Shown here: one piece after another, positions 1 through 64,000 of the stretch | Position numbering within the stretch: position 1 is the first letter of the stretch | How the letters are laid out: every line of letters begins with the position of its first letter | Assembly (NCBI GenBank): GCA_041690395.1 | Contig: JAWLHJ010000003.1 | Span: 416,001-480,000, forward strand | DNA: 64,000 nt | Direction of reading: 5' to 3' | From: Longimicrobiales bacterium | GTDB taxonomy: Bacteria > Gemmatimonadota > Gemmatimonadetes > Longimicrobiales > Gaopeijiaceae | Program-made: the position numbers and the translations under genes | Notes under the pieces: generated by a model | Database searches by the model: none | Seen by the model: the letters and a program-made list of their open reading frames with translations, nothing else | What the model was told of the DNA's origin: nothing

Positions 1-2
1 GA

Positions 3-428
3 TGCCGGACCGAGTTCGTCACGTCGGTCGTCACGTCGAGCGTCGTGGTGGCCCCGGAGGAAGCCGGCATCCTGGAAGGCGAGAACCTCCAGTTCACGGC
101 GACGGTGATCGACGAATTCGACCAGCCGGTCGTTCAGGCCGTGGTGACCTGGTCCGCGAGCGATTCTTCGATCGCGCGCGTGGACTCCGACGGACGTGCC
201 TGGGGGCTCGCCCCGGGAGCGACGCTCGTATGGGCAAGGTTCAACGGCGCGGCCGGCTCGGCCCTGATGACGGTGGCCCCCGCTCTGGACTGTGGCGACG
301 ACGTGCTCACTCCCGGGAAGAAGAAGAAGGGCGGCAATACAGGCTCCGATGACGACGACGACGACGACGATGATGACGATGATGACGATGACCCCAGATG
401 TACCCCCCCGGCCGATACAGGACCCTGA
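3..428 (+). CDS. Ig-like (Big_2-type) domain protein, 5'-partial, with poly-Lys/poly-Asp tail
   Basis: Frame is open from base 3; Ig-like motif 'VTWSASDSSIARVDSDG...APGATLV'; stop TGA 426-428 overlaps next ATG. Confidence 0.75.
   Translation, partial: CRTEFVTSVVTSSVVVAPEEAGILEGENLQFTATVIDEFDQPVVQAVVTWSASDSSIARVDSDGRAWGLAPGATLVWARFNGAAGSALMTVAPALDCGDDVLTPGKKKKGGNTGSDDDDDDDDDDDDDDDPRCTPPADTGP
348..391 (+). repeat. (GAY)n trinucleotide tract encoding poly-Asp
   Basis: gatgacgacgac...gatgac run within the CDS. Confidence 0.9.
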
Positions 429-1573
429 TGACCGATCTCGAACGCATACGCTCGAACGCGACCAGGGCCGTGGCGGGAGCCGTGTTGTGGACCATGGGAG
501 CAGTGCTACCTCTCGCCGCTCAGGAGCTTCCCCTGCGGCATCAGTCGGACAACGGCGAGGCCGAGACCTGCCCGAGCTCGCCGGACGTCGTCGTCGACCC
601 GGGACCCGACGCTCGCGCCCAGGCGGTCGAGCTCGCGTCCACCGCGGATCAGTCGGTCGTTCTCGGTGACCTGGAACGAGCGGCCACCCTCCTGGAGCGA
701 GCCACCGAGCTCGACCCGTTCTCCGCGGAACTGGCCTATCGGCGGGGGAGGGTCCTGGAGGATCTGGGACAGACCCGGGCCGCGACCTCGTCCTACTGCC
801 GCGTGCTCGACACGGTGGGAGCAGAGGTCACGCTCGCTGACGCCCGTGACCGGATCCAGAGCCTCAACCGGAAAGAGACGATTGTCCCGGAAGCGACACG
901 CACGGCAGCGGCACAGGCAGTGGCCACGGCCGAAGCCGGTAACCTGGACGGGGCCCTCGAAGCCTTCGACCAGGTGGTGCGCGACGCCCCTCTGTGGGCC
1001 GACGGGGCGTACAACCGGGGGGTGACACTCGACCGGATGGGAAGGAGTTCGGACGCCGTGCTCGCATTCGGTCGGTATCTCGAGTTGGAGCCGTCGGCGC
1101 CCGACGCGATCGCCGTGTCACGTCGTATCGGCCAGCTCGAAGCGCTCCTCGCGGCGCTACGGGACACGCCGAGCCCCTACACGGCTCTCGCCCTCGGGGC
1201 ACTCGTCCCCGGCATGGGACAATTCTACTCGGGGCGCGCTCGGGGCGGCCTGCTCGTCGTCGCGCTCACGGCCGGGACCCTCGCGGGCGGCTACTTCATC
1301 ACCGAGGTGAACGTCCGCTGCCAGATTCCCGTCGAGCCCGGCGCCTCGTGCCCGCCGGAGTCAGTCGCCTCGAAGAGCAATGAACGGCCCCACATGTGGT
1401 CGGCGGTCGGCGTGGCCGCCGCCGTGGCCGTGTTCGGGGCCACGGAGGCGTTCATCAACGCGCGCCTCCGCAGGCGTGGCCAGGGCCCGTACGCGGAGCG
1501 GATCACCGGGCCCTCGATCACGGCCCGCGGCTCCGGTGTGGACCTGAATCTGTTGTCTCTCCGCTTCCGTTGA
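428..1573 (+). CDS. Secreted tetratricopeptide-repeat protein with C-terminal hydrophobic region (PGxGQFY motif)
   Basis: Signal peptide; TPR-like helices 'AYRRGRVLEDLG', 'AYNRGVTLDRMG'; 'LVPGMGQFYSGR'; TGATG coupling gives start 428. Confidence 0.8.
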   Translation: MTDLERIRSNATRAVAGAVLWTMGAVLPLAAQELPLRHQSDNGEAETCPSSPDVVVDPGPDARAQAVELASTADQSVVLGDLERAATLLERATELDPFSAELAYRRGRVLEDLGQTRAATSSYCRVLDTVGAEVTLADARDRIQSLNRKETIVPEATRTAAAQAVATAEAGNLDGALEAFDQVVRDAPLWADGAYNRGVTLDRMGRSSDAVLAFGRYLELEPSAPDAIAVSRRIGQLEALLAALRDTPSPYTALALGALVPGMGQFYSGRARGGLLVVALTAGTLAGGYFITEVNVRCQIPVEPGASCPPESVASKSNERPHMWSAVGVAAAVAVFGATEAFINARLRRRGQGPYAERITGPSITARGSGVDLNLLSLRFR

Positions 1574-1577
1574 GCCC

Positions 1578-2987
1578 ATGCGAGTCACTCCGTGGCCTCG
1601 ACCCCGAGCACGCCCTGGAGGCGCCGCGCGACCGGCTCTCCGAGCGCTGCTGATCGCTGCCTTCTTCCAGGCCTGCGCGACGGAGAAGGTGACCCAGGTC
1701 GTGGTCGTGTCCGTCACCGTCGTTCCGGGCAACGCGGCCATCGAGCCAGGAGGTACGGTGGACTTCGAGGCCGTAGTGGCGGACGAGGCGGGCGGCGCCC
1801 AGGTCGGCGCGCCGGTGGTGTGGTCGAGCGATCCGCCCGACGTCGTCTTCGTGGATCAGTCGGGGACCGCCCACGCGCTCTCGACCGGCGTCGCGACCGT
1901 CGAGGCGACGTACCAGGGCGTCACCGGCGCGGCAAGCGTCCTGGTCGTTCCGGGCCCCACCCTCGTCATGGACCCGGACGTCGTCTCGATGGCCGGAGAC
2001 GTGGATGGGGACGGACCGCCCCAGGAGGCCGTATTGATCGGCAATGGAGGCCTGGGTCGCCTGACCGGGCTCGCCTCGGAGGTGAGATACGAGTCGGGAG
2101 GCGGGGAGGACTGGCTCGGGGCCAGCCTCTCGGGGGACGCGACGCCGGCGACGCTCACGCTCTCCCCCGATGTCGAAGGGATGCGCGCGGGCGTGTACGA
2201 CGCCGTCGTCGTGGTGACCTCCGGCGATGGCGACGACCTCAGCGCATCCCTTCCCGTCCGCCTCTCGCTTGCCGGCATCACCGTGCGGCACACCGGGGGG
2301 CGCACGTCCGTCGAAGAATCGGGGTCCACGGATGCGTTCTCCGTCGTCCTCGACCTCGATCCCGGCGCGGAGGTGAGCCTGTCCGTGACGGCCGAGGACC
2401 CGGACGAGATCGAGGTCAGTCCATCACGCCTCACGTTCGACCCGACGGATTGGTCCACATCCCGAACCGTCACTGTGACCGCCGTCGACGACCGGATCGT
2501 CAATGGAGATCGGAGCACCCGAATCGTCGTCTCGGTCGAGGGGGGCGAGCAGACGCCCTACGCGGTGGTGGGCGCCCGACGGCTCGACGTGACCATCGTG
2601 GACGACGACGTCGCCGGGTTCCTCGTCTCCGAGACCCAGGGATGGACGTCCGCGAGGGAGGACGGCCACAGCGATTCCCTCTTCGTCGTGCTGACCGCCG
2701 AGCCCCGGAGCGACGTGGTCTTCTCCGCGCGGACCGATGACGAGAGCGACGCGACGCTATCACCCGACGAGCTTACGTTCACGCCGTTGAACTGGGACGA
2801 CCCGAGGCTCCTGGTCTTCTCGGCCGTCGACGACAACCGCCGCGACGGGTTCGGCTTCAGAACCGTGACGATCGCCGTGGACCCGTCGCGTTCGGACCCC
2901 GCGTTCCACGGGCTCTCGCGGACCGTCGACGCCGTCACGTTCGACGACGACCGGTCCCGCGACTCCGACTCGGGACCAGGTGGCTGA
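1578..2987 (+). CDS. Lipoprotein with Ig-like and Calx-beta/CBM-like repeats
   Basis: Lipobox-like 'FFQAC'; Big_2 motif 'VVWSSD..V..VDQSG'; two repeats 'LTFxPxxW..P..V.V.AVDD'. Confidence 0.75.
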   Translation: MRVTPWPRPRARPGGAARPALRALLIAAFFQACATEKVTQVVVVSVTVVPGNAAIEPGGTVDFEAVVADEAGGAQVGAPVVWSSDPPDVVFVDQSGTAHALSTGVATVEATYQGVTGAASVLVVPGPTLVMDPDVVSMAGDVDGDGPPQEAVLIGNGGLGRLTGLASEVRYESGGGEDWLGASLSGDATPATLTLSPDVEGMRAGVYDAVVVVTSGDGDDLSASLPVRLSLAGITVRHTGGRTSVEESGSTDAFSVVLDLDPGAEVSLSVTAEDPDEIEVSPSRLTFDPTDWSTSRTVTVTAVDDRIVNGDRSTRIVVSVEGGEQTPYAVVGARRLDVTIVDDDVAGFLVSETQGWTSAREDGHSDSLFVVLTAEPRSDVVFSARTDDESDATLSPDELTFTPLNWDDPRLLVFSAVDDNRRDGFGFRTVTIAVDPSRSDPAFHGLSRTVDAVTFDDDRSRDSDSGPGG

Positions 2988-4749
2988 CATGGCACCTCGT
3001 GTTCCCGACATCGAGCTCCCACCGCTTCCGACGTCCGGTGAGCGGGCGCGGCGGCCCAACTCGGAGCCGCCGGAGAGGACGAGGTCACGGTCCGGGCCAG
3101 GGCCGTGGACGTGGATCGTCGTCGTGATTCTGGGCGCGGCCGGCGGCTACCTCGGCGGTATGGGAAGCCGGGGCCTACCGTTCGGACTGACGGCCGAGCC
3201 CGGAGGCGCTTCCGGGTCGCCGTCCTCGGCCGGAGCGGGTGCGGCGGACACCGCGACGGTCGGAAGCGAGTCGCCGAGTCCGGCGGAGCCGGGCGTGGTC
3301 GGCGCGAGCGGTCTTCCGGCGCGGATGGACTACCTCCAGGGGGACGGTCAGGCCGCCGAGGCGGGCTCGACGCTGCCCGGACGATTCGGCGTGCAGGTCG
3401 TAGATGCCACGGGTCAGCCGGTCCAGGGCGCCGAGGTTCGCTTCCAGGTGGTCGCCGGCGGAGGCCTCACAACCCCCGCCCTGGCCCTGACCGACTCCCT
3501 GGGTCGGGCCACGGCCAGCTGGCAGCTCGGTCCCGGCGCCGGATTCCACCGGCTCACCGCGACCTCACCGGACCTCGAGACCGTCGTCACCTTCACGGCC
3601 ATGGCCCGATCGACCGAAGTCGCCGCGGAAGCGCCGCAGCCGGAGGCGCCGCCGAGTCGTGAGGTCCAGTCCCAGGCCCCGCCTGTCACCGAGACCGTGT
3701 ACGAGCCGCCCCTCTCGACGGCCCCGCGCGTGCCGGCAAGAGTCTCCGTGGTGCCTCGCGACCGCGTCGTGGGGGGATCGACGGTGTGCATGTTGGCCGG
3801 GGGCGGGGTGACGTGCCGTGGAGCCGACGACCGCGGACAGCGCCTCGAAGACGGGGCGTACGGAACGCGGGCCCTGACCGCGGGCCTCTTCCACGCATGC
3901 GCGCTGGACGCGTCGGGCATGGCGTCGTGCTGGGGCGCGAACGAGGCGGGGCAGCTCGGAGACGGCACGCGCACCGATCGTGACCAGGCGACACCCGTGG
4001 CGACGGACCTTCGCTTCTCGACGCTCAGCGCCGGCATCGCGCATACGTGCGGCCTGACCGGCGACGGGCAGCTGGCCTGCTGGGGGCAGAACATCGGGGG
4101 CCAGCTCGGAGACGGATCCCGGAACGATCGCACGACGCCGGTGCTCACTTCGACCCCCTCGCTCAGGACGCTGGAGTCCGGGTGGAACCACACGTGCGCG
4201 ATTGCCGCTGCAGGCACCGTGTACTGCTGGGGCCTGAACCGTGATGGACAGGTGGGAGACGGCACCCGCCTCGATAGACTGTCACCGCGACGGGTCGAGA
4301 CGTCCGCCGAGGCCCTTGCCGCGGGAAGCTCCCACACGTGCGCCCTGTCCGCCGGAAGCGTGCTCTGCTGGGGTGACAATCGCTTCGGGCAGCTCGGAGA
4401 CGGCACCACGGAATCACGCACGAGTCCCACGGCGGTCTCGGGTCTCCCGGGCCGGGCGACCGAGTTGGTCTCCGGAGCGGCCCACGCCTGCGCGCTGCTC
4501 GCGGACGGAACCGTCTACTGCTGGGGCCAGAACCTGCACGGGCAGCTCGGGAACGGCTCCACCCTCAACGCGACGACGCCTGTCGCGGTGGCCGGCAGTA
4601 TCACCTTCGCCCGGCTCTCCGCCGGTGGAGCCGTCACCTGCGGCATGTCCATCGAAGGCCTCGAGTACTGCTGGGGGCTCAACCAGAGCGGTCAGCTGGG
4701 AGACGGCTCGCGCACCAACCGGGCTGCGCCGGCGCGCGTCGGGCGGTAG
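2980..4749 (+). CDS. Membrane-anchored protein with Ig-like (Big_1-like) domain and RCC1 repeats
   Basis: N-terminal TM helix; 'QGDGQ...TDSLGRA..SWQLG'; about six 'HxC.L...G...CWG.N..GQLGDG' repeats. Confidence 0.9.
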   Translation: MADMAPRVPDIELPPLPTSGERARRPNSEPPERTRSRSGPGPWTWIVVVILGAAGGYLGGMGSRGLPFGLTAEPGGASGSPSSAGAGAADTATVGSESPSPAEPGVVGASGLPARMDYLQGDGQAAEAGSTLPGRFGVQVVDATGQPVQGAEVRFQVVAGGGLTTPALALTDSLGRATASWQLGPGAGFHRLTATSPDLETVVTFTAMARSTEVAAEAPQPEAPPSREVQSQAPPVTETVYEPPLSTAPRVPARVSVVPRDRVVGGSTVCMLAGGGVTCRGADDRGQRLEDGAYGTRALTAGLFHACALDASGMASCWGANEAGQLGDGTRTDRDQATPVATDLRFSTLSAGIAHTCGLTGDGQLACWGQNIGGQLGDGSRNDRTTPVLTSTPSLRTLESGWNHTCAIAAAGTVYCWGLNRDGQVGDGTRLDRLSPRRVETSAEALAAGSSHTCALSAGSVLCWGDNRFGQLGDGTTESRTSPTAVSGLPGRATELVSGAAHACALLADGTVYCWGQNLHGQLGNGSTLNATTPVAVAGSITFARLSAGGAVTCGMSIEGLEYCWGLNQSGQLGDGSRTNRAAPARVGR

Positions 4750-4812
4750 CGGGAGGCGCCGGATTCGCCCCCGCGGGTCGCCGCCGCGCCTGCCATCGCG
4801 CGACGCTGTGGG

Positions 4813-6333
4813 TCAGGAGGCGGCCAGCACCCGACGCACGGCCTCGCTCAACGATTCGACGGAAAAGGGCTTCTGTAACAGCCCGCGCCCCCCGGTGAAC
4901 GACCTGAGGCTGTCGTCGCCCTCCAGGGCGTAGCTCGCCAGGAGGAGCACGCGGAGACGGGGGTCGGAAGACTGGAGGCGGTCCGCCAGCGCCTCGCCGT
5001 CGATGCCGGGAAGGCCCAGTGCGGTCACCAGCAGGTCCGGCTCCTCCGCCGATCCCTCGAACGCTGCCATTGCCTGCTCGGCGGAGGCCACCGAGACCAC
5101 CGTCCACCCCAGGCCCTCGAGGACGCGACAGGTGGCGCGTCGCACATCGTCGTCGTCGTCGACGACGAGAACCCTGGGCCCTCCCCCCGGCGGCACGGGC
5201 TCGTGCGTGGGCGTGTTCTCGGACGACGTCGGACTGGCCCTGGGCAGGAGGATTCGGAACGTCGTGCCCACGCCAGGAGCCGAGTCCACCGTGATGAAGC
5301 CGCCGCTCTGCCGGACGATCCCATAGGCCATCGAAAGGCCGAGCCCGGTTCCCTGGGGCGCCGGCTTCGTCGTGAAGAAGGGCTCGAAGACCCGGGCGCG
5401 GGTGATCTCGTCCATCCCCGTCCCCGTGTCCTCCACGGTCAGCTGGGCGTAGTCCCCAGGGGGGATCGACGGATCCTTCCGGGCATCCTCCGGCGACACC
5501 GAGACATTCTCGGTAGCGAGGACGAGGACGCCGCCCCGGGGCATGGCGTCCTGTGCGTTCACGGCGAGGTTCATGATCACATGCTCGAGCTGGTTCGCGT
5601 CCACGCGCACCGGCCAACGATCAGGATCGATCCGGCTCCGGATCTCGATGTGATCCGTGAGGACGCGCTCCAGCAGCTCCACGCTGCGCTCGACCACCTC
5701 GGCGAGGGAGCAGACCTCGACGCGCATCACCTGCTTCCGGCTGAACGCAAGGAGGTGTCGGGTGAGGACGCTCGCCCGATGGGCCGCTCGCTGGATGACC
5801 TCGACATCGGTTTTCGTGTCCGGGTCGTCCCCCACGTGCTCCATGAGGAGCTCCAGGCCGCCCAGGATGACGGTCAGCGCGTTGTTGAAATCGTGCGCGA
5901 CCCCGGCCGCGAGCTGACCCACGACTTCCATCTTCTGGGCCTGCTGCAGCTCCCGCTGGATCTGAAGGCGTTCGGTGACTTCGTGGATCGTGGCGATCCG
6001 CACGGGCCGCCCGTCCACGACGGTATCGCGGGACCAGACGTCGGCCGCGAACAGCGATCCGTCCTTGCGGCAGTGCCGCGCAGCCGTGGTCTTCCAGAAT
6101 CCGTGGGGCATCTCGGACATCACCTGTATGGCCTCGGCGCGGCCCTCGGGAGGGCGCACCTCCAGTGCCGAGAGGCCGACGAACTCCTCCCGTTCGTAGC
6201 CATACTGCTCCAGCGCGGCGTCGTTGGCGGCCAGGATGACCCACGAAGCGTGGTCGATGACCAGAACGGGGAGGGCCACGCCGTCATAGACCTGCCGGTA
6301 GTCACCGATGAGGAAGGGGTCCGACGCGGTCAT
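4813..6333 (-). CDS. PAS-domain hybrid sensor histidine kinase with C-terminal atypical receiver domain
   Basis: PAS 'ANDAALEQYGY..EEF', H-box 'AHDFNN', N-box 'NLAVNAQDAM', 'DTGTGM', 'FEPFFTTK', 'GTGLGL'; receiver 'VLVVDD...KPF'. Confidence 0.95.
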   Translation of the reverse strand: MTASDPFLIGDYRQVYDGVALPVLVIDHASWVILAANDAALEQYGYEREEFVGLSALEVRPPEGRAEAIQVMSEMPHGFWKTTAARHCRKDGSLFAADVWSRDTVVDGRPVRIATIHEVTERLQIQRELQQAQKMEVVGQLAAGVAHDFNNALTVILGGLELLMEHVGDDPDTKTDVEVIQRAAHRASVLTRHLLAFSRKQVMRVEVCSLAEVVERSVELLERVLTDHIEIRSRIDPDRWPVRVDANQLEHVIMNLAVNAQDAMPRGGVLVLATENVSVSPEDARKDPSIPPGDYAQLTVEDTGTGMDEITRARVFEPFFTTKPAPQGTGLGLSMAYGIVRQSGGFITVDSAPGVGTTFRILLPRASPTSSENTPTHEPVPPGGGPRVLVVDDDDDVRRATCRVLEGLGWTVVSVASAEQAMAAFEGSAEEPDLLVTALGLPGIDGEALADRLQSSDPRLRVLLLASYALEGDDSLRSFTGGRGLLQKPFSVESLSEAVRRVLAAS

Positions 6334-6491
6334 GATCGTCTCTTGGCTGGATGTTCGGCGGGCATCGACACCAATCTACGCCACACCGGATGACAGTGGT
6401 GCGCCATGCGCCCAGGGCCCTGCCTGGATGAGGCCCCAGGAGACGCGCGTAGAGTGCCGACCCCTCCAGGGGGGGCTGGTGTAGCAGGCGC

Positions 6492-7439
6492 ATGATTCGA
6501 TTCCACAGCATCCGGCTCGCCGCCGTGTTCGCGGCCGCCCTGATCGTCGTCCTTCCGGCGTGGACCGCCCCGGCGGCGCCCGCTGAGGCGGCCGCCGCCC
6601 GCCACTCCGGGCGTCCCGTCGTTCTCATGCTCCCAGGTCGGGGGCTGAATGGCAGCGACACGGCCAGCCTGCGTCGCGACTGGAACAGCGCCCTGGAACA
6701 GGGAATCGCCTCGGTCGCGGGCGAACGCCTCCTCGACGAGGACGACCTGCGCCTGGTCTGGTACGCCGACGCCCTTGAGCCCGGCACCCGGTCGTGCCCC
6801 GCCCGGAGCCCGCAGGAGCAGGGGACCGCTCAGCATGGCGACCAGAAACGAGCGGAATGGGCGCGCGAGGTCGGCGCCGCCCTGGGATCGGCCGGCAGGC
6901 TCATGGGACTCGTGGCACAATGGATGGAAGGACCCGAAGGAGAGGCGCTGAGATCCATGGCGGGCGACCTCGTCTACCTGGGTGACGACCGCCAACGTTG
7001 CGGCGCCGAGGAACGACTCGCCGAGGCGCTGGCGACGGCCGAGCGCGAGGGGCGCCCGGTCATTCTCGTGGCGCACAGCTTCGGCGCCCTGGTCGCGTAC
7101 CATTACCTGCAGACCCGTCCCGACGCGTTCCCGCGCATCGAGCGATGGATCACCGTGGGATCGCTCCTCGGTCATCCGGAGCTCCGTGAGGTCTTGCTGA
7201 CCGGGGGCGGAGGAACCGGAGTGCCTGCCGGGGTCGGCTCCTGGGTCAACGTGAGCGACCCCCGCGATCCGCTGGCCGCACGCCTTTCGGGGATACGCGC
7301 ATCGCCAGGGGACTCTGTCGCCATCGAGGACCGGACCACCGAGAGCCCCGCCGGCGGGAACCCCCACGATCCCGAACGCTACCTCTCCGATCCGGCCACG
7401 GCCCGGGCGGTGGTGGAGGCGTGGGGTCGGGCGTGGTGA
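6492..7439 (+). CDS. Secreted alpha/beta-hydrolase fold protein
   Basis: Signal peptide; nucleophile elbow 'VAHSFG'; 'ITVGS'; candidate Asp 'DPRDPL' and His 'NPHD'. Confidence 0.8.
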   Translation: MIRFHSIRLAAVFAAALIVVLPAWTAPAAPAEAAAARHSGRPVVLMLPGRGLNGSDTASLRRDWNSALEQGIASVAGERLLDEDDLRLVWYADALEPGTRSCPARSPQEQGTAQHGDQKRAEWAREVGAALGSAGRLMGLVAQWMEGPEGEALRSMAGDLVYLGDDRQRCGAEERLAEALATAEREGRPVILVAHSFGALVAYHYLQTRPDAFPRIERWITVGSLLGHPELREVLLTGGGGTGVPAGVGSWVNVSDPRDPLAARLSGIRASPGDSVAIEDRTTESPAGGNPHDPERYLSDPATARAVVEAWGRAW

Positions 7440-7598
7440 GGCGCGCTCGCTCGACCCTTCGAAACGACAGCTTCCGCGGCGGATCGCACGGCCACTCCCT
7501 CATCCACGAGCACCTTGCCCGCCCTCGACCCCGATCCTTAGGATTCGCTGCAAACGCACTCCGCAGACGCGCGCGTCTCTCCATCCACCTCGACGGAC

Positions 7599-8123
7599 GT
7601 GGAGTCCCGAAGCATCGCCTCCCGCCTCGCTCTCCTGCTGCCGCTCCTGGCCACCGCCTGCGTGATCGGCGACACGGCCTCGGAGCTCGTCGATGCACCC
7701 GCTGCGATCGGTGGGTCCTTCGGCCGATTCGCCGAGCGCTACGTACCGCTCATCCTCGACGCGGCCGACCGGGCGGGCTACCACTCGGGGTTCACCGACG
7801 ACCCGGAGGACGTCCGAGGCGCCCCGAGCACGTTCGTCCCACGCGTGTCAAGAAGAGACAGGGTGAGAGGCTTCTACTCCGGCGACCTGAGCTTCACCCT
7901 GCACGCTCATGACCCGGGCAACGACAACATCTCCAGGACCTTGACGCTCTACCTCGAGCTCGTGCGTATCCCTCGCGACACGACCTGGTACCTTCTCACG
8001 GAAGACGGATCCCTGGCCTGGCACGAGGAATACGAGCTGTCGACCGACCTCCAGACGACGATCAGGGACGTCTTTCCCGATCGAATGGAGCTCGCGGCCT
8101 ATGCCGAAAGGCATGGGTCGTAG
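7599..8123 (+). CDS. Hypothetical lipoprotein
   Basis: GTG start; lipobox 'LLATAC'; fills the gap between flanking genes. Confidence 0.65.
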   Translation: MESRSIASRLALLLPLLATACVIGDTASELVDAPAAIGGSFGRFAERYVPLILDAADRAGYHSGFTDDPEDVRGAPSTFVPRVSRRDRVRGFYSGDLSFTLHAHDPGNDNISRTLTLYLELVRIPRDTTWYLLTEDGSLAWHEEYELSTDLQTTIRDVFPDRMELAAYAERHGS

Positions 8124-8148
8124 GCATCGATGAAGAGCTGAGCCGGGC

Positions 8149-9558
8149 CTACGGGCCGGCAGGGTCGATGCCCCGGGCCGTCCACAGCCACCGCACGCTC
8201 CACCCCCGCGCCCCGGCCAACGCGCGGACCATCCGTACGTCCAGCGGAGTCACGACGTCCGGAGCGTAGAGCACCCCGTCGTCCGGCGCCCAGACCACCA
8301 GCGATCCGGGCGCGTCGGGCAGGTCGATGGGCTCCAAGTGCAGAAGCCGGCCACCCCGCCGCAGCTCCGTCGGCTCGAGCACGACCGTGACCCCACGTGC
8401 ACGGACCTCCGCGCCCCGAAGCACGGCGTCGACCAAAGGCGCCGCGGCAACGGACGTGTACACGGGTACCCCCGCCTGGACCAGTGTCGCCGCACCCCCG
8501 TTGCCCGGCCGAGCGGCCGCTACGATCGCCGCCTCCAGGTCGGTCACGCCCGCCGCGGCCAGTGCCGCGCTCCCGCGCTCGAAGCTGAGTGGCGCGTGCC
8601 CGGCCTCGAGCAGCACCCAGCCGTCCCCGAGCCGCAGAGCGCCCTCGGGAAAGCCGAACCCGTGCACCCGCGCCACGCCGTCGCCCACCACGCTCACGGA
8701 GTCCACCGTCCTATCGTGCATGGGCCCTCGAGCCTGGAGGAATTCGGAGCGCAGCTCGGGCGCCACGTGGAAGGAGTCCGCCGCGAAGTCAGGATCGAGA
8801 TCGGCGGCGCGGACGGTCATCCGCTTGTAGGGCGCGCCCGCCCGCTGGACGTCCCACTGCGTGGGGATGCTCACTGTGCCGAAGGTGCGCCACGCCGAGT
8901 ACCACACCTCCACGTGCATCTCCCCGAACGGAACCAGACCGAAGTCGTTCGGATGGGCGGCCCGGAAGCGGAGAAGCGCCGGCAGGCCCGTGCCGGCATG
9001 GAAGGCCACGGTCACGGGCACGTCCCCACGGAGCGTCGCCCGCACCTGCGTGAACTGTTCGCCTCCTACCACCGTGTCCCCGCCGGCGCGGAGGTCGGCC
9101 GCGCCGTCCAGCATCAGCATGAGACGGTCCGGCGTGTACATGAAGAGCTCGTCGCGCTCGTCGACGTACGCGACGCTCTGCGGCCGGGGGCCGTCGCCCA
9201 TGTCCGTGGTGGCCACGGTGTCCCTGACTACGTTGACGATGCGCTGCGCACCGAAGTCGCGGGTGTTTCGCCAGGCCGGAATCGTGTAGTCCCTCACGTC
9301 CGTGTGCGGCTCGAACGACGGACGATCCGTCCAGGGAACGTCGCGGTACGCCGTGCGCTGCCACTGGGTCATCATGTCCAGCCGGACACGCTCCACGGCC
9401 CGAACCGCCTCGCCGCCCATGAGGTCCAACGCCCGTGCGACCGTACCCCTCGCGTGATCCTGCCCCGCCACCGGCGCGGCCAGGCACGCCAGCGTCGCGC
9501 AGAGCACGGCCGCCCCCGCACGAATCCCCACGATCGAGCCGTTTCCTTCTCCCCGCAT
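8149..9558 (-). CDS. Secreted protein with C-terminal degenerate metallo-beta-lactamase-like fold
   Basis: ATG 9558 with GAGGAGG RBS; signal peptide; 'VLLEAG', 'SLVVWAPDDGVLYAPD'; HxHxDH motif absent. Confidence 0.7.
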   Translation of the reverse strand: MRGEGNGSIVGIRAGAAVLCATLACLAAPVAGQDHARGTVARALDLMGGEAVRAVERVRLDMMTQWQRTAYRDVPWTDRPSFEPHTDVRDYTIPAWRNTRDFGAQRIVNVVRDTVATTDMGDGPRPQSVAYVDERDELFMYTPDRLMLMLDGAADLRAGGDTVVGGEQFTQVRATLRGDVPVTVAFHAGTGLPALLRFRAAHPNDFGLVPFGEMHVEVWYSAWRTFGTVSIPTQWDVQRAGAPYKRMTVRAADLDPDFAADSFHVAPELRSEFLQARGPMHDRTVDSVSVVGDGVARVHGFGFPEGALRLGDGWVLLEAGHAPLSFERGSAALAAAGVTDLEAAIVAAARPGNGGAATLVQAGVPVYTSVAAAPLVDAVLRGAEVRARGVTVVLEPTELRRGGRLLHLEPIDLPDAPGSLVVWAPDDGVLYAPDVVTPLDVRMVRALAGARGWSVRWLWTARGIDPAGP

Positions 9559-9627
9559 CGTCGCCCCCTCCTCCTCGGTCCATGAAAAACTCGCTCCGGA
9601 GCATGCGCTTCCGTCGCGCGCCGTGGT

Positions 9628-9645
9628 ATCGTTCGAAAGGACGAT
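9628..9645. promoter_or_regulatory. Palindromic operator candidate (LuxR/NarL type) between divergent genes
   Basis: ATCGTTC-GAAA-GGACGAT near-palindrome upstream of the LuxR-family gene. Confidence 0.45.
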
Positions 9646-9730
9646 GCCGGGTCGGCCCGGTTTCCGAGGGGGCGCACCCGGCCCTCTCGAGGACGGTCTC
9701 CAGGGAGGGCGGTGGATGGGCAGGGAGAGC

Positions 9731-11158
9731 ATGGCGAACGACGGGGGCGCCGGTCCCGGGGAGGTCGATCCCCGGATGGTCGTGGCGCTGCTCGACGGCG
9801 ATGCGGACGACGACGCGGCCCGCCTCGAGGCCTGGGTCACCGATGGAAACGAGGCCCGCGACCTTCCGAACGCCGTCCGGACCGTCCGTCATGCCCGGCT
9901 CGCCTCCACGGCCCTCAGGTCGGGGAGGACGGACGAGTTGGTCCTGGAGACGCGTCGGGCGCTCGACGCCGCCCCCACGTCGTCCCCACCTCTGCTCTTC
10001 CTGGTGGGAAGCCTGCTGCAGGCGTCCTTCCGCTTCACCGGTGACGCCGAGCTCGGGCGCCTCGCCCTGGACGTCCTCGGCCGGGTGGCGGATCGCGTGG
10101 AAGTGCCACGCCTGGCCGTGCCGGCACGCGGGCTGATGGCGAACATCCACATGATGAGGGGCGATCTCCACCGAGCCGTGGCGGTGGCGGAGGCCGCGGT
10201 GGCGTTGGCCGAGGCGACCGGCCTGGGAGACGACCCCGCGCCCGCCATGGCCTGGCAGTTCCGCGGCTACGTCCTCTTCGAGTGGAACCGTCTGGAGGAG
10301 GCGGAGGAAGCCCTCCAGCGCGCGTGGGACCTGAGTGAGGGCTCCAGGGGCGTGCGGTCCGGAGCGGCGCGCGTGCTCGCCCGGGTGCGGGCGGTCCGGG
10401 GCGACGCCGAGGGAGCCGACGCCTGGCTGGAGCGGATGGAGGCCCTGGTCGCCGAGCCGCTGACGCTACGCAACCGGGAGTGGCTCGCGGCGGTCCGGGC
10501 CGGTCACGCGCTGGGGCCGGGCGCGTTCAAGGAGATCGAGGGCTGGCTCCGCGCGCAGGGGTACACGCCTGCGGACGCCGCACGGTGGGACGATGCCTGG
10601 ATCCTGACCCGCCTTCAGGAGCTGGACCAGGCCCTGGCCCTGCTCGAGGCCACGAGCCAGTGGCCGTCGGTCCTCGCCGTGGCCGGCAGGATCGTCTCGT
10701 GCGCCCGTGCCGAGCGAAGAGGCTTCGCCGTGCGCGCGCTCACCGCCGAGGCCGTGGCGCTGGAGGCCCTCGGACGGCCCCGTGAAGCGGACGCGTCGCT
10801 CGCGCGAGCGCTCGCCCTCGGGACCGACGGCGGGTTCGTCCGCGCCTTCGTGGAGGGGAGCCCCCTCCGCATGGCTCTGCTGGCGCGCGCGGCGGCGGGC
10901 GGACCGGAAGCCCGGGAGGCCACCCGAGTCCTCGAGGCCGCGGCGGCTCCAGGCGCGCCTCCGAGCGCTCGTTTGACCCCCACGCAGGCCGATGTCCTCC
11001 GGAAGGTGGCGACCGGCGCGTCCAACAAGGCGATCGCGCACGCCATGGGCATCTCGGTCACCACGGTGAAGACCCACCTCCGCGCCGTGTTCCAGCGGCT
11101 GGAGGTGTCGTCACGGACCCACGCGGTCGCGCGCGGAAGAGAGTTGGGGCTGCTCTAG
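9731..11158 (+). CDS. LuxR-family (MalT-like TPR + C-terminal HTH) transcriptional regulator
   Basis: C-terminal 'LTPTQADVL..VATGASNKAIA..MGIS.TTVKTHL..VFQRL.VSSRT.AV'; start chosen by GGGAGAG RBS. Confidence 0.9.
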   Translation: MANDGGAGPGEVDPRMVVALLDGDADDDAARLEAWVTDGNEARDLPNAVRTVRHARLASTALRSGRTDELVLETRRALDAAPTSSPPLLFLVGSLLQASFRFTGDAELGRLALDVLGRVADRVEVPRLAVPARGLMANIHMMRGDLHRAVAVAEAAVALAEATGLGDDPAPAMAWQFRGYVLFEWNRLEEAEEALQRAWDLSEGSRGVRSGAARVLARVRAVRGDAEGADAWLERMEALVAEPLTLRNREWLAAVRAGHALGPGAFKEIEGWLRAQGYTPADAARWDDAWILTRLQELDQALALLEATSQWPSVLAVAGRIVSCARAERRGFAVRALTAEAVALEALGRPREADASLARALALGTDGGFVRAFVEGSPLRMALLARAAAGGPEAREATRVLEAAAAPGAPPSARLTPTQADVLRKVATGASNKAIAHAMGISVTTVKTHLRAVFQRLEVSSRTHAVARGRELGLL

Positions 11159-11223
11159 TGGGGCGATCAGCTTTGCTCCGTCGGGCAGCCACGATATCGT
11201 AGGAAGCGCCAGAGGACGCCATT

Positions 11224-11619
11224 ATGCACCCGATCATCAAGCCAGCCCTCGCCGTCACGGCCGCTGCGCTCCTCGCAGCCATGGGTTGTTCCACATCTGC
11301 CACGAACGCCCCGTCCCGCCCGAACGTCGTTTCGGTCGAAGATGCGCACCTCGCCACCCTCCGAGCCCGCGTCGAGCCGCCGGATTCCTCGGTGCTCGAA
11401 GCCTTCGAGTTGATGAACATGATGCCGGAGCCGTGCGAGGAGCTGTGGAACCCCGCGTCCTTCGCCGCGAAGTCGACGGTCCTGAGGCTGACCTACCTCG
11501 AGGACGGGCGCTTTCCGGTCTCGAGTGCGTTGAGGACTCTGGAGGAAAGGGCTCGCCACCCGGAGCGTACGCGCTCCGCATGCCTCGCGGATCCTCGCGA
11601 AGTGAGCCTACCGTGGTAG
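11224..11619 (+). CDS. Hypothetical lipoprotein
   Basis: GAGG RBS; lipobox 'AAMGC'. Confidence 0.65.
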   Translation: MHPIIKPALAVTAAALLAAMGCSTSATNAPSRPNVVSVEDAHLATLRARVEPPDSSVLEAFELMNMMPEPCEELWNPASFAAKSTVLRLTYLEDGRFPVSSALRTLEERARHPERTRSACLADPREVSLPW

Positions 11620-12863
11620 ACGTTCGACTCGGAGGGTGGCCGGTGGGACGGGGTGCGTTGCCCGGTCTCGGGTTGCTGCTGGTGGCTTGCGCGGGGTACG
11701 AGCAGGGGGCACAGGAGTCGGTCGTACGGGACAGCGCCGGTGTCTCGGTGGTAGAGTATCCGCAGGGCATCCCCACCGGCCCTTCCTGGTCGCTGGCAGC
11801 GGAGCCTACGGTCGTGATCGGAGAGGCGGACGGCCCCGAGGAGACGCTTTTCTCCCGGGTCGTGGCGGCCGTGAGCGGTCCTGACGGCGCCCTCGTGATC
11901 GCAGATGGGCAGAGCAGAGAGATCCGGTGGTTCGACGAGAATGGCGAGCATCTCCGAACAGTCGGAGGCTCGGGAGACGGCCCCGGCGAGTTCCGACATC
12001 TCTCGTGGGTAGGGCGCCTGAACGGTGATACGATCGGCGCGTGGGATCGGTCGGCACGTCGATTGAGCTTCTTCTCATCAGCCGGAGATCTCGTAGCGTC
12101 GCAGGAGGTGGGACCGATCGAGGCCACCTTCGACTCGCCCCCCGGCACGTTCATCACGATGACGCCGCAGGTGCGAGGAATCTTCGGTGATGGATCGATG
12201 CTCGCCGAGCTCATCATCGTCTATCCGAATGTCGCGCCCGGGGTGCGGAGAGATTCCGTCCCCCTCATGCTCTTCGATCGAGGGACAGAGGAATGGGACC
12301 GGATCGGTACCATACTCCCGGCAGAGCTCTTCATCGATTCCGAGTCGGCGGTGGCTCTGCCCCTTCCCTTCGGACTCCGGACCCAACTGGCGGTCGCGGA
12401 CGAATGGGCGGTGATTGGATGGGGGGACGAAGCGGGGCTGACCGTCATCGATCGCGGAGGTAGTGCGAGAGCGGTCATCCGGCCGAATCTCGAGCGCATC
12501 CGCCTCGGTCAGGACGAGATCGATGCTGACCGACGGGCCCGTATCGAGGTCATCGCGGAGCCGGATCGAGACGCGTACCGGAGGGCGCTGCAGGCCGTCG
12601 CGTATCCCAACGTGCGGCCCGCCCACGGACGGATCGTCGCTGGTCGCAACGAATTCTGGGTGGAGGCGCCGAGCGGTTCGGGGGCTCCGGAATCCAGCTC
12701 GTGGTTGGTCTTCTCGGATTCAGGGCAGTATCTCGGGTCGCTCGAGGCACCTGGCGGCCTGCAGATTACCGATGTTGGTGACGACCATGTCGTTGGGGTG
12801 CTGACCGACGAGCTCGGTGTTCCGAGAGTCGTGAGGTTCGAGCTGCGAAGAGGGGTGTTCTGA
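11613..12863 (+). CDS. 6-bladed beta-propeller lipoprotein
   Basis: 'LLLVAC' lipobox; 'RDSAGV', 'GGSGDGPGEF', C-terminal 'DELGVPRV'; start approximate. Confidence 0.8.
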   Translation: MVDVRLGGWPVGRGALPGLGLLLVACAGYEQGAQESVVRDSAGVSVVEYPQGIPTGPSWSLAAEPTVVIGEADGPEETLFSRVVAAVSGPDGALVIADGQSREIRWFDENGEHLRTVGGSGDGPGEFRHLSWVGRLNGDTIGAWDRSARRLSFFSSAGDLVASQEVGPIEATFDSPPGTFITMTPQVRGIFGDGSMLAELIIVYPNVAPGVRRDSVPLMLFDRGTEEWDRIGTILPAELFIDSESAVALPLPFGLRTQLAVADEWAVIGWGDEAGLTVIDRGGSARAVIRPNLERIRLGQDEIDADRRARIEVIAEPDRDAYRRALQAVAYPNVRPAHGRIVAGRNEFWVEAPSGSGAPESSSWLVFSDSGQYLGSLEAPGGLQITDVGDDHVVGVLTDELGVPRVVRFELRRGVF

Positions 12864-12885
12864 CTCGACGGGATCAACGTCGGGG

Positions 12886-13075
12886 ATGAGCAGTTATCGG
12901 AAAATGAGCCTGGATCGGGTTGCGGCGGGAGGGCTCGCCAGGCATGGGGCTCTTGGAAGGCGAAGCCGTGAGGACCGTCCTGACTCCGATATCGACTTCC
13001 CTGTGGAGTTCGATGGAGACACAAGTCTCTTCGACGAGCGTCGGCTGGAAAGGCGGCTCAGGCGACGGCGCCGGC
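12886..13075 (+). pseudogene. Remnant of a minimal nucleotidyltransferase (MNT antitoxin-like) gene
   Basis: 'ARHGA...EDRPDSDIDFPVEF..DTSLFD' resembles MNT, but FGS motif is missing and the frame runs into the repeat element. Confidence 0.6.
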
Positions 13076-13293
13076 CTATCCGACGCGTGGCAGAAACGTG
13101 ACACGGCGGGTGGGTGCGGCGACCGCGCGGGATGTTTCTGCCGCATACGGTGGTCAACATGCCACGGGGCGGGATCTCGGCGGCGGCCTTGTGACCTTTC
13201 TGCCGTATAGGGTGGTCAACATCCCAATCGCCGGTCGAGGTCGTACGGGTTGGGATGTTTCTGCCACGTTCGGTCGAGCGACACCGGCAGCGG
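13076..13293. repeat. Palindromic repeat-spacer element, copy 1
   Basis: About 10 mismatches in 218 bp versus 45712-45929 by manual alignment; 37-bp units with 24-25-bp spacers. Confidence 0.95.
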
Positions 13294-13516
13294 TTTGCCC
13301 TCCAGGCTTCCGGCCACGGGTCCGTCCCGGGGTACCCTCGCTGTTTCTATCCGGCACGGGTCCATGTATGTCCTAGGTATGACCTACTGGATCCTCGAAT
13401 CACGCCGTGGGCGCCCGCCGGAATCCCCCGGAAAGGCCGACCCAGTGAAACCGTCGCACGCGAAGACCGTACGGGTGATATCCGCAGATCCGACACCTCA
13501 CCCATGGTAGGCACAC

Positions 13517-13903
13517 ATGCACGCTGAAGGCACGTTCGAAGTGGAGCTCCAGCCCACGAGCGCCTCGCCCGTCGAGACCCTCGACCTGAAGAAGCGGTTC
13601 GCGGGCGGGCTCGAAGGAACAAGCGAGGGAACGATGCTCGCGTCCCGCTCCGAAGGCGGAGCCATGTACACCGCCATGGAGAAGGTCCAGGGGACGCTGG
13701 GCGGCCGGGCCGGGACGTTCGTGCTCGTGCACCGAGGAATCATGGCCGCGGGCAAAGAGGAACTCGAGATCATGGTGGCGCCTGGATCGGGCACCGCTGA
13801 GCTCACCGGGCTCTCCGGGCGGATGTCCATCCAGATCGAAGACGGGGTCCACCGCTACACGATGGAGTACGACGTCGCGGAGGAGGAACGGGCGAGTCGG
13901 TAG
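13517..13903 (+). CDS. DUF3224 family protein
   Basis: 'KRFAGGLEGTSEG.ML', 'YTAME.V.GTLGGRAGTFVL.H', 'PGSGTAELTGLSG'. Confidence 0.9.
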   Translation: MHAEGTFEVELQPTSASPVETLDLKKRFAGGLEGTSEGTMLASRSEGGAMYTAMEKVQGTLGGRAGTFVLVHRGIMAAGKEELEIMVAPGSGTAELTGLSGRMSIQIEDGVHRYTMEYDVAEEERASR

Positions 13904-13918
13904 TCCCGAGGCACCGGC

Positions 13919-14398
13919 TCAATCCGAGTCGCCCTGGAGGGCCTTCGTCGCGTCGCGCTGCCGGGCCGCGGCCCTGGACATGAAGGCGGCGATCACGGCG
14001 AGATCCTCGTCGGAGTAATCCTCGTAGAGCTGACCCAGCCGCTCCGTAAGGCCGGCGAATAGCTTGTAGAGCCCCCGTACCCCCTCGTGGTTCACCTCGA
14101 CCCACGTCCGACGGCCATCGTCCGAGTCCTGGACTCTACGAATGAAGCCGCGACTCTCGAGCCGATCGAGGATCCCCGTGATCGAGGGCGGCTTGAGACC
14201 CGCACGCGTGGCGATATCGCCGGCCAGGAGCGGCCCATGCGCTTCCACGAGCCCGAGTACCTTCCACTGGCTGGCGCTGAGACCGGCATGCTCCCCGAGC
14301 ACGGTGTGGTACATCACCGCGGCATCGCTGAGCTCCCGTCCCGCCGCAGACACCCGCTGGATGATCTCGTCGCGGCCACCCTCTCGCCTACCTGCCAT
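13919..14398 (-). CDS. MarR-family transcriptional regulator
   Basis: 'GLKPPSITGILDRLESRGFIRR..D.DDGRR'; ATG at 14398 with GAGG upstream. Confidence 0.92.
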   Translation of the reverse strand: MAGRREGGRDEIIQRVSAAGRELSDAAVMYHTVLGEHAGLSASQWKVLGLVEAHGPLLAGDIATRAGLKPPSITGILDRLESRGFIRRVQDSDDGRRTWVEVNHEGVRGLYKLFAGLTERLGQLYEDYSDEDLAVIAAFMSRAAARQRDATKALQGDSD

Positions 14399-14966
14399 CT
14401 TCCTCTTCCGATGTGGTGAGCACCCGGCGGATCGCACCCCCGCCCCGCCCCGTCGCCCTTCGGGCCTTCGCCCGTCGTAGATCGTCGGCCAGGGGCGGTC
14501 TGCGGAGTCTCGCATGTCGCGCCAGATAGGCCCAGTCCGCGGCCGTGTCGTGCTTCAGCTGCACATGGTAGTAGTTCGCGTACTCGAGCGCGGCAAAGGC
14601 GACCAGACCCACCGCCCATGTCAGGTCCAGCAGGTCCAACGCGCCCGAGCGCCACTGCATGAAGGCGATGGCTGCGACCGCGGCGAATCCGGCCAGGGAT
14701 ACGGCCCTGAGAAGCTGAAACGTCGATCGGAACCAGCGAGGTAGCCGCAGACGGCCGCGCCGAATGGCTGTCAGCTTCAGGTGCCAGTACGTGGCACCCG
14801 AAGCCAGCAACCAGACCGCCAGGACGAGCGCACAGACCCGCAGTGTCCAAGCTCCTTGGTGGTCGCTCCGTCCCCAGGCCGTGACCACCAAGGCCGGGAG
14901 GATCAGAACGTTGGCGCCCTCCCAGTTTCGAAGCCAAAGCAGTCTTCGGCGGATCGCTGAACGCAC
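14388..14966 (-). CDS. Hypothetical integral membrane protein (about 4 TM)
   Basis: AAGGAG RBS plus GTG; hydrophobic helices; 'ALEYANYYHVQL.HD' conserved-looking motif. Confidence 0.75.
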   Translation of the reverse strand: MRSAIRRRLLWLRNWEGANVLILPALVVTAWGRSDHQGAWTLRVCALVLAVWLLASGATYWHLKLTAIRRGRLRLPRWFRSTFQLLRAVSLAGFAAVAAIAFMQWRSGALDLLDLTWAVGLVAFAALEYANYYHVQLKHDTAADWAYLARHARLRRPPLADDLRRAKARRATGRGGGAIRRVLTTSEEEDGR

Positions 14967-14990
14967 TTGAAACTCCTTGGTCCCTTCTTT

Positions 14991-15017
14991 CGTTCATACA
15001 AACTAACTAACTGAACG
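14991..15017. promoter_or_regulatory. Inverted repeat in AT-rich divergent promoter (candidate MarR operator)
   Basis: CGTTCA-N15-TGAACG enclosing (AACT)3. Confidence 0.4.
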
Positions 15018-15026
15018 GCCTTTTCC

Positions 15027-16262
15027 ATGGAGTCAATGATGCCAGACCCGCTGTCACGGCCCATCCGGCCGCCCATAGCCCGTCCCCTCCCCTCTGCCAT
15101 ACGCGCGCTCGTCATCGGCGGCGGTGTCGCGGGCCCGGCGGCGGCCGTCGCCCTTCAGCGCGTCGGCATCGACGTCGAGCTCTTCGAGTCTTCCGAGGCG
15201 TCGTCGTCCAGCCCCGGACTCTTCCTCACGCTCGCCGTCAACGGCATGCGCGCCCTGGACCGGCTGGGTCTCCTGGAGGGTGTCCTCGAGCAAGACCCGC
15301 CGCCCGTACCCACACCGTCGCTGGTATTCCAGAGCAGTAGCGGTAAGACGCTGGGCACGGTGCCCAACGGCTGGCTGGACGCCGATACCCCATCCGTCAC
15401 ACTCCCTCGTAGTTCCCTCCATGAGGCCCTGGTGCGCCAGGCAGACCGACGCGGCATCAAGGTGCATCGCGGGCGACGACTCGTCTCCGCAGAAGAGACG
15501 TATGAATCCGTCGTCGCCCGGTTCGAGGACGGCTCCGAGGCCACGGCTGAGTTCCTGGTCGGGGCCGACGGCATCCGCTCGGTGGTCCGCCAGCTCGTCG
15601 ACCCTGCGGCTCCTGTCCCGCGCCACACCGGGCTCATGAACCTGGGCGGAATGCTGGCCGGCTCACCGCTCGACCCGACCCCCGGCGCCATGCATATGCT
15701 GTGGGGGACGAAGGCGTTCTTCGGGCACACAGTAGCTGACGATGGACGAGTGCTGTGGTTCGCCAACGCACCGCCGCCCTCAGTGCCTCCAGGGCCTTCT
15801 TGCGCGGACTGGAAGGAGCACCTCCTCGAGCTCTTCGATGACGACCCGCCGGTGGTGTCCCGGATCATAGGGTCCACACCCCAGGTGGGCGCATGGCCCA
15901 TCGAGGAACTTCCGGAGCTCCCCACCTGGCACTCCAGGCGCATGGTCCTCGTTGGGGACGCCGCCCATGCAGTCTCCCCCAGCACCGGTCAGGGGGCCTC
16001 ACTGGCCATCGAGGACACCGTGGTCCTGGCTCGGGCCTTGGCAGACTCGAGCGACCTGCCCACTGCCTTTCGGCACTACGCCGCTGAACGCAGACCGCGT
16101 ACGACGCGCGTCCTCAAGGTCGGACAACGCCGCGGGGCCTACAAAGCCCCAGCAAACCGCGTCGTACTCTTTCTTCGTGATCTCTGCCTCCCCATCGCCA
16201 TGCCCCTCTTCGCCAACGAAGAGCGGCTTGCCTGGCTCCACGACTACGAGGCCGTCCTATGA
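15027..16262 (+). CDS. FAD-dependent monooxygenase (aromatic hydroxylase family)
   Basis: 'VIGGGVAG', 'LVGADGIRS', 'LVGDAAHAVSPSTGQGASLAIED'; start uncertain (15027/15036/15039). Confidence 0.93.
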   Translation: MESMMPDPLSRPIRPPIARPLPSAIRALVIGGGVAGPAAAVALQRVGIDVELFESSEASSSSPGLFLTLAVNGMRALDRLGLLEGVLEQDPPPVPTPSLVFQSSSGKTLGTVPNGWLDADTPSVTLPRSSLHEALVRQADRRGIKVHRGRRLVSAEETYESVVARFEDGSEATAEFLVGADGIRSVVRQLVDPAAPVPRHTGLMNLGGMLAGSPLDPTPGAMHMLWGTKAFFGHTVADDGRVLWFANAPPPSVPPGPSCADWKEHLLELFDDDPPVVSRIIGSTPQVGAWPIEELPELPTWHSRRMVLVGDAAHAVSPSTGQGASLAIEDTVVLARALADSSDLPTAFRHYAAERRPRTTRVLKVGQRRGAYKAPANRVVLFLRDLCLPIAMPLFANEERLAWLHDYEAVL

Positions 16263-17701
16263 ATCTCCTGCACACGCTGCGCTACTGGACACTCGCGACC
16301 CTCCTTCTTCACGTCGGATGTGCGCCCGGACCCAACGCCCCCGGGCACGCATCGTTCGTGTATCCGCTTCCCATCCCACCCCTGGCCGAGTCCCGTCGGG
16401 ACGGAGAAGGCCGCGTCGAGTTCCGACTCGAGGCGCGAGAAGGCACCCGTGAGTTCCGCGCCGGTTACCGGACGGCCACGCGGGGGCTCAATGACGACCA
16501 TCTTGGTCCTACGCTGAGGATGGCGCGTGGCGACGAGGTCGTGGTGCACCTCACCAACGCCCTGCCCGAGGCCACGACCATGCACTGGCACGGCATGGAA
16601 CTGCCCGCCGTCATGGATGGCGGTCCTCATCAGATGGTGGAGCCCGGCGCCACGTGGTCGCCGACGTGGACCGTGCGTCAGCCGGCGGCCACCCTCTGGT
16701 ATCATCCCCACCCCCACGGGGCCACGGAGCGTCACGTGTACAGCGGAATGGTGGGCATGATTCTCATCGACGACGACGGCTCCTTTTCCGACGGGGCCCT
16801 GCCGGACACGTACGGAGTGGACGATGTCCCGGTGCTGGTTCAGGACGTCACGCTGGACGCGGACGGACAACTTGTCCGGCACAAGCCCTGGTACAACCAG
16901 GTCGGCCCCCTGGGCGAGATGGTCCTCGTGAACGGAGCTGTCACTCCGTATCACGATGTCGGCGACGAGCTCATCCGACTAAGGCTGCTGAACGCCTCGC
17001 TCTCGCGCGTCTACGCCTTCGGGCTCTCGGATGGTCGCGCGTTCCACGTGGTCGCCTCCGACGGCGGGCTCCTCACCGAGCCGCTCCTGACTGAACGTAT
17101 CCGACTGTCTCCCGGCGAGCGGGCGGACATCGTCGTACGGATGGAGGGTGGGGACACCATCCGACTTACAAGCCATTCGCCGGAGCTCGGGACCGACTTC
17201 GTCAACAACCGGTTGGCCGGAGGCCAGGACCGGTTCGAGCTCCTGGAGCTCCGGGCGAGCGACACCCTTAGCACCTCCCCGCCCCTCCCTACGCGTCTCG
17301 CCCGCATCGAAGCGCCTGACCCATCCGCGGCCGACAGAGTCCGGTCATTCAAGGTCTCCTCGTCCACCATCAACGGGCTATCCATGGACATGCGCCGCAT
17401 CGATGCGCACATCCACCGGGGTGCCACGGAGATCTGGGAGGTGGGGGGTATCGCCGTGCCGCACAACTTCCACGTCCACGGCGTCCGGTTCCGCATCCTG
17501 GACATGGACGGACACCGACCGCCGCCGGAGTTCGCGGGCTGGAAGGATACGGTATACCTCGACCCCGATACGGTGACGCGCCTGCTTATCACGTTCCCCG
17601 AGCAAGAGGACGACGTACCCTTCATGTTCCACTGCCACTTCCTGCGACACGAGGACGACGGGGCCATGGGCCAGTTCCTCGTGGGCTCGGAGCGCCCATG
17701 A
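16259..17701 (+). CDS. Multicopper oxidase (CueO/SufI family), probable lipoprotein
   Basis: Copper motifs HWHG, WYHPH, HNFHVHG, HCHFLRHEDDGAM; 'LHVGC'; ATGA overlap with upstream gene. Confidence 0.95.
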   Translation: MNLLHTLRYWTLATLLLHVGCAPGPNAPGHASFVYPLPIPPLAESRRDGEGRVEFRLEAREGTREFRAGYRTATRGLNDDHLGPTLRMARGDEVVVHLTNALPEATTMHWHGMELPAVMDGGPHQMVEPGATWSPTWTVRQPAATLWYHPHPHGATERHVYSGMVGMILIDDDGSFSDGALPDTYGVDDVPVLVQDVTLDADGQLVRHKPWYNQVGPLGEMVLVNGAVTPYHDVGDELIRLRLLNASLSRVYAFGLSDGRAFHVVASDGGLLTEPLLTERIRLSPGERADIVVRMEGGDTIRLTSHSPELGTDFVNNRLAGGQDRFELLELRASDTLSTSPPLPTRLARIEAPDPSAADRVRSFKVSSSTINGLSMDMRRIDAHIHRGATEIWEVGGIAVPHNFHVHGVRFRILDMDGHRPPPEFAGWKDTVYLDPDTVTRLLITFPEQEDDVPFMFHCHFLRHEDDGAMGQFLVGSERP

Positions 17702-17980
17702 CGATGAAGACGAACCCCAGCCGATTGCCTGACGTATCCCTCGCGCTGACGGCGGTAGCCTTCGGGCTCCCTGGCCTGGCACCCCACTGCCCTCCTCCTG
17801 CAGGTGCTGGCGTTCGCGGGGCTATTCCTCGGCCGCGTCTACGTCCTGGTGGCAGATGGCGCGCCGGAACGCACCACTCTCGGCCTCATGACCCTGGAAC
17901 GGCTAGGCGTGATCATCGGTCTCGTTGCCTACCACGCGTCGTCCCGTCCTCCGCCAGAGAGCGACGGCAGCGATCGCTGA
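17698..17980 (+). pseudogene. Frameshifted DUF4345-like small membrane protein remnant
   Basis: ATGA-coupled start; frame change near 17770 gives 'LAWHPTALLLQVLAFAGLFLGRVYVLVADGAP...LMTLE'; that frame is closed upstream by TAG 17756. Confidence 0.5.
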
Positions 17981-18069
17981 AGGCACAGCCACCAACCAGA
18001 ACGCCAGGCCCGCGAGCACGGCCGGCATGATGCCGGCCATCGCCTCGAAACCATGGCCGCCACCTACCC

Positions 18070-19422
18070 TCAATCCGCCAACGTCCGCACGAGCCGCGCG
18101 AAGTCGCCGAACCCGTCCCGGTCCGGATCGTAGTCGGCCCCGCCCTCGATCATGCGGACGCCGACGAGTCGCTCCTCGGGATAGATGACCAGGTACTGAC
18201 CGAGGAAGCCGGAAGCGAGAGCGCCCACCACTCCACCTCCGTCGTCCTCGTCGCGGATGAGCCACCAGAGGAGCCCGGCGCTCGGATTGTGCTCCGAGCC
18301 CGGCGAAACGCTCTCCTCGAACCACGACGCCTGGATGAGCTGCTCTCCCTCCCACTCGCCGCGCTGAAGGACGAGCTGTCCGAGCTTGGCCAGGTCCTCC
18401 GGGCGTATCTGCAGGCCCGCCATTCCGTGCGGATTATTGGCGTCGTCCAGGCTCCAGGTGGCGTCGGTGATGCCCAGGGGCCGAAAGATCTCGTCCTGGA
18501 GCAGCGTGTCCATGCGGCGGCCGGCTGCCTCGCCGATCACTCCAGCGAGCAGGTTCGTGGCGTTGTTGTTGTACTCGAACATCGTACCGGGCTCGGACAC
18601 GAGCTCCGAGTCGAGCGCGTAGCCCACGAAGTCACCACTCTCGTAGATCGGATTCGTAGGCAATGGAGACGCGAGCCCTGACGTGTGGTTCATCAGATGC
18701 CGAATCGTGACACGCGCCTTCTCCCCCTCCGACCACGTCGGATAGAAGTCATGGACGGGCGTGTCGAGGGACTCGAGAAGCCCGGTGGTGAGGAGCCGGC
18801 CGACGGCGAGGTTGACCACCGACTTCGTGGCGGACATCGCTTCGATACGGCGAGACTCGTCAGCCGCCAGCCAGGATCCGACGAGCTCGCCGTCGTGAAG
18901 CACGACCATGGCGCTCGAGCGACTTGCGGTGGCGGCATCCATCAGAGCCTCGAGGGCGGCCCGGTCCACCCGCTCCACGGCCGGGCCTTCGCGCACCGTC
19001 GCAAACCCCTCCGGGTTCCCCGCAGCCTCCGCTTTCTGCTCCCGGTAGGCCGACCAGGCCGAGGTTCCCGCCCGGTACAGCGTGAGCGGAGCCTCCATGC
19101 CGTTTCGGTCTCCGAAGGTCACCGCGCCCGTGATGGAATCCCCATGCACCACGCCTTTGAACGTACGTTGCGGTGTGAGCGTCAGCGTAAGCGCACGCTC
19201 ATCGAGCTCCACCCTCGCGACAGGGACGTCTCGCACCCCTTCGGCGGGAACCGAGAGGGTCGCGTCCCACGAGTCGGCCGCGCCCGAGAATGAGACCTCG
19301 AACGTGAGTGCCAGCGGATCAAGCCTCAACGGCCCTTCCCATTCACCCTGCAGGTCCGGAGGCACTCCCGGCGCAGTGGCCGCGATGATCACGAATCCCG
19401 CCAGCGCGCACATCAACTTCAT
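18070..19422 (-). CDS. Secreted serine hydrolase (beta-lactamase/AmpC-like family)
   Basis: SxxK 'SATK', 'HLMNHTSGL', YxN 'YNN'; signal peptide MKLMCALAG; GAGG RBS. Confidence 0.92.
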   Translation of the reverse strand: MKLMCALAGFVIIAATAPGVPPDLQGEWEGPLRLDPLALTFEVSFSGAADSWDATLSVPAEGVRDVPVARVELDERALTLTLTPQRTFKGVVHGDSITGAVTFGDRNGMEAPLTLYRAGTSAWSAYREQKAEAAGNPEGFATVREGPAVERVDRAALEALMDAATASRSSAMVVLHDGELVGSWLAADESRRIEAMSATKSVVNLAVGRLLTTGLLESLDTPVHDFYPTWSEGEKARVTIRHLMNHTSGLASPLPTNPIYESGDFVGYALDSELVSEPGTMFEYNNNATNLLAGVIGEAAGRRMDTLLQDEIFRPLGITDATWSLDDANNPHGMAGLQIRPEDLAKLGQLVLQRGEWEGEQLIQASWFEESVSPGSEHNPSAGLLWWLIRDEDDGGGVVGALASGFLGQYLVIYPEERLVGVRMIEGGADYDPDRDGFGDFARLVRTLAD

Positions 19423-19623
19423 CCCTACCTCCCCATCCCGATCGAAAGAGCGACGAACTCGTTTCCATTGTCTACGAGGCGATCCGCCGTCGGGATTCAC
19501 GGCGCAAGCACCTTGTCCGCCATGCGATCTGAATCGGATCGAGGCCCCTGCCCGTATGGAGGGGCGACCACATGGTGACCGCACGGCAGCGGGACCTTCA
19601 GAAACGACCCAAGGAGCTGGATC

Positions 19624-20622
19624 ATGCGTGGATACCGCGCGGCAGGACTGCTGTTGTTCAGCAGCTTCGCCATCGCTTCAGGCCCGACGCCAGTCACGGC
19701 ACAACAGGACGATGTCGTGGGCCCTCGCTCAGACCTACCGGCGACGGAAGTCCGTGTCGTCGACCTGACGCCTCGCTTCCTCGCGTTCTACGACGCGGCG
19801 TTAGAGGAGAACGCGGATGAGGCGAGGCGGTGGGAGCTCTGGCAAGAGATGTACGGTTTCGCCGCCCTGCCTCCCGTACCCGAGCGGGACTCCCTGGCCC
19901 GCCAGATGCTTGCCGGCGCCTGGCCACGGTATCCAAGCGTCATCGATCGCATCCGGGAGGGAGCGGAAGCGATACGGCCCACGCCGGATTCCATACTCCG
20001 AGCCGTGGCCACACGCCTTGAAGCGGATGAGCCCGTTCGCGTGGAGCTGCTCGTCTTCGCCGGCGACGTGGCGAGTGGCGGGTTCTTCGCGCCTCAGGAC
20101 GGCCGGATGGTGGTCGCGCTCCCCGTGGAAGAGGAGCCCGACCAGCGAACACAGACGCTCGTCCACGAGTTCACGCACGTGGCCCATCACGCGCTGGGGC
20201 ACCTTTCCGAGGGCTGGGAGCGAAGCCTCGCACGTACCCTGTTCGCCGAGGGACTCGCCAACCGCATGCAGCAGGCGTTCTTCCCCGACCGTCCGGCCGC
20301 GGCGTTCGTCGAGCACCGCCCCGGTTGGTTCGCGGAGGCCGAGGCCCGGGAGGCAGCCATCCTGCGCGGCCTTCGCGAGTCGTTGACGGACGCGAGCTCC
20401 GACCAGGTGATGCGGTTCACCATGGGGACCGGGACGACCGGCATCGAGCGAGAGGCGTACTACGCCGGCTGGGTGGTCGTCGGGTACCTCCTCGAGCACG
20501 GCTGGGACCTCTCGGAGCTCGCTAGGGTGCCCGAGGATGAGATCACCCAGCTGGTCGCTCAGACCATCGACGACCTGCTCGACCGACGAGCGGATCGCTC
20601 CAGCCCCATCGACAACGCGTGA
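19624..20622 (+). CDS. Secreted putative Zn-dependent protease (DUF2268-like)
   Basis: Signal peptide; HExxH 'VHEFTH'; downstream 'AEGLA'; 'YYAGW'. Confidence 0.8.
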   Translation: MRGYRAAGLLLFSSFAIASGPTPVTAQQDDVVGPRSDLPATEVRVVDLTPRFLAFYDAALEENADEARRWELWQEMYGFAALPPVPERDSLARQMLAGAWPRYPSVIDRIREGAEAIRPTPDSILRAVATRLEADEPVRVELLVFAGDVASGGFFAPQDGRMVVALPVEEEPDQRTQTLVHEFTHVAHHALGHLSEGWERSLARTLFAEGLANRMQQAFFPDRPAAAFVEHRPGWFAEAEAREAAILRGLRESLTDASSDQVMRFTMGTGTTGIEREAYYAGWVVVGYLLEHGWDLSELARVPEDEITQLVAQTIDDLLDRRADRSSPIDNA

Positions 20623-20644
20623 ACTCTATCGAAGAGGTGCTTGG

Positions 20645-21421
20645 TCACGATCGCTCTGCCGTAAGGGCCAGGAACAATGGGATGTCTCGGTTCGGCTCCC
20701 CACCCTGCTTGTCCCGCCCATCCCGCGACCGCTCCGAATCGAGGCCGGGGATCTCGGCGAGGCGACGCACGCTGAACCCAAGCTCCGCCAGGGCATCGAC
20801 GTAGTCCTGCAGGGGCCGATGATAGCTCCGGGTCTTCCCCCGGTTTCTCCCTTTCCCGTGGGATTTCATCGGGACGGCCAGAGGCGTCAGATATCGATCG
20901 ACCCGTCGAAAGGAGAGCTTCCGGGACGCGTCCCACGCCCAACCGCTCTGTCGGGGCACACGGAAACACGGGTGCGTCATCAGCATGACGATGCGCCCGT
21001 TAGGCTTGAGCGCCCAGGCGGCTGACGCGAGGACCTCGTCGAGCGGCTCGATGTCCTGGATGCTCAGGAGGAACGTGGCCGCGTCGAACGCTTCCGGCCC
21101 GAGTCCGTCGGTGCGGCGGAGGCAGGTGGCGTCGGCCCGCAGGAACCGAGCCTTTCGGGGTTGAACCTTACGTGCATACCGCACCAAACGCGCGCTCAAG
21201 TCCACGCCGGTGTAGCGACTCCCAGCCTCGATCACGGGTCGGCACAGCGCTCCGGTGCCGCACCCGACGTCGAGGATGTGCTCACCCGGTCTCGGGCCCA
21301 ACAGGCCGAGCAGCTCCGGAATGGCGATCTCGATGTGATGGCGGCTGCCGCGTGGTCCCACCCATCCGGCGTACCAGTCAGCAACCGGGTCCCAACTCCC
21401 ACTCCTTCTCTTCTTGCCCAT
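20645..21421 (-). CDS. Class I SAM-dependent methyltransferase
   Basis: 'ILDVGCGTG', 'GVDLS', 'LKPNGR', 'HPCF', 'YHRPL'. Confidence 0.92.
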   Translation of the reverse strand: MGKKRRSGSWDPVADWYAGWVGPRGSRHHIEIAIPELLGLLGPRPGEHILDVGCGTGALCRPVIEAGSRYTGVDLSARLVRYARKVQPRKARFLRADATCLRRTDGLGPEAFDAATFLLSIQDIEPLDEVLASAAWALKPNGRIVMLMTHPCFRVPRQSGWAWDASRKLSFRRVDRYLTPLAVPMKSHGKGRNRGKTRSYHRPLQDYVDALAELGFSVRRLAEIPGLDSERSRDGRDKQGGEPNRDIPLFLALTAERS

Positions 21422-21621
21422 GGCTCTTCATCCGTTCCAGCGCTCCAGTTCAGTAGAAATCGGAGGGCACGCCAGACGGACGGAGTCCATCCTCAAGGAG
21501 GGGCAAACGCACGGACAGGACGCGATTGGCCTTCCCGGATGGGAAGGCGCGAGACTCGCTAGTGGACGTCCGAGCGATCAGGGCCCGCGGCTCGAATGGG
21601 GTCGCGGGACTCCCCACCTAC

Positions 21622-21690
21622 CTAGAGGCGTGCCGAGGCCTCGAGGCGGATGCGGATGAAGATGGCCGTGTGCTGGGTAAGAATGCTCAT
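21622..21690 (-). CDS. Putative 22-aa leader peptide MSILTQHTAIFIRIRLEASARL
   Basis: TACAAT-N6-ATG; lies 200 bp upstream of the methyltransferase and is followed by hairpins. Confidence 0.35.
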   Translation of the reverse strand: MSILTQHTAIFIRIRLEASARL

Positions 21691-22620
21691 GAAGCCATTG
21701 TAGCCACGGTTCCGCGCGAGTCCAAGGCTGACTGAAAAGCGCGGATGAGCTGTGGAGCCAACCGGAAGGGAACCGCGCCAGCCGTCGCTTGGTCCACCGT
21801 TCCGCTGAGGAACAGATCCAACTCCGGAGCATGAAACAGCCAGGATCCCGTCGACCCCGTGTGGCCGACCACGGCTGGTACGGGACGGAACGGATTGAGG
21901 AACCGGGATGCACGGAAGCGCATCATGCCAAGGCCATATTCGATGGGCCAGGGTGGTAGCCGCAAAGCGGTCCGGTCCAATGGGAATCCGAAGCGGTTCC
22001 AGCGTTCCTGCATGAGCCGCGACGTCGCCTCGTCATCGAAGGCGTCGCCACCGAGTAGGGCACGAAGGAACAGAATGGTGTCGTCCACCGTGCTGTAGAG
22101 GTCGCCGAGCGACGCGAGGACCAGTGGTTTGTCCATCGGCTCGCCTCCAACCCATGGCGTCGCCGCCAAGGGCGTCGGGTCAAGCGGCGGGTGCCCTGGC
22201 AGCCACGTGTGGTGAAGCCCGAGCGGCCGGAACAGCATGTCCTCGTAGACACGCCCCAAAGGCTTCCCGGTAACCGCTTCGATGATGGCCATCAGCAAGC
22301 GGAAGTTCGTATCAGAGTACCGGGCCCTCACGCGTGCCGCTTTGAATGCCTGGGGGGCAAAATGCGGTCTGAGCTCGTTCCGCACGGTGTGCGTCACGAG
22401 CTCGATGTCTAGCCTGCGGTCTTCGCCCTTAAAGACGCGCTCCAAAAGGCAGGGCCCGTGCTTCGGATAATCCTCCAGCCAGTCCGGTAGGCCCGACGTG
22501 TGACTGAGCAGGTGGCGTGGGGTGATCCGCTCGGTATAGTCGACGCCGTCCAGGCGGTGGAGTCCCCTTCACGTGGCGGCGGTGATCCGCTCGCCCGAGA
22601 CGGATCTGTTCCTCCCGCCA
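21687..22620 (-). pseudogene. 5'-degraded serine hydrolase (beta-lactamase family)
   Basis: Frame reads 'ERITAAT*RGLHRLDGVDYTERITPRHLLSHTSGLPD...YSDTN...GHTGSTG'; in-frame stop near 22570; no SxxK region. Confidence 0.75.
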
Positions 22621-22731
22621 CATCGAGGCACGAGGTGACCCGTCCGTCCTGACATGGCGCATCGAGCGCCTCAGGTCTATCTGTTCCCAACGGTCGATCA
22701 CACTCGCTCGCCCTCAGCATCCCTTTCATCC

Positions 22732-23661
22732 ATGGATCGAACCTTGAGGGATCGTCGCCCCCTGGAGGTCCACGGCCGCGCCCTGACCGCCTTCGACGGA
22801 GTCCGCCGGGCCTTGGCCACGGGCGGGCTGCGGGCAATCTGCGTGGTGGCCGTCGGGCTGACCGCGCCCGCATGCGGCCTCCGCGGGCAGGAACCTCCGT
22901 CGCCCCGTCAGCTGGTCGCGACGATCCAGCAGGCGGGAAGTATCATGCCGGTCGTCAGCCACCTGAGCCTCGATACGTGTCCGGGCGGCCGGACCGAAAG
23001 CGTGTTCGACGTGATCTCGGAAGCGGAACTCCCTCCGAGCGCGATGGCCGAGTTGGCGGCATTCTGGCGCCCTCTTCTGGATCGGTGTGGCTCCACCGCG
23101 TTGCAGCGTTGGTACGATCGCGCGCTCGGAACCATGCTCGACGCCAACGACCCTGGTGCCAGAGCTCACTTTCTCGAGTTCCTGCCCACCGACCTCTCGG
23201 CCGAATCCAGAGCGGCTCTTTGGCGTGCAGCTGAACGGGAGTCCGTGGGGAGCCTGCCCCGGGGACAAATGGCGTCCCGCGCGGTGCGAAGCGACGATAC
23301 CGCTCAGCGCATCGCATTGACAGTCGAGGCCTTTCGCGGTCGCGACATGTCCGCGGACTGGATCTATGAGGAATCGGGAGTCGTGCTTCGGGAGGATGCC
23401 GAAGGCTATCTCACGGTTCTGGCCCATCGGTCCGTGGACTTCGAAGATGCCCGGCTATCCGTCGTCCTCGGGGTGATCAACGCCCACGTGCGGGCCGGGG
23501 CGATCGACGAGGAAAGTCCAGCCCTGGGGACGCTGAGAAGCGCGATTGCCGGGCGCACGGGGATCTCCGCAGAGCTGCGAGCGCTGCGCAGAGGATTTTT
23601 CCTCTCCGATGAACCTGGCGTGGTGGATGCGGCGGAACCCCACCGGGAGTGTAACGCATGA
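22732..23661 (+). CDS. Hypothetical (lipo)protein
   Basis: Hydrophobic 'ICVVAVGLTAPAC'; stop overlaps next ATG (ATGA); start uncertain. Confidence 0.55.
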   Translation: MDRTLRDRRPLEVHGRALTAFDGVRRALATGGLRAICVVAVGLTAPACGLRGQEPPSPRQLVATIQQAGSIMPVVSHLSLDTCPGGRTESVFDVISEAELPPSAMAELAAFWRPLLDRCGSTALQRWYDRALGTMLDANDPGARAHFLEFLPTDLSAESRAALWRAAERESVGSLPRGQMASRAVRSDDTAQRIALTVEAFRGRDMSADWIYEESGVVLREDAEGYLTVLAHRSVDFEDARLSVVLGVINAHVRAGAIDEESPALGTLRSAIAGRTGISAELRALRRGFFLSDEPGVVDAAEPHRECNA

Positions 23662-25400
23662 AGGATCCACTCCAGACCCCGTTCCAGGCCGCGGCTCGCG
23701 CCCCCGTCGGGAGATTCGGACCGAAACTGGTCACCGCCTTTCTCCTCCTCTCCCTGGTCGTGGGCGCCCTCACGGCCAGAGCCTTCGCCGACACCGAGCG
23801 GGTGTATCTAGAGGAGGCCCCGGTCCCGTTCGGAAGCTGGGCCATGGAGTGGGATGCCACCGCATCTCCTGCCTCGGTGGAGCAGGCCGCCCAGACAAAC
23901 GCGCTTCGTCGCGTCGCCGTGGGCGTCACCGGCCTGGTCTCCCTCCTCGCGTTCCTGACGTTGATCACGCTTCAACGCCAGGAGCATCGTCTTCGCGCGG
24001 CGGAGGACTACGTGCACTGGGCGGTCGGTGCGCGCAGGGTGCAGTTCGTGGCCCGGCTCGTGGGACGGACGTGGAGACGGGCGGTGATCATCGCCCTGCT
24101 CGCGGTTGCGGCGGTGGCTCTGGTCCTCCGGGCGATGGAGTCATCGTTCCCGGGTGACGCCCATGTGCCCGCTCAATGGGCGCCGTTCCTGATCCTGACC
24201 GTGGTCATCGGCGTGCTTTTCGTGAACTGGGAATGTCGCGCGGGCGAGCGGGCTGCGAGGTCCCGACCCGACCGGCTCGGCCAACTCGCCACCGGCCCCG
24301 TGGCCGTCTCGGCGCTGGGCTTCGCCGTCCTCACGGCGGTGGGCCTCCTGTCGGCACACGCGCCCAAGTCCGATGCCCACGGTGGCGACACCCTGCTGAC
24401 CGCAGGTGTGTCGCTCGGCGACGGCGCGCAGCAGGCGGACATCAGTGATCTTTTGAACTGGGTGAGCCGAACGGCCCAGACCACGGGACCACTCGGGGTG
24501 GCGAGTGCCGGCACGGTGCGCGGCGCCGGAGTGGCCGCCCGCGCGTGGGTAGACTGCGGGCGCTGCTTCGAAGGCGGCCTCCCCATGCCGTTCAAGACCG
24601 TGCGCACCGAGGTCGCCGCCGTCGGCCAGGATACGTTCCCACACCTCGGCCTCGAGGTCGCCGAGGGCCGGGACTTCGACAACAGAGTGGACGTGGGAGA
24701 CCCCGCCGTCGCCATCGTCAGCCAGACCCTGGCTCGTCGGCATTTCGAGCGGGGTGAAGCGGTGGGACGTCGGATCCGCTTCGGAGAGGGCGGCTGGCTA
24801 ACGGTCGTCGGCATCGTGACCGACCGTGGCGACAACCGCGACCACATGGAATACGCCGTCTATCTGCCCGTCACACAGACCCGCCCGACGGAGCTCGAGG
24901 TCATGGGACGGGCCTCCAGAGACCAACTCCGTCGAGCGGCACACGTGACGGCAGCCGGGATCTCCGTGGCCGACCCCAGATCGCTCGACGAGGTCTTCGC
25001 CGTCCACAATTGGTTCGGCTGGGTGCTAGATGTGGCCGGCGTGCTCTCGTACCTCCTCGTCGTGCTCGGGGTGTGGCTCGGGGCATCGAACGAAGCCAGG
25101 GCCACGGAGTTCGAGATATCGCTTCGCAAGGCCGTCGGAGCCACGCGCGCCGATCTCATCCGTCACTATCTCGGCCGCACGTCGCAGAGCCTCATCGTGG
25201 CCCTCGGTGTGGGCGCCTGGCTCGCCCTGTTCGCCGGCGTCGGGCTCAGCGAGGCGTATGGAGCCATACCGGTGGCCGACCTGTCGGTCTACGCCTGGGC
25301 TGCACTGCCCGTCGTGGCCGCATTGGTCGTGGGGTTCTGGCCCTCGTATTCGCGCTCCATCAGGCGCACGCCGAGTGTCGGGCTGCGGGAGGGCGCGTGA
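23658..25400 (+). CDS. ABC transporter permease, MacB/FtsX family (shortened form)
   Basis: 'HWAVGARR', 'LGLEVAEGRDF', 'AVGRRI', 'TVVGIV', 'EISLRKAVGA'. Confidence 0.85.
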   Translation: MKDPLQTPFQAAARAPVGRFGPKLVTAFLLLSLVVGALTARAFADTERVYLEEAPVPFGSWAMEWDATASPASVEQAAQTNALRRVAVGVTGLVSLLAFLTLITLQRQEHRLRAAEDYVHWAVGARRVQFVARLVGRTWRRAVIIALLAVAAVALVLRAMESSFPGDAHVPAQWAPFLILTVVIGVLFVNWECRAGERAARSRPDRLGQLATGPVAVSALGFAVLTAVGLLSAHAPKSDAHGGDTLLTAGVSLGDGAQQADISDLLNWVSRTAQTTGPLGVASAGTVRGAGVAARAWVDCGRCFEGGLPMPFKTVRTEVAAVGQDTFPHLGLEVAEGRDFDNRVDVGDPAVAIVSQTLARRHFERGEAVGRRIRFGEGGWLTVVGIVTDRGDNRDHMEYAVYLPVTQTRPTELEVMGRASRDQLRRAAHVTAAGISVADPRSLDEVFAVHNWFGWVLDVAGVLSYLLVVLGVWLGASNEARATEFEISLRKAVGATRADLIRHYLGRTSQSLIVALGVGAWLALFAGVGLSEAYGAIPVADLSVYAWAALPVVAALVVGFWPSYSRSIRRTPSVGLREGA

Positions 25401-25418
25401 GGGCCCGGCGGCCTCACG

Positions 25419-26615
25419 ATGACTGACGGCGTCGTGCGCGGCGCCTTCGCTTTGGTGGGCCTCGCGGCAGCGTGTTTGGCGTGCGACGGCCCGCCGAAGG
25501 ACACCGCCGTTCCGGCCTCGGTCCAAGACAGCGCGGGGATCCAGATCTACACTCTGGGCGACATCCCCTCCTGGGACGACCCTGCCCACCAATGGCGCCT
25601 CGTCCTCGAGCGGGAGGTCGCCACAGCGGGAGAGGACCTCTCGTCAGAGCCGATGATCTTCGAGCCCCAGGGGCTATCCCGCTTCCAGGACGGAACCATC
25701 GCCGTCCTGGACGGCGCGGACCTGCGCCTGGTCGTGCTCCATCCGGTCCGCGACTCGGTCACCGCACGCTTCGCTCCGAGCGGTCAGGGGCCCGGAGAGA
25801 TCTGGAGCGCGAATGCTCAGATCTGGGCGGACGGCGACACGGCCATCGGCATCCTCGACGCCGGTACCCGCCGGGTATCCTACTTCGCGCTGGCAGGAAC
25901 ATTCTTGCACTCCCGGACCGTGGACTTTCCAGGCGGCGGCGGGATGACGGCGCAACGTCCGGGCACCGGGGAGACGTTCGCCTGGCGGTACTTCCGCGAT
26001 CCCGAGACCGGGCTTCTCTCCGACAGCGTCATCAGGCTGAACCTCGCCGGGCCCGCGGTAGCCGTGGCTCCCCTGCGCCGGGACCGGCGTCCGCTGCCAC
26101 CCGGTGAGTCCCGTCCCCTGTTCTCCGGCTCGGGCACCTTCGCCCCCATCGGATCGGGAGGGGTCATGGTCGGCACGACGGACGTCGCCGAGTTCCGGCA
26201 CTTCACCGATGCGGGGGCGTTGACGGCCATCGTTCGCGTCCCGCTGGAAAGGCGCGCCCTCACCCTGGAGGACGAGCAGATCGTCCGGGAAGAGGTGGCG
26301 CAATTCGCTCCGAGTCTGGCGGACAACCTTGGGGATCACAACGTCCTCTGGAGTCGCCTCGAACCGTTGGGAGACTCCCTGTTCGCCCTCGACCAGACCT
26401 CTCTGACCGCGCCCGCCGGTGAGCCGAGGATCCCGCGTGATACCCGCGTCTGGCGTATCTTCTCGGTCCGCGGCCACTACCTCGGCGCCCTGGTGCTGCC
26501 GCCCGGTGTCGGGCCGCCTTATTGGAACGACGGGGAGCACCTGATGGCGCTTCAGCGGGACGAGCTCGGCGTGGCGACGATTGTGGTGTATCGCCTGGAG
26601 CCACCTGAACGTTGA
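25419..26615 (+). CDS. 6-bladed beta-propeller lipoprotein
   Basis: 'CLAC' lipobox; 'QDSAGI', 'SGQGPGEI', 'RDELGV'. Confidence 0.8.
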   Translation: MTDGVVRGAFALVGLAAACLACDGPPKDTAVPASVQDSAGIQIYTLGDIPSWDDPAHQWRLVLEREVATAGEDLSSEPMIFEPQGLSRFQDGTIAVLDGADLRLVVLHPVRDSVTARFAPSGQGPGEIWSANAQIWADGDTAIGILDAGTRRVSYFALAGTFLHSRTVDFPGGGGMTAQRPGTGETFAWRYFRDPETGLLSDSVIRLNLAGPAVAVAPLRRDRRPLPPGESRPLFSGSGTFAPIGSGGVMVGTTDVAEFRHFTDAGALTAIVRVPLERRALTLEDEQIVREEVAQFAPSLADNLGDHNVLWSRLEPLGDSLFALDQTSLTAPAGEPRIPRDTRVWRIFSVRGHYLGALVLPPGVGPPYWNDGEHLMALQRDELGVATIVVYRLEPPER

Positions 26616-26747
26616 GCCGCAGAGTGAGACGTTTCCGGAGTCAGCACGAACAGAGGGGGATGGCATGGGATCGGTCCTCGAACGAGGGCCGCTGGACGTG
26701 GAGTTTGTCCGCGTCTACCGGCTGCGAGCCTTGATCCTGAGACGCAG

Positions 26748-27947
26748 ATGAGGAGGAGCTCAGTGGCTTCACGATGCTGCGCGGCAACCCTACTCCTGGC
26801 CCTCGTAGCGTCATGCGAACCCGCCGAGATTTCGGAGCGCTTCTCCGTCTCGGACAGTCTGGGGATCGCCGTGGCGGTGAATGGCCTTGTCCCGGAGGAA
26901 GAGCCGGTCCGTGTCCTCCGCGACGAGCCGATGCAAGAGATCACCGGCGAAGAGCTGTTCCAGATACGAGCGATCCAGTTGCTGGACAAAGGCGAAATCG
27001 CAGTGGGAGCGGCCGGTTCAGCGGAGGTCCTCATCTACGACAGGTCCGGCGAGCTGGTGCTCCGATTCGGGCGCAGCGGAGACGGGCCGGGAGAGTTCAG
27101 GCGCATCAGCGCCGTGGTGACGCTACCGGGCGACTCGATTGGCGTCTACGACTCCCAGCCGCACCGGCTCAGCGTCTTCTCGCGCTCAGGGGCGTTCGGC
27201 CGCCTTGTGAACCTGAGCGGTCTCGTACCGACGGGAGGGTCGGCCGTTCTCCGGGCCCTCGAAGACGGCCTCGTTCTGGTGGGCGTGGCCGGTCTGTCGG
27301 CTCAGCGTGCGGAGGGCGTCTACCGGGATGCGGCCCCGTCGTACCATCTCGACTGGCAAGGAAACGTCCTCGAGACCTACGGCGAGTTTCCCGGTCTCGA
27401 AGTGTTCAACGGCGCGGAGATGATGGGTCGCGTCCCGTTCGGGGCCGCGCTCTCGGTGGCGACCACCGGGACAGACCTGATCGTCGGGACGGGCGAGGAG
27501 CCTGAGCTGGAGGTCTTCACATCCGATGGCGCCTTGACCCGGATCATCCGTTGGGGCGACACCGACCGGAGCGTCGGCGAGGACCAGATCGACGCCTACA
27601 TCACCCATCTCCTGGCGGAGTCCCCACCTGAGGAGGCGGCGTTCTTCACAGAGCGGGCATCGGATATGCCGTTCGCGAGCCGTCGTCCGGCCTTTTCGCA
27701 GATCCTCGCTGCACCGAGCGGACAGCTCTGGGTCGGGGAGCACGTCGGTCCTGAGACCCCGTTTCCGGGCCGAAGGGGACCGAGCCGCAGGTGGTTCGTC
27801 TTCAGCCCGGAAGGAGCGTTCCTGGAGAGGATCAAGACGCCGGAGGGCTTCGTGCCTCACGCACTGGTCGACGACCGGGTCTGGGGTGTGTACCGGGATT
27901 CCCTCGACGTGGAGTCGGTCCGGGCGTACGCGATCGCGGGATCGTAG
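26748..27947 (+). CDS. 6-bladed beta-propeller lipoprotein
   Basis: 'LVASC' lipobox; 'SDSLGI', 'GRSGDGPGEF', 'RDSLDVESV'. Confidence 0.82.
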   Translation: MRRSSVASRCCAATLLLALVASCEPAEISERFSVSDSLGIAVAVNGLVPEEEPVRVLRDEPMQEITGEELFQIRAIQLLDKGEIAVGAAGSAEVLIYDRSGELVLRFGRSGDGPGEFRRISAVVTLPGDSIGVYDSQPHRLSVFSRSGAFGRLVNLSGLVPTGGSAVLRALEDGLVLVGVAGLSAQRAEGVYRDAAPSYHLDWQGNVLETYGEFPGLEVFNGAEMMGRVPFGAALSVATTGTDLIVGTGEEPELEVFTSDGALTRIIRWGDTDRSVGEDQIDAYITHLLAESPPEEAAFFTERASDMPFASRRPAFSQILAAPSGQLWVGEHVGPETPFPGRRGPSRRWFVFSPEGAFLERIKTPEGFVPHALVDDRVWGVYRDSLDVESVRAYAIAGS

Positions 27948-28061
27948 GAGGGTCCCGGATGCTCGAGCCGGCTCCGATAGTATGCTGACCAAGCGCACCC
28001 TAGCGGCTCCTGGTAATGTAGGGGTGACCTCGACGGTGGCGCTCAGGCGTTGGAGGAGGCG

Positions 28062-28583
28062 ATGGGTGGTGAACTCGCGGACCTGACGGAGCACCTCCAG
28101 CGGTACCGTGCGACAACGCTGCAGGTACTGGACCTGGTGGAGGCGGAAGACCTCGACTGGAGACCCAGCCGGAGTCAGTACAGCCTGGGCCAGCAACTCG
28201 TCCACATCGCCCAGACGGAGGATCACTTCTCCCGGGGACTGTTCGACCGAGACTGGAGCTCCGCCCGCCTTCGGTTCCCGAACCCCCTTCCCGCCCCTGA
28301 GGCCCTGCGCGCGTTTTTCGCCTCGGTTCGCCAGTACACCCTCTCGAAGCTGGAGGCCCTGGAACCGGATGAGCTCGGAGCGGTCGTTGAAGTCCCGAAC
28401 GGCCCTCCAGGCCACTCGATGCGGTCCTGGCTCTGGTTCATCCTCGAGCATGAGCTGCATCATCGAGGGCAGATCTGGGCCTACTTGCGGGCGATGGGCC
28501 TGGCACCTCCGTTCTACGCGATGCCGCTGGCGCCAGGTGAGCGGCCGGACATTGAGATGCGGGAGGAGCTCGGTGGCTTCTAG
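28062..28583 (+). CDS. DinB family protein
   Basis: GGAGGAGG RBS; 'SLGQQLVHIAQTE', 'EHELHHRGQI..YLR'. Confidence 0.92.
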   Translation: MGGELADLTEHLQRYRATTLQVLDLVEAEDLDWRPSRSQYSLGQQLVHIAQTEDHFSRGLFDRDWSSARLRFPNPLPAPEALRAFFASVRQYTLSKLEALEPDELGAVVEVPNGPPGHSMRSWLWFILEHELHHRGQIWAYLRAMGLAPPFYAMPLAPGERPDIEMREELGGF

Positions 28584-28595
28584 TTGGGCACCGTC

Positions 28596-29036
28596 ATGAC
28601 CGAACCTTCATTACGACGACTCTCCACCATCTCGGGAGGCCTCGCCTTCTTCTGGGCGTGCGCGGTGACACTCCACGTCCTGCGGGCTTCCAGCCCCACC
28701 GGCATGACCGTGTCGGCCGCCATCGCAGGGGTCGCGGGCGATCCTGGTTCCATCGCACCGCCGCTGGCTTCCGCCGACGGCGTATGGGTGACGGGACTGC
28801 TTCTAATCGTCTCGGTGCTATCGGGTGTGCCCTTCGCCATCACGCTGACCGATCCACCCGTCCAGACCGTGACGGCCTGGACCATCGGCTCGATGCTCCT
28901 CGCGTTCTCTCTTCTCGCAGGGCTCTCCCTTGGCTTGCCCTACCTACCGAGCGCGATTCTGGTCTTCGCGGTTGCCATACTGGCGAAGCGGGAAGAGGCA
29001 CTCAGGGTGCTCGGCTCGTCTCACAGGAGATCCTGA
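28596..29036 (+). CDS. Hypothetical membrane protein
   Basis: About four hydrophobic segments; 'SLGLPYLPSA'. Confidence 0.65.
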   Translation: MTEPSLRRLSTISGGLAFFWACAVTLHVLRASSPTGMTVSAAIAGVAGDPGSIAPPLASADGVWVTGLLLIVSVLSGVPFAITLTDPPVQTVTAWTIGSMLLAFSLLAGLSLGLPYLPSAILVFAVAILAKREEALRVLGSSHRRS

Positions 29037-29072
29037 CGCCCAACCATCATTTGCCGAGCCACCCCATTTAGT

Positions 29073-29082
29073 CTACAATGTG
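29073..29082 (+). promoter_or_regulatory. -10 box TACAAT / candidate PadR operator; leaderless start
   Basis: CTACAATGTG with ATG 6 nt after TACAAT and no SD; similar CTACATTGTG at 32193. Confidence 0.5.
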
Positions 29083-29085
29083 CTC

Positions 29086-29415
29086 ATGACAGCAAAGCAC
29101 GTGGGAGAGCTCGAGCACCTCATCCTCCTGGCCATCGTCCGCCTGGGGCCCGACGCCTATGGCATGAGCATCCTGCGGGAGCTCGAAGATCGGGCGAAGC
29201 GCACCGTCTCGCGAGGCGCGTTGTACCTCGTGCTCGAGCGCATGGTTAAAAAGGGCTACCTCGATACGCGCATGGGTGAGCCCACATCCGAGCGGGGCGG
29301 CCGCGCCAAACGCTTCTTCGCGCTCACGGACCCCGGTCGGGAGGCTCTCCGGGCCTCGGGTCGGTCCCTGCTGGCGCTCTGGGATGGCCTCGAGTCCATT
29401 CTGGAGGAAGGCTGA
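29086..29415 (+). CDS. PadR-family transcriptional regulator
   Basis: 'GELEHLILLAI..LG.DAYG', 'GALY..L.RM..KGY', 'ERGGRAKR'. Confidence 0.95.
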   Translation: MTAKHVGELEHLILLAIVRLGPDAYGMSILRELEDRAKRTVSRGALYLVLERMVKKGYLDTRMGEPTSERGGRAKRFFALTDPGREALRASGRSLLALWDGLESILEEG

Positions 29416-32057
29416 TGAGCCGATCTGCTCCTCCAACCCTGGCGGTCCGCCTCCTGAGGTGGGCCATCGGCACGCCGGAGGCCTTCGAGGGAATCGCCGG
29501 CGATCTGACCGAGGAGTTCCAGGAGCGATACACGTCCCACGGGGCGGCGGCGGCGAGAGGCGCCTTCTGGATCCAGGCCATATGGATCGCGGTGGTCTTC
29601 AGGACGCGGGGTCGCGATGTCCGCGCTCAGAGGCGTGCGCGCTCAAACATCCTGAGCGGGCTCCTGGACGAGCTGGTCCACGTCGGCCGGTCCCTCCGTC
29701 GCGCCCCCGGCTTCACGGTCCTGGCCGTCGCCATCCTCACGCTGGGCATCGGCACGTCCACCGCCGTGTTCGAGGCGTTCAGGTCCGTCGCGCTCGTCGA
29801 TCTTCCGGTCACGGACCCGGAGCGTATTCTCACGCTGTCCCTTCGCGACCAGACGGGTGCCGGCGTCCCCCTCGTCCCCGAGGAGATCGATGTGCTGCAC
29901 GGGGAGATGCAAGCCCTGCCCGCTGTCGCGGGAACGCTCACGCAACCCGGGACGATGCCCGTCACGGAGGGCGATCGGCCCCTCGTTCTCGACTTCGCCT
30001 TCGTCACGGCCCGTTTCTTCGATGTCCTAGGTGCGCGCCCGGCCCTGGGGCGCCTGTTCCGTGCCGAAGACGGTGCTGAAGGAGCCCGTGCCGTCACGGT
30101 CATCAGCTACCGCACCTGGCAGCGTGAGTTCGCTTCCGCACCGGACGTCGTGGGACGGACGCTCACGGCGACCCAGTATCAGGGGAGCTACGAGATCATC
30201 GGGGTGGCGCCCGCCGGACTCGACTTCCCCGTCGGGGTCGACTACTGGATCCTGCCTGGACCGCGCCGGCAGGCGCTCAACGTCGTCGCACGTATGGATC
30301 CAGGGACAACGCCGGACCGGGCCGGATCGGAGCTTCTGGCCAGGGCCCAGGGGATCGATAGTCAACGCGACCGGCCGAGCGAGCCCACCCGCGTCGAAGT
30401 GGAGCGCCTCCCGGATGCCGTCGTAGGAAACGCACGACCGCTGCTCCTCGTGGTCACCGCGGCGTCCGCGCTCCTTCTCCTCATCGCGTGCGGGAACGTG
30501 GCGGGGCTTCTTCTCATGCGCGCGGTTCGCCGATCACGAGATCTCACCGTCCGTAGGGCCCTCGGCGCGAGCTCGGGCCGGATCGCCCGGGGCTTCGTGC
30601 TCGAGGGTGCGGTGATCGGCATCGTCGCGGGTGGACTGGGGCTCCTCCTGGCATCGGGCCTCCTCACCGTGCTTCCTCATGTCGCGCCGGCGGAGGTCCC
30701 GCGCACCGAGCTGATCGCCATGGGTGGAGCTCCCCTGGGGATCGCAATGCTGGTGACTTTCCTGGCCACCCTCCTCGTGGCGGCCCTCCCTTCCCTGGCC
30801 GCGAACAGAAGCGATGTCGCCGCGGCACTGAGACGGGCGGGTCGGTGGTCGTCCTCGACACGAGGGGCACGGCGGACGCGCCGCGCGCTGGTGGCAGCAC
30901 AGGTCGCCGTGGCCGTCGTCGTGCTCTTCGGCGCGGGATTGCTCACCCGAACCCTGCAGCATCTGAATGGGCTGGACCTCGGGTACGAGTCGGAGCGCGT
31001 GGCCGTGCTCGAGCTGGGCATCGATCGGCGGAGCCTCAGCGGACCTTCGGAGCTGACCAGTCTCCTGGAAGGCGTCTTCGACGAGCTTCGGGCCATCCCT
31101 GGAGTCAACTCGGTATCTCCTGTCATGGCGCGCCCCTTCACCGGTGCCGACGGTGTCTTCCGGACGACACCGTTCGTGGAGGGCTACACTTCAGAGGCTC
31201 CGGCAGCAGACGCCGAGATCCCGCTGGAGTCGGGCGGTCCGGAGATCTTCGAGACCCTCGGGATTCCCATCCTCCAGGGTCGCGGCTTCCTGGACACCGA
31301 CCGTGAAGACGCGCCGAACGTGGCGGTCATCAGTCAGGGGCTGGCAGACCGATGGTGGCCAGACGACGATCCCGTCGGACGGCGTATCCGCTTGAGCCTG
31401 GGTCGCGAGGAATGGTGGACCGTCGTCGGCGTCGCCGGCGAGACGAGGTTCCGGAGACTCCGGGACGCCACGCCGACCATCTATCTGCCGTGGCGCCAGT
31501 TCCAGATCCTTCCCATGGCCTGGACCGTCGCCGTGCGCACCGATCGCGACCCATCGTTCCTGCCGTCACCCATGCGACAGGCCATCGCCGGGTTCGATTC
31601 CCGGATCTACCTCTGGACGACCGGCAGCCTGCGCGAGCACCTCAGCAAGGGGCCGCTGGCGGCACCCCGGACAACGGCCACCGTGTTGATTGCATTCGGA
31701 CTGACGGCGCTTCTGCTGGCGGCGGCAGGGCTCTACGGCATCATGGCGCTGGCCGTCCAGGAGCAGACTCGGGAGCTGGGCATCCGGCGAGCGCTTGGCG
31801 CGTCGGCGCGTGTGCTCCGGGTGGATGTGCTGAGGGACGCGCTACGCACCACGGCCGCCGGCGCTCTGCTGGGTCTCGGCGTCGCCATGCTCGGCTCGCG
31901 GCTGCTGGCGCCCCTCCTGTTCGAGGTGGGGCCGACCGACCCGGTCACCGTGCTCGGCGTATCGATCGTCATCCTCGGAGTGAGCATGCTGGCAGCGTAC
32001 GTGCCTCTTCGCCGGGCCACGTCGGTGGATCCACGGGTGGTGCTCCAAGAGGAGTGA
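29415..32057 (+). CDS. ADOP-type duplicated ABC permease (2x MacB_PCD/FtsX)
   Basis: 'RSLRRAPGF..LA...L.LGIG', 'LLLIACGNVAGLL', 'RRALGAS' twice, 'LVAAQVA'; TGATG coupling to PadR. Confidence 0.95.
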   Translation: MSRSAPPTLAVRLLRWAIGTPEAFEGIAGDLTEEFQERYTSHGAAAARGAFWIQAIWIAVVFRTRGRDVRAQRRARSNILSGLLDELVHVGRSLRRAPGFTVLAVAILTLGIGTSTAVFEAFRSVALVDLPVTDPERILTLSLRDQTGAGVPLVPEEIDVLHGEMQALPAVAGTLTQPGTMPVTEGDRPLVLDFAFVTARFFDVLGARPALGRLFRAEDGAEGARAVTVISYRTWQREFASAPDVVGRTLTATQYQGSYEIIGVAPAGLDFPVGVDYWILPGPRRQALNVVARMDPGTTPDRAGSELLARAQGIDSQRDRPSEPTRVEVERLPDAVVGNARPLLLVVTAASALLLLIACGNVAGLLLMRAVRRSRDLTVRRALGASSGRIARGFVLEGAVIGIVAGGLGLLLASGLLTVLPHVAPAEVPRTELIAMGGAPLGIAMLVTFLATLLVAALPSLAANRSDVAAALRRAGRWSSSTRGARRTRRALVAAQVAVAVVVLFGAGLLTRTLQHLNGLDLGYESERVAVLELGIDRRSLSGPSELTSLLEGVFDELRAIPGVNSVSPVMARPFTGADGVFRTTPFVEGYTSEAPAADAEIPLESGGPEIFETLGIPILQGRGFLDTDREDAPNVAVISQGLADRWWPDDDPVGRRIRLSLGREEWWTVVGVAGETRFRRLRDATPTIYLPWRQFQILPMAWTVAVRTDRDPSFLPSPMRQAIAGFDSRIYLWTTGSLREHLSKGPLAAPRTTATVLIAFGLTALLLAAAGLYGIMALAVQEQTRELGIRRALGASARVLRVDVLRDALRTTAAGALLGLGVAMLGSRLLAPLLFEVGPTDPVTVLGVSIVILGVSMLAAYVPLRRATSVDPRVVLQEE

Positions 32058-32192
32058 TCAAGACCCGGCCTCCGCTATTCGCTCTTGAGATGAACCGCCG
32101 GTTCCCGGGGATGTTTTCTTGCTCGGGATTTCCTCTTTGATGCCCCTAGCGGACGGGTTCATTGGCAGGCAGTTGCGCCCGGCCCAATAGTA

Positions 32193-32202
32193 CTACATTG
32201 TG
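32193..32202 (+). promoter_or_regulatory. Candidate PadR operator/-10 region
   Basis: CTACATTGTG, 9/10 identical to the site at 29073. Confidence 0.45.
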
Positions 32203-32246
32203 GGCATTGCGATCCAGCAGTCGGCCCGCAACCGAGGAGCCTCAGC

Positions 32247-32579
32247 ATGGGACAGTTGGGTGAGTTCGAGCAGATGGTCTTGTTCTCAGTGCTCCGGCTG
32301 GGTGACGAGGCGTACGGTCTCGCCATCCGCGACGTGATCAAGGACAAGACCGGGCGCACTGTCTCCTCCGGAGCCATCTACACCACGCTCGGGCGGCTCG
32401 AGGACAGACGCCTCATCGCGTCCAGCGTCGGCTTACCGATTCCCGGTCGCGCCGGCAGGCCAAGGAAGTACTACACGCTCACGCGATCCGGGGCGAAGGC
32501 GTTGATGGCCGCATACAGGACGACGCAGAACCTGGCGGACGGCCTTGTAGCGACGCTCGCAGACCTCGCCGAGGGTTGA
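32247..32579 (+). CDS. PadR-family transcriptional regulator
   Basis: GAGGAG RBS; 'LGEFEQMVL', 'AYG', 'GAIYTTLGRLE', 'GRPRKYY'. Confidence 0.95.
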   Translation: MGQLGEFEQMVLFSVLRLGDEAYGLAIRDVIKDKTGRTVSSGAIYTTLGRLEDRRLIASSVGLPIPGRAGRPRKYYTLTRSGAKALMAAYRTTQNLADGLVATLADLAEG

Positions 32580-32583
32580 AGCG

Positions 32584-35244
32584 ATGACATCCATGCATCG
32601 TCCTCCACGAGGCCTCCGCGTGATCGCGGCTCTTCTCATTCGTGGTGTTTACGCGCAGGACATCCTCGACGACCTGGACGAACTGATGATCCGGGACCTG
32701 CAGCGTGGGGTCCCCCGGTGGCGTGCGAGGCTCCGTTACGCGAGGAACATGCTCGCATCCGCGATCACCCTCTGGTGGGATCGATTAGGTGGCCTGGCGG
32801 GGCGGGGACCGTCGTTGCTGGACATGAAGTTGGGCATCCGGATGCTCACGAAGCGTCCCGGTTTGACGCTGGCCGGAGGTCTCGCGCTGTCTCTGGCGCT
32901 CACGATCGTGGTGGCCTACGCGTGGATCGACGACAACGTCCTGAGGCCCTCCTTGCCGTTCGAAGACGGAGGTCGAGTGGTCAGCCTCCAGAGATGGGAC
33001 ACCAGATCGGGGAGGCAGGAGCTCAGGCTCCTCCACGACCTTGTTACGTGGAGGGACGAGCTCCAGTCCATCCAGGACGTCGGTGCCGCGCTTCTCACGA
33101 CCCCCAACGTCGTCACCGGCGATGGTCAGGGCATCCCGGCATTCGGCGCCAGGATCAGCGCATCCGCCTTCCGGGTCACCGGAATCCCCCCGCTCTTCGG
33201 TAGGCCGCTGCAGGAGCAGGATGAGATGGCGGGCGCCCCGCCCGTGGCGGTTGTTGGCTACGACCTCTGGCAGAGCCGTTTCGGCGGCGACCCCGACGTC
33301 GTGGGCCAACGCATCCGCTTGGATACGGTGGAGGCCGAGATCGTGGGGATCATGCCGAGCGGATTTCGGTTTCCGCTGCGGGAGCAGCTCTGGCTTCCCC
33401 TCGGCCAAGAAGCCTCGAGGCATGCGCGAGGAGACGGCCCTCCGGTTCGCGTCTTCGGTCGCCTGGCGCCGGGCGTCTCCATCGAGGAGGCGGAAGCCGA
33501 GTTGGCCGGCATCGAGCGGAACCTGGCCGCTGCATCCCTGGAGACAGAGGCCCAGTTCCGGCCGCGAGTCCTACCATGGGCGGAGCTTGTGATGCCGCGG
33601 GGAAGCTCGGTGTTCGTCACCAGCACCTTACTCATCGTCGTGCTCATCCTGCTCGTGATGAGCGCGAACGTCGGAGTTCTCGTATTCGCGAGGAACGCCG
33701 AACGGGAGCGCGAAATCGCCATGCGGGCCGCGCTGGGGGCCAGCCGGCGTCGCATCGTGCTTCAACTCTTCGTGGAAGGCTTCGCGCTAGCGTCCGTCGC
33801 GGCGGCCCTTGCCCTCCTGCTGGGGCACTACGCCGTGGGGCGCGGCCTCGATGTCATGAGGGTTCAATGGGGGTACGTCCCGTTCTGGCTCAGCCGCGAG
33901 CTGCCTTCGCGAACCATTCCCTATGTGTTGGCGTTCACATTCCTGGCGGCGCTCGTCGCCAGCATCCCTCCAGCCCTCAAGCTGACCAGAGGCCGGTTCG
34001 GCAGCGCGATCCGCCAGGCGGGCGAGGGCGGATCCGGGCTCCGTTTCGGCCGGATCGCCACGGCCGTCATCGTGTTCCAGGTCGCCATCTCCGTCGCATT
34101 GCTCACTCGGTCGGCGAACATGCTCGCCGAGCTCCCAGGCGCGTTCGGCAGATCGGTCGATGGCGTTCCCCTCGCCGCTGAGGAGTATCTCGTGGCGCAG
34201 CTGGAGTTAGCCGGTGACCCGAGGAGTGGGACGGCTGACGAGTCTTCCGAGGACATGGTCAGGAACCACTACCGAGCGTCACGCGAGGCGCTGGCGGAGC
34301 GCCTTCGAGCCGAGCCCGAGGTGACCGGCGTGACCTTCGCGAGCGCGCTCCCGATCGGCGAGCAACCAGAGCGTCGTATCGAGATCGAGGGTTTGTCGAT
34401 ACCTGACGCCACAAGCACGGGATACGCGGTCCGCTCCTCGGCCGTAGCGCCTGGCTTTTTCGAGGTGATGGCCTCGCCTATCGTCGCCGGGCGAGACTTC
34501 CTACCGTCGGAAGACGCCGCTGCCGTTGCTGTCGTCGACGAAGCATTCGTAGAGCGCCTCTTGCCCGGAGAAGATGCGGTCGGCCGTCGCATCAGGTTCT
34601 CGGACGTGCCCCAGCAAGCGAGCGAGTGGCTCGAGATCATCGGCGTCGTTCGGCGGGTCGGGGCGGACGCCGGGGGGGCCGTAACACCGCCCGCGATCTA
34701 CACCCCGCTCGACCCCCTCGCTTCGGACGTGTACATGGCAGTCCACGTCGGCGCAGCCCCGGACGACTTCCCGTCCCGCCTCCGTGCCATGAGCACCGCG
34801 GTCGATCCAGCGATGCGCCTCTGGGACCTGGCCTCGCTCGAGGAAATCGCCGAGCGCGCCGCCCTCACAAGTCGATCGGCCACGCTCCTAGTGTCGTTGA
34901 TGGCCCTCGCGGCATTGACGCTTTGCCTGGCCGGCGTCTACGCCCTGATGTCGTTCATCGTCTCGAGACGCATTCGGGAAATCGGGATTCGAACGGCTCT
35001 GGGAGCCGGCCCGCGACGAATCGTCTCCTCCATCTTCTCCAGGGCCCTCATACAGCTCGGTCTTGGGCTGGCCGCGGGGGTACTCGTCTCGATCGTGCTC
35101 GGCGGAGGGTGGAGTGCGAGTCTCGAGAGCGGCTCGCTCGTCGCGGTAGCCGGAATGATGGGTGTGATGGGCCTGCTGGCGTGCGCCCTGCCGACCTGGC
35201 GGGCACTTCGAGTTCAGCCGACCGAGGCGTTCCGCGAGGTGTAG
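32584..35244 (+). CDS. ADOP-type duplicated ABC permease
   Basis: 'LDMKLGIRML.KRPGLT', 'SANV..L.FAR', 'EIAMRAALGASR', 'EIGIRTALGA'. Confidence 0.95.
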   Translation: MTSMHRPPRGLRVIAALLIRGVYAQDILDDLDELMIRDLQRGVPRWRARLRYARNMLASAITLWWDRLGGLAGRGPSLLDMKLGIRMLTKRPGLTLAGGLALSLALTIVVAYAWIDDNVLRPSLPFEDGGRVVSLQRWDTRSGRQELRLLHDLVTWRDELQSIQDVGAALLTTPNVVTGDGQGIPAFGARISASAFRVTGIPPLFGRPLQEQDEMAGAPPVAVVGYDLWQSRFGGDPDVVGQRIRLDTVEAEIVGIMPSGFRFPLREQLWLPLGQEASRHARGDGPPVRVFGRLAPGVSIEEAEAELAGIERNLAAASLETEAQFRPRVLPWAELVMPRGSSVFVTSTLLIVVLILLVMSANVGVLVFARNAEREREIAMRAALGASRRRIVLQLFVEGFALASVAAALALLLGHYAVGRGLDVMRVQWGYVPFWLSRELPSRTIPYVLAFTFLAALVASIPPALKLTRGRFGSAIRQAGEGGSGLRFGRIATAVIVFQVAISVALLTRSANMLAELPGAFGRSVDGVPLAAEEYLVAQLELAGDPRSGTADESSEDMVRNHYRASREALAERLRAEPEVTGVTFASALPIGEQPERRIEIEGLSIPDATSTGYAVRSSAVAPGFFEVMASPIVAGRDFLPSEDAAAVAVVDEAFVERLLPGEDAVGRRIRFSDVPQQASEWLEIIGVVRRVGADAGGAVTPPAIYTPLDPLASDVYMAVHVGAAPDDFPSRLRAMSTAVDPAMRLWDLASLEEIAERAALTSRSATLLVSLMALAALTLCLAGVYALMSFIVSRRIREIGIRTALGAGPRRIVSSIFSRALIQLGLGLAAGVLVSIVLGGGWSASLESGSLVAVAGMMGVMGLLACALPTWRALRVQPTEAFREV

Positions 35245-35268
35245 CAGGCACTGGCTGAGGCCAACACT

Positions 35269-35769
35269 TCAGCCCCGCCGAGTGCGGCTGAGAACGAGAG
35301 CCCCAACCCCACTCACCGCCGCCGCAGCGACCAGAACGGCCACCGTCCCACTCAGCCAGCTCCGCTGACCGAGTGCGAGGACCACGGCGGCACCCGCCAG
35401 CCCCAGCACGCCCAACATGCCCGCCTGCGCGAGCCGCCGGGGCACAGCGTCGACTCGCGTCCCCTGCCCCGCCCAACCCATCGCATTCAGCTCGGCCGCC
35501 ACGAGCAGCAGAGACGCGAGCGGAGGCACGAGCCAGGAGGTCGCGTCTCCGAACAGCAAGACCGCCACAGGCGCGAGGCTCAACACAAGGGCCGGCGTCA
35601 GCTCCCGCGGATCCGAGAACGCCGCTGGTACCGCCATCAACACCCCGACGACTCCCACGACAGCGAGCCACCACCGGACCCCTGTCGGCGACGCCGTGAG
35701 TGCGATGCCGACGACCAGGATCACGAGGACCACCGACCCCCAGCCGAACAGCACGCGGGTCCGGCTCAA
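35269..35769 (-). CDS. Hypothetical membrane protein (last gene of MoxR operon)
   Basis: TTG start overlapping upstream TGA; multiple TM helices. Confidence 0.7.
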   Translation of the reverse strand: MSRTRVLFGWGSVVLVILVVGIALTASPTGVRWWLAVVGVVGVLMAVPAAFSDPRELTPALVLSLAPVAVLLFGDATSWLVPPLASLLLVAAELNAMGWAGQGTRVDAVPRRLAQAGMLGVLGLAGAAVVLALGQRSWLSGTVAVLVAAAAVSGVGALVLSRTRRG

Positions 35770-37067
35770 CGGGCCCTCCTGAGCGTCGAAGCCCGCCGCG
35801 CGCGCTGGAGCGCTCCGATGACCGGCGTCATCGCGCCGTCCAACGGCGCCTGGACCACGGGAATGCCGATCTTCCTGAGCGCCGATCTCCGCCCGGCGAG
35901 CTCGAACGCCCACAACCGGCGGGCCAACCTGTCGGCCTCCGATTCCACCGGCCCGAGCTGGTCCATGACATCGATCATGACCACGGCGATGGAGCGGCCA
36001 CGGGCCCGCCACTTCGTGAGCACCCTGAGCACGGCAGCATCATGTAGCGTCGTCAGCACGATGACGAGCGCCGCCCTGGGAACGGCCACGTTCTGCCGCG
36101 AGGACATGACGCGGTCCGCGGCCTCGCCCCCGATGCGAAGAAGGGTCTCCATCAGTCTGTACTGAGCCAGCCGACCACCCGCCGGCGGCAGCCACTGGGT
36201 GCTCCCGCCGAGACCCACGAGGCCTACTCTGTCGTTGGCGCGCATATGCAGGGACGCCAGTCCCCAGGCCACTCTCGCGGTGCGTGCCAGGACGGCGCCC
36301 GCCGCGGCGGAGCCGTCGTCAAGGGCGTCGATGGCGATGACCACCTCGCCGGACACCTCCGGGTGGTGGCGATTCACGAACGCCCGGCCATGCCTGGCCG
36401 TGGCGGCCCAGTTCAGGTCCCGCAGGCGATCGCCGGGCACGTAGGGCCGGAGCTCTGCGAACTCGTGTCCATCCCCCAGTCGGCTGGATCTGTGCAGGCC
36501 CCAGACCGCTCTCGACTGGGGCGGACTGAGCAGCTTGTTCAGCCGCTCGCTTCCGGGCAGCACGCGGATGGCAGGACCCGCCATGATCCGCCCAGTCCAG
36601 GTGAGCAGCCCGAACGGCAGCGTCAACCTGAGCCAGAGCTCTCCAAGCGAGTGGCGACCCCACTGCACCGCATCCATCCGAACGGGGAGCTCGACGGACG
36701 AGCATCCCAGGACTCGTCGCGACGCTCCCTCACCGCTCCCGGTCACCACACCCTTGAGGCGATCCAACATCACGTGGGCATCGAAGTCCCCGTCCCACCA
36801 TACGAGGATCTTCCCCGTCACCACATCACCCTCGAGCACCTGATCCGAGTCCAGGATCATCCGGGCGTTGACCTCCACCTGGCCGAGACGGCGGAGCCCC
36901 AGCGCCAAGGCCAGGGCGAAGGGCACCCCGATGGCCGCAAGCACGCCCTCACCGAGCACCACGCCCGCCGCGAGGGCCCCGAACGCGATGACGAGGTAGG
37001 GGACGAGCCTCCCGTCACGCGCCGGCGACAGCGTGATCGTCTCCGTCGCTTCCACCGGAGGGATCAA
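35766..37067 (-). CDS. DUF58 domain protein
   Basis: 'G.EFAELRPYVPGDRLRDLNWAATAR', 'NDRVGL'; TTGA overlap with MoxR stop. Confidence 0.93.
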   Translation of the reverse strand: MIPPVEATETITLSPARDGRLVPYLVIAFGALAAGVVLGEGVLAAIGVPFALALALGLRRLGQVEVNARMILDSDQVLEGDVVTGKILVWWDGDFDAHVMLDRLKGVVTGSGEGASRRVLGCSSVELPVRMDAVQWGRHSLGELWLRLTLPFGLLTWTGRIMAGPAIRVLPGSERLNKLLSPPQSRAVWGLHRSSRLGDGHEFAELRPYVPGDRLRDLNWAATARHGRAFVNRHHPEVSGEVVIAIDALDDGSAAAGAVLARTARVAWGLASLHMRANDRVGLVGLGGSTQWLPPAGGRLAQYRLMETLLRIGGEAADRVMSSRQNVAVPRAALVIVLTTLHDAAVLRVLTKWRARGRSIAVVMIDVMDQLGPVESEADRLARRLWAFELAGRRSALRKIGIPVVQAPLDGAMTPVIGALQRARRASTLRRAR

Positions 37068-38053
37068 GACCAGCTCGGCGCCTCGACGGAGTCCACGATC
37101 CGGCCGACGACGTCCTCGGCCGAGACTTGTCGGGCCCACGCTTCGGCCTTGAGCACGACACGGTGGGCGAGCGTGGGAACGGCGATGGTACGCATGTCGT
37201 CCGGGCTCACGAAGTCCCGTCCGTCGAGCACGGCGCGGGCCCTGGCCAGCTTCAACAGGGCCAGCGATCCCCGGGGGCTGGCGCCCACCTCGAGTTGCCC
37301 GTCCTCGCGCGTCGCGGTGACCAGGCTCACGGCGTACCGCCGCAGGTCCTCCTCCACGTGCACGTCCTCCAGGCTCCGCTGCATGGCCGCGAACTCCGTG
37401 GCACCGACCACGGCCGTCAGGAGGACGTCGTCCTGCTTCCTGGCCGCGCGCCTGGACAGGATCTCCACTTCGTCCTCGGCGTCGGGATATCCGATGGTGG
37501 TGCGCAGGATGAAGCGATCGAGCTGTGCCTCGGGAAGCGGATAGGTGCCTTCGGATTCGATGGGGTTCTGGGTGGCGATGACGAGGAACGGGAGCGGAAG
37601 GCGGTGGGTGGTTCCGTCCGCGGTGACCTGTCGCTCCTGCATGGCCTCGAGCAGCGCCGCCTGGGTCTTGGCCGGCGCCCGGTTCACCTCGTCCGCGAGA
37701 ATGAGCTGCGCGAAGACGGGTCCCTCACGGAACTTCGGCTGGTTCGTCGCCAGGTCCAGCACCGTCGCGCCCGTGATGTCGGCGGGCAGCACGTCGGGAG
37801 TGAACTGGACCCGCGAGAAGTCCAATCCCGCCGCCGTGGCGAAGGCACGCGCGATGAGCGTCTTGGCGACACCGGGCACGTCGTCGAGGAGCACGTGGCC
37901 GTCCGCGAGGAGGCCGGCAAGGACGAGCTCGAGCACGGGCCGCTTGCCCACGACGGCCCGCTCCACCTCGGCCAGGATGCGGCTCGCCGCGTCCGCGGTC
38001 TCGGATACGCTCGCGGCTTCCACCATGTTCTCGGTCTCAGGCGATGCAGTCAC
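37064..38053 (-). CDS. MoxR-family AAA+ ATPase
   Basis: 'DVPGVAKT', 'RVQFTPDVLPADITG', 'LADEVNRAPAKTQAALLEAMQE', 'TQNPIE.EGTYPLPEAQLDRF'. Confidence 0.97.
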   Translation of the reverse strand: MTASPETENMVEAASVSETADAASRILAEVERAVVGKRPVLELVLAGLLADGHVLLDDVPGVAKTLIARAFATAAGLDFSRVQFTPDVLPADITGATVLDLATNQPKFREGPVFAQLILADEVNRAPAKTQAALLEAMQERQVTADGTTHRLPLPFLVIATQNPIESEGTYPLPEAQLDRFILRTTIGYPDAEDEVEILSRRAARKQDDVLLTAVVGATEFAAMQRSLEDVHVEEDLRRYAVSLVTATREDGQLEVGASPRGSLALLKLARARAVLDGRDFVSPDDMRTIAVPTLAHRVVLKAEAWARQVSAEDVVGRIVDSVEAPSWS

Positions 38054-38592
38054 AGATTCTCCAGATCGTCGAGGATGCGACTCAAGTCGCTCATGGGGAC
38101 GGGGCCGCGGAAGGAGGGATCGTTGGCGAATGCCGGCGCGTCGCCGAGCATCGGCTGGATGAGGGCCCAGGTGGGTTCCGACAGCAGCTCCCGGGCTCGT
38201 GCGTGGTCCTGGGGATCACTCAGGACCACACCATGGCGGTCCGCCAGGCGCCGCGATGCCTCGGCATGGACGATCTCCGCGGCCTCGCCGGGGATGGCCG
38301 CGCGCCTCGCCCGGCGAATGTCACCGGCGGCACTCAGCCGATTGGTCAGAGCCTCGAGCGCGGCGGGTCCGGCCCGTGGATCCCACCCCGCCTGTGCGCG
38401 GTCGAACGGCGAGTAGACCTCATGGCTCATCCGCATGGGAAGCGAAGAGCGGTAGATACGAACGCCCACCCATCCGAAGGCCAGCGTGGCGAGGAGCATC
38501 TGCAGCATGCGCTCCGCCACATGGGGCCAGGCGATGGCGATGACGAGATAGGCGCCACTCGCCATCGCCGTGGCAGACGCGAACGACCTCAT
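38050..38592 (-). CDS. Hypothetical membrane protein of MoxR operon
   Basis: Two N-terminal TM helices; 4-nt overlaps with both neighbours. Confidence 0.75.
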   Translation of the reverse strand: MRSFASATAMASGAYLVIAIAWPHVAERMLQMLLATLAFGWVGVRIYRSSLPMRMSHEVYSPFDRAQAGWDPRAGPAALEALTNRLSAAGDIRRARRAAIPGEAAEIVHAEASRRLADRHGVVLSDPQDHARARELLSEPTWALIQPMLGDAPAFANDPSFRGPVPMSDLSRILDDLENL

Positions 38593-39530
38593 GCGACGCC
38601 CGAAGTCGAAGACGATTCAACCGGCGCGGCGAGGTTAGACGCCACCTGCCGCAGCGCGCCGAGCGCACGGTCGCGGTCCGACGCGGTCAGGGTGTGCGTG
38701 GAGAAGCGTGCCTCCTCGAAGAGCCCGATGAGCCGCTCCAGGGGCTCTGACGGGATATCCAGGACGGACAGGACGCGGTGGAGGTGCTCCTTGGGTCCCT
38801 CGTAGTCCTTCCGCGCGGCGCCGCGCGTCGAGAGTTCCGTCTGCAGGCGCGCGTAAGCACCGATGATCGCGGTCCTCGGGTCCGGGTCCGCCAGCATCGC
38901 GTCGATGGTGGCGAGGATCGCCCCGCGCGCGGCTTCACGGCGCCTATCCACGTTCAACGTCGGTGTCGGGAGGCGCACACGGCGCCGTGTGGACCACCAG
39001 GTGGTCGCCACCGCGACCAGACCGATCACACCCACGATGAGCAGGAACACGAGAACGAGCGCGGGCGCGTCGGGACGGTCCAGCGCGGCGCCCTCCCCTG
39101 GCTCGGCCTCTCCGGCCTGGCGCGTGGCCGAGCCGCCCCAGTCCATCCGGAGACGTACTCCCTCCCGACCAGGCGGCAGATCCACGCTGGGTACCTGGAC
39201 ACGCGGACCCTGGTACTGCGCGAGGTCCGTCTGCGCGATGGCCACCAGGCTCACCAGGACGACCCCGACCGTCGCGGCCGGCCAAGCCCTGTGCAGGGTC
39301 TCGCGCCACGACCGGCCCGTACCACCCCCGGCGCCTCGCAGGATCCATATGACGCCGACGACCGCCACCGCGACGCACGCCACACCAGCCACCATCCCCA
39401 CGAGTCGGATGAGGGGCGCGGTCCCTTCCCTGGCTGGAGCCCACACCGACGTGTGCGCGGTGGCCGCGACCAGGCCGTAGAGCACGGTCACGCCCGCGAT
39501 CGACAGCGCTGTTGCGGAAGGGCGGGCCAC
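38589..39530 (-). CDS. DUF4129 domain membrane protein
   Basis: C-terminal 'AIIGAYARL...EGPKEHL.R...L..LFEEARFS.H'; start approximate. Confidence 0.8.
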   Translation of the reverse strand: MARPSATALSIAGVTVLYGLVAATAHTSVWAPAREGTAPLIRLVGMVAGVACVAVAVVGVIWILRGAGGGTGRSWRETLHRAWPAATVGVVLVSLVAIAQTDLAQYQGPRVQVPSVDLPPGREGVRLRMDWGGSATRQAGEAEPGEGAALDRPDAPALVLVFLLIVGVIGLVAVATTWWSTRRRVRLPTPTLNVDRRREAARGAILATIDAMLADPDPRTAIIGAYARLQTELSTRGAARKDYEGPKEHLHRVLSVLDIPSEPLERLIGLFEEARFSTHTLTASDRDRALGALRQVASNLAAPVESSSTSGVA

Positions 39531-39701
39531 CTCGTCACTCCATCCCAGGCGATTGCCACGAGCGATTCGCGTGCAGGGGGCAACCTTGCCCCAGGGTAGG
39601 CGCTCCGGCAAGCACGCCCGGGGTCCAGCGCCTACCCGTCGATTGCCCCCAACCACAGCCGACTGGCCCCGGCTCGCGGAATCCGGGTGCACAGGGTATC
39701 A

Positions 39702-39717
39702 TATACAAGATTGTATA
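39702..39717. promoter_or_regulatory. Palindromic operator upstream of PadR
   Basis: TATACAA-GA-TTGTATA perfect 7-bp arms in a very GC-rich context. Confidence 0.65.
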
Positions 39718-39733
39718 AATCATGGGAAGGGTC

Positions 39734-40060
39734 ATGAGACACGGATCACTCGGAGAGTTCGAGCACCTCGTGCTCCTCGCCACGCTCCACCTCGGAAGCG
39801 ACGCCTATGGAGTGTCGGTCTCGGAGTTCATCGAGGAGCGGACGGGCCGCAGGGTGAATCAGGCGGCGACCTACCTGACGCTTCGGCGCCTCGAAGAGAA
39901 GGAGCTCGTCCAATCCTCCATGGGCGAGCCCACCCCTGAGCGAGGAGGCCGGGCGAAGCGCCTGTTTACGTTGACAGATGCCGGTAGGGTGCAGCTCCGG
40001 GAGAAGCGCGAGGAGCTGATGGCCATGTGGGAAGGCATCCCTGAGAGCCTCGGACCATGA
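39734..40060 (+). CDS. PadR-family transcriptional regulator
   Basis: 'LGEFEHLVLLA', 'AYG', 'Y.TLRRLEEK', 'ERGGRAKR'. Confidence 0.95.
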   Translation: MRHGSLGEFEHLVLLATLHLGSDAYGVSVSEFIEERTGRRVNQAATYLTLRRLEEKELVQSSMGEPTPERGGRAKRLFTLTDAGRVQLREKREELMAMWEGIPESLGP

Positions 40061-42659
40061 GCCGCCCCCCGAGGTTGGCCGAGCGTCTCATCCGACTGCT
40101 CCTTCCGGGGGAGGAGCACGACGAGCTCCTCGGCGACCTGCACGAGCGGTTCCAGGGTGTCCTCGGTCGCAAGGGCCCGGTGCGGGCGGTTGCCTGGTAT
40201 TGGATGCAGACCTTCCGCTCGACGCCGCACCTCCTCCTGGGGTGGCTGCGCCCTGTGCCTCGGCGGGGGCGCCTCTCGACGCATCAGGGGGTTTCCTTCG
40301 CGGGGACCGGATCCCCATTCCGCATCCTCCGGCAAGAGCCCCTGCTCTCCCTCACCACCGTCACGGTGCTCGCCATCGGCATCGGCGCTCCGACGACGAT
40401 GTACAGCATCGTCACCGGGCTCCGGCAGGGTCTTCCGCTCCCGGACGCGCAAGAACTGGTCGCCATCGCACGCGTGGACCCCGTTGTCGGGGGCGCCGCC
40501 GGCTTCGACGCACTCCAGTTCGACGCGGTGCGCGAGGCTCAGTCGGCCATGGCAGGCCTGGCCGCGTACCGCCCCGTCGGAGCGCAGATCGATGGCTGGC
40601 CCGGCGCGCCTACGCGAGCCATGGCGGTGGAGCTATCGGCCCACGCGTTCGCGCTTCTGGGCGTGGATCCAGTGCTGGGGCGCCTTCCCGGTGAAGCAGG
40701 CGCCGAGCCCGGTGCACCGCCGGGGTCCTGATCGGGGAGGATCACTGGCGCGATGTGTACGACTCGAGTCCAGGAGCCCTCGGATCTACGCTGCGCATCA
40801 ACGGGGTGATACGCACGGTTGTCGGCGTCCTCCCCTCGTGGTTTCGTTTTCCCGTCAGCCAGACGGTTTGGATGCCGCTGCCGGCGAACGGGCTCGAGGG
40901 TGCTCAGGCGGACCTCGGTCGCAGCCTTCAACTCTTCGGACGCCTGCGGGACGGAGTCGGCATCGACGTGGCGCAGACTGATCTCCAGCGCGCCGCGGCG
41001 ACCCTGGCCGCGTCCCCTCAGGCGGTTGAGGGCGTCGTCACCGTACGACCGTTCCAGGAGGCCTTCCTCGGTCGAGGCACCGTGGCATCCGTCCTCCTCC
41101 TCGTCGTGTCCTTCGTGCTGATCATCGCCTCCGCGAACGTCGCAACGCTCCTCCTGGGGCGGGCCCTCGGTCGACGAAAGGAGATCGCGGTACGCATGGC
41201 GCTCGGTGGATCCCGAGGAAGGATCCGACTGCAGTTCCTCAGCGAGGCCACCGTCCTGGCCGGACTCGGAGTCGCATTCGGGATCGCCTTCGCGTGGTTG
41301 GGTGTGGCCTGGTTCGACCGGTTCGTGCTGGCGCCGTACGTGGATCTGTGGTGGACCGAAGTCGCCGTCGACCGCCAGGCCCTGATTTTCGCCGGCTGCT
41401 GTGGTCTCGGCGCGGCCATCATCGCTGGCATCGCCCCGGCGATACGCGCCTCCGACGTGCAGCTGCTGGATGCCATGAGGGCCGACGCGACCGGGGCTTC
41501 GGTGGGTCGGGCCGGAGGGCTCACGGGATGGCTCGTCTCTGCCCAGCTTGCGCTGTCGTGCACGCTGCTGATCCTCACCACCGTCCTGGTGCAGGCCGCG
41601 GCGGTCGACGCGGGATCGGTCGCCGTTCACGATCCATCGACGGTGATGACGGGCCGCTTGACCCTCGGGCCATTCGACTATCCCGACGACAACGCGATCC
41701 GAGCCTTCGCTCGAGAGGTCGAGGCGGAGCTCCGGTCCATACCAGGCGTCTCCGGCGTTGCACTCGCCACGTCGTTGCCGGGGCTTTCGACCCAGACCAC
41801 CAGGGTCGCGCTAGGGGCATCGGGGGACAGCGTCGTCGTCCAGCACCGAGCCGTGTCGGCGTCGTTCTTCGACCTGGTCCCAATGGACTTCGTGGAAGGG
41901 AGTCCGTTTGGATCCGGGATAGATCGTCCGGAAGAGCAAGGCGTGGTCGTGACCGAGGAGCTCGCCCGCCGGCTGAGCCCTTCGGGGCCGGCCGTCGGAT
42001 TGACCCTGGAGGCGCGAGCGCTCGGACCGGCTCGAGTCGTCGGCGTGATCCGCCATCCCGAGAAACATCGAGCATCTGGGGCGCCGGTCCCCCTGCTCTT
42101 TCGGCCGATCGAACGCGCGGCTCCACGGGCCTTCCATTTCGCCGCGCGCACAACGACCACGTCCGCCGCGAGCGAGATCCGCGAAGCCCTCGCCTCCATC
42201 GACCCCAACCTCCCACTGGAGCGGCTCGAGTCGCTCGAGGATGCGCACCTCGAAGCATCGGCCATCGGTCGCCGGGTCGCTGGACTGTTTACAGCGTTCG
42301 GTATCATGGCCGTGGTCATCACCCTGGCCGGACTATATGGCACGATCCTGACCGCGGCCCGCAGACGGCGGAAGGAGATGGGCCTGCGGCATGCGCTGGG
42401 CGCGTCTACCGCCCAACTCATCATGGCCGCGGCAGGGCGTCCCTTCGCGCGTCACGTCCTGGGCCTGGCCGCCGGGGTCGGGATCGCCGTGTTGCTCGCG
42501 CCGGCGTTGCGGCCTCTCGCCCGCGGCGAGGCGCTATTCGATCCGGTGTCGTTCGTGGTGGTTCCCCTGCTGCTCACGGTGGTGGCGGGGTTGGCCGTCT
42601 ATATGCCGAGCCGGCGGGCGGCAGCGGTCGATCCGGCGGCGGAGCTGCGAGGGGAATAG
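40057..42659 (+). pseudogene. ADOP-type duplicated ABC permease with single-base frameshift near 40723
   Basis: ORFs 40057-40731 and 40755-42659 are consecutive parts; adding one base restores 'PGAPP(V)VLIGEDHWRD'. Confidence 0.85.
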
Positions 42660-42759
42660 GCTGGAGCTATCCGCAGCAACCCAAAGTGAATCTGATAGGG
42701 ATAGGGAGATCTCCCGTACAAGGCGGGCGGTTACCGGAGGCAAAAGGGGTTCGCCGAAC

Positions 42760-43131
42760 TCACTCCCCTATATCAGCCCCGCGGGGCTGAATCGCCTGCA
42801 GCACCAGCCACGCAACCACCGCGAGGGTCAACATCGAAAGCCCAAGGATCGACGGACTTAGGGCGATCTGAAGCCCACCGCCGAGCACCGTGGGCTCGAT
42901 ACGACCGGCCTGCGCCACGGACCGAGCGGCCACCGCGAACCCGAGGACCGTGCCCAGCACGCCGAGCAGCGCGTTCAAGAGGCCCCACACCAGCACCGCG
43001 TGCCGCGCCCGGACGGCACCGGTCGGCCTGCGGACCGCAGCCGCGGCGCGCACGATCTGGATCAGTAGGAGCGTGGCCGCCACCAGCATCGGCCAAAGGA
43101 TGAGCCCCATGTTCGACAATAAGCTGATCAT
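42760..43131 (-). CDS. Small MotA/TolQ/ExbB proton-channel-like membrane protein
   Basis: 'LLGVLGTVLG', 'GGLQIAL...ILGL'; ATGA overlap. Confidence 0.75.
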   Translation of the reverse strand: MISLLSNMGLILWPMLVAATLLLIQIVRAAAAVRRPTGAVRARHAVLVWGLLNALLGVLGTVLGFAVAARSVAQAGRIEPTVLGGGLQIALSPSILGLSMLTLAVVAWLVLQAIQPRGADIGE

Positions 43132-43886
43132 GATTCGTCTCCCGAGGCAGGAACAGCGGACAGGAGCCACCGCAGCTCCTCCTCGACGCCCTGGGTGAAA
43201 GTGTGAGCCTGGGCGAGCGCTATCGCGCCGAAGAGCCCGAGCATTGCGATGGACAGCGTGAGCCCGGCGGTGGCAGCACCGGTCGCGAATGCCGCGGCCA
43301 CGTCGGGGAGGTCGATCCCGGCGGCAAGGCTGCCCATTGCCATCCATCCCTCGACTAGCGTCACCGTGCAGCCCAGGGACAGCGCCAGTCCGATGAGGCC
43401 CACCTGGACCACGCCGGCCCGCACGAGCATGGAGGTACTCGCGTCCTCACGGACCAGGGCTCGAAAGGCGTACCACGACAGGTGGCCAACCACGAGCACG
43501 GCCACCACGCAGAGAGGCCCAGCGGCCCGCCAAGGCACCCCGGTGGTGGTGCTCAGCGCGAGCAACGGCGCTAGAACGGCGAATCCCGCCATACCCCATA
43601 CGCCCGAGAGTTCGAGCCACCGGGCCATACGGGAGGGTGCGGGTCCTACCAGGCGGGCGTAGGTCGAGCGATGAAGGTCCGTGAGCGCGCAAGCATCGTC
43701 GAGAGTCGGTGCGAGGAGGGCGACGGCCCGCTCTCGCGCCTCCTCCGGAGCGTGCCCTTCGGCCACGAGCATCGCGACCAGGTCCTCGAAATCCGCGCGC
43801 AGCTCGCGGAGCAACACGACGCGGCGTCGTGCGGGCAAGTCGAGGTGGTCGTCGAGCTCTCGGATCATCCGCTCAGCCTCGTGCAT
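43128..43886 (-). CDS. Membrane protein with N-terminal HAAS-like helical domain
   Basis: 'LLRELRADFEDL...L.AEG..PEEARERAV' followed by several TM helices; overlaps PadR. Confidence 0.75.
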   Translation of the reverse strand: MHEAERMIRELDDHLDLPARRRVVLLRELRADFEDLVAMLVAEGHAPEEARERAVALLAPTLDDACALTDLHRSTYARLVGPAPSRMARWLELSGVWGMAGFAVLAPLLALSTTTGVPWRAAGPLCVVAVLVVGHLSWYAFRALVREDASTSMLVRAGVVQVGLIGLALSLGCTVTLVEGWMAMGSLAAGIDLPDVAAAFATGAATAGLTLSIAMLGLFGAIALAQAHTFTQGVEEELRWLLSAVPASGDES

Positions 43887-44211
43887 GATTCGGTCCTTCG
43901 AGCACTCGGATGAGGTCGAGGAAGAGCGACTTCATCTCCCGAGACTCCCCCTCGAGGTACTTCGATCCCTTTGGAGTCAGCTCGTAGACCTTCCGCCGGC
44001 GCCCCTCCGCCTCCCACCGGCCGCGGATGACGCCCTGCTTCTCCAGCCGGTGCAGGATCGGGTAAAGCGTGCCGTACTGGAAGGCGAAGGCGCCGCCGCT
44101 GTCCCGCTCCACCGCCAGGGCGATCTCATAGCCGTGAGCAGGCCCGTCGCGCAGGCACGCGAGGATGAGGAGCTCGTTAACCTGCTTGGACAGGTTGGGC
44201 TGTTGTGTCAT
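43873..44211 (-). CDS. PadR-family transcriptional regulator
   Basis: 'ELLILACL.DGPAHGYEI', 'GTLYPILHRLE..G.I', 'RRRKVYELT.KG'. Confidence 0.95.
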   Translation of the reverse strand: MTQQPNLSKQVNELLILACLRDGPAHGYEIALAVERDSGGAFAFQYGTLYPILHRLEKQGVIRGRWEAEGRRRKVYELTPKGSKYLEGESREMKSLFLDLIRVLEGPNHARG

Positions 44212-44288
44212 CGCGGAGCCTTTATTGGGTGGCGGGACCGACGCGCCTGGAGACCCGGGACATCCTTGCGCCTGCACATGTCGCCCGT

Positions 44289-44313
44289 CTATATAAAGAT
44301 TATCGATATATAG
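44289..44313. promoter_or_regulatory. AT-rich palindrome in divergent promoter (candidate PadR operator)
   Basis: CTATATA-AAGATTATCGA-TATATAG. Confidence 0.55.
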
Positions 44314-44336
44314 AGTCTCTTGGGCAAGGAGCGAAC

Positions 44337-45551
44337 ATGCGCGACCACGTAAATGGCCCACGTCCCTCACCGACGATCAGCCTCGCGGCGCTCTTGCTCC
44401 TCGGAGCGTGCGGCGGGGCGGAGACGTCGACGCGGAATAAGGACGAGATCGTGCTCGTGGCGCCCGAACAGGTCCAGGAACTGGCCGCCCCCGACGGTCT
44501 CGCGCGTGTCCTGGACATGGAGGTGACGACGGACGGCCGGATCTGGGTCCTCAACTCGGTGGAACCCTTCTTCACGGTCCTCTCCCCTGACGGACGGGTG
44601 GAGCGCGCCTTCGGCACTGAAGGGGGTGGTCCCGAGGAGTACGGCTTCCCGGTGGGGCTTGTGCGGGGTCCCGGGCCAGGCGAGGTGTGGGCCTACGACG
44701 TGCCGCGTCACGCGCTCCGCCGGGTCGGGCCCGAGGCCGACCTCGACCTGGCACTGCCCCCGGACAGCTTCCCCGCGTCCAGCGCCGTATCCTTCCACGG
44801 AGCCGGCTTCCGGCCGGCGCGCCCCTGGCTGGAGCCCGCGCCCGATGGCATCCGGCTGGCGCGGGGCCGCCCGTCTACAGACCCGTGGAGCGGGCTTCGC
44901 ATGTGGAGGGCCGACATCCATCTGCTCCGCACCGACGATACTACCGCGCGGTTCGAGCCACGACAGCAGGTGGCGGACCTGCTCGGCGATCCGGGGACAC
45001 GCTGGCCGGGGGCGACGATGTTCCTGCCCTACCCTGTCTGGAGCGTGTGCGGCGACGGCGGCCTGGCGCTCTACGACCCGCTCCGCAACGAGATCCGACG
45101 CTTCACCGCCGCCGGCGAAGAGCGCGAGCCCATCGCCCTTCCCGACGAGCGCCGGCTGGCCCTCACCCTCGAACGCTTCTACGGGATGTTCGACCTGGAG
45201 TACCGCGAGCAGGTCCCCGCGTCGCAGCGTGTGGACAGCACACAGATGCGCGCCTCCTTCGAGAGGGACTTCCCCCAGCTCGCTGCGTTGTCCGCCGATG
45301 CCTTCCCCGAGTACGCGGACCTGATGTGCACGGGCGAGGACCACATGCTCTGGCTCCAGCCGTTCGACACGGAGAGCCCCGGTCTGGGCCACGGCCCCGA
45401 GTGGTGGCGCTTCGCGCAGGACGGGACCCGCACGGTCTTCCGGCTGCCCGACACGTTCACCGCCTTCCGGTTCCGGGCGGGCCGGGTATGGGGATCGATG
45501 GTCGATTCCCTTGGGGTTCCGTCCGTGGCTTGGATCGACGTGGGTCCGTAG
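44337..45551 (+). CDS. 6-bladed beta-propeller-like lipoprotein
   Basis: AAGGAG RBS; 'LLGAC' lipobox; 'FGTEGGGPEEY'; C-terminal 'DSLGVPSV'. Confidence 0.8.
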   Translation: MRDHVNGPRPSPTISLAALLLLGACGGAETSTRNKDEIVLVAPEQVQELAAPDGLARVLDMEVTTDGRIWVLNSVEPFFTVLSPDGRVERAFGTEGGGPEEYGFPVGLVRGPGPGEVWAYDVPRHALRRVGPEADLDLALPPDSFPASSAVSFHGAGFRPARPWLEPAPDGIRLARGRPSTDPWSGLRMWRADIHLLRTDDTTARFEPRQQVADLLGDPGTRWPGATMFLPYPVWSVCGDGGLALYDPLRNEIRRFTAAGEEREPIALPDERRLALTLERFYGMFDLEYREQVPASQRVDSTQMRASFERDFPQLAALSADAFPEYADLMCTGEDHMLWLQPFDTESPGLGHGPEWWRFAQDGTRTVFRLPDTFTAFRFRAGRVWGSMVDSLGVPSVAWIDVGP

Positions 45552-45711
45552 GTATGCGACACGGCTGCTGTAAGCGCCCAAGTCACACCGGCCGGGCGTC
45601 TCCTTCGAGCGCCTTGCCCGCCCATACGGCGTCTCGGCGGCCCGTTTGGCTGGAGGTCGATCCGTCGGGCGGGTCGCAAAGGCAGCTGGACGGCTCACAC
45701 GACGGGGCCGT

Positions 45712-45929
45712 CTATCCGACGCGTGGCAGAAACGTGACACGGCGGGTGGGTGCGGCGACCGCGCGGGATGTTTCTGCCGCATACGGTGGTCAACATGCCA
45801 CGGGGCGGGATCTCGGCGGCGGCCTTGTGATCTTTCTGCCGTATAGTGTGGTCAACACCCCGATCGCCGGTCGAGGTCGTCCGATTTGGGATGTTTCTGC
45901 CACGTTCGGTCGAGCGAAGACGGCAGCGG
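45712..45929. repeat. Palindromic repeat-spacer element, copy 2 (direct orientation)
   Basis: Matches 13076-13293 at offset 32636. Confidence 0.95.
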
Positions 45930-45948
45930 AGCGAGCTCCAGGCCTTCG

Positions 45949-46142
45949 GCTGCGGTCGGCGCTCGGCGCCGATCCTCATCGGATCTGACCGATAGGGCCC
46001 CATGGAGGCGGCGGCGGTGAGCTGCGGTCGGTGCTCCACACCGATCCTCGCTCTGTCGCGGGATGGCCGGAAGGCGCTACTCGCGAGAAGCCAGCAGGCC
46101 CGCTCGGCTCTGCTGCGGTCGGCGCTGCGCGCCGACCCTCGC
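45949..46142. repeat. Three REP-like hairpins GCTGCGGTCGGYGC..RCCGAYCCTC
   Basis: Copies start at 45949, 46021 and 46112. Confidence 0.8.
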
Positions 46143-46223
46143 AGGTCTCGCGGGGGAGCGAAGCGGCGCCATGCGGCGACAACCTCCTGGCCGCTCGGTT
46201 CAAACCCCGCCGCCTCCACTCGG
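46003..46223. repeat. Element bounded by inverted copies of the tmRNA 3' end
   Basis: TGGAGGCGGCGG 46003-46014 and GGTTCAAACCCCGCCGCCTCCACTCGG 46197-46223. Confidence 0.8.
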
Positions 46224-46224
46224 T

Positions 46225-46263
46225 AAAAACAAAAAGGCCCTACCGGGGCTGACCGGTAGGGCC
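46225..46263 (-). terminator. Rho-independent terminator of ssrA
   Basis: 11-bp stem GGCCCTACCGG/CCGGTAGGGCC followed by TTTTTGTTTTT on the minus strand. Confidence 0.9.
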
Positions 46264-46266
46264 GAG

Positions 46267-46621
46267 TGGAGGCGGCGGGAGTCGAACCCGCGTCCGCGAA
46301 TGAGTCCAGCAGGATCTCTACGTGCGTAGAACGCTGAGAGGTCTCGCTACGGTGAGCCAGCGATCAGCCCGGTCCGCAGCCAGCCACCTGAAATCTCGTC
46401 TTCCGTCCTGGTGGCGCGAACGGTAGACCAGCCCGACTCGTCGTCGTCTCAAGGAGCGCCTCGGGCGGGCCCTCCAGGAGACGGGCCTACGTAAGGTTTA
46501 GCTTACGCGGCCAGCGCCATGTTGTTGTTGGCAGCTATCAATTTTCCCAAGGATTTACGAGGATCAGGACCTCGGCACGCAACCCAACTTTCACCAAACA
46601 CGTCGAAGCCGTGACGCCCCC
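46267..46621 (-). ncRNA. ssrA: tmRNA; tag peptide (A)ANNNMALAA encoded at 46503-46532
   Basis: 5' GGGGGCG...TTCGAC; 3' GGGTTCGACTCCCGCCGCCTCCA; acceptor stem with G3:U70; tag ends ALAA-stop; CCA not fully encoded. Confidence 0.97.
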
Positions 46622-46754
46622 GTGTTCGCGCGGCCGTGCTTCCGGTGGCCGGCGGTGAAGATCTTTCAAACAACCTCTTCGTGAACATCTTACACGAACG
46701 CGGGGTGGAGGGTCCACCCCGAAACGGAGCCATCGGCACCAAGGGGGACAACGG

Positions 46755-48383
46755 ATGCACGCTCGAGGCTGGCGACGCGATCGGATGAGAGGCGCGGCGC
46801 TGGCATGCGCCGCGGCGATGCTGGCGGCCGGCTCCTGCGGCCCCGCCCCGGCGGATGACGCAGCCGCTCACGGGGAGGGTCCCGGAGGATCCGCCGGGCC
46901 GCCGGACGCACCGTACGACCTGCTGATCCAGGGCGGCACCGTCATCGACGGCACGGGCGGGGCCCGCCGGCGCGCGGACGTCCTCGTGCGTGACGGGGTC
47001 GTCGCGCACGTCGGACCGGTCGACGCCGACACCGTCACCGTGACGCAGACGTTCGACGCCACCGGGTTGATCGTTGCTCCGGGCTTCATCGACTTGCACG
47101 CGCACGGCGACCCCACCGAAACGCCCGAGTTCACGAACTTCCTGGCGCAGGGCGTCACCACCATCGTTCTCGGACAGGATGGCGGCAGCCCCGATCCGGG
47201 GGCCTTCTCCGCGACCCTCGACGCCGCCGACGCAGCCCGCCCCGCCCTCAACGTCGCCTACCTGGTCGGCCACAACACCGTCCGGAGGGCATCGGGCGTG
47301 GACTTCGGGGATCCGGACGCCACCGGCCTCGAACGGATGGCGAGCCTCGTCGAGCAGGCCCTGGACGCGGGCGCGTTCGGGCTCTCCACCGGGCTCGAGT
47401 ACACCCCCGGCAACCAGGCCGGAATCGAGGAGCTCACCGCGTTGGCGCAGCCGGTCGCAGCCGTCGACGGCGTGGTCATGAGCCATGTCCGGAGCGAGGA
47501 CGCGGACCGGATCGACGCGTCGGTCGCGGAGCTCCTGGAACAGGGCCGGCGCTCGGGCGCCCGGGTGCACGTGTCGCACATGAAGATCGTGCTAGAGGAC
47601 GACCTCTCCGCGGCCGATCGCATTCTCGCGACGCTCGAGGCGGCGCGCGCCGACGGGCTGCGCGTCACTGCGGACGTCTATCCCTACACGGCCAGCTTCA
47701 CGGGCATCTCGATCCTCTTCCCGGACTGGGCCCGCGGCCCGACCCCGTATGCCGACGTGGTACGCGATCGCCGGCCGGAGCTCGAGGAGCACCTCAGGGC
47801 GCGGGTCGGCGCCCGGAACGGGCCGGAGGCGACGCTGTTCGGATCCGGTCCGTGGTCGGGGCTCACCCTCGAAGAGGCCGCGGCGCGGGAAGGACGCCCG
47901 TTCGAGGACCTCCTCGTCGAGCTCGGACCCGGCGGTGCCAGCGCGGCCTACTTCGTCATGGACGAAGGCGTCATGACGCGCTTCCTCACCGATCCGCACG
48001 TGGCCGTCTCCTCGGACGGAAGCCCCACCATGTCCCATCCGCGGGGTTACGGCTCCATGGCGCGGGTGCTGAGCACCTTCGCCGGCGAGTCGCGGATCCT
48101 CGGCCTGGAGGAAGTGATCCGGAAGATGTCTTCCCTGCCGGCCGAGATCCTGGGCCTCGACGACCCCGGGCGTATCGACGTGCCGCGCGGCACCGTGCGG
48201 GAAGGCATGGCCGCCGACCTCGTGGTGTTCGACCCGGCGGAAGTCGAGGACCGCGCGGACTTCGAGGCACCGCATACGCTCGCGGTCGGCATGCGGGCCG
48301 TGTGGGTCGGCGGCGAGCCGGCCTGGATGGACGGTGCGCCCGCGGACGGACCGCGGAACGGCCGGGTGCTGAGGCGGCGCTGA
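46755..48383 (+). CDS. N-acyl-D-amino-acid deacylase family amidohydrolase (probable lipoprotein)
   Basis: 'IVAPGFIDLHAH', 'QGVTT', 'GLSTGLEY.PG', 'SHMK', 'SDG...HPRGYG', 'ADLVVFDP'; start may be 46785. Confidence 0.92.
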   Translation: MHARGWRRDRMRGAALACAAAMLAAGSCGPAPADDAAAHGEGPGGSAGPPDAPYDLLIQGGTVIDGTGGARRRADVLVRDGVVAHVGPVDADTVTVTQTFDATGLIVAPGFIDLHAHGDPTETPEFTNFLAQGVTTIVLGQDGGSPDPGAFSATLDAADAARPALNVAYLVGHNTVRRASGVDFGDPDATGLERMASLVEQALDAGAFGLSTGLEYTPGNQAGIEELTALAQPVAAVDGVVMSHVRSEDADRIDASVAELLEQGRRSGARVHVSHMKIVLEDDLSAADRILATLEAARADGLRVTADVYPYTASFTGISILFPDWARGPTPYADVVRDRRPELEEHLRARVGARNGPEATLFGSGPWSGLTLEEAAAREGRPFEDLLVELGPGGASAAYFVMDEGVMTRFLTDPHVAVSSDGSPTMSHPRGYGSMARVLSTFAGESRILGLEEVIRKMSSLPAEILGLDDPGRIDVPRGTVREGMAADLVVFDPAEVEDRADFEAPHTLAVGMRAVWVGGEPAWMDGAPADGPRNGRVLRRR

Positions 48384-48502
48384 CCACCGGCCGCCCGCCC
48401 ACCGGAGGCCGCCTCGGCCGCCAACCAGCCAAGCCGGCACGGCCGCCCAAGCCGGGACGGCCTCGTGGGACGGGCCCGGGGCTGACGCCGGGCTGGCCGT
48501 GC

Positions 48503-49501
48503 CTAAGCCGGAACGGCCTGGCGCCTACCCGTCAGATATCCCTCGAGCAACCGCTCGACGTCCTCGAGCGTCTCCGACTGGAACAGCTCGGTGCGCAGCT
48601 TCCGGCCGTCCGGGAGCCCCTTGGTGTACCAGCCGAGGTGCTTCCGGAAGTCGATGATCGCGCGGTCCGGATTCTGCTCGAAAGCGATCGCGTTGCGGGC
48701 GTGCTCGAGACAGATCTCGAACTTCTCCTCGACACCGGGCTCGGGCGGAATCGGAAGCCCGTCGAGGGCCGCTCTCGCCTGCGTGAAGATCCACGGATCG
48801 CCGTGCGAGCCTCGGGCGATCATGATCCCCGCGCAGCCGGTCTCGTCCTTCATGCGACGGGCGTCGGCGCCCTCCACGATGTCGCCGTTCCCGATGACCG
48901 GAATCTCGAGCGCCTCCGCGACGTCGCGGATCTCGGACCAGCGGGCCTGGCCGGAGTACATGTCCGCGCGGGTCCGGGGGTGCAGGCAGAGCGCCCTCGC
49001 GCCCGCCTGCTCGCACCGCAGGGCGATCCCCACAGGGTCTCGCGTCTTCTCGTCGAAGCCCGACCGGATCTTCACGGTGGTCGGGAGCGGCGTGGCGTCG
49101 TCCACGGCCCGCACGATGCGGTCCACGAGGTCGAGGTCCCGGAGGCACCCGGAGCCGCCGTTCCGCTTCACGACCTTCTTCACCGGGCATCCGAAGTTGA
49201 TGTCGATGAAGTCGGGCCCGTACACGTCGGCCACGAGCGCCGCCGCGTCGGCCATCATCGCCGGATCCGCGCCGAAGATCTGGATGCCGATGGGGCGCTC
49301 CGCGTCGTCGAACCGGAGGTAGTCCCGAGAGCGGGGCGAGCCCATGATGATCCCGGCCGCGCTCACGAACTCGGACACCACGACATCGGCCCCGAACCGC
49401 CGACACAGGCGGCGGAACGGGGACTCGCTCACCCCTGCCTGGGGCGCGAGATAAAGGGGCGTGCGCTCGCTTCGGAGCAGCGCGAAAACGTCGTCGGACA
49501 T
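48503..49501 (-). CDS. dusB: tRNA-dihydrouridine synthase B
   Basis: 'LAPQAGVS', 'QIFG', 'IDINFGCPVKKV', 'TVKIRSG', 'PVIGNGDI'. Confidence 0.93.
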   Translation of the reverse strand: MSDDVFALLRSERTPLYLAPQAGVSESPFRRLCRRFGADVVVSEFVSAAGIIMGSPRSRDYLRFDDAERPIGIQIFGADPAMMADAAALVADVYGPDFIDINFGCPVKKVVKRNGGSGCLRDLDLVDRIVRAVDDATPLPTTVKIRSGFDEKTRDPVGIALRCEQAGARALCLHPRTRADMYSGQARWSEIRDVAEALEIPVIGNGDIVEGADARRMKDETGCAGIMIARGSHGDPWIFTQARAALDGLPIPPEPGVEEKFEICLEHARNAIAFEQNPDRAIIDFRKHLGWYTKGLPDGRKLRTELFQSETLEDVERLLEGYLTGRRQAVPA

Positions 49502-49633
49502 GCGTGGAAGCTACGGCCTGGGCGCGTCGGGGTGAAGTCGAAGTGCGGCCGGGGGATCGACGCACCCGTCCCGATCCTCTATTCTCCAAATGGTCAACGA
49601 ACAAGCACCCGAATTGTAGTTCGGAGGACATAC

Positions 49634-50086
49634 ATGCGGCTAACCGAGCTGTTCACGGTCGATTCCGTGAAGCTCCAACTCGAATCGGAGACGAAGGACG
49701 ATCTCCTGAAAGAGTTGATTTCCCTCCTGGGCCTGGACGACAAATCCGAGGCCATCCTCTTCAAGACCGTGAAGCGGCGCGAGAATCTCGGCTCCACGGG
49801 CATCGGTAAGGGGATCGCGATCCCGCACTGCCGATCCCTCGTGGCGAACCGCCTCCGCCTCGCCTACGGGCGCAAGCCCGGCGGCATCGACTTCAACGCC
49901 ATCGACGGCGCGCCGGTCTACAACTTCTTCCTCATCGTGGCGCCGCCCCTCGAGGTGTCGAACCAGTATCTCCCCGTCCTCGGCAAGATCGCGCAGTTCG
50001 CCAAGGACCCCGAGGTGCCCGACCTGCTTCTGGCGCTCGAGGACCCGAACGAGTTCCTGAATCTGCTCGACGAGAAGTCTCGATGA
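49634..50086 (+). CDS. PTS EIIA, fructose/mannitol/Ntr (PtsN-like) family
   Basis: GGAGG RBS; 'RENLGSTGIGKGIAIPHCR'. Confidence 0.93.
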   Translation: MRLTELFTVDSVKLQLESETKDDLLKELISLLGLDDKSEAILFKTVKRRENLGSTGIGKGIAIPHCRSLVANRLRLAYGRKPGGIDFNAIDGAPVYNFFLIVAPPLEVSNQYLPVLGKIAQFAKDPEVPDLLLALEDPNEFLNLLDEKSR

Positions 50087-50439
50087 ACGAAGAGCTCGTC
50101 CTGATGCTGGAGATCCAGGACCTCACATCGAAGGCGCGGGAGATCGAGAGCGGAGAGTTGGGCGACCTGGAGAAGGCCCACTTCGGGGTCGACCCGGCCG
50201 TAGCGGTCAAGGCGCTGCGTGGGAAGGCGGACCAGCTCATGGCCGATCTTCGGCCGAACGTGCGCGGGCGCTTCACGCAGCTCACCAAGCGCGTCGACCG
50301 GGCGGTCGTGCCGGTCATCGACGGCACCTGCTTCGGCTGCTACGTCTCGATTCCGACGGCGACCGCCGGAGAGCAGAATCCGAACGCGGATCTGCAGACC
50401 TGCGAGACCTGCGGGCGCTTCCTCTACATCCTGGTCTGA
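50083..50439 (+). CDS. C4-type zinc-ribbon protein (DUF164-like, short form)
   Basis: 'AVVPV.DGTCFGC...CETCGRFLY'; ATGA overlap. Confidence 0.85.
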   Translation: MNEELVLMLEIQDLTSKAREIESGELGDLEKAHFGVDPAVAVKALRGKADQLMADLRPNVRGRFTQLTKRVDRAVVPVIDGTCFGCYVSIPTATAGEQNPNADLQTCETCGRFLYILV

Positions 50440-50460
50440 GCGGGACCGGCCTCACCCGCG

Positions 50461-50502
50461 GCGCCGACCGTCGGGTGAGCGCCGACCGTCGGGTGAGCGC
50501 CG
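50461..50502. repeat. 18-bp tandem repeat in convergent intergenic region
   Basis: GCGCCGACCGTCGGGTGA x2 plus partial; complementary CTCACCCG just upstream. Confidence 0.8.
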
Positions 50503-50538
50503 CCCGGACCGCGCGTCACGCCTGGTCCCCGCCGGGCG

Positions 50539-50985
50539 TCACTTCAGCACGTACATCTTCCGCGTCTCACTGCGTCCGTTGACGGTGAGCTGCATGAAGT
50601 AGATGCCGGACGCCACCTGTCGGCCGGACAGGTCGTAGCCGTCCCAGAACGCTTCGTAGCGGCCGGGGATCGTGTACTCGAGCTGCCGCATCTCCTGCCC
50701 TTCACCGGACGGGTGGCCGAGGGCCACCGGATAGGCGACGAGTTGCTGCAGCAGGTTGAAGATGCGTACGGTCACGACCGTAGGACGCCCGTCGACGAAC
50801 AGGTCTTCACCCAGGGTGAAGGGGATGGTCGTCTCGGGGTTGAACGGGTTCGGATAGTTCTGTTCGAGCTGGAATCCGTTCGCCTGCCCGGCCTGGGCGC
50901 GAGCCCCGTCCTGGGCGGAGAGGGCGTCGACCGTCGTGATGGCCGAGAGAAGGAGGACGGACAAGACGCCGATGGTGCGTCTCAT
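50539..50985 (-). CDS. Small secreted protein consisting of a FlgD-Ig / T9SS-CTD-like domain
   Basis: Signal peptide then 'FQLEQNYPNPFNPETTI...WDG.D.SGRQVASGIYF..L......RKM'. Confidence 0.85.
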   Translation of the reverse strand: MRRTIGVLSVLLLSAITTVDALSAQDGARAQAGQANGFQLEQNYPNPFNPETTIPFTLGEDLFVDGRPTVVTVRIFNLLQQLVAYPVALGHPSGEGQEMRQLEYTIPGRYEAFWDGYDLSGRQVASGIYFMQLTVNGRSETRKMYVLK

Positions 50986-51204
50986 CTGGACCTCGGCACA
51001 ACTCGTGTGCGGTAGCTAAGCGTCGATCGCGCTCCATTCGGTGAACCTTCATAGGCGTCGCGCGCCCGGTCCCTTCCAACCTACGCTGCCTCGCAAGCGG
51101 CGGTCAAGCGCTCTCGGCGCCGGTCTCGAGGGGCCGGGCACGGAAGGGGCGACACCTCTTCGATCCGTCCACGGGACAAAGGGTTGCCCCCGATGGCCCA
51201 CCGC

Positions 51205-53109
51205 TCAAATCGGTACGCTGCGGCCGTCCTCGAGCCTGAGCGTGACGCCCCGCGTGTCGAAGAAGTTGAGGAGCGGAATGAGGTGCTTCCGGGTGACGTC
51301 GAGCGCGTCCCTGAAGTCCGCGGGACCGAGCCCGCTCCGGCCCCCGAGCGCGTCCCGGACCCGCGCCTCGGCGGCGGTCAGATGCTCGCTGGTCACGTAC
51401 AGATCGTCGGCCACCTGGGCCACGCTCCCTTCCCGCTCGAGCCAGTACAGCAAGGACCACAGGTCGGCACGACCCTTCAGCGCTTCGGGCATCTCCTCGA
51501 CGAACGGAGGCGCGAGTCCACCTGCCGCGAGGATCTCCAGCAGCTGCTCCGTAGCCCGTCGCTGGTCGTCCGTGAGCGTGGGCTCGTGCTCCGGCGCGCG
51601 GACCCCACCGGACTCGGAGACGAGCGCCCCCTCGGCCAGAAGCTCATCGATGACGGCGTCGGCCAGCCCGGCGGGTGCCCATGACGGAAGCACCGCCCGG
51701 ACCGCCGCGAGCGCCACGGAGGCGCGCAACCGGTCGCGCTCGTGCTCGGCCCGCACCGCGGCCAGGACCTGCTCCCTGGCATCCGCCCAGACCCGACCGG
51801 ATACGGCGTGATCGGCGGCCATCCGCACGCCCGCGTCCACGAGGGCATTGAGCGCCGCCCGGACCCGGGACTCCGAAAGCCCCGAGCGAACGGGGAGCTC
51901 GCTCCGGGCCACCCCTGCCCAACCCGCCAGGTCGAGCAGCGACGACACCGCGGCCGCGTCGTCACCTTCGAGCGCGGACTCGAGCGCCGCGCGGGTCGGG
52001 GCGTCGAGCTCGCTCCGCTTGCGTGGATGGGACTCCGCCACGACTCCGCCGGCGATGGTCGTCACGGGCGAATAGGAGCGGAGGACGAGTCGGTCCCGTC
52101 CCCGTGCCATGAGCGGTTCCTCGAGCCGGAGCTGCATCCACCCGGTCTCTCCGGGGAGCAGCTCCTCGGCCTCCAATGCCACGCATCGCGCCAGCACCTG
52201 CGCGGTTCCGTGGTGCACGTGCACCCGCTGGTTGTGCGCGAGCGTCCACTCGCTGTCGCCAAGGACGTGCGCGCGCACGGTGAGCATGTGGGTCGGCGAC
52301 CAGGCTTCGGACGTGACGAGCGTGGCGCCGCGCTCGACGACCTCGCGATCCGCGCCGCTACCCGCCAGCGCCACGGCCGTCCGCTCTCCGGCCCGGGCCG
52401 CGTCGGCCGAGCGGCCGTGCACCTGCAGCCCGCGGACGCGCGCCTCCAGGTCCTGGGGCATCACCCGCACCCGATCGCCCTGGCTGAGCGTGCCGCTCCA
52501 GAGCGTGCCCGTCACGACCGTGCCGGTCCCCTGGATGGTGAACACCCGGTCGAGCGGGAGGCGGACGAGGTCGTCGTCTCCCCGGTCCGGCACGCGCGCG
52601 CCCACCTCGGAGAGCCGCCCGAGCAGCTCGTCGAGGCCCCGCCCCTCCACGGCCGACGTGGCCACGCGCGGCGCCCGCTCGTAGGCCGTTCCGTCGAGGA
52701 GGTCGTCCACGTCGGCCTCGACGAGTTCCAGCCACTCCGGCTCCACGAGGTCGGCCTTCGTGTACGCCACCACCATCTCCGGCACGCCGAGGAGCCGCAC
52801 GATCCCGAAGTGCTCGCGGGTCTGGGGCATGACGCCCTCGTCGGCGGCGACGACCAGGAGCACGACGTCCATGCCCGCGGCGCCCGCCAGCATGGCCCTG
52901 ACGAAAGCCTCGTGGCCCGGAACGTCGACGACGCCGAAGCGTGGCCCGTCGTCGCGGCTCAGCTCCGCGAAGCCGAGCTCGATGGTGATGCCCCGGGCCT
53001 TCTCCTCCTTCAGACGGTCGGTGTCGATGCCCGTGAGCGCCCGGACGAGCGCCGTCTTGCCGTGGTCGATGTGTCCGGCGGTTCCAAGGATGAGGCGATC
53101 CCGGCTCAC
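51205..53109 (-). CDS. selB: Selenocysteine-specific translation elongation factor
   Basis: '[11 protein letters not shown]', '[13 protein letters not shown]', 'DVPGHE', C-terminal winged helices '[12 protein letters not shown]'; GTG overlaps recO stop. Confidence 0.96.
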
Positions 53110-53867
53110 GAGGTGACGCCCTCGTCGGCGGGGAGGCGGTCGGCCAGGAAGACCAGCGTCTTGAGAGGCTTCGACACGACGTGGTGCACCATGAAGTCCG
53201 AGACCAGGGCCAGATGCCGCCTGGGATGCACGAAGTCGTCGGGCGGGCGGCCGTCCAGCAGCGCGAGGAGCTGATCGCGGGCGACGGGGCCCACACGCGG
53301 CCCGACCGCTCCCGCGCCGCAGGCTTCGCACCGCACCCCGCCCGCCTCGAAGTCGAAGCGGGCCAGCTCATCGCCCCCGAGCGACCGGCCGCACAGGACG
53401 CACGCCCCGAGCTCGGGGGCGAATCCGAAGGCGGCGGTGACGCGCCAGAGCGCGGACAGGACGCGGGCCGGGAGCTCCGGCGTGGGCGCGTCGTCCAGGC
53501 GGTCCAACTCCTCCTCCAACGTCTCGAAGAGGAACGGGTGGGGCTCCTGCTCCGCGTGCGACAGGACGAGCTCGGCCAGGCACGACGCGCCCGCGAAGCG
53601 GAGGATGTCGAGCGGGATCCGGGACCTCGAGCGCTGGGCCGTGAAGTCCTTCATGGTATGCAGGTCGCCGTGCGGCTTCACGTACGCCACCAACTCGCCG
53701 GACGCGAAGCTGTTCGCCACCGAGCCCCCCTTCCCGCTCCGGCCCCGCACGCCGCGCGCGACGACGCTCAGGAGGCCGTGCTCGAGGGTGTAGAACCGCA
53801 GAATCCGGCTGGTGTCGCCGTAATCGAACCCACGCAGCAGCACGGCCGCCGTCCCGACGGGCGCCAC
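53106..53867 (-). CDS. recO: DNA repair protein RecO
   Basis: '[19 protein letters not shown]....ARG.R'; Zn motif 'CVLC...C..C'. Confidence 0.95.
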
Positions 53868-53868
53868 G

Positions 53869-55038
53869 TCAGGATTCCGCCCTCAGCTTACGGAGCAGCT
53901 CGGCGCGACGGGCCTGGTAGGCCGCGCGCTCCTCGGCGGTGGGGTCGGGCTGGGCTTCGAACGTCTCGTCGAGGCGCGCGATCTCCATGAGGAGCGCCTG
54001 GCGGTCGGCCGCCGCGGTTCCCGCTCGGGCGCCGCCGGCGAGGGCGCCGGCTCCCGCCCCCGCTGCGTCTCCGGCAGCCTCGGTCGACGACAGGCCACGC
54101 AGCACGACGATGGCCGCCACGGCCAGCGCGAGCGCCACGACCACCGTGATCCATTCGACCGGCAGATCGCCCGGAGTCTCGGCTTCGACCACCCGCACGC
54201 GGTCCGGTCCGACATTGGTGGCCGAATACCGGCGGTACGTCGAGCCCGCCTCGAGCTCCACCCGCCCGATGAGGTCGAGCCCTTCCACGCCGACACGCGG
54301 CGACGGCTCACGAACGAGGAGGTCGAAGGCTTCGGTCAGCCCCGGCGTCGGCACGGTGCCGAAGATCTCGTCGACGGAGTAGCGGAAGACGAACACCCGC
54401 TCCCCCGGCGCGACGGCCGCCCGCACGACCACGTCCCCGTCCTCGACGGTCGTACCGTCGAGGGAGAACCCGTCCTGGCCAGAGGTGAAGTCCCGCGCGC
54501 CCTCGACGAGGGGATAGCGCCAGACGAAGCCGTCCTCGGGCGCCACCAGCGTTCGTCCGTCGTCGTTCCGCAGCTGGAAGATGTCGGTGACGCGCCACTC
54601 CTCCCCATTCGGCTCGAAGAACAGGTTGCGCGCCTGGATCGGGATCTCGTGGCCCCCGGAGGCCACCATGGCCGTGTCGTATGCCTGGATCCGGTAGATG
54701 GAGTCGAGCTGTGCGACATCGGCCAGCGCGGAGCCGAAGTAGAGGATCCCCTCGTGACGGATGGAGGCGAAGTAGAAGCGGTCGGCGGCGCCGAGCGGTG
54801 CCTCGGGGAGGGTGAAGCTGAACGTGCCGTCGGGCGCGACCGCCACCGAGTCGATCTCGCCCTGGATCTCGCTCGTCACCTGGTGCAGAACGACGGTCCC
54901 CACGTCCAACGCGGAATCGCCCACCAGGACCTCGCCACGAAGCGGCGGAACGTCCTGCGCCTGCGCCCACGCACCGACGGGCGACAGGAACGGGGCCGTG
55001 AGGACAGTCAGGGTCGCGACGATTCGGATCCAACGCAC
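53869..55038 (-). CDS. Hypothetical exported protein with C-terminal TM anchor and coiled tail
   Basis: Signal peptide; TM 'WITVVVALALAVAAIVVL'; 'LLMEIARLDE.FE....Y.ARRAEL'. Confidence 0.75.
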   Translation of the reverse strand: MRWIRIVATLTVLTAPFLSPVGAWAQAQDVPPLRGEVLVGDSALDVGTVVLHQVTSEIQGEIDSVAVAPDGTFSFTLPEAPLGAADRFYFASIRHEGILYFGSALADVAQLDSIYRIQAYDTAMVASGGHEIPIQARNLFFEPNGEEWRVTDIFQLRNDDGRTLVAPEDGFVWRYPLVEGARDFTSGQDGFSLDGTTVEDGDVVVRAAVAPGERVFVFRYSVDEIFGTVPTPGLTEAFDLLVREPSPRVGVEGLDLIGRVELEAGSTYRRYSATNVGPDRVRVVEAETPGDLPVEWITVVVALALAVAAIVVLRGLSSTEAAGDAAGAGAGALAGGARAGTAAADRQALLMEIARLDETFEAQPDPTAEERAAYQARRAELLRKLRAES

Positions 55039-55104
55039 GGCGATGCTCCGGTGGGGCCCGAGCTGGGCGGCATGGATGGGAATGGGGCGCCCCGGCGGAG
55101 GCGA

Positions 55105-55641
55105 CTAGGGGTTGAAGCGGCCGAAATCTTCCGGATTCAGCTTACGCAGATGCTCCTTCAACTCGTCCGGACCCATGGACTCGGGCTCGACGACCTTCTC
55201 CTGGACGTCGAACGGGAGATCCACGACCGCCTCCTCGTCGGCGACCTCGATGGACGCGGTCTCGAGCAGGTCGTCCTGTGCGAAGATGCGGGCGTCGACA
55301 CGCAGCGCCACGGCGATGGAATCCGACGGGCGGGCGTCGAGCGAGAAGACCTCCCCGTTGCGGCGCACGATGAGCTCCGCATAGTACGTGCTCTTCTCGA
55401 CCCGCGTGATGATCACCTTCTCGAGCATGCCGCCCAGCCCCTTCATGACCGAGCACAGCAGGTCGTGCGTGAGAGGGCGCGCGAACTCCATGTCCGCGAG
55501 CTGCATCGCGATCGCGCTGGCCTCGCCCGGTCCGATCCAGATGGGCAGGACACGCTCACCCTCCATTTCCTCGAGGATGACCACGGGGGTGTTCGATGAA
55601 CGGTCGAGCGCCAAGCTCTGTACTCTGACCTCTACCAACAC
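55105..55641 (-). CDS. Bifunctional nuclease family (DUF151) protein
   Basis: 'LPIWIGPGEA.AI', 'RPLTHDL', 'DARPSDSIAVALR'; GGAGG RBS. Confidence 0.93.
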   Translation of the reverse strand: MLVEVRVQSLALDRSSNTPVVILEEMEGERVLPIWIGPGEASAIAMQLADMEFARPLTHDLLCSVMKGLGGMLEKVIITRVEKSTYYAELIVRRNGEVFSLDARPSDSIAVALRVDARIFAQDDLLETASIEVADEEAVVDLPFDVQEKVVEPESMGPDELKEHLRKLNPEDFGRFNP

Positions 55642-55774
55642 GCGGGAGATTCCTCCGCACCGGAGTCGTGGCGGGGCCGGCTCGGCCCGCTCGCACCCCC
55701 CAATACTCCGAAGCACCGCCCGGGTTCTCGTGAACCCGGACGGTGCTCAGTGGGACCCGGGCTCGCCCGGAGGC

Positions 55775-56956
55775 TCAGCCGCCGACGGCCGTCTTCAGGT
55801 CGTCGATCCGGTTGGTCAGCTCCCATGGGAAGAACTGTGCCTCCGCGTCCCCGCCGGCCGACGGGACCCGCTTCTCGGGCGTGCGGCCGAAGTGGCCGTA
55901 CGCCGCGGTCGGCGTGTAGATCGGCTTCAGCAGGTCGAGGTTCTCGATGATCTTCTTCGGACGGAAGTCGAACACGTCGGACACCGCAGCGGCGATCTCG
56001 GCCTCGGGCAGCTCACTCGTGCCGAAGGTGAGCACGCGGATGGACACCGGCTCGGCGACCCCGATCGCGTAGGCGAGCTGGATCTCGCAGCGACGGGCCA
56101 GGCCGGCGGCCACCACGTTCTTCGCGGCCCAGCGCGCGGCATACGCGGCCGACCGGTCCACCTTCGACGGGTCCTTGCCGGAGAACGCGCCGCCCCCGTG
56201 GCGACCCACGCCGCCGTAGGTGTCGACGATGATCTTGCGGCCCGTCAGGCCCGCGTCTCCGTGAGGCCCGCCGATGACGAAGCGTCCGGTCGGGTTGATG
56301 TGCAGCACACAGTCGTCCACGTCGAACATGTCGGCGGGAAGGACGGGCTTGATCACGCGGTCGATGACGGTCTCACGGATCTCGCCGTCGCGCACGTCGG
56401 GGTCGTGCTGGGTGCTCACCACGACCGTGTGCACGCGAACCGGCTTGTCCCCGTCGAACTCCACCGTGACCTGGGCCTTGCCGTCCGGCCGGATCCACGG
56501 CACCTGGCCCTCGCGACGGACCCACGCGAGGCGCTGCGTGATCCGGTGCGCGAAGTGGATGCTGGCCGGCATCAGCTCCGGCGTCTCGTCGCTGGCGTAG
56601 CCGAACATCATCCCCTGGTCCCCGGCGCCGCCCGGATCCACGCCCATGGCGATGTCGGGGGACTGCTGGTCGATGTTCGTGAGCACCGCGCAGGTCATCG
56701 CGTCGATACCGAGCTGCGCGTTGGTGTAGCCGATGCGCTGGAGGGTCCCCCGGACGATGTCGGGGAGATGCACGTAGGTCTCGGTCGAGATCTCACCGGC
56801 GACGAGCGCCATGCCCGTCGTGACCAGCGTCTCGCACGCCACCCGCGAGTTCGGATCCTTGGCGAGCAGGTGATCGAGGACGGAGTCGGAGATCTGGTCC
56901 GCGATCTTGTCGGGGTGACCTTCGGTGACGGACTCGGAGGTAAACAGGTTCTTCAA
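55775..56956 (-). CDS. metK: S-adenosylmethionine synthetase
   Basis: '[13 protein letters not shown]', 'GAGDQG', '[16 protein letters not shown]'. Confidence 0.99.
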
Positions 56957-57003
56957 GGTGTCCCTTCCCGGGAATCGGCTTCTAATTACGCGAATCGAGC
57001 GGT

Positions 57004-57025
57004 CCTATCCGGATATTCGGATAGG
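57004..57025. promoter_or_regulatory. Palindrome upstream of metK (operator or hairpin)
   Basis: CCTATCCG-GATATT-CGGATAGG; no U-tract follows. Confidence 0.55.
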
Positions 57026-57047
57026 TCGAGCCTTCTAGGCTATTGGA

Positions 57048-58826
57048 TCAGTCCGGGACCGACAAGCTCCATCGTCCCTGGAATACCTTCAGATCGACGG
57101 AGTCGCCGATCCCGGCTACCAGGCAATCGGTCACGTCCTTGCTCGTGGGCGCGGCCAGGGCCTTGCGGGCCGCGGTGCGCGCGTCCTCGACGCGGATGTC
57201 CCGGATGAACTTCTTGATCTCCGGAATCGAAGGCCAGGACATCGACAGCGTGGTGATGTCGAGGCCGAGGAGGAGGAAGGCCCCGAGCGGCGTCGACGCG
57301 AGCTCTCCGCAAACGCTCACCTCGATGCCCGCGGCCCGGCTCACCCGAGCCACCTGGTGGAGCAGCCGGACTACCGCCGGGTGGAACGGGTTGTAGAGCG
57401 GCGCCAGGCGCGTGTTCGTCCGGTCGACGGCCAACGTGTACTGCACCAGGTCGTTGGTACCGATCGAGAAGAAGTCGCAGTGGCGCGCGAGCTCCACCGC
57501 ATCGAGGGCGGCCGCGGGGGTCTCGATCATGACCCCGAGCTTGTATCCGGAGTTGTACGGGATGCCGCGGTCGCTGAGGTACTCCTCCTCTTCCTCGAGG
57601 AAGGCCCGAACCTTCCGGACCTCCTCGACGTCGTTCACCAACGGGAGCATCATGCGGATGTCCCCGTGGGCCGTAGCACGCAGGAGCGCCCGGAGCTGAG
57701 TCCGGAAGAGCTCGGGCTCGTCGAGGCACACCCGGATCGCACGCCAACCGAGAAACGGGTTCTCCTCCGTGGGCATGTTGAGGAACATGGGGAACTTGTC
57801 GCCGCCCAGGTCGAACGTCCGGATGTACACGGCCCCTCTGGGAAAGGCCTCGGCGACCGCCCGATATGCTTCGTACTGCTCTTCCTCGCCCGGCATGGCG
57901 CTCCGCCCCACCACCAGGAACTCGGTCCGGAAGAGACCGACGCCGACCGCCCCGTGCGCCTCGGCCTGAACCGCCTCTGAGGGCAAGTCGAGATTCGCCC
58001 GGAGCTCCACGTACTGGCCGTCTCGGGTCACCGACTCGAGCGAGGCGATGACGGCCATCTCCTCCTCCCAGTCGGTCAGACGGCGCTGCCGCTCCTTGAA
58101 GCGCAGCTGCTCGTCGTCCGTGGGATCGAGCACGACCCGGCCGATACGGCCGTCGATCACCGCGTGTTGCCCCTCGACGGCATGCTTCGACACCGTTCCG
58201 AGCCCTACGACGGCCGGAATGTGGAGCGCGCGCGCCAGAATCGCCCAGTGCCCCGTCCGCGTGCCGTGGTCCGTGGCGATGCCCTTCACCTGCGTCGGGT
58301 CGAGCTGGACCACGAGGCTCGGGGTCAGGTTCGGCGCGACGACGATCACGCCCGGTCCGAGGGCGGGGACGTCCGAGGGATCGTGATCGCCCAGGAGCCT
58401 GCGCAGCACCCGGATCATGAGGTCCTCGAGATCGTTGAGCCTGTCGAGGACCATGGGGTTGCGGGTGCGGCTCCACATGGCCTGGAGCTCGAGCATACGC
58501 CACTCGAAGGCGCGCTGCGCCGTGAGCCGGTTCTCGCGGATATACCGGAGCGTACCCTCGACGACCTCGGCGTCTTCGAGCATCAGGATCTGAGGCTCGA
58601 AGATGCGCGCCTCGACGGCGCCGAGGCGCTCCTCGGTCGCGCCCTGCATCTCCTCGAGGCGCTCCGCGGCCCAGGCACGGGCTTCGTGGAAGCGCTCCAC
58701 CTCGACGTCGATGCGGTCTTCCGGCACGGTTTCGTGCGGTACGACCGGCACGCCCCAATCGAGCAGGAAGACGTTGCCTTCCGCGATCCCTTCGGACGCC
58801 GGAGAGCCGTCGAGTGTGATGGACAT
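57048..58826 (-). CDS. ptsI: PTS enzyme I (PEP-protein phosphotransferase)
   Basis: Active His 'TRTGHWAILAR'; 'GVGLFRTEF', 'EENPFLGWRAIR', 'FFSIGTNDLVQY'. Confidence 0.97.
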   Translation of the reverse strand: MSITLDGSPASEGIAEGNVFLLDWGVPVVPHETVPEDRIDVEVERFHEARAWAAERLEEMQGATEERLGAVEARIFEPQILMLEDAEVVEGTLRYIRENRLTAQRAFEWRMLELQAMWSRTRNPMVLDRLNDLEDLMIRVLRRLLGDHDPSDVPALGPGVIVVAPNLTPSLVVQLDPTQVKGIATDHGTRTGHWAILARALHIPAVVGLGTVSKHAVEGQHAVIDGRIGRVVLDPTDDEQLRFKERQRRLTDWEEEMAVIASLESVTRDGQYVELRANLDLPSEAVQAEAHGAVGVGLFRTEFLVVGRSAMPGEEEQYEAYRAVAEAFPRGAVYIRTFDLGGDKFPMFLNMPTEENPFLGWRAIRVCLDEPELFRTQLRALLRATAHGDIRMMLPLVNDVEEVRKVRAFLEEEEEYLSDRGIPYNSGYKLGVMIETPAAALDAVELARHCDFFSIGTNDLVQYTLAVDRTNTRLAPLYNPFHPAVVRLLHQVARVSRAAGIEVSVCGELASTPLGAFLLLGLDITTLSMSWPSIPEIKKFIRDIRVEDARTAARKALAAPTSKDVTDCLVAGIGDSVDLKVFQGRWSLSVPD

Positions 58827-58836
58827 AGGCCTCGCC

Positions 58837-59124
58837 TTACGCCTCGATCTCGTCGAAGCCCGAGCTCACCAGCTGCTCGAGCGCCCGGACCGCGTCTTCC
58901 GCGTCCTCACCCTGGGCGACCACCGTGAGGTGGCTCCCCTGGGCCGCGGCCAGCATGAGCACGCCCATGATGCTCTTGCCGTTCACCGACAGCCCGTCCT
59001 TGGCGACGGTGATCTCCGACCGGAACCGCCCGGCGAGCTTCACGAACTCGGCAGCCGGGCGGGCGTGCATGCCCGCTCGGTTGACGATCTCGACGTCGCG
59101 CTCGACGCGATCCGGTTCAGTCAT
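58837..59124 (-). CDS. ptsH: Phosphocarrier protein HPr
   Basis: 'GMHARPAA' (His15), 'GKSIMGV' (Ser46). Confidence 0.97.
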   Translation of the reverse strand: MTEPDRVERDVEIVNRAGMHARPAAEFVKLAGRFRSEITVAKDGLSVNGKSIMGVLMLAAAQGSHLTVVAQGEDAEDAVRALEQLVSSGFDEIEA

Positions 59125-59873
59125 CTGAGCATCCCCCATGTCGCAAGAAGCGCGATCGTGGCCACTGCCACGACCGCGGCCGGTCTCCATACGTGATGGC
59201 CCACGAAAAGGCCCACCGTGAAGCCCAGAACGGCCAGCCCGGTCCAGAGCGCACCGGCGTCGCCGAGCCCTCCGGCGCCGCCCAGAAGGGCGCCGAGCAG
59301 AACGCCGAGCACCACGACCCCCCAGGAGCGGAGCCTCGTCGTCCATGCGGAAAGACCGGCCGCCGCGAGACGCCCGGCCACGTTCCGGCCGGCGGCCAAC
59401 CCCGTGCGGAAGCCCCAGAGGCGCAGGCCCACGTGCCCCGTATTGTACAAGAGGAGGAAGAGCCCCGCCGCGAGCCAGCCGGGAACCCCGAGCCAGTACA
59501 GGCCCACCGCGGCCATGGAAACCACCGGCAGCCAGGTGGCCCAGACCAGAGCGTCGCCGAGCCCGCCCAGCGGCCCCCGGACGGCGGTCTTGAAGCGCCG
59601 CACGGTCTCGGGGCCCGCCTCGTCGGCTTCGAGACGGAGGCTCGCCCCGAGCGCGACGCTCGCCAGATACGGATGAGCGTTGAAGTGCTCGAGGTGCCGG
59701 CCGACGGCGGCCTCCATCTCGGCCTCGCGCCCACGGAACAGGGCGCGAATCCCGGGGACCATGGCGAAGCCGAAGCCGGTCCCGATCATCGTCCGGTAGT
59801 TCCAGGACGCCTGGATCAGAAAGGAGCGCGCGAAAGTACGCGCCAGCGCGGTGGGCGGAATCCGGGCGCTCAC
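59121..59873 (-). CDS. PTS mannose/fructose/sorbose family EIID
   Basis: 'RSFLIQASWNY.TM', 'HLEHFNAHPY', 'GPLGGLGD.L.W'. Confidence 0.93.
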   Translation of the reverse strand: MSARIPPTALARTFARSFLIQASWNYRTMIGTGFGFAMVPGIRALFRGREAEMEAAVGRHLEHFNAHPYLASVALGASLRLEADEAGPETVRRFKTAVRGPLGGLGDALVWATWLPVVSMAAVGLYWLGVPGWLAAGLFLLLYNTGHVGLRLWGFRTGLAAGRNVAGRLAAAGLSAWTTRLRSWGVVVLGVLLGALLGGAGGLGDAGALWTGLAVLGFTVGLFVGHHVWRPAAVVAVATIALLATWGMLR

Positions 59874-60529
59874 AGGATCCTGGCTCCCACCAGCCCGAGC
59901 GCGATGCCGATTACGAGCCGAACACGGTTGGTACGGAACCCCCCGAAGTCGCGTAGCAGGATACCGAGCGACACAGCGGCGCCCAGAAGTACCAACCCCA
60001 TCGACGAGGGAGCGTCGAGCGGCCAGATCGGCGCCAACCCGCCCACGACCGTGCGACCGAATACGAGTCCGCCGGCCACCACGACCGCGCCACGGAAGAA
60101 GTCGAGCGCGACCGTCCCCGCGTGAAGCCACGCGACCGCCGACGCCGACGGGGTCGGATCGTCCTCGGCGGGAACGAGCGACGCGTTGAGCCGGCGCAGT
60201 CCGGTGATCGAGAAGCCTCCGACATGCCCCCACACCAGCCCGACGGCCACGGCGAGGGCGAGCGATCCGGGGCCTCCCGTCGTCGCGGCCGAGCCCACGG
60301 CCACCACGGTGGCGGTCGCACCCTCGGGGAAGCGGGAGCCACCGGTCGGAAAGGAAACGAGCAGGTAGAGCTCGAGCACCGCGCCGATCGTCGCCCCGAG
60401 AACCGGCTCGCCCATCAGCCAGCCCGTCACGGTGCCGGCCACGAGCGGACGCGACAGCATGAACTGCCCGACCGAAGTTCCGTCGAGTCCGAGTAGCCCG
60501 CCGAGCGCGGAAAGACCGAGCAGACTCAT
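59870..60529 (-). CDS. PTS mannose/fructose/sorbose family EIIC
   Basis: 'LD....GQFMLSRPLVAG...G..LELY'. Confidence 0.9.
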   Translation of the reverse strand: MSLLGLSALGGLLGLDGTSVGQFMLSRPLVAGTVTGWLMGEPVLGATIGAVLELYLLVSFPTGGSRFPEGATATVVAVGSAATTGGPGSLALAVAVGLVWGHVGGFSITGLRRLNASLVPAEDDPTPSASAVAWLHAGTVALDFFRGAVVVAGGLVFGRTVVGGLAPIWPLDAPSSMGLVLLGAAVSLGILLRDFGGFRTNRVRLVIGIALGLVGARIL

Positions 60530-60544
60530 ACCACGCTCCGGCCG

Positions 60545-61045
60545 TCAGGCATCTTCGGTGACCTCGGCGAGCCCGAGCTCCCGCGCCAGGTCGACCTTGG
60601 GCGCGTCCGGCAGGTCACGTGCCTGGACGCGCGCCCCGGCGTCCAGAATGTGCTGGAGGTCTTCGATCTCGTCGGGAGACAGGTGGACGTAGGTCAGCAC
60701 CTTGGTCCGTCCCGGGGCGTGGTGGAGGCCGCCGACGTTCACGGTCCGCCCCACCATCCCGCCGCTTTCGGCGAGTCGGCGCATGGTCGCCAGATCCCGG
60801 GTCAGCACGATGGTGCGGACAGGATCGGCCCCGTACCCCTCCAGCGCGTCGATCGCATCTGCGGCCGTCTCGAAGGACACCTCGGCGCTCCCCGCACCGA
60901 GCCGATACAGCTCCTGCTCCCACTCGCTGTCGGCGATCGCGTCGTCGACGACCACGTACCGGTCGGGGCGCAGCTCGTGCCCCCAGCCGATCACCACCTG
61001 ACCGTGGATCAGTCGCTCGTCCACCCGATACAGCAAGACGGGCAC
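60545..61045 (-). CDS. PTS mannose/sorbose family EIIB
   Basis: 'RVDERLIHGQVV.GW', 'VNVGGLH'. Confidence 0.95.
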   Translation of the reverse strand: MPVLLYRVDERLIHGQVVIGWGHELRPDRYVVVDDAIADSEWEQELYRLGAGSAEVSFETAADAIDALEGYGADPVRTIVLTRDLATMRRLAESGGMVGRTVNVGGLHHAPGRTKVLTYVHLSPDEIEDLQHILDAGARVQARDLPDAPKVDLARELGLAEVTEDA

Positions 61046-61047
61046 CG

Positions 61048-61455
61048 TCAGCCCCCGCGACCGGCGTCCACGCGCACCGGCCGGATCGCCTCGCGTGAGC
61101 GCTCCACCAGGCGCTCCACCAGCTCGTCGAACGGAAGGGCACGGCTGAACACGAAGTCCAGCAGCATGGGGAGGTTCACCCCGGTCAGGACGACCCGGTC
61201 GGAGCAGGCACGACACGACGCCAGCGCCGCCGTGCAGCAGCTTCCCGCCTGCAGGTCGACGAACACCATCGCCGACCCACCTCCGGCCGCCTGGTCGATC
61301 GCGCCTCGCAGGTCGTCGGGGGACATCCCCTCGTTCGAGATGGGCACGAGCGCGTTGGCGCTGTCGCCCGCGATACGCCGCACGGCATCGACGAGGCCGT
61401 CGGCCATCCCGCCATGCGCGATGACGATCCCGATCGGGGGGTCGAGCTCACTCAT
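61048..61455 (-). CDS. PTS mannose-family EIIA
   Basis: 'IVIAHG', 'FVDL.AGS', 'TGVNLPMLL'. Confidence 0.93.
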   Translation of the reverse strand: MSELDPPIGIVIAHGGMADGLVDAVRRIAGDSANALVPISNEGMSPDDLRGAIDQAAGGGSAMVFVDLQAGSCCTAALASCRACSDRVVLTGVNLPMLLDFVFSRALPFDELVERLVERSREAIRPVRVDAGRGG

Positions 61456-62413
61456 AGTCCTGCTCCAGATACTGCCGGAGTCTCTTGTCGAACGAATCCG
61501 CGGCATTGATGCCGGAGTACGTGAGGAGGTGGTTCATCGCCACGACCTCGGAGATCACGGTGATGTTCTTCCCCGGGTTCAGCGGCACCGTGACCTTCGG
61601 GATCTGGACCCCCAGGATCTCGTGCGTGTCCTGGTCGAGACCCGTCCGCGAATAGTGGTTGTCCTGATCCCACATCTCGAGCCGGACGACGACCTCGATA
61701 CGCTTCTGCTGCCGGATGGCCGTCACGCCGAAGAGCGACGAGATGTCGATGATGCCCACGCCGCGGATCTCCATGTGGTGCCGTTGCAGCTCGTGGCCCC
61801 GCCCCATGAGCACGTCGTTCCCGGTCCTGCGTACCATGACGAGATCGTCGGCCACCAGCCGGTGTCCACGCTCGACCAGGTCGAGCACGCATTCGCTCTT
61901 GCCCACGCCACTCTCCCCGATGAAGAGGAGCCCCACGCCGTAGACGTCGGCCAGCGACCCGTGCAGGGCCGTCGTCGGCGCGAGGACCATCTCCAGAAAG
62001 GGCTTGATGCGCCGGTAGAAGTGGCGCGTGCTCTCGCTCGAGCGGAGCACCGGGATCGAGCGCGCGCTCGCCAGCTCCAGGAAGTAAGCGGGGATGTCCT
62101 GACCCTTGGTGACGAAGACCGCGGGCACCTCGAAGCCGAAGAATGCCCGCAGGCGCTCGCGGGCCTCCGCCTCCTGCAGCGCGGCCATGTAGGTCATCTC
62201 GGTCTCGCCGAAGACCCAGAGGCGACCGTCCGGCACCCTCTTGGTGTGGCCGGCCAGCGCGAGTCCCGGCGAGGTGATGTCGGAGTCGTCGGTGGACCCG
62301 TCGAGGGCCACCCCCTCGTTCATCAACTCGAGCCCCAGGGACTCGCGCTTGGCCTCCAGGATCTCCCGGACGGAGACCCGCTTCGGCTCTTCAGCCGCGG
62401 GAGCCGAAGTCAC
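61448..62413 (-). CDS. hprK: HPr(Ser) kinase/phosphorylase
   Basis: 'GESGVGKSE', 'GHRLVADD', 'MEIRGVGII'. Confidence 0.97.
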   Translation of the reverse strand: MTSAPAAEEPKRVSVREILEAKRESLGLELMNEGVALDGSTDDSDITSPGLALAGHTKRVPDGRLWVFGETEMTYMAALQEAEARERLRAFFGFEVPAVFVTKGQDIPAYFLELASARSIPVLRSSESTRHFYRRIKPFLEMVLAPTTALHGSLADVYGVGLLFIGESGVGKSECVLDLVERGHRLVADDLVMVRRTGNDVLMGRGHELQRHHMEIRGVGIIDISSLFGVTAIRQQKRIEVVVRLEMWDQDNHYSRTGLDQDTHEILGVQIPKVTVPLNPGKNITVISEVVAMNHLLTYSGINAADSFDKRLRQYLEQDYE

Positions 62414-62417
62414 GTCT

Positions 62418-62578
62418 AGTGTCCCGAGTCAGAAGTTCGTTGAGCACCGAGAGTGCCGCGGCGCCGCTGCGGCGAGGCGCGACGACGAGGCATAGCACCG
62501 CTACGTCGAGGAGGAGCAACGCTGCCGCAGTGGATGCAGCGGCGCTCGAATGCCGACGAACTTCTGACTCGGGACACT
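62418..62578. mobile_element. MITE-like element with 23-bp perfect terminal inverted repeats
   Basis: AGTGTCCCGAGTCAGAAGTTCGT (62418-62440) / ACGAACTTCTGACTCGGGACACT (62556-62578); CTAG/CTGG at the ends. Confidence 0.8.
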
Positions 62579-62581
62579 GGC

Positions 62582-62908
62582 TCAGTCCTGCACCATGCGT
62601 TCCTGGAGCGGCGGGGCCTGGTGCTCCAGGTGCCGCTTCCGCTGCTCCCGGAGCTGCCGGCCTACCCTGTCGACGACCTGGTCGACGGCCCCCCGGAACT
62701 CGTGCGCCGATCCGTGACCGACCACCGGCGCGGATCCATCGGAATGGACGATTACCTCGACCTTCCGGTCCTGCTTCTCTTCTTCGAACACGACTTCGGC
62801 CGAAGTCGCTCTGGGATCGAACTTGGCGAGCGAAGCAACCTGCTCGCGGGCCCTTTCGAGTACGTCTTCCGGCACGTCGCAACGGCGGGTGGTCATCTGG
62901 ATTCTCAA
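62582..62908 (-). CDS. hpf: Ribosome hibernation promoting factor (HPF/RaiA, short form)
   Basis: 'IQMTTRRCDV', 'VEVIV', 'F.GAVD...DRV.RQLR..RK'; GAGGAG RBS plus TTG; upstream of hprK. Confidence 0.88.
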   Translation of the reverse strand: MRIQMTTRRCDVPEDVLERAREQVASLAKFDPRATSAEVVFEEEKQDRKVEVIVHSDGSAPVVGHGSAHEFRGAVDQVVDRVGRQLREQRKRHLEHQAPPLQERMVQD

Positions 62909-63999
62909 AGGTGCTCCTCACGATCGAGGGACGTTACCTGCCTCCCAAAGTTAGCAGCTAGCGCGGAGTGGGGAGTACCCCGGGCCACCACCCGGTGGAG
63001 GACCCGTTCGACGCCGTCGGCGGTCGCGTCCCACGAGTAACGCTCAGCGAAGCGCCGCGCCGCGGTTCCCATACGTCGGCGGAGCGCCGGGTCGGTGAGC
63101 AGCCTCGCCAGCGCGGTCGACAGCGCCGCCACGTCCCCGTGGGGGACCAGCACTCCGGTCTCGCCGTCCACGACGGACTCGCGGAGTCCCGGAGCGTCGC
63201 TCGCCACGGTCGGCGTCCCGCAGGCTCCCGCCTCGAGGTTCGAGATGCCCCACCCTTCCTTCACCGACGTGAGCACGTGGAGCCACGACCGGCGCAGCAG
63301 ATGCAGCTTGTGAGCCTCCGGAACGAAGCCCAGGAATTCGACCCGGTCGGCGATGCCGAGCGCCGCCGCCTGCTGTTCCCAGGCTTCCCGTTCCGGGCCC
63401 GACCCGGCGACCAGGAGTCGGGCGCGGATCCCCTCGTGCTCGAGACGCACCAGCGCGCGGAGCACCAGATCGAGGCGCTTGTAGCGGTTCAGTCGACCGA
63501 GGAAGACGAGCGTGGGCTCCTCGAAGCGCTCGGCTTCCGGCCCCGGGGTGTGGTGGTCGAGGTCGATGCCGTTCGGAACGACCTCGATATGGGCCGGGTC
63601 GAGCCCGCGGGTCACCAGGTCGTGGCGAGTGCTCTCCGACACCGAGATCGTGGGCACGTAGCGGTACGCACGCGGAATGGTCCGCTCGAGCAACACGGTC
63701 GCCAGGGCCACCGGTGCGGAGGCGGCCTGGAAGGCCGTGGGTCCGAACAGGTGATGGACGAGAAGGACGGTGGGCGTCTCCGACCACCATGGCGTGAAGA
63801 CGGGAACCTTGTTGAGGTCCTCGACGATGACGTCGAAGCGTTGTCCCCCGAGGTGCTCGCGGAAGTAGCGGGGTCCGGCCAGGGAGAACGTGTTCCGGCT
63901 CCCTGCCCTGTGGACGTCGATGCCGTCCAGGGTCGCCCGGGGAGCCAGTCCCGGCCACCCCGACACCAGAGCCGTGACCGAGTGACCGCGCGACGCGAG
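62905..63999 (-). CDS. Glycosyltransferase family 4, 5'-partial
   Basis: 'LASRGHSV', 'FLGRL..YKR', 'KEGWGISNLEA.ACGTP.VASD.PGL.ESV'; frame is open to the window end. Confidence 0.95.
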   Translation of the reverse strand, partial: LASRGHSVTALVSGWPGLAPRATLDGIDVHRAGSRNTFSLAGPRYFREHLGGQRFDVIVEDLNKVPVFTPWWSETPTVLLVHHLFGPTAFQAASAPVALATVLLERTIPRAYRYVPTISVSESTRHDLVTRGLDPAHIEVVPNGIDLDHHTPGPEAERFEEPTLVFLGRLNRYKRLDLVLRALVRLEHEGIRARLLVAGSGPEREAWEQQAAALGIADRVEFLGFVPEAHKLHLLRRSWLHVLTSVKEGWGISNLEAGACGTPTVASDAPGLRESVVDGETGVLVPHGDVAALSTALARLLTDPALRRRMGTAARRFAERYSWDATADGVERVLHRVVARGTPHSALAANFGRQVTSLDREEHL

Positions 64000-64000
64000 C

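Follow-up and report, generated by a model that had tools for sequence, protein, structure and literature searches.

An intergenic array of partly palindromic repeats and evenly sized spacers occurs in the 64,000-nucleotide stretch of DNA analysed here (the window), raising the question of what kind of element it is and which protein, if any, acts on it. The original prediction framed it as a CRISPR-like mini-array without cas genes and interpreted it as either a non-autonomous REPIN/MITE-like element, with its enzyme encoded elsewhere, or a structured ncRNA array; this interpretation is partly supported overall. The element is one copy of a dispersed intergenic family, found at more places than chance would give.

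Architecture of the Element

The six-arm core is approximately 185 bp long and spans window positions 13085..13268, corresponding to G000:C3:429084-429268, where G000 is the source genome (4.33 Mb, 69% GC, 98% complete). It begins with the left terminal arm L1 (13086..13103, + strand), the first 12 nt of which form a perfect terminal inverted repeat with the right terminal arm, R3 (13251..13268, - strand). Between these lie a 24 bp linker (13104..13127), whose length is kept across the family while its sequence drifts, the back-to-back arms R1 and L2 (13128..13164), a 25 bp linker containing the dyad axis of the entire element (13165..13189), the back-to-back arms R2 and L3 (13190..13226), and a third linker of 24 bp (13227..13250). 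The seven segments originally described (19, 24, 37, 25, 37, 24 and 18 nt) are present in position, letters and length, as is the 12-bp perfect terminal inverted repeat, and the 61-62-bp period was reproduced by a repeat finder, which detected three copies spaced 62 and 61 bp apart. The 37-bp palindromic repeat taken as the unit corresponds to the pairs R1 + L2 and R2 + L3; both 37-mers exist, identical at 30 of 37 positions, but the natural unit is an arm of approximately 18 bp that is present six times.

Together with flanks common to some sister copies, approximately 33 bp on the left and up to approximately 65 bp on the right, the shared sequence covers 13049..13331; in other copies similarity ends at the terminal arm and the flanks are not shared. 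Position 13331, where the shared flank ends on the right, lies between the two copies of a near-identical 14-15-bp direct repeat (13309-13323 and 13350-13363), and a weak terminator-like hairpin is located nearby at 13328-13340. The element sits in a 650 bp intergenic gap adjoined by + strand genes on both sides, the left neighbour having a weak beta-propeller match (11286-12863, +) and the right neighbour being a DUF3224 gene (13517-13903, +); no sigma-70-like promoter was found in this gap.

A Dispersed Family in the Source Genome

The source genome probably belongs to the Gemmatimonadota, as relatives of its proteins carry the labels Gemmatimonadota/Longimicrobiales. When the genome was searched by BLAST, as had been proposed, the whole element including its spacers was found at three other G000 loci at 88-96% overall identity, one of them inside the window (45720..45904, + strand, 96% identical). 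This second copy lies 360 bp from the tmRNA gene (46264-46621, - strand; Rfam RF00023, 165 bits). The spacers are thus unique within the element, as originally claimed, but not in the genome, where the three other copies carry the same three. The subfamily to which the window element belongs looks recently spread. An iterated HMM converges on 34 full-length elements in G000 with E values of 3e-15 or below, the next match having an E value of 1.9 and the best match in the reversed genome, used as control, 1.3. These matches are 181-188 bp long and have a median pairwise identity of 47%. A match in genome G020 reads as chance, being inside apparent coding sequence.

In the common build, a single arm stands at each end and two back-to-back pairs of arms lie between, separated by linkers of 24, 25 and 24 bp; the six alternating arms are versions of one motif of approximately 18 bp, and the back-to-back arms are approximately 3 nt apart. 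The period is 60-63 bp in 58 of the 61 elements from G000, its sister species G002 and a further member of the genus, G006. Linkers are less conserved than arms, with identities of 78% against 86% in nine orthologous pairs and 82% against 87% in ten paralogous pairs. Paralogous copies share between 0 and approximately 65 bp of flank, and 90 bp in one pair. At G000:C5:581730-582558 four whole elements stand in tandem with a period of approximately 214 bp, where the G002 locus holds a single element.

The terminal inverted arms are the best-paired part of the element, and column analysis favours a dyad of the whole element, the top two windows having an excess of 0.14 and 0.12 against a background sd of 0.023. 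The fold of the window element beats all 200 shuffles as DNA (z -3.0) and all but one of 200 as RNA (z -2.65), and the two strands fold alike, at -48.3 and -48.7 kcal/mol. Arm pairs were also tested one by one, and none matched better inside one element than between similar elements. A single conserved hairpin fold was dropped on this negative result, and no specific fold is claimed. As no within-element pair has an advantage and the strands fold alike, the arms are read as double-stranded binding sites and not as one RNA fold. The structured ncRNA array of the original prediction is not supported, with no single covarying fold and neither strand folding better, and the Rfam search it called for returned only the tmRNA in the window and no match for the element.

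A second, unrelated dispersed family was observed at 25 places in G000, with 26-bp arms, and none was found in the window. In its clearest copies the arms are inverted and 119-121 bp apart; examples are C5:419938-420083, C1:494109-494253 and C2:695612-695758, and the one overlapping ORF tested encodes a TonB-plug protein.

Genomic Setting and Edge Repeats

According to the gene orientations given by a crude GC-frame gene caller in G000, 20 of the 34 elements are located between convergent genes, 13 between co-directional genes and none between divergent genes, the remaining one being close to the end of a contig; three overlap a crude ORF call and 31 do not. With the tandem run counted once, convergent gaps hold 17 of 30 elements compared to 122 of 563 gaps overall (p 2e-5), and divergent gaps hold 0 of 30 compared to 120 of 563 (p 9e-4). 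The genes beside the copies vary from one copy to the next and include the weak beta-propeller and DUF3224 genes, MarR, a MalT-like regulator and an FAD monooxygenase; being unrelated and different at each copy, they were rejected as functional partners.

Short tandem repeats are found in 17 of 21 element-bearing gaps compared to 55 of 919 other gaps, among gaps with 60-600 free bases. A tandem repeat is present within 250 bp at 45 sides among the 61 elements, a count that includes a few orthologous pairs, and at 22 of these 45 sides the repeat starts between -5 and +10 bp from the element edge. The window copy has no flanking tandem repeat.

Gain, Loss and Persistence Between Species

Fifteen G002 and 13 G006 element loci were compared with G000, with an HMM match in 27. 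The element has been gained or lost between sister species, yet has long persisted at most loci: for 13 of the 15 G002 elements the corresponding G000 locus is also occupied (in one case judged by a single flank), while of the remaining two, one occupies a site that is empty in G000 (approximately 425 bp vs 44 bp) and one is without assignment. Ten of 12 G006 elements have no G000 element within 1 kb of the matching flanks, and at one G006 locus the gap measures approximately 456 bp vs 49 bp in G000. Around the G000 copy at C1:517973 the gap measures approximately 582 bp vs approximately 60 bp in both G002 and G006, bringing the loci with filled and empty sites to three in all. The polymorphic segments, at approximately 380-525 bp, are larger than the element, and the species are too diverged for a clean reading of the junctions. 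At C3:293546 the G002 gap holds other genes and is hence uninformative on the filled or empty state.

The segment beside the C1:517973 copy that is missing from G002 and G006 (G000:C1:517600-517970; L006:1126-1500) contains, besides the element, approximately 300 bp that may be a piece of an ABC-permease gene and, near its far end, a single partial arm. For the window locus, no orthologous empty site was found in five relatives; a soil contig of 8259 bp matches it over 13049-13331, and no joint spanning the locus was found among soil contigs.

The AbiEi_4-DUF559 Gene and Its Protein

A DUF559/AbiEi-like nuclease had been named among the candidate partners, and the data support this. G000 has two genes with AbiEi_4 and DUF559 domains, at C5:336082-337020 and C4:442712-443605. 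Neither is in the window, and an element lies approximately 200 bp upstream of each; in the background, seven of 2897 called G000 genes have an element within 300 bp upstream. This linkage, with the dispersed family itself, supports the earlier idea of a non-autonomous REPIN/MITE-like element served by an enzyme from elsewhere in the genome. The crude caller missed the start of the nuclease gene on C4. The open frame of this gene runs through a low-complexity repeat into the adjacent copy, or cassette, in G000 (C4:443600-443990, L055) and in G002 (L062), and in both the nearest upstream in-frame ATG falls inside the cassette.

The gene was found in 12 of 41 genomes (a 13th match, in G039, covers the N-terminal part only and was left out), and the element model matches eight genomes, seven of which carry the gene. 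The one element-positive genome among the 29 without the gene is 68% complete. A Fisher p of 2.5e-4 for this co-occurrence is an overstatement, as kin genomes are not independent. Three members of the genus have neither gene nor element, and G001 has the gene but no match to the G000 model. Both G000 nuclease genes are found at the same loci in G002, and dN/dS between orthologues is 0.16-0.20 in three pairs; thus, with fixed loci and purifying selection, the genes are not moving now.

An AlphaFold model of the protein has a mean pLDDT of 92. The predicted fold of the N-terminal approximately 200 residues matches AbiEi (6y8q, E 2.7e-5), with Rv2827c also matched, and the predicted C-terminal fold matches the nuclease domain of I-Bth0305I (3r3p, E 2.8e-4, target TM 0.83), with Vsr also matched. 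E218, D245 and H263 are invariant in 91 sequences and D272 is conserved in at least 90% of them. In a profile alignment to 3r3p, D245, H263 and D272 align with D196, H213 and D222, positions named as catalytic in the accessible text of PMC3239194, and E218 is probably the counterpart of E170 in I-Bth0305I. The protein therefore resembles the EDxHD I-Bth0305I/Vsr group in predicted C-terminal fold and aligned catalytic residues. It differs from I-Bth0305I in that it is not in an intron or intein, has another DNA-binding domain and is encoded at a stable chromosomal locus, such that the non-coding cassette multiplies and not the gene.

Proteins with this architecture are common (1359 matches among 7996 candidates scored), and their annotation goes no further than antitoxin or very-short-patch-repair protein. 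In the literature covered, mostly open-access and available in part, no paper linking DUF559/AbiEi-Vsr proteins to dispersed repeats was found; the Vsr-like domain of MTES_1575 is described in other architectures, without repeats, in the accessible portion of PMC3710099. Ku is present in exactly four of the seven genus genomes (G000-G006), those with the nuclease gene; across 41 genomes it is found in nine of 12 with the gene and 19 of 29 without. A dependence on Ku was rejected as the genus-level match (7/7) vanishes in this larger set, and a need for end-joining is thus unsupported.

Cassettes Beside the Gene

In a prospective test, gene-adjacent cassettes were used as queries in four cases, and all four have dispersed copies in their own genome: the G001 cassette at 11 other places, the cassette of the third G002 gene at six, and the G038 and G040 cassettes at three and four, respectively. 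Another 16 genome-query pairs gave no match to the four cassettes, although for three of the four queries the control genomes were other species, in which a match might fail in any case. The G002 case is the most telling, as both nuclease genes of its sister G000 are orthologues of the other two G002 genes, and neither the third gene nor its cassette family was found in G000 (98% complete).

In a tree of 61 elements, the window element falls in a clade with the cassette of the C5 gene (local support 0.94). All 12 G006 elements are inside this clade, and 20 of 34 G000 and ten of 15 G002 elements are outside it; a C4-type gene was not found in G006 (75% complete). The cognate enzyme of the window subfamily is uncertain, as identity of the window element to the C5 and C4 cassettes is only 48% and 39%, respectively.

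G000 HMM matches lie near only four of 80 homologous genes. A sequence-independent template, made up of four alternating 15-bp arms and open to periods of 40 to 90, was scored at these 80 loci, which come from Gemmatimonadota and Actinomycetota (Thermoleophilia for the most part). Eight of them were dropped from the upstream set (three partial matches and five short flanks), leaving 72; a pass was a score above the 95th percentile of 128 distal windows. Upstream, 38 of 72 pass, 34 of these with a period of 60-63. Downstream, nine of 73 pass with this period, five of them without an upstream pass. None of 45 distal windows scoring at least 60 has a period of 60-62, and two of 200 G000 intergenic controls pass with a period of 60-63. 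The other 34 upstream windows fail the template, which also misses the known C5 cassette. Arm sequences vary from gene to gene while the period is kept, and several Thermoleophilia cassettes apparently have four arms instead of six, as judged by eye. Arm arrays with a period of 82-83 were seen on both sides of the gene at L222 and upstream at L061. The cassette is multi-armed and fixed in length, and has a lineage-specific link to a gene carrying an intact predicted nuclease.

Comparison to REPIN-RAYT Systems

The family shares with REPINs a short extragenic palindromic element in many copies, vertical persistence with high diversity within a genome, and occasional tandem clusters that include flanks (here the four copies of period approximately 214). 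As in REPIN-RAYT systems, a low-copy partner gene is flanked by its own repeat, with one repeat group per enzyme; the REPIN-RAYT features compared are those given in the accessible parts of PMC3116915 and bioRxiv 10.1101/2021.07.10.451892. Unlike the two-REP hairpin of a REPIN, the element has six arms at a fixed 61-62-bp period, its copies number in the tens where REPINs number in the hundreds, and the partner combines an AbiEi-like fold with a Vsr-like nuclease. A RAYT/Y1 transposase (PF01797), one of the neighbours suggested for checking, was not found in G000, while the same search found it in six of 14 control genomes. The REP tag GTAG/CGTC (PMC3733652, as far as available) occurs within the outer 14 nt at either end in seven of 34 elements, or in 18 of 34 if GTGG is allowed, in a genome of 69% GC, so that no consistent tag is seen. 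With no RAYT and no tag, membership in the REPIN-RAYT class fails.

Proposed Mechanism and Alternatives

The explanation favoured here, with some confidence, is that the element is mobile but non-autonomous, depending on the AbiEi-like protein with its predicted Vsr-like nuclease, encoded elsewhere, to bind and cut it and thereby copy it. We infer these three activities of the AbiEi-Vsr protein on the element. Each arm would bind one protein monomer through the AbiEi-like part, and the fixed linker length would set the nuclease domains in register, a period amounting to approximately six helical turns by arithmetic. Nicks or breaks near the terminal arms would then be completed by host repair, which may occasionally place a copy in a tolerated intergenic gap, and selection would keep copies in convergent gaps. 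Ragged shared flanks and tandem repeats at the edges would follow from such cutting and host repair. More tentatively, and at slightly less than even chances, gene and cassette may form a two-part replicator, in which a domesticated AbiEi-Vsr nuclease without a transposase fold reads a ruler of arms that is variable in sequence and fixed in length and copies the cassette by cut-and-repair, leaving tandem-repeat scars at the edges, with each gene lineage keeping its own cassette family.

The cassette could instead be the operator or binding platform of the protein, bound but not moved, with autoregulation, chromosome organisation or a role as defence sentinel as the purpose of binding, while recombination or repair by the host spreads its copies passively. 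AbiEi and Rv2827c act as repressors at their own promoters, where they recognise two or four inverted repeats: AbiEi monomers bind two 23-bp inverted repeats 3 bp apart and Rv2827c binds four (accessible text of PMC7319586), and the present system has in common with AbiE operators an AbiEi-fold protein, inverted-repeat arrays upstream of the gene and the close spacing of back-to-back arms. The mostly upstream position of the cassette (34 of 72 compared to nine of 73 downstream) fits an operator, as do the G002 elements at matching G000 loci, by which most copies are old and stable. Unlike AbiE operators, the arrays are dispersed and far from promoters, avoiding the promoter-rich divergent gaps in favour of convergent ones, and unlike the AbiE type IV toxin-antitoxin system, the nuclease domain is fused and an AbiEii/DUF1814 toxin gene (PF08843) was not found in G000. 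Five homologues pass the template only downstream, and passive spread leaves the gene-specific families and the kept nuclease active site unexplained; a purely operator-based account is considered unlikely. The gene-adjacent cassette probably also acts as operator of its nuclease gene.

A less probable account, and a rather doubtful one, is that the elements are MITEs moved by an unrelated transposase, with the nuclease gene a selfish, homing-like gene settling beside them. The size of 100-400 bp, terminal inverted repeats and lack of coding capacity are those of MITEs and TIR/TIRYT elements (PMC3733652, available text), the terminal arms are the best paired, the nuclease domain resembles the homing endonuclease I-Bth0305I, and the window subfamily has no close gene-adjacent cassette. 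Yet a homing-like gene is at odds with two nuclease genes at the same G002 loci under purifying selection, and in two phyla the 60-63-bp period goes with the gene despite differing arms. Unlike MITEs, the elements have ragged ends, internal repeated arms and no readable target-site duplication (the empty sites being too diverged), and they are linked to a nuclease and not to a DDE or tyrosine transposase; Y1, the one transposase family searched, was not found.

Very improbable is that the element works in the manner of CRISPR or TIGR arrays, its transcript being processed into guide RNAs of approximately 61 nt for the nuclease, since its repeat-spacer look, fixed spacer length, stable folding and location upstream of a nuclease gene are set against spacers that are passed on together with the element and change by point substitution faster than the arms, strands that fold alike without fold-specific covariation, the absence of an Rfam match or cas1, and a best N-terminal fold match to a DNA-binding repressor. 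A CRISPR array proper was rejected: the partly palindromic 37-bp repeats and evenly sized spacers are CRISPR-like, but there are only two full repeats and the whole unit is dispersed, with the same spacers at four loci drifting by point mutation. cas1 (PF01867) was not found by profile search in G000, while the search found it in seven of 14 control genomes, in agreement with the original statement that cas genes are lacking and against its CRISPR-like framing. The proposed comparison of spacers to viral sequences likewise gave no protospacers, with phage and plasmid matches at chance level only (best E 7 and 0.1).

Implications

With copying by the AbiEi-Vsr protein as the preferred explanation, the family is of the kind in which a repeat has a dedicated enzyme, with a different enzyme, and it could form a new class should mobilisation be demonstrated. 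Among vertically inherited repeats with a dedicated enzyme, REPIN-RAYT is the case already described, and the same population pattern is seen here with an unrelated enzyme class. The element family also explains a class of false CRISPR calls. For AbiEi_4-DUF559 proteins, the cassette offers a concrete candidate substrate, a site of several arms that differs in sequence between genes but keeps its spacing, and if the replicator reading is true it would give these abundant proteins a function. If mobilisation is true, a nuclease of the Vsr type would be added to the enzymes by which non-autonomous DNA spreads, a possible explanation for the orphan palindromic repeat families of GC-rich soil bacteria.
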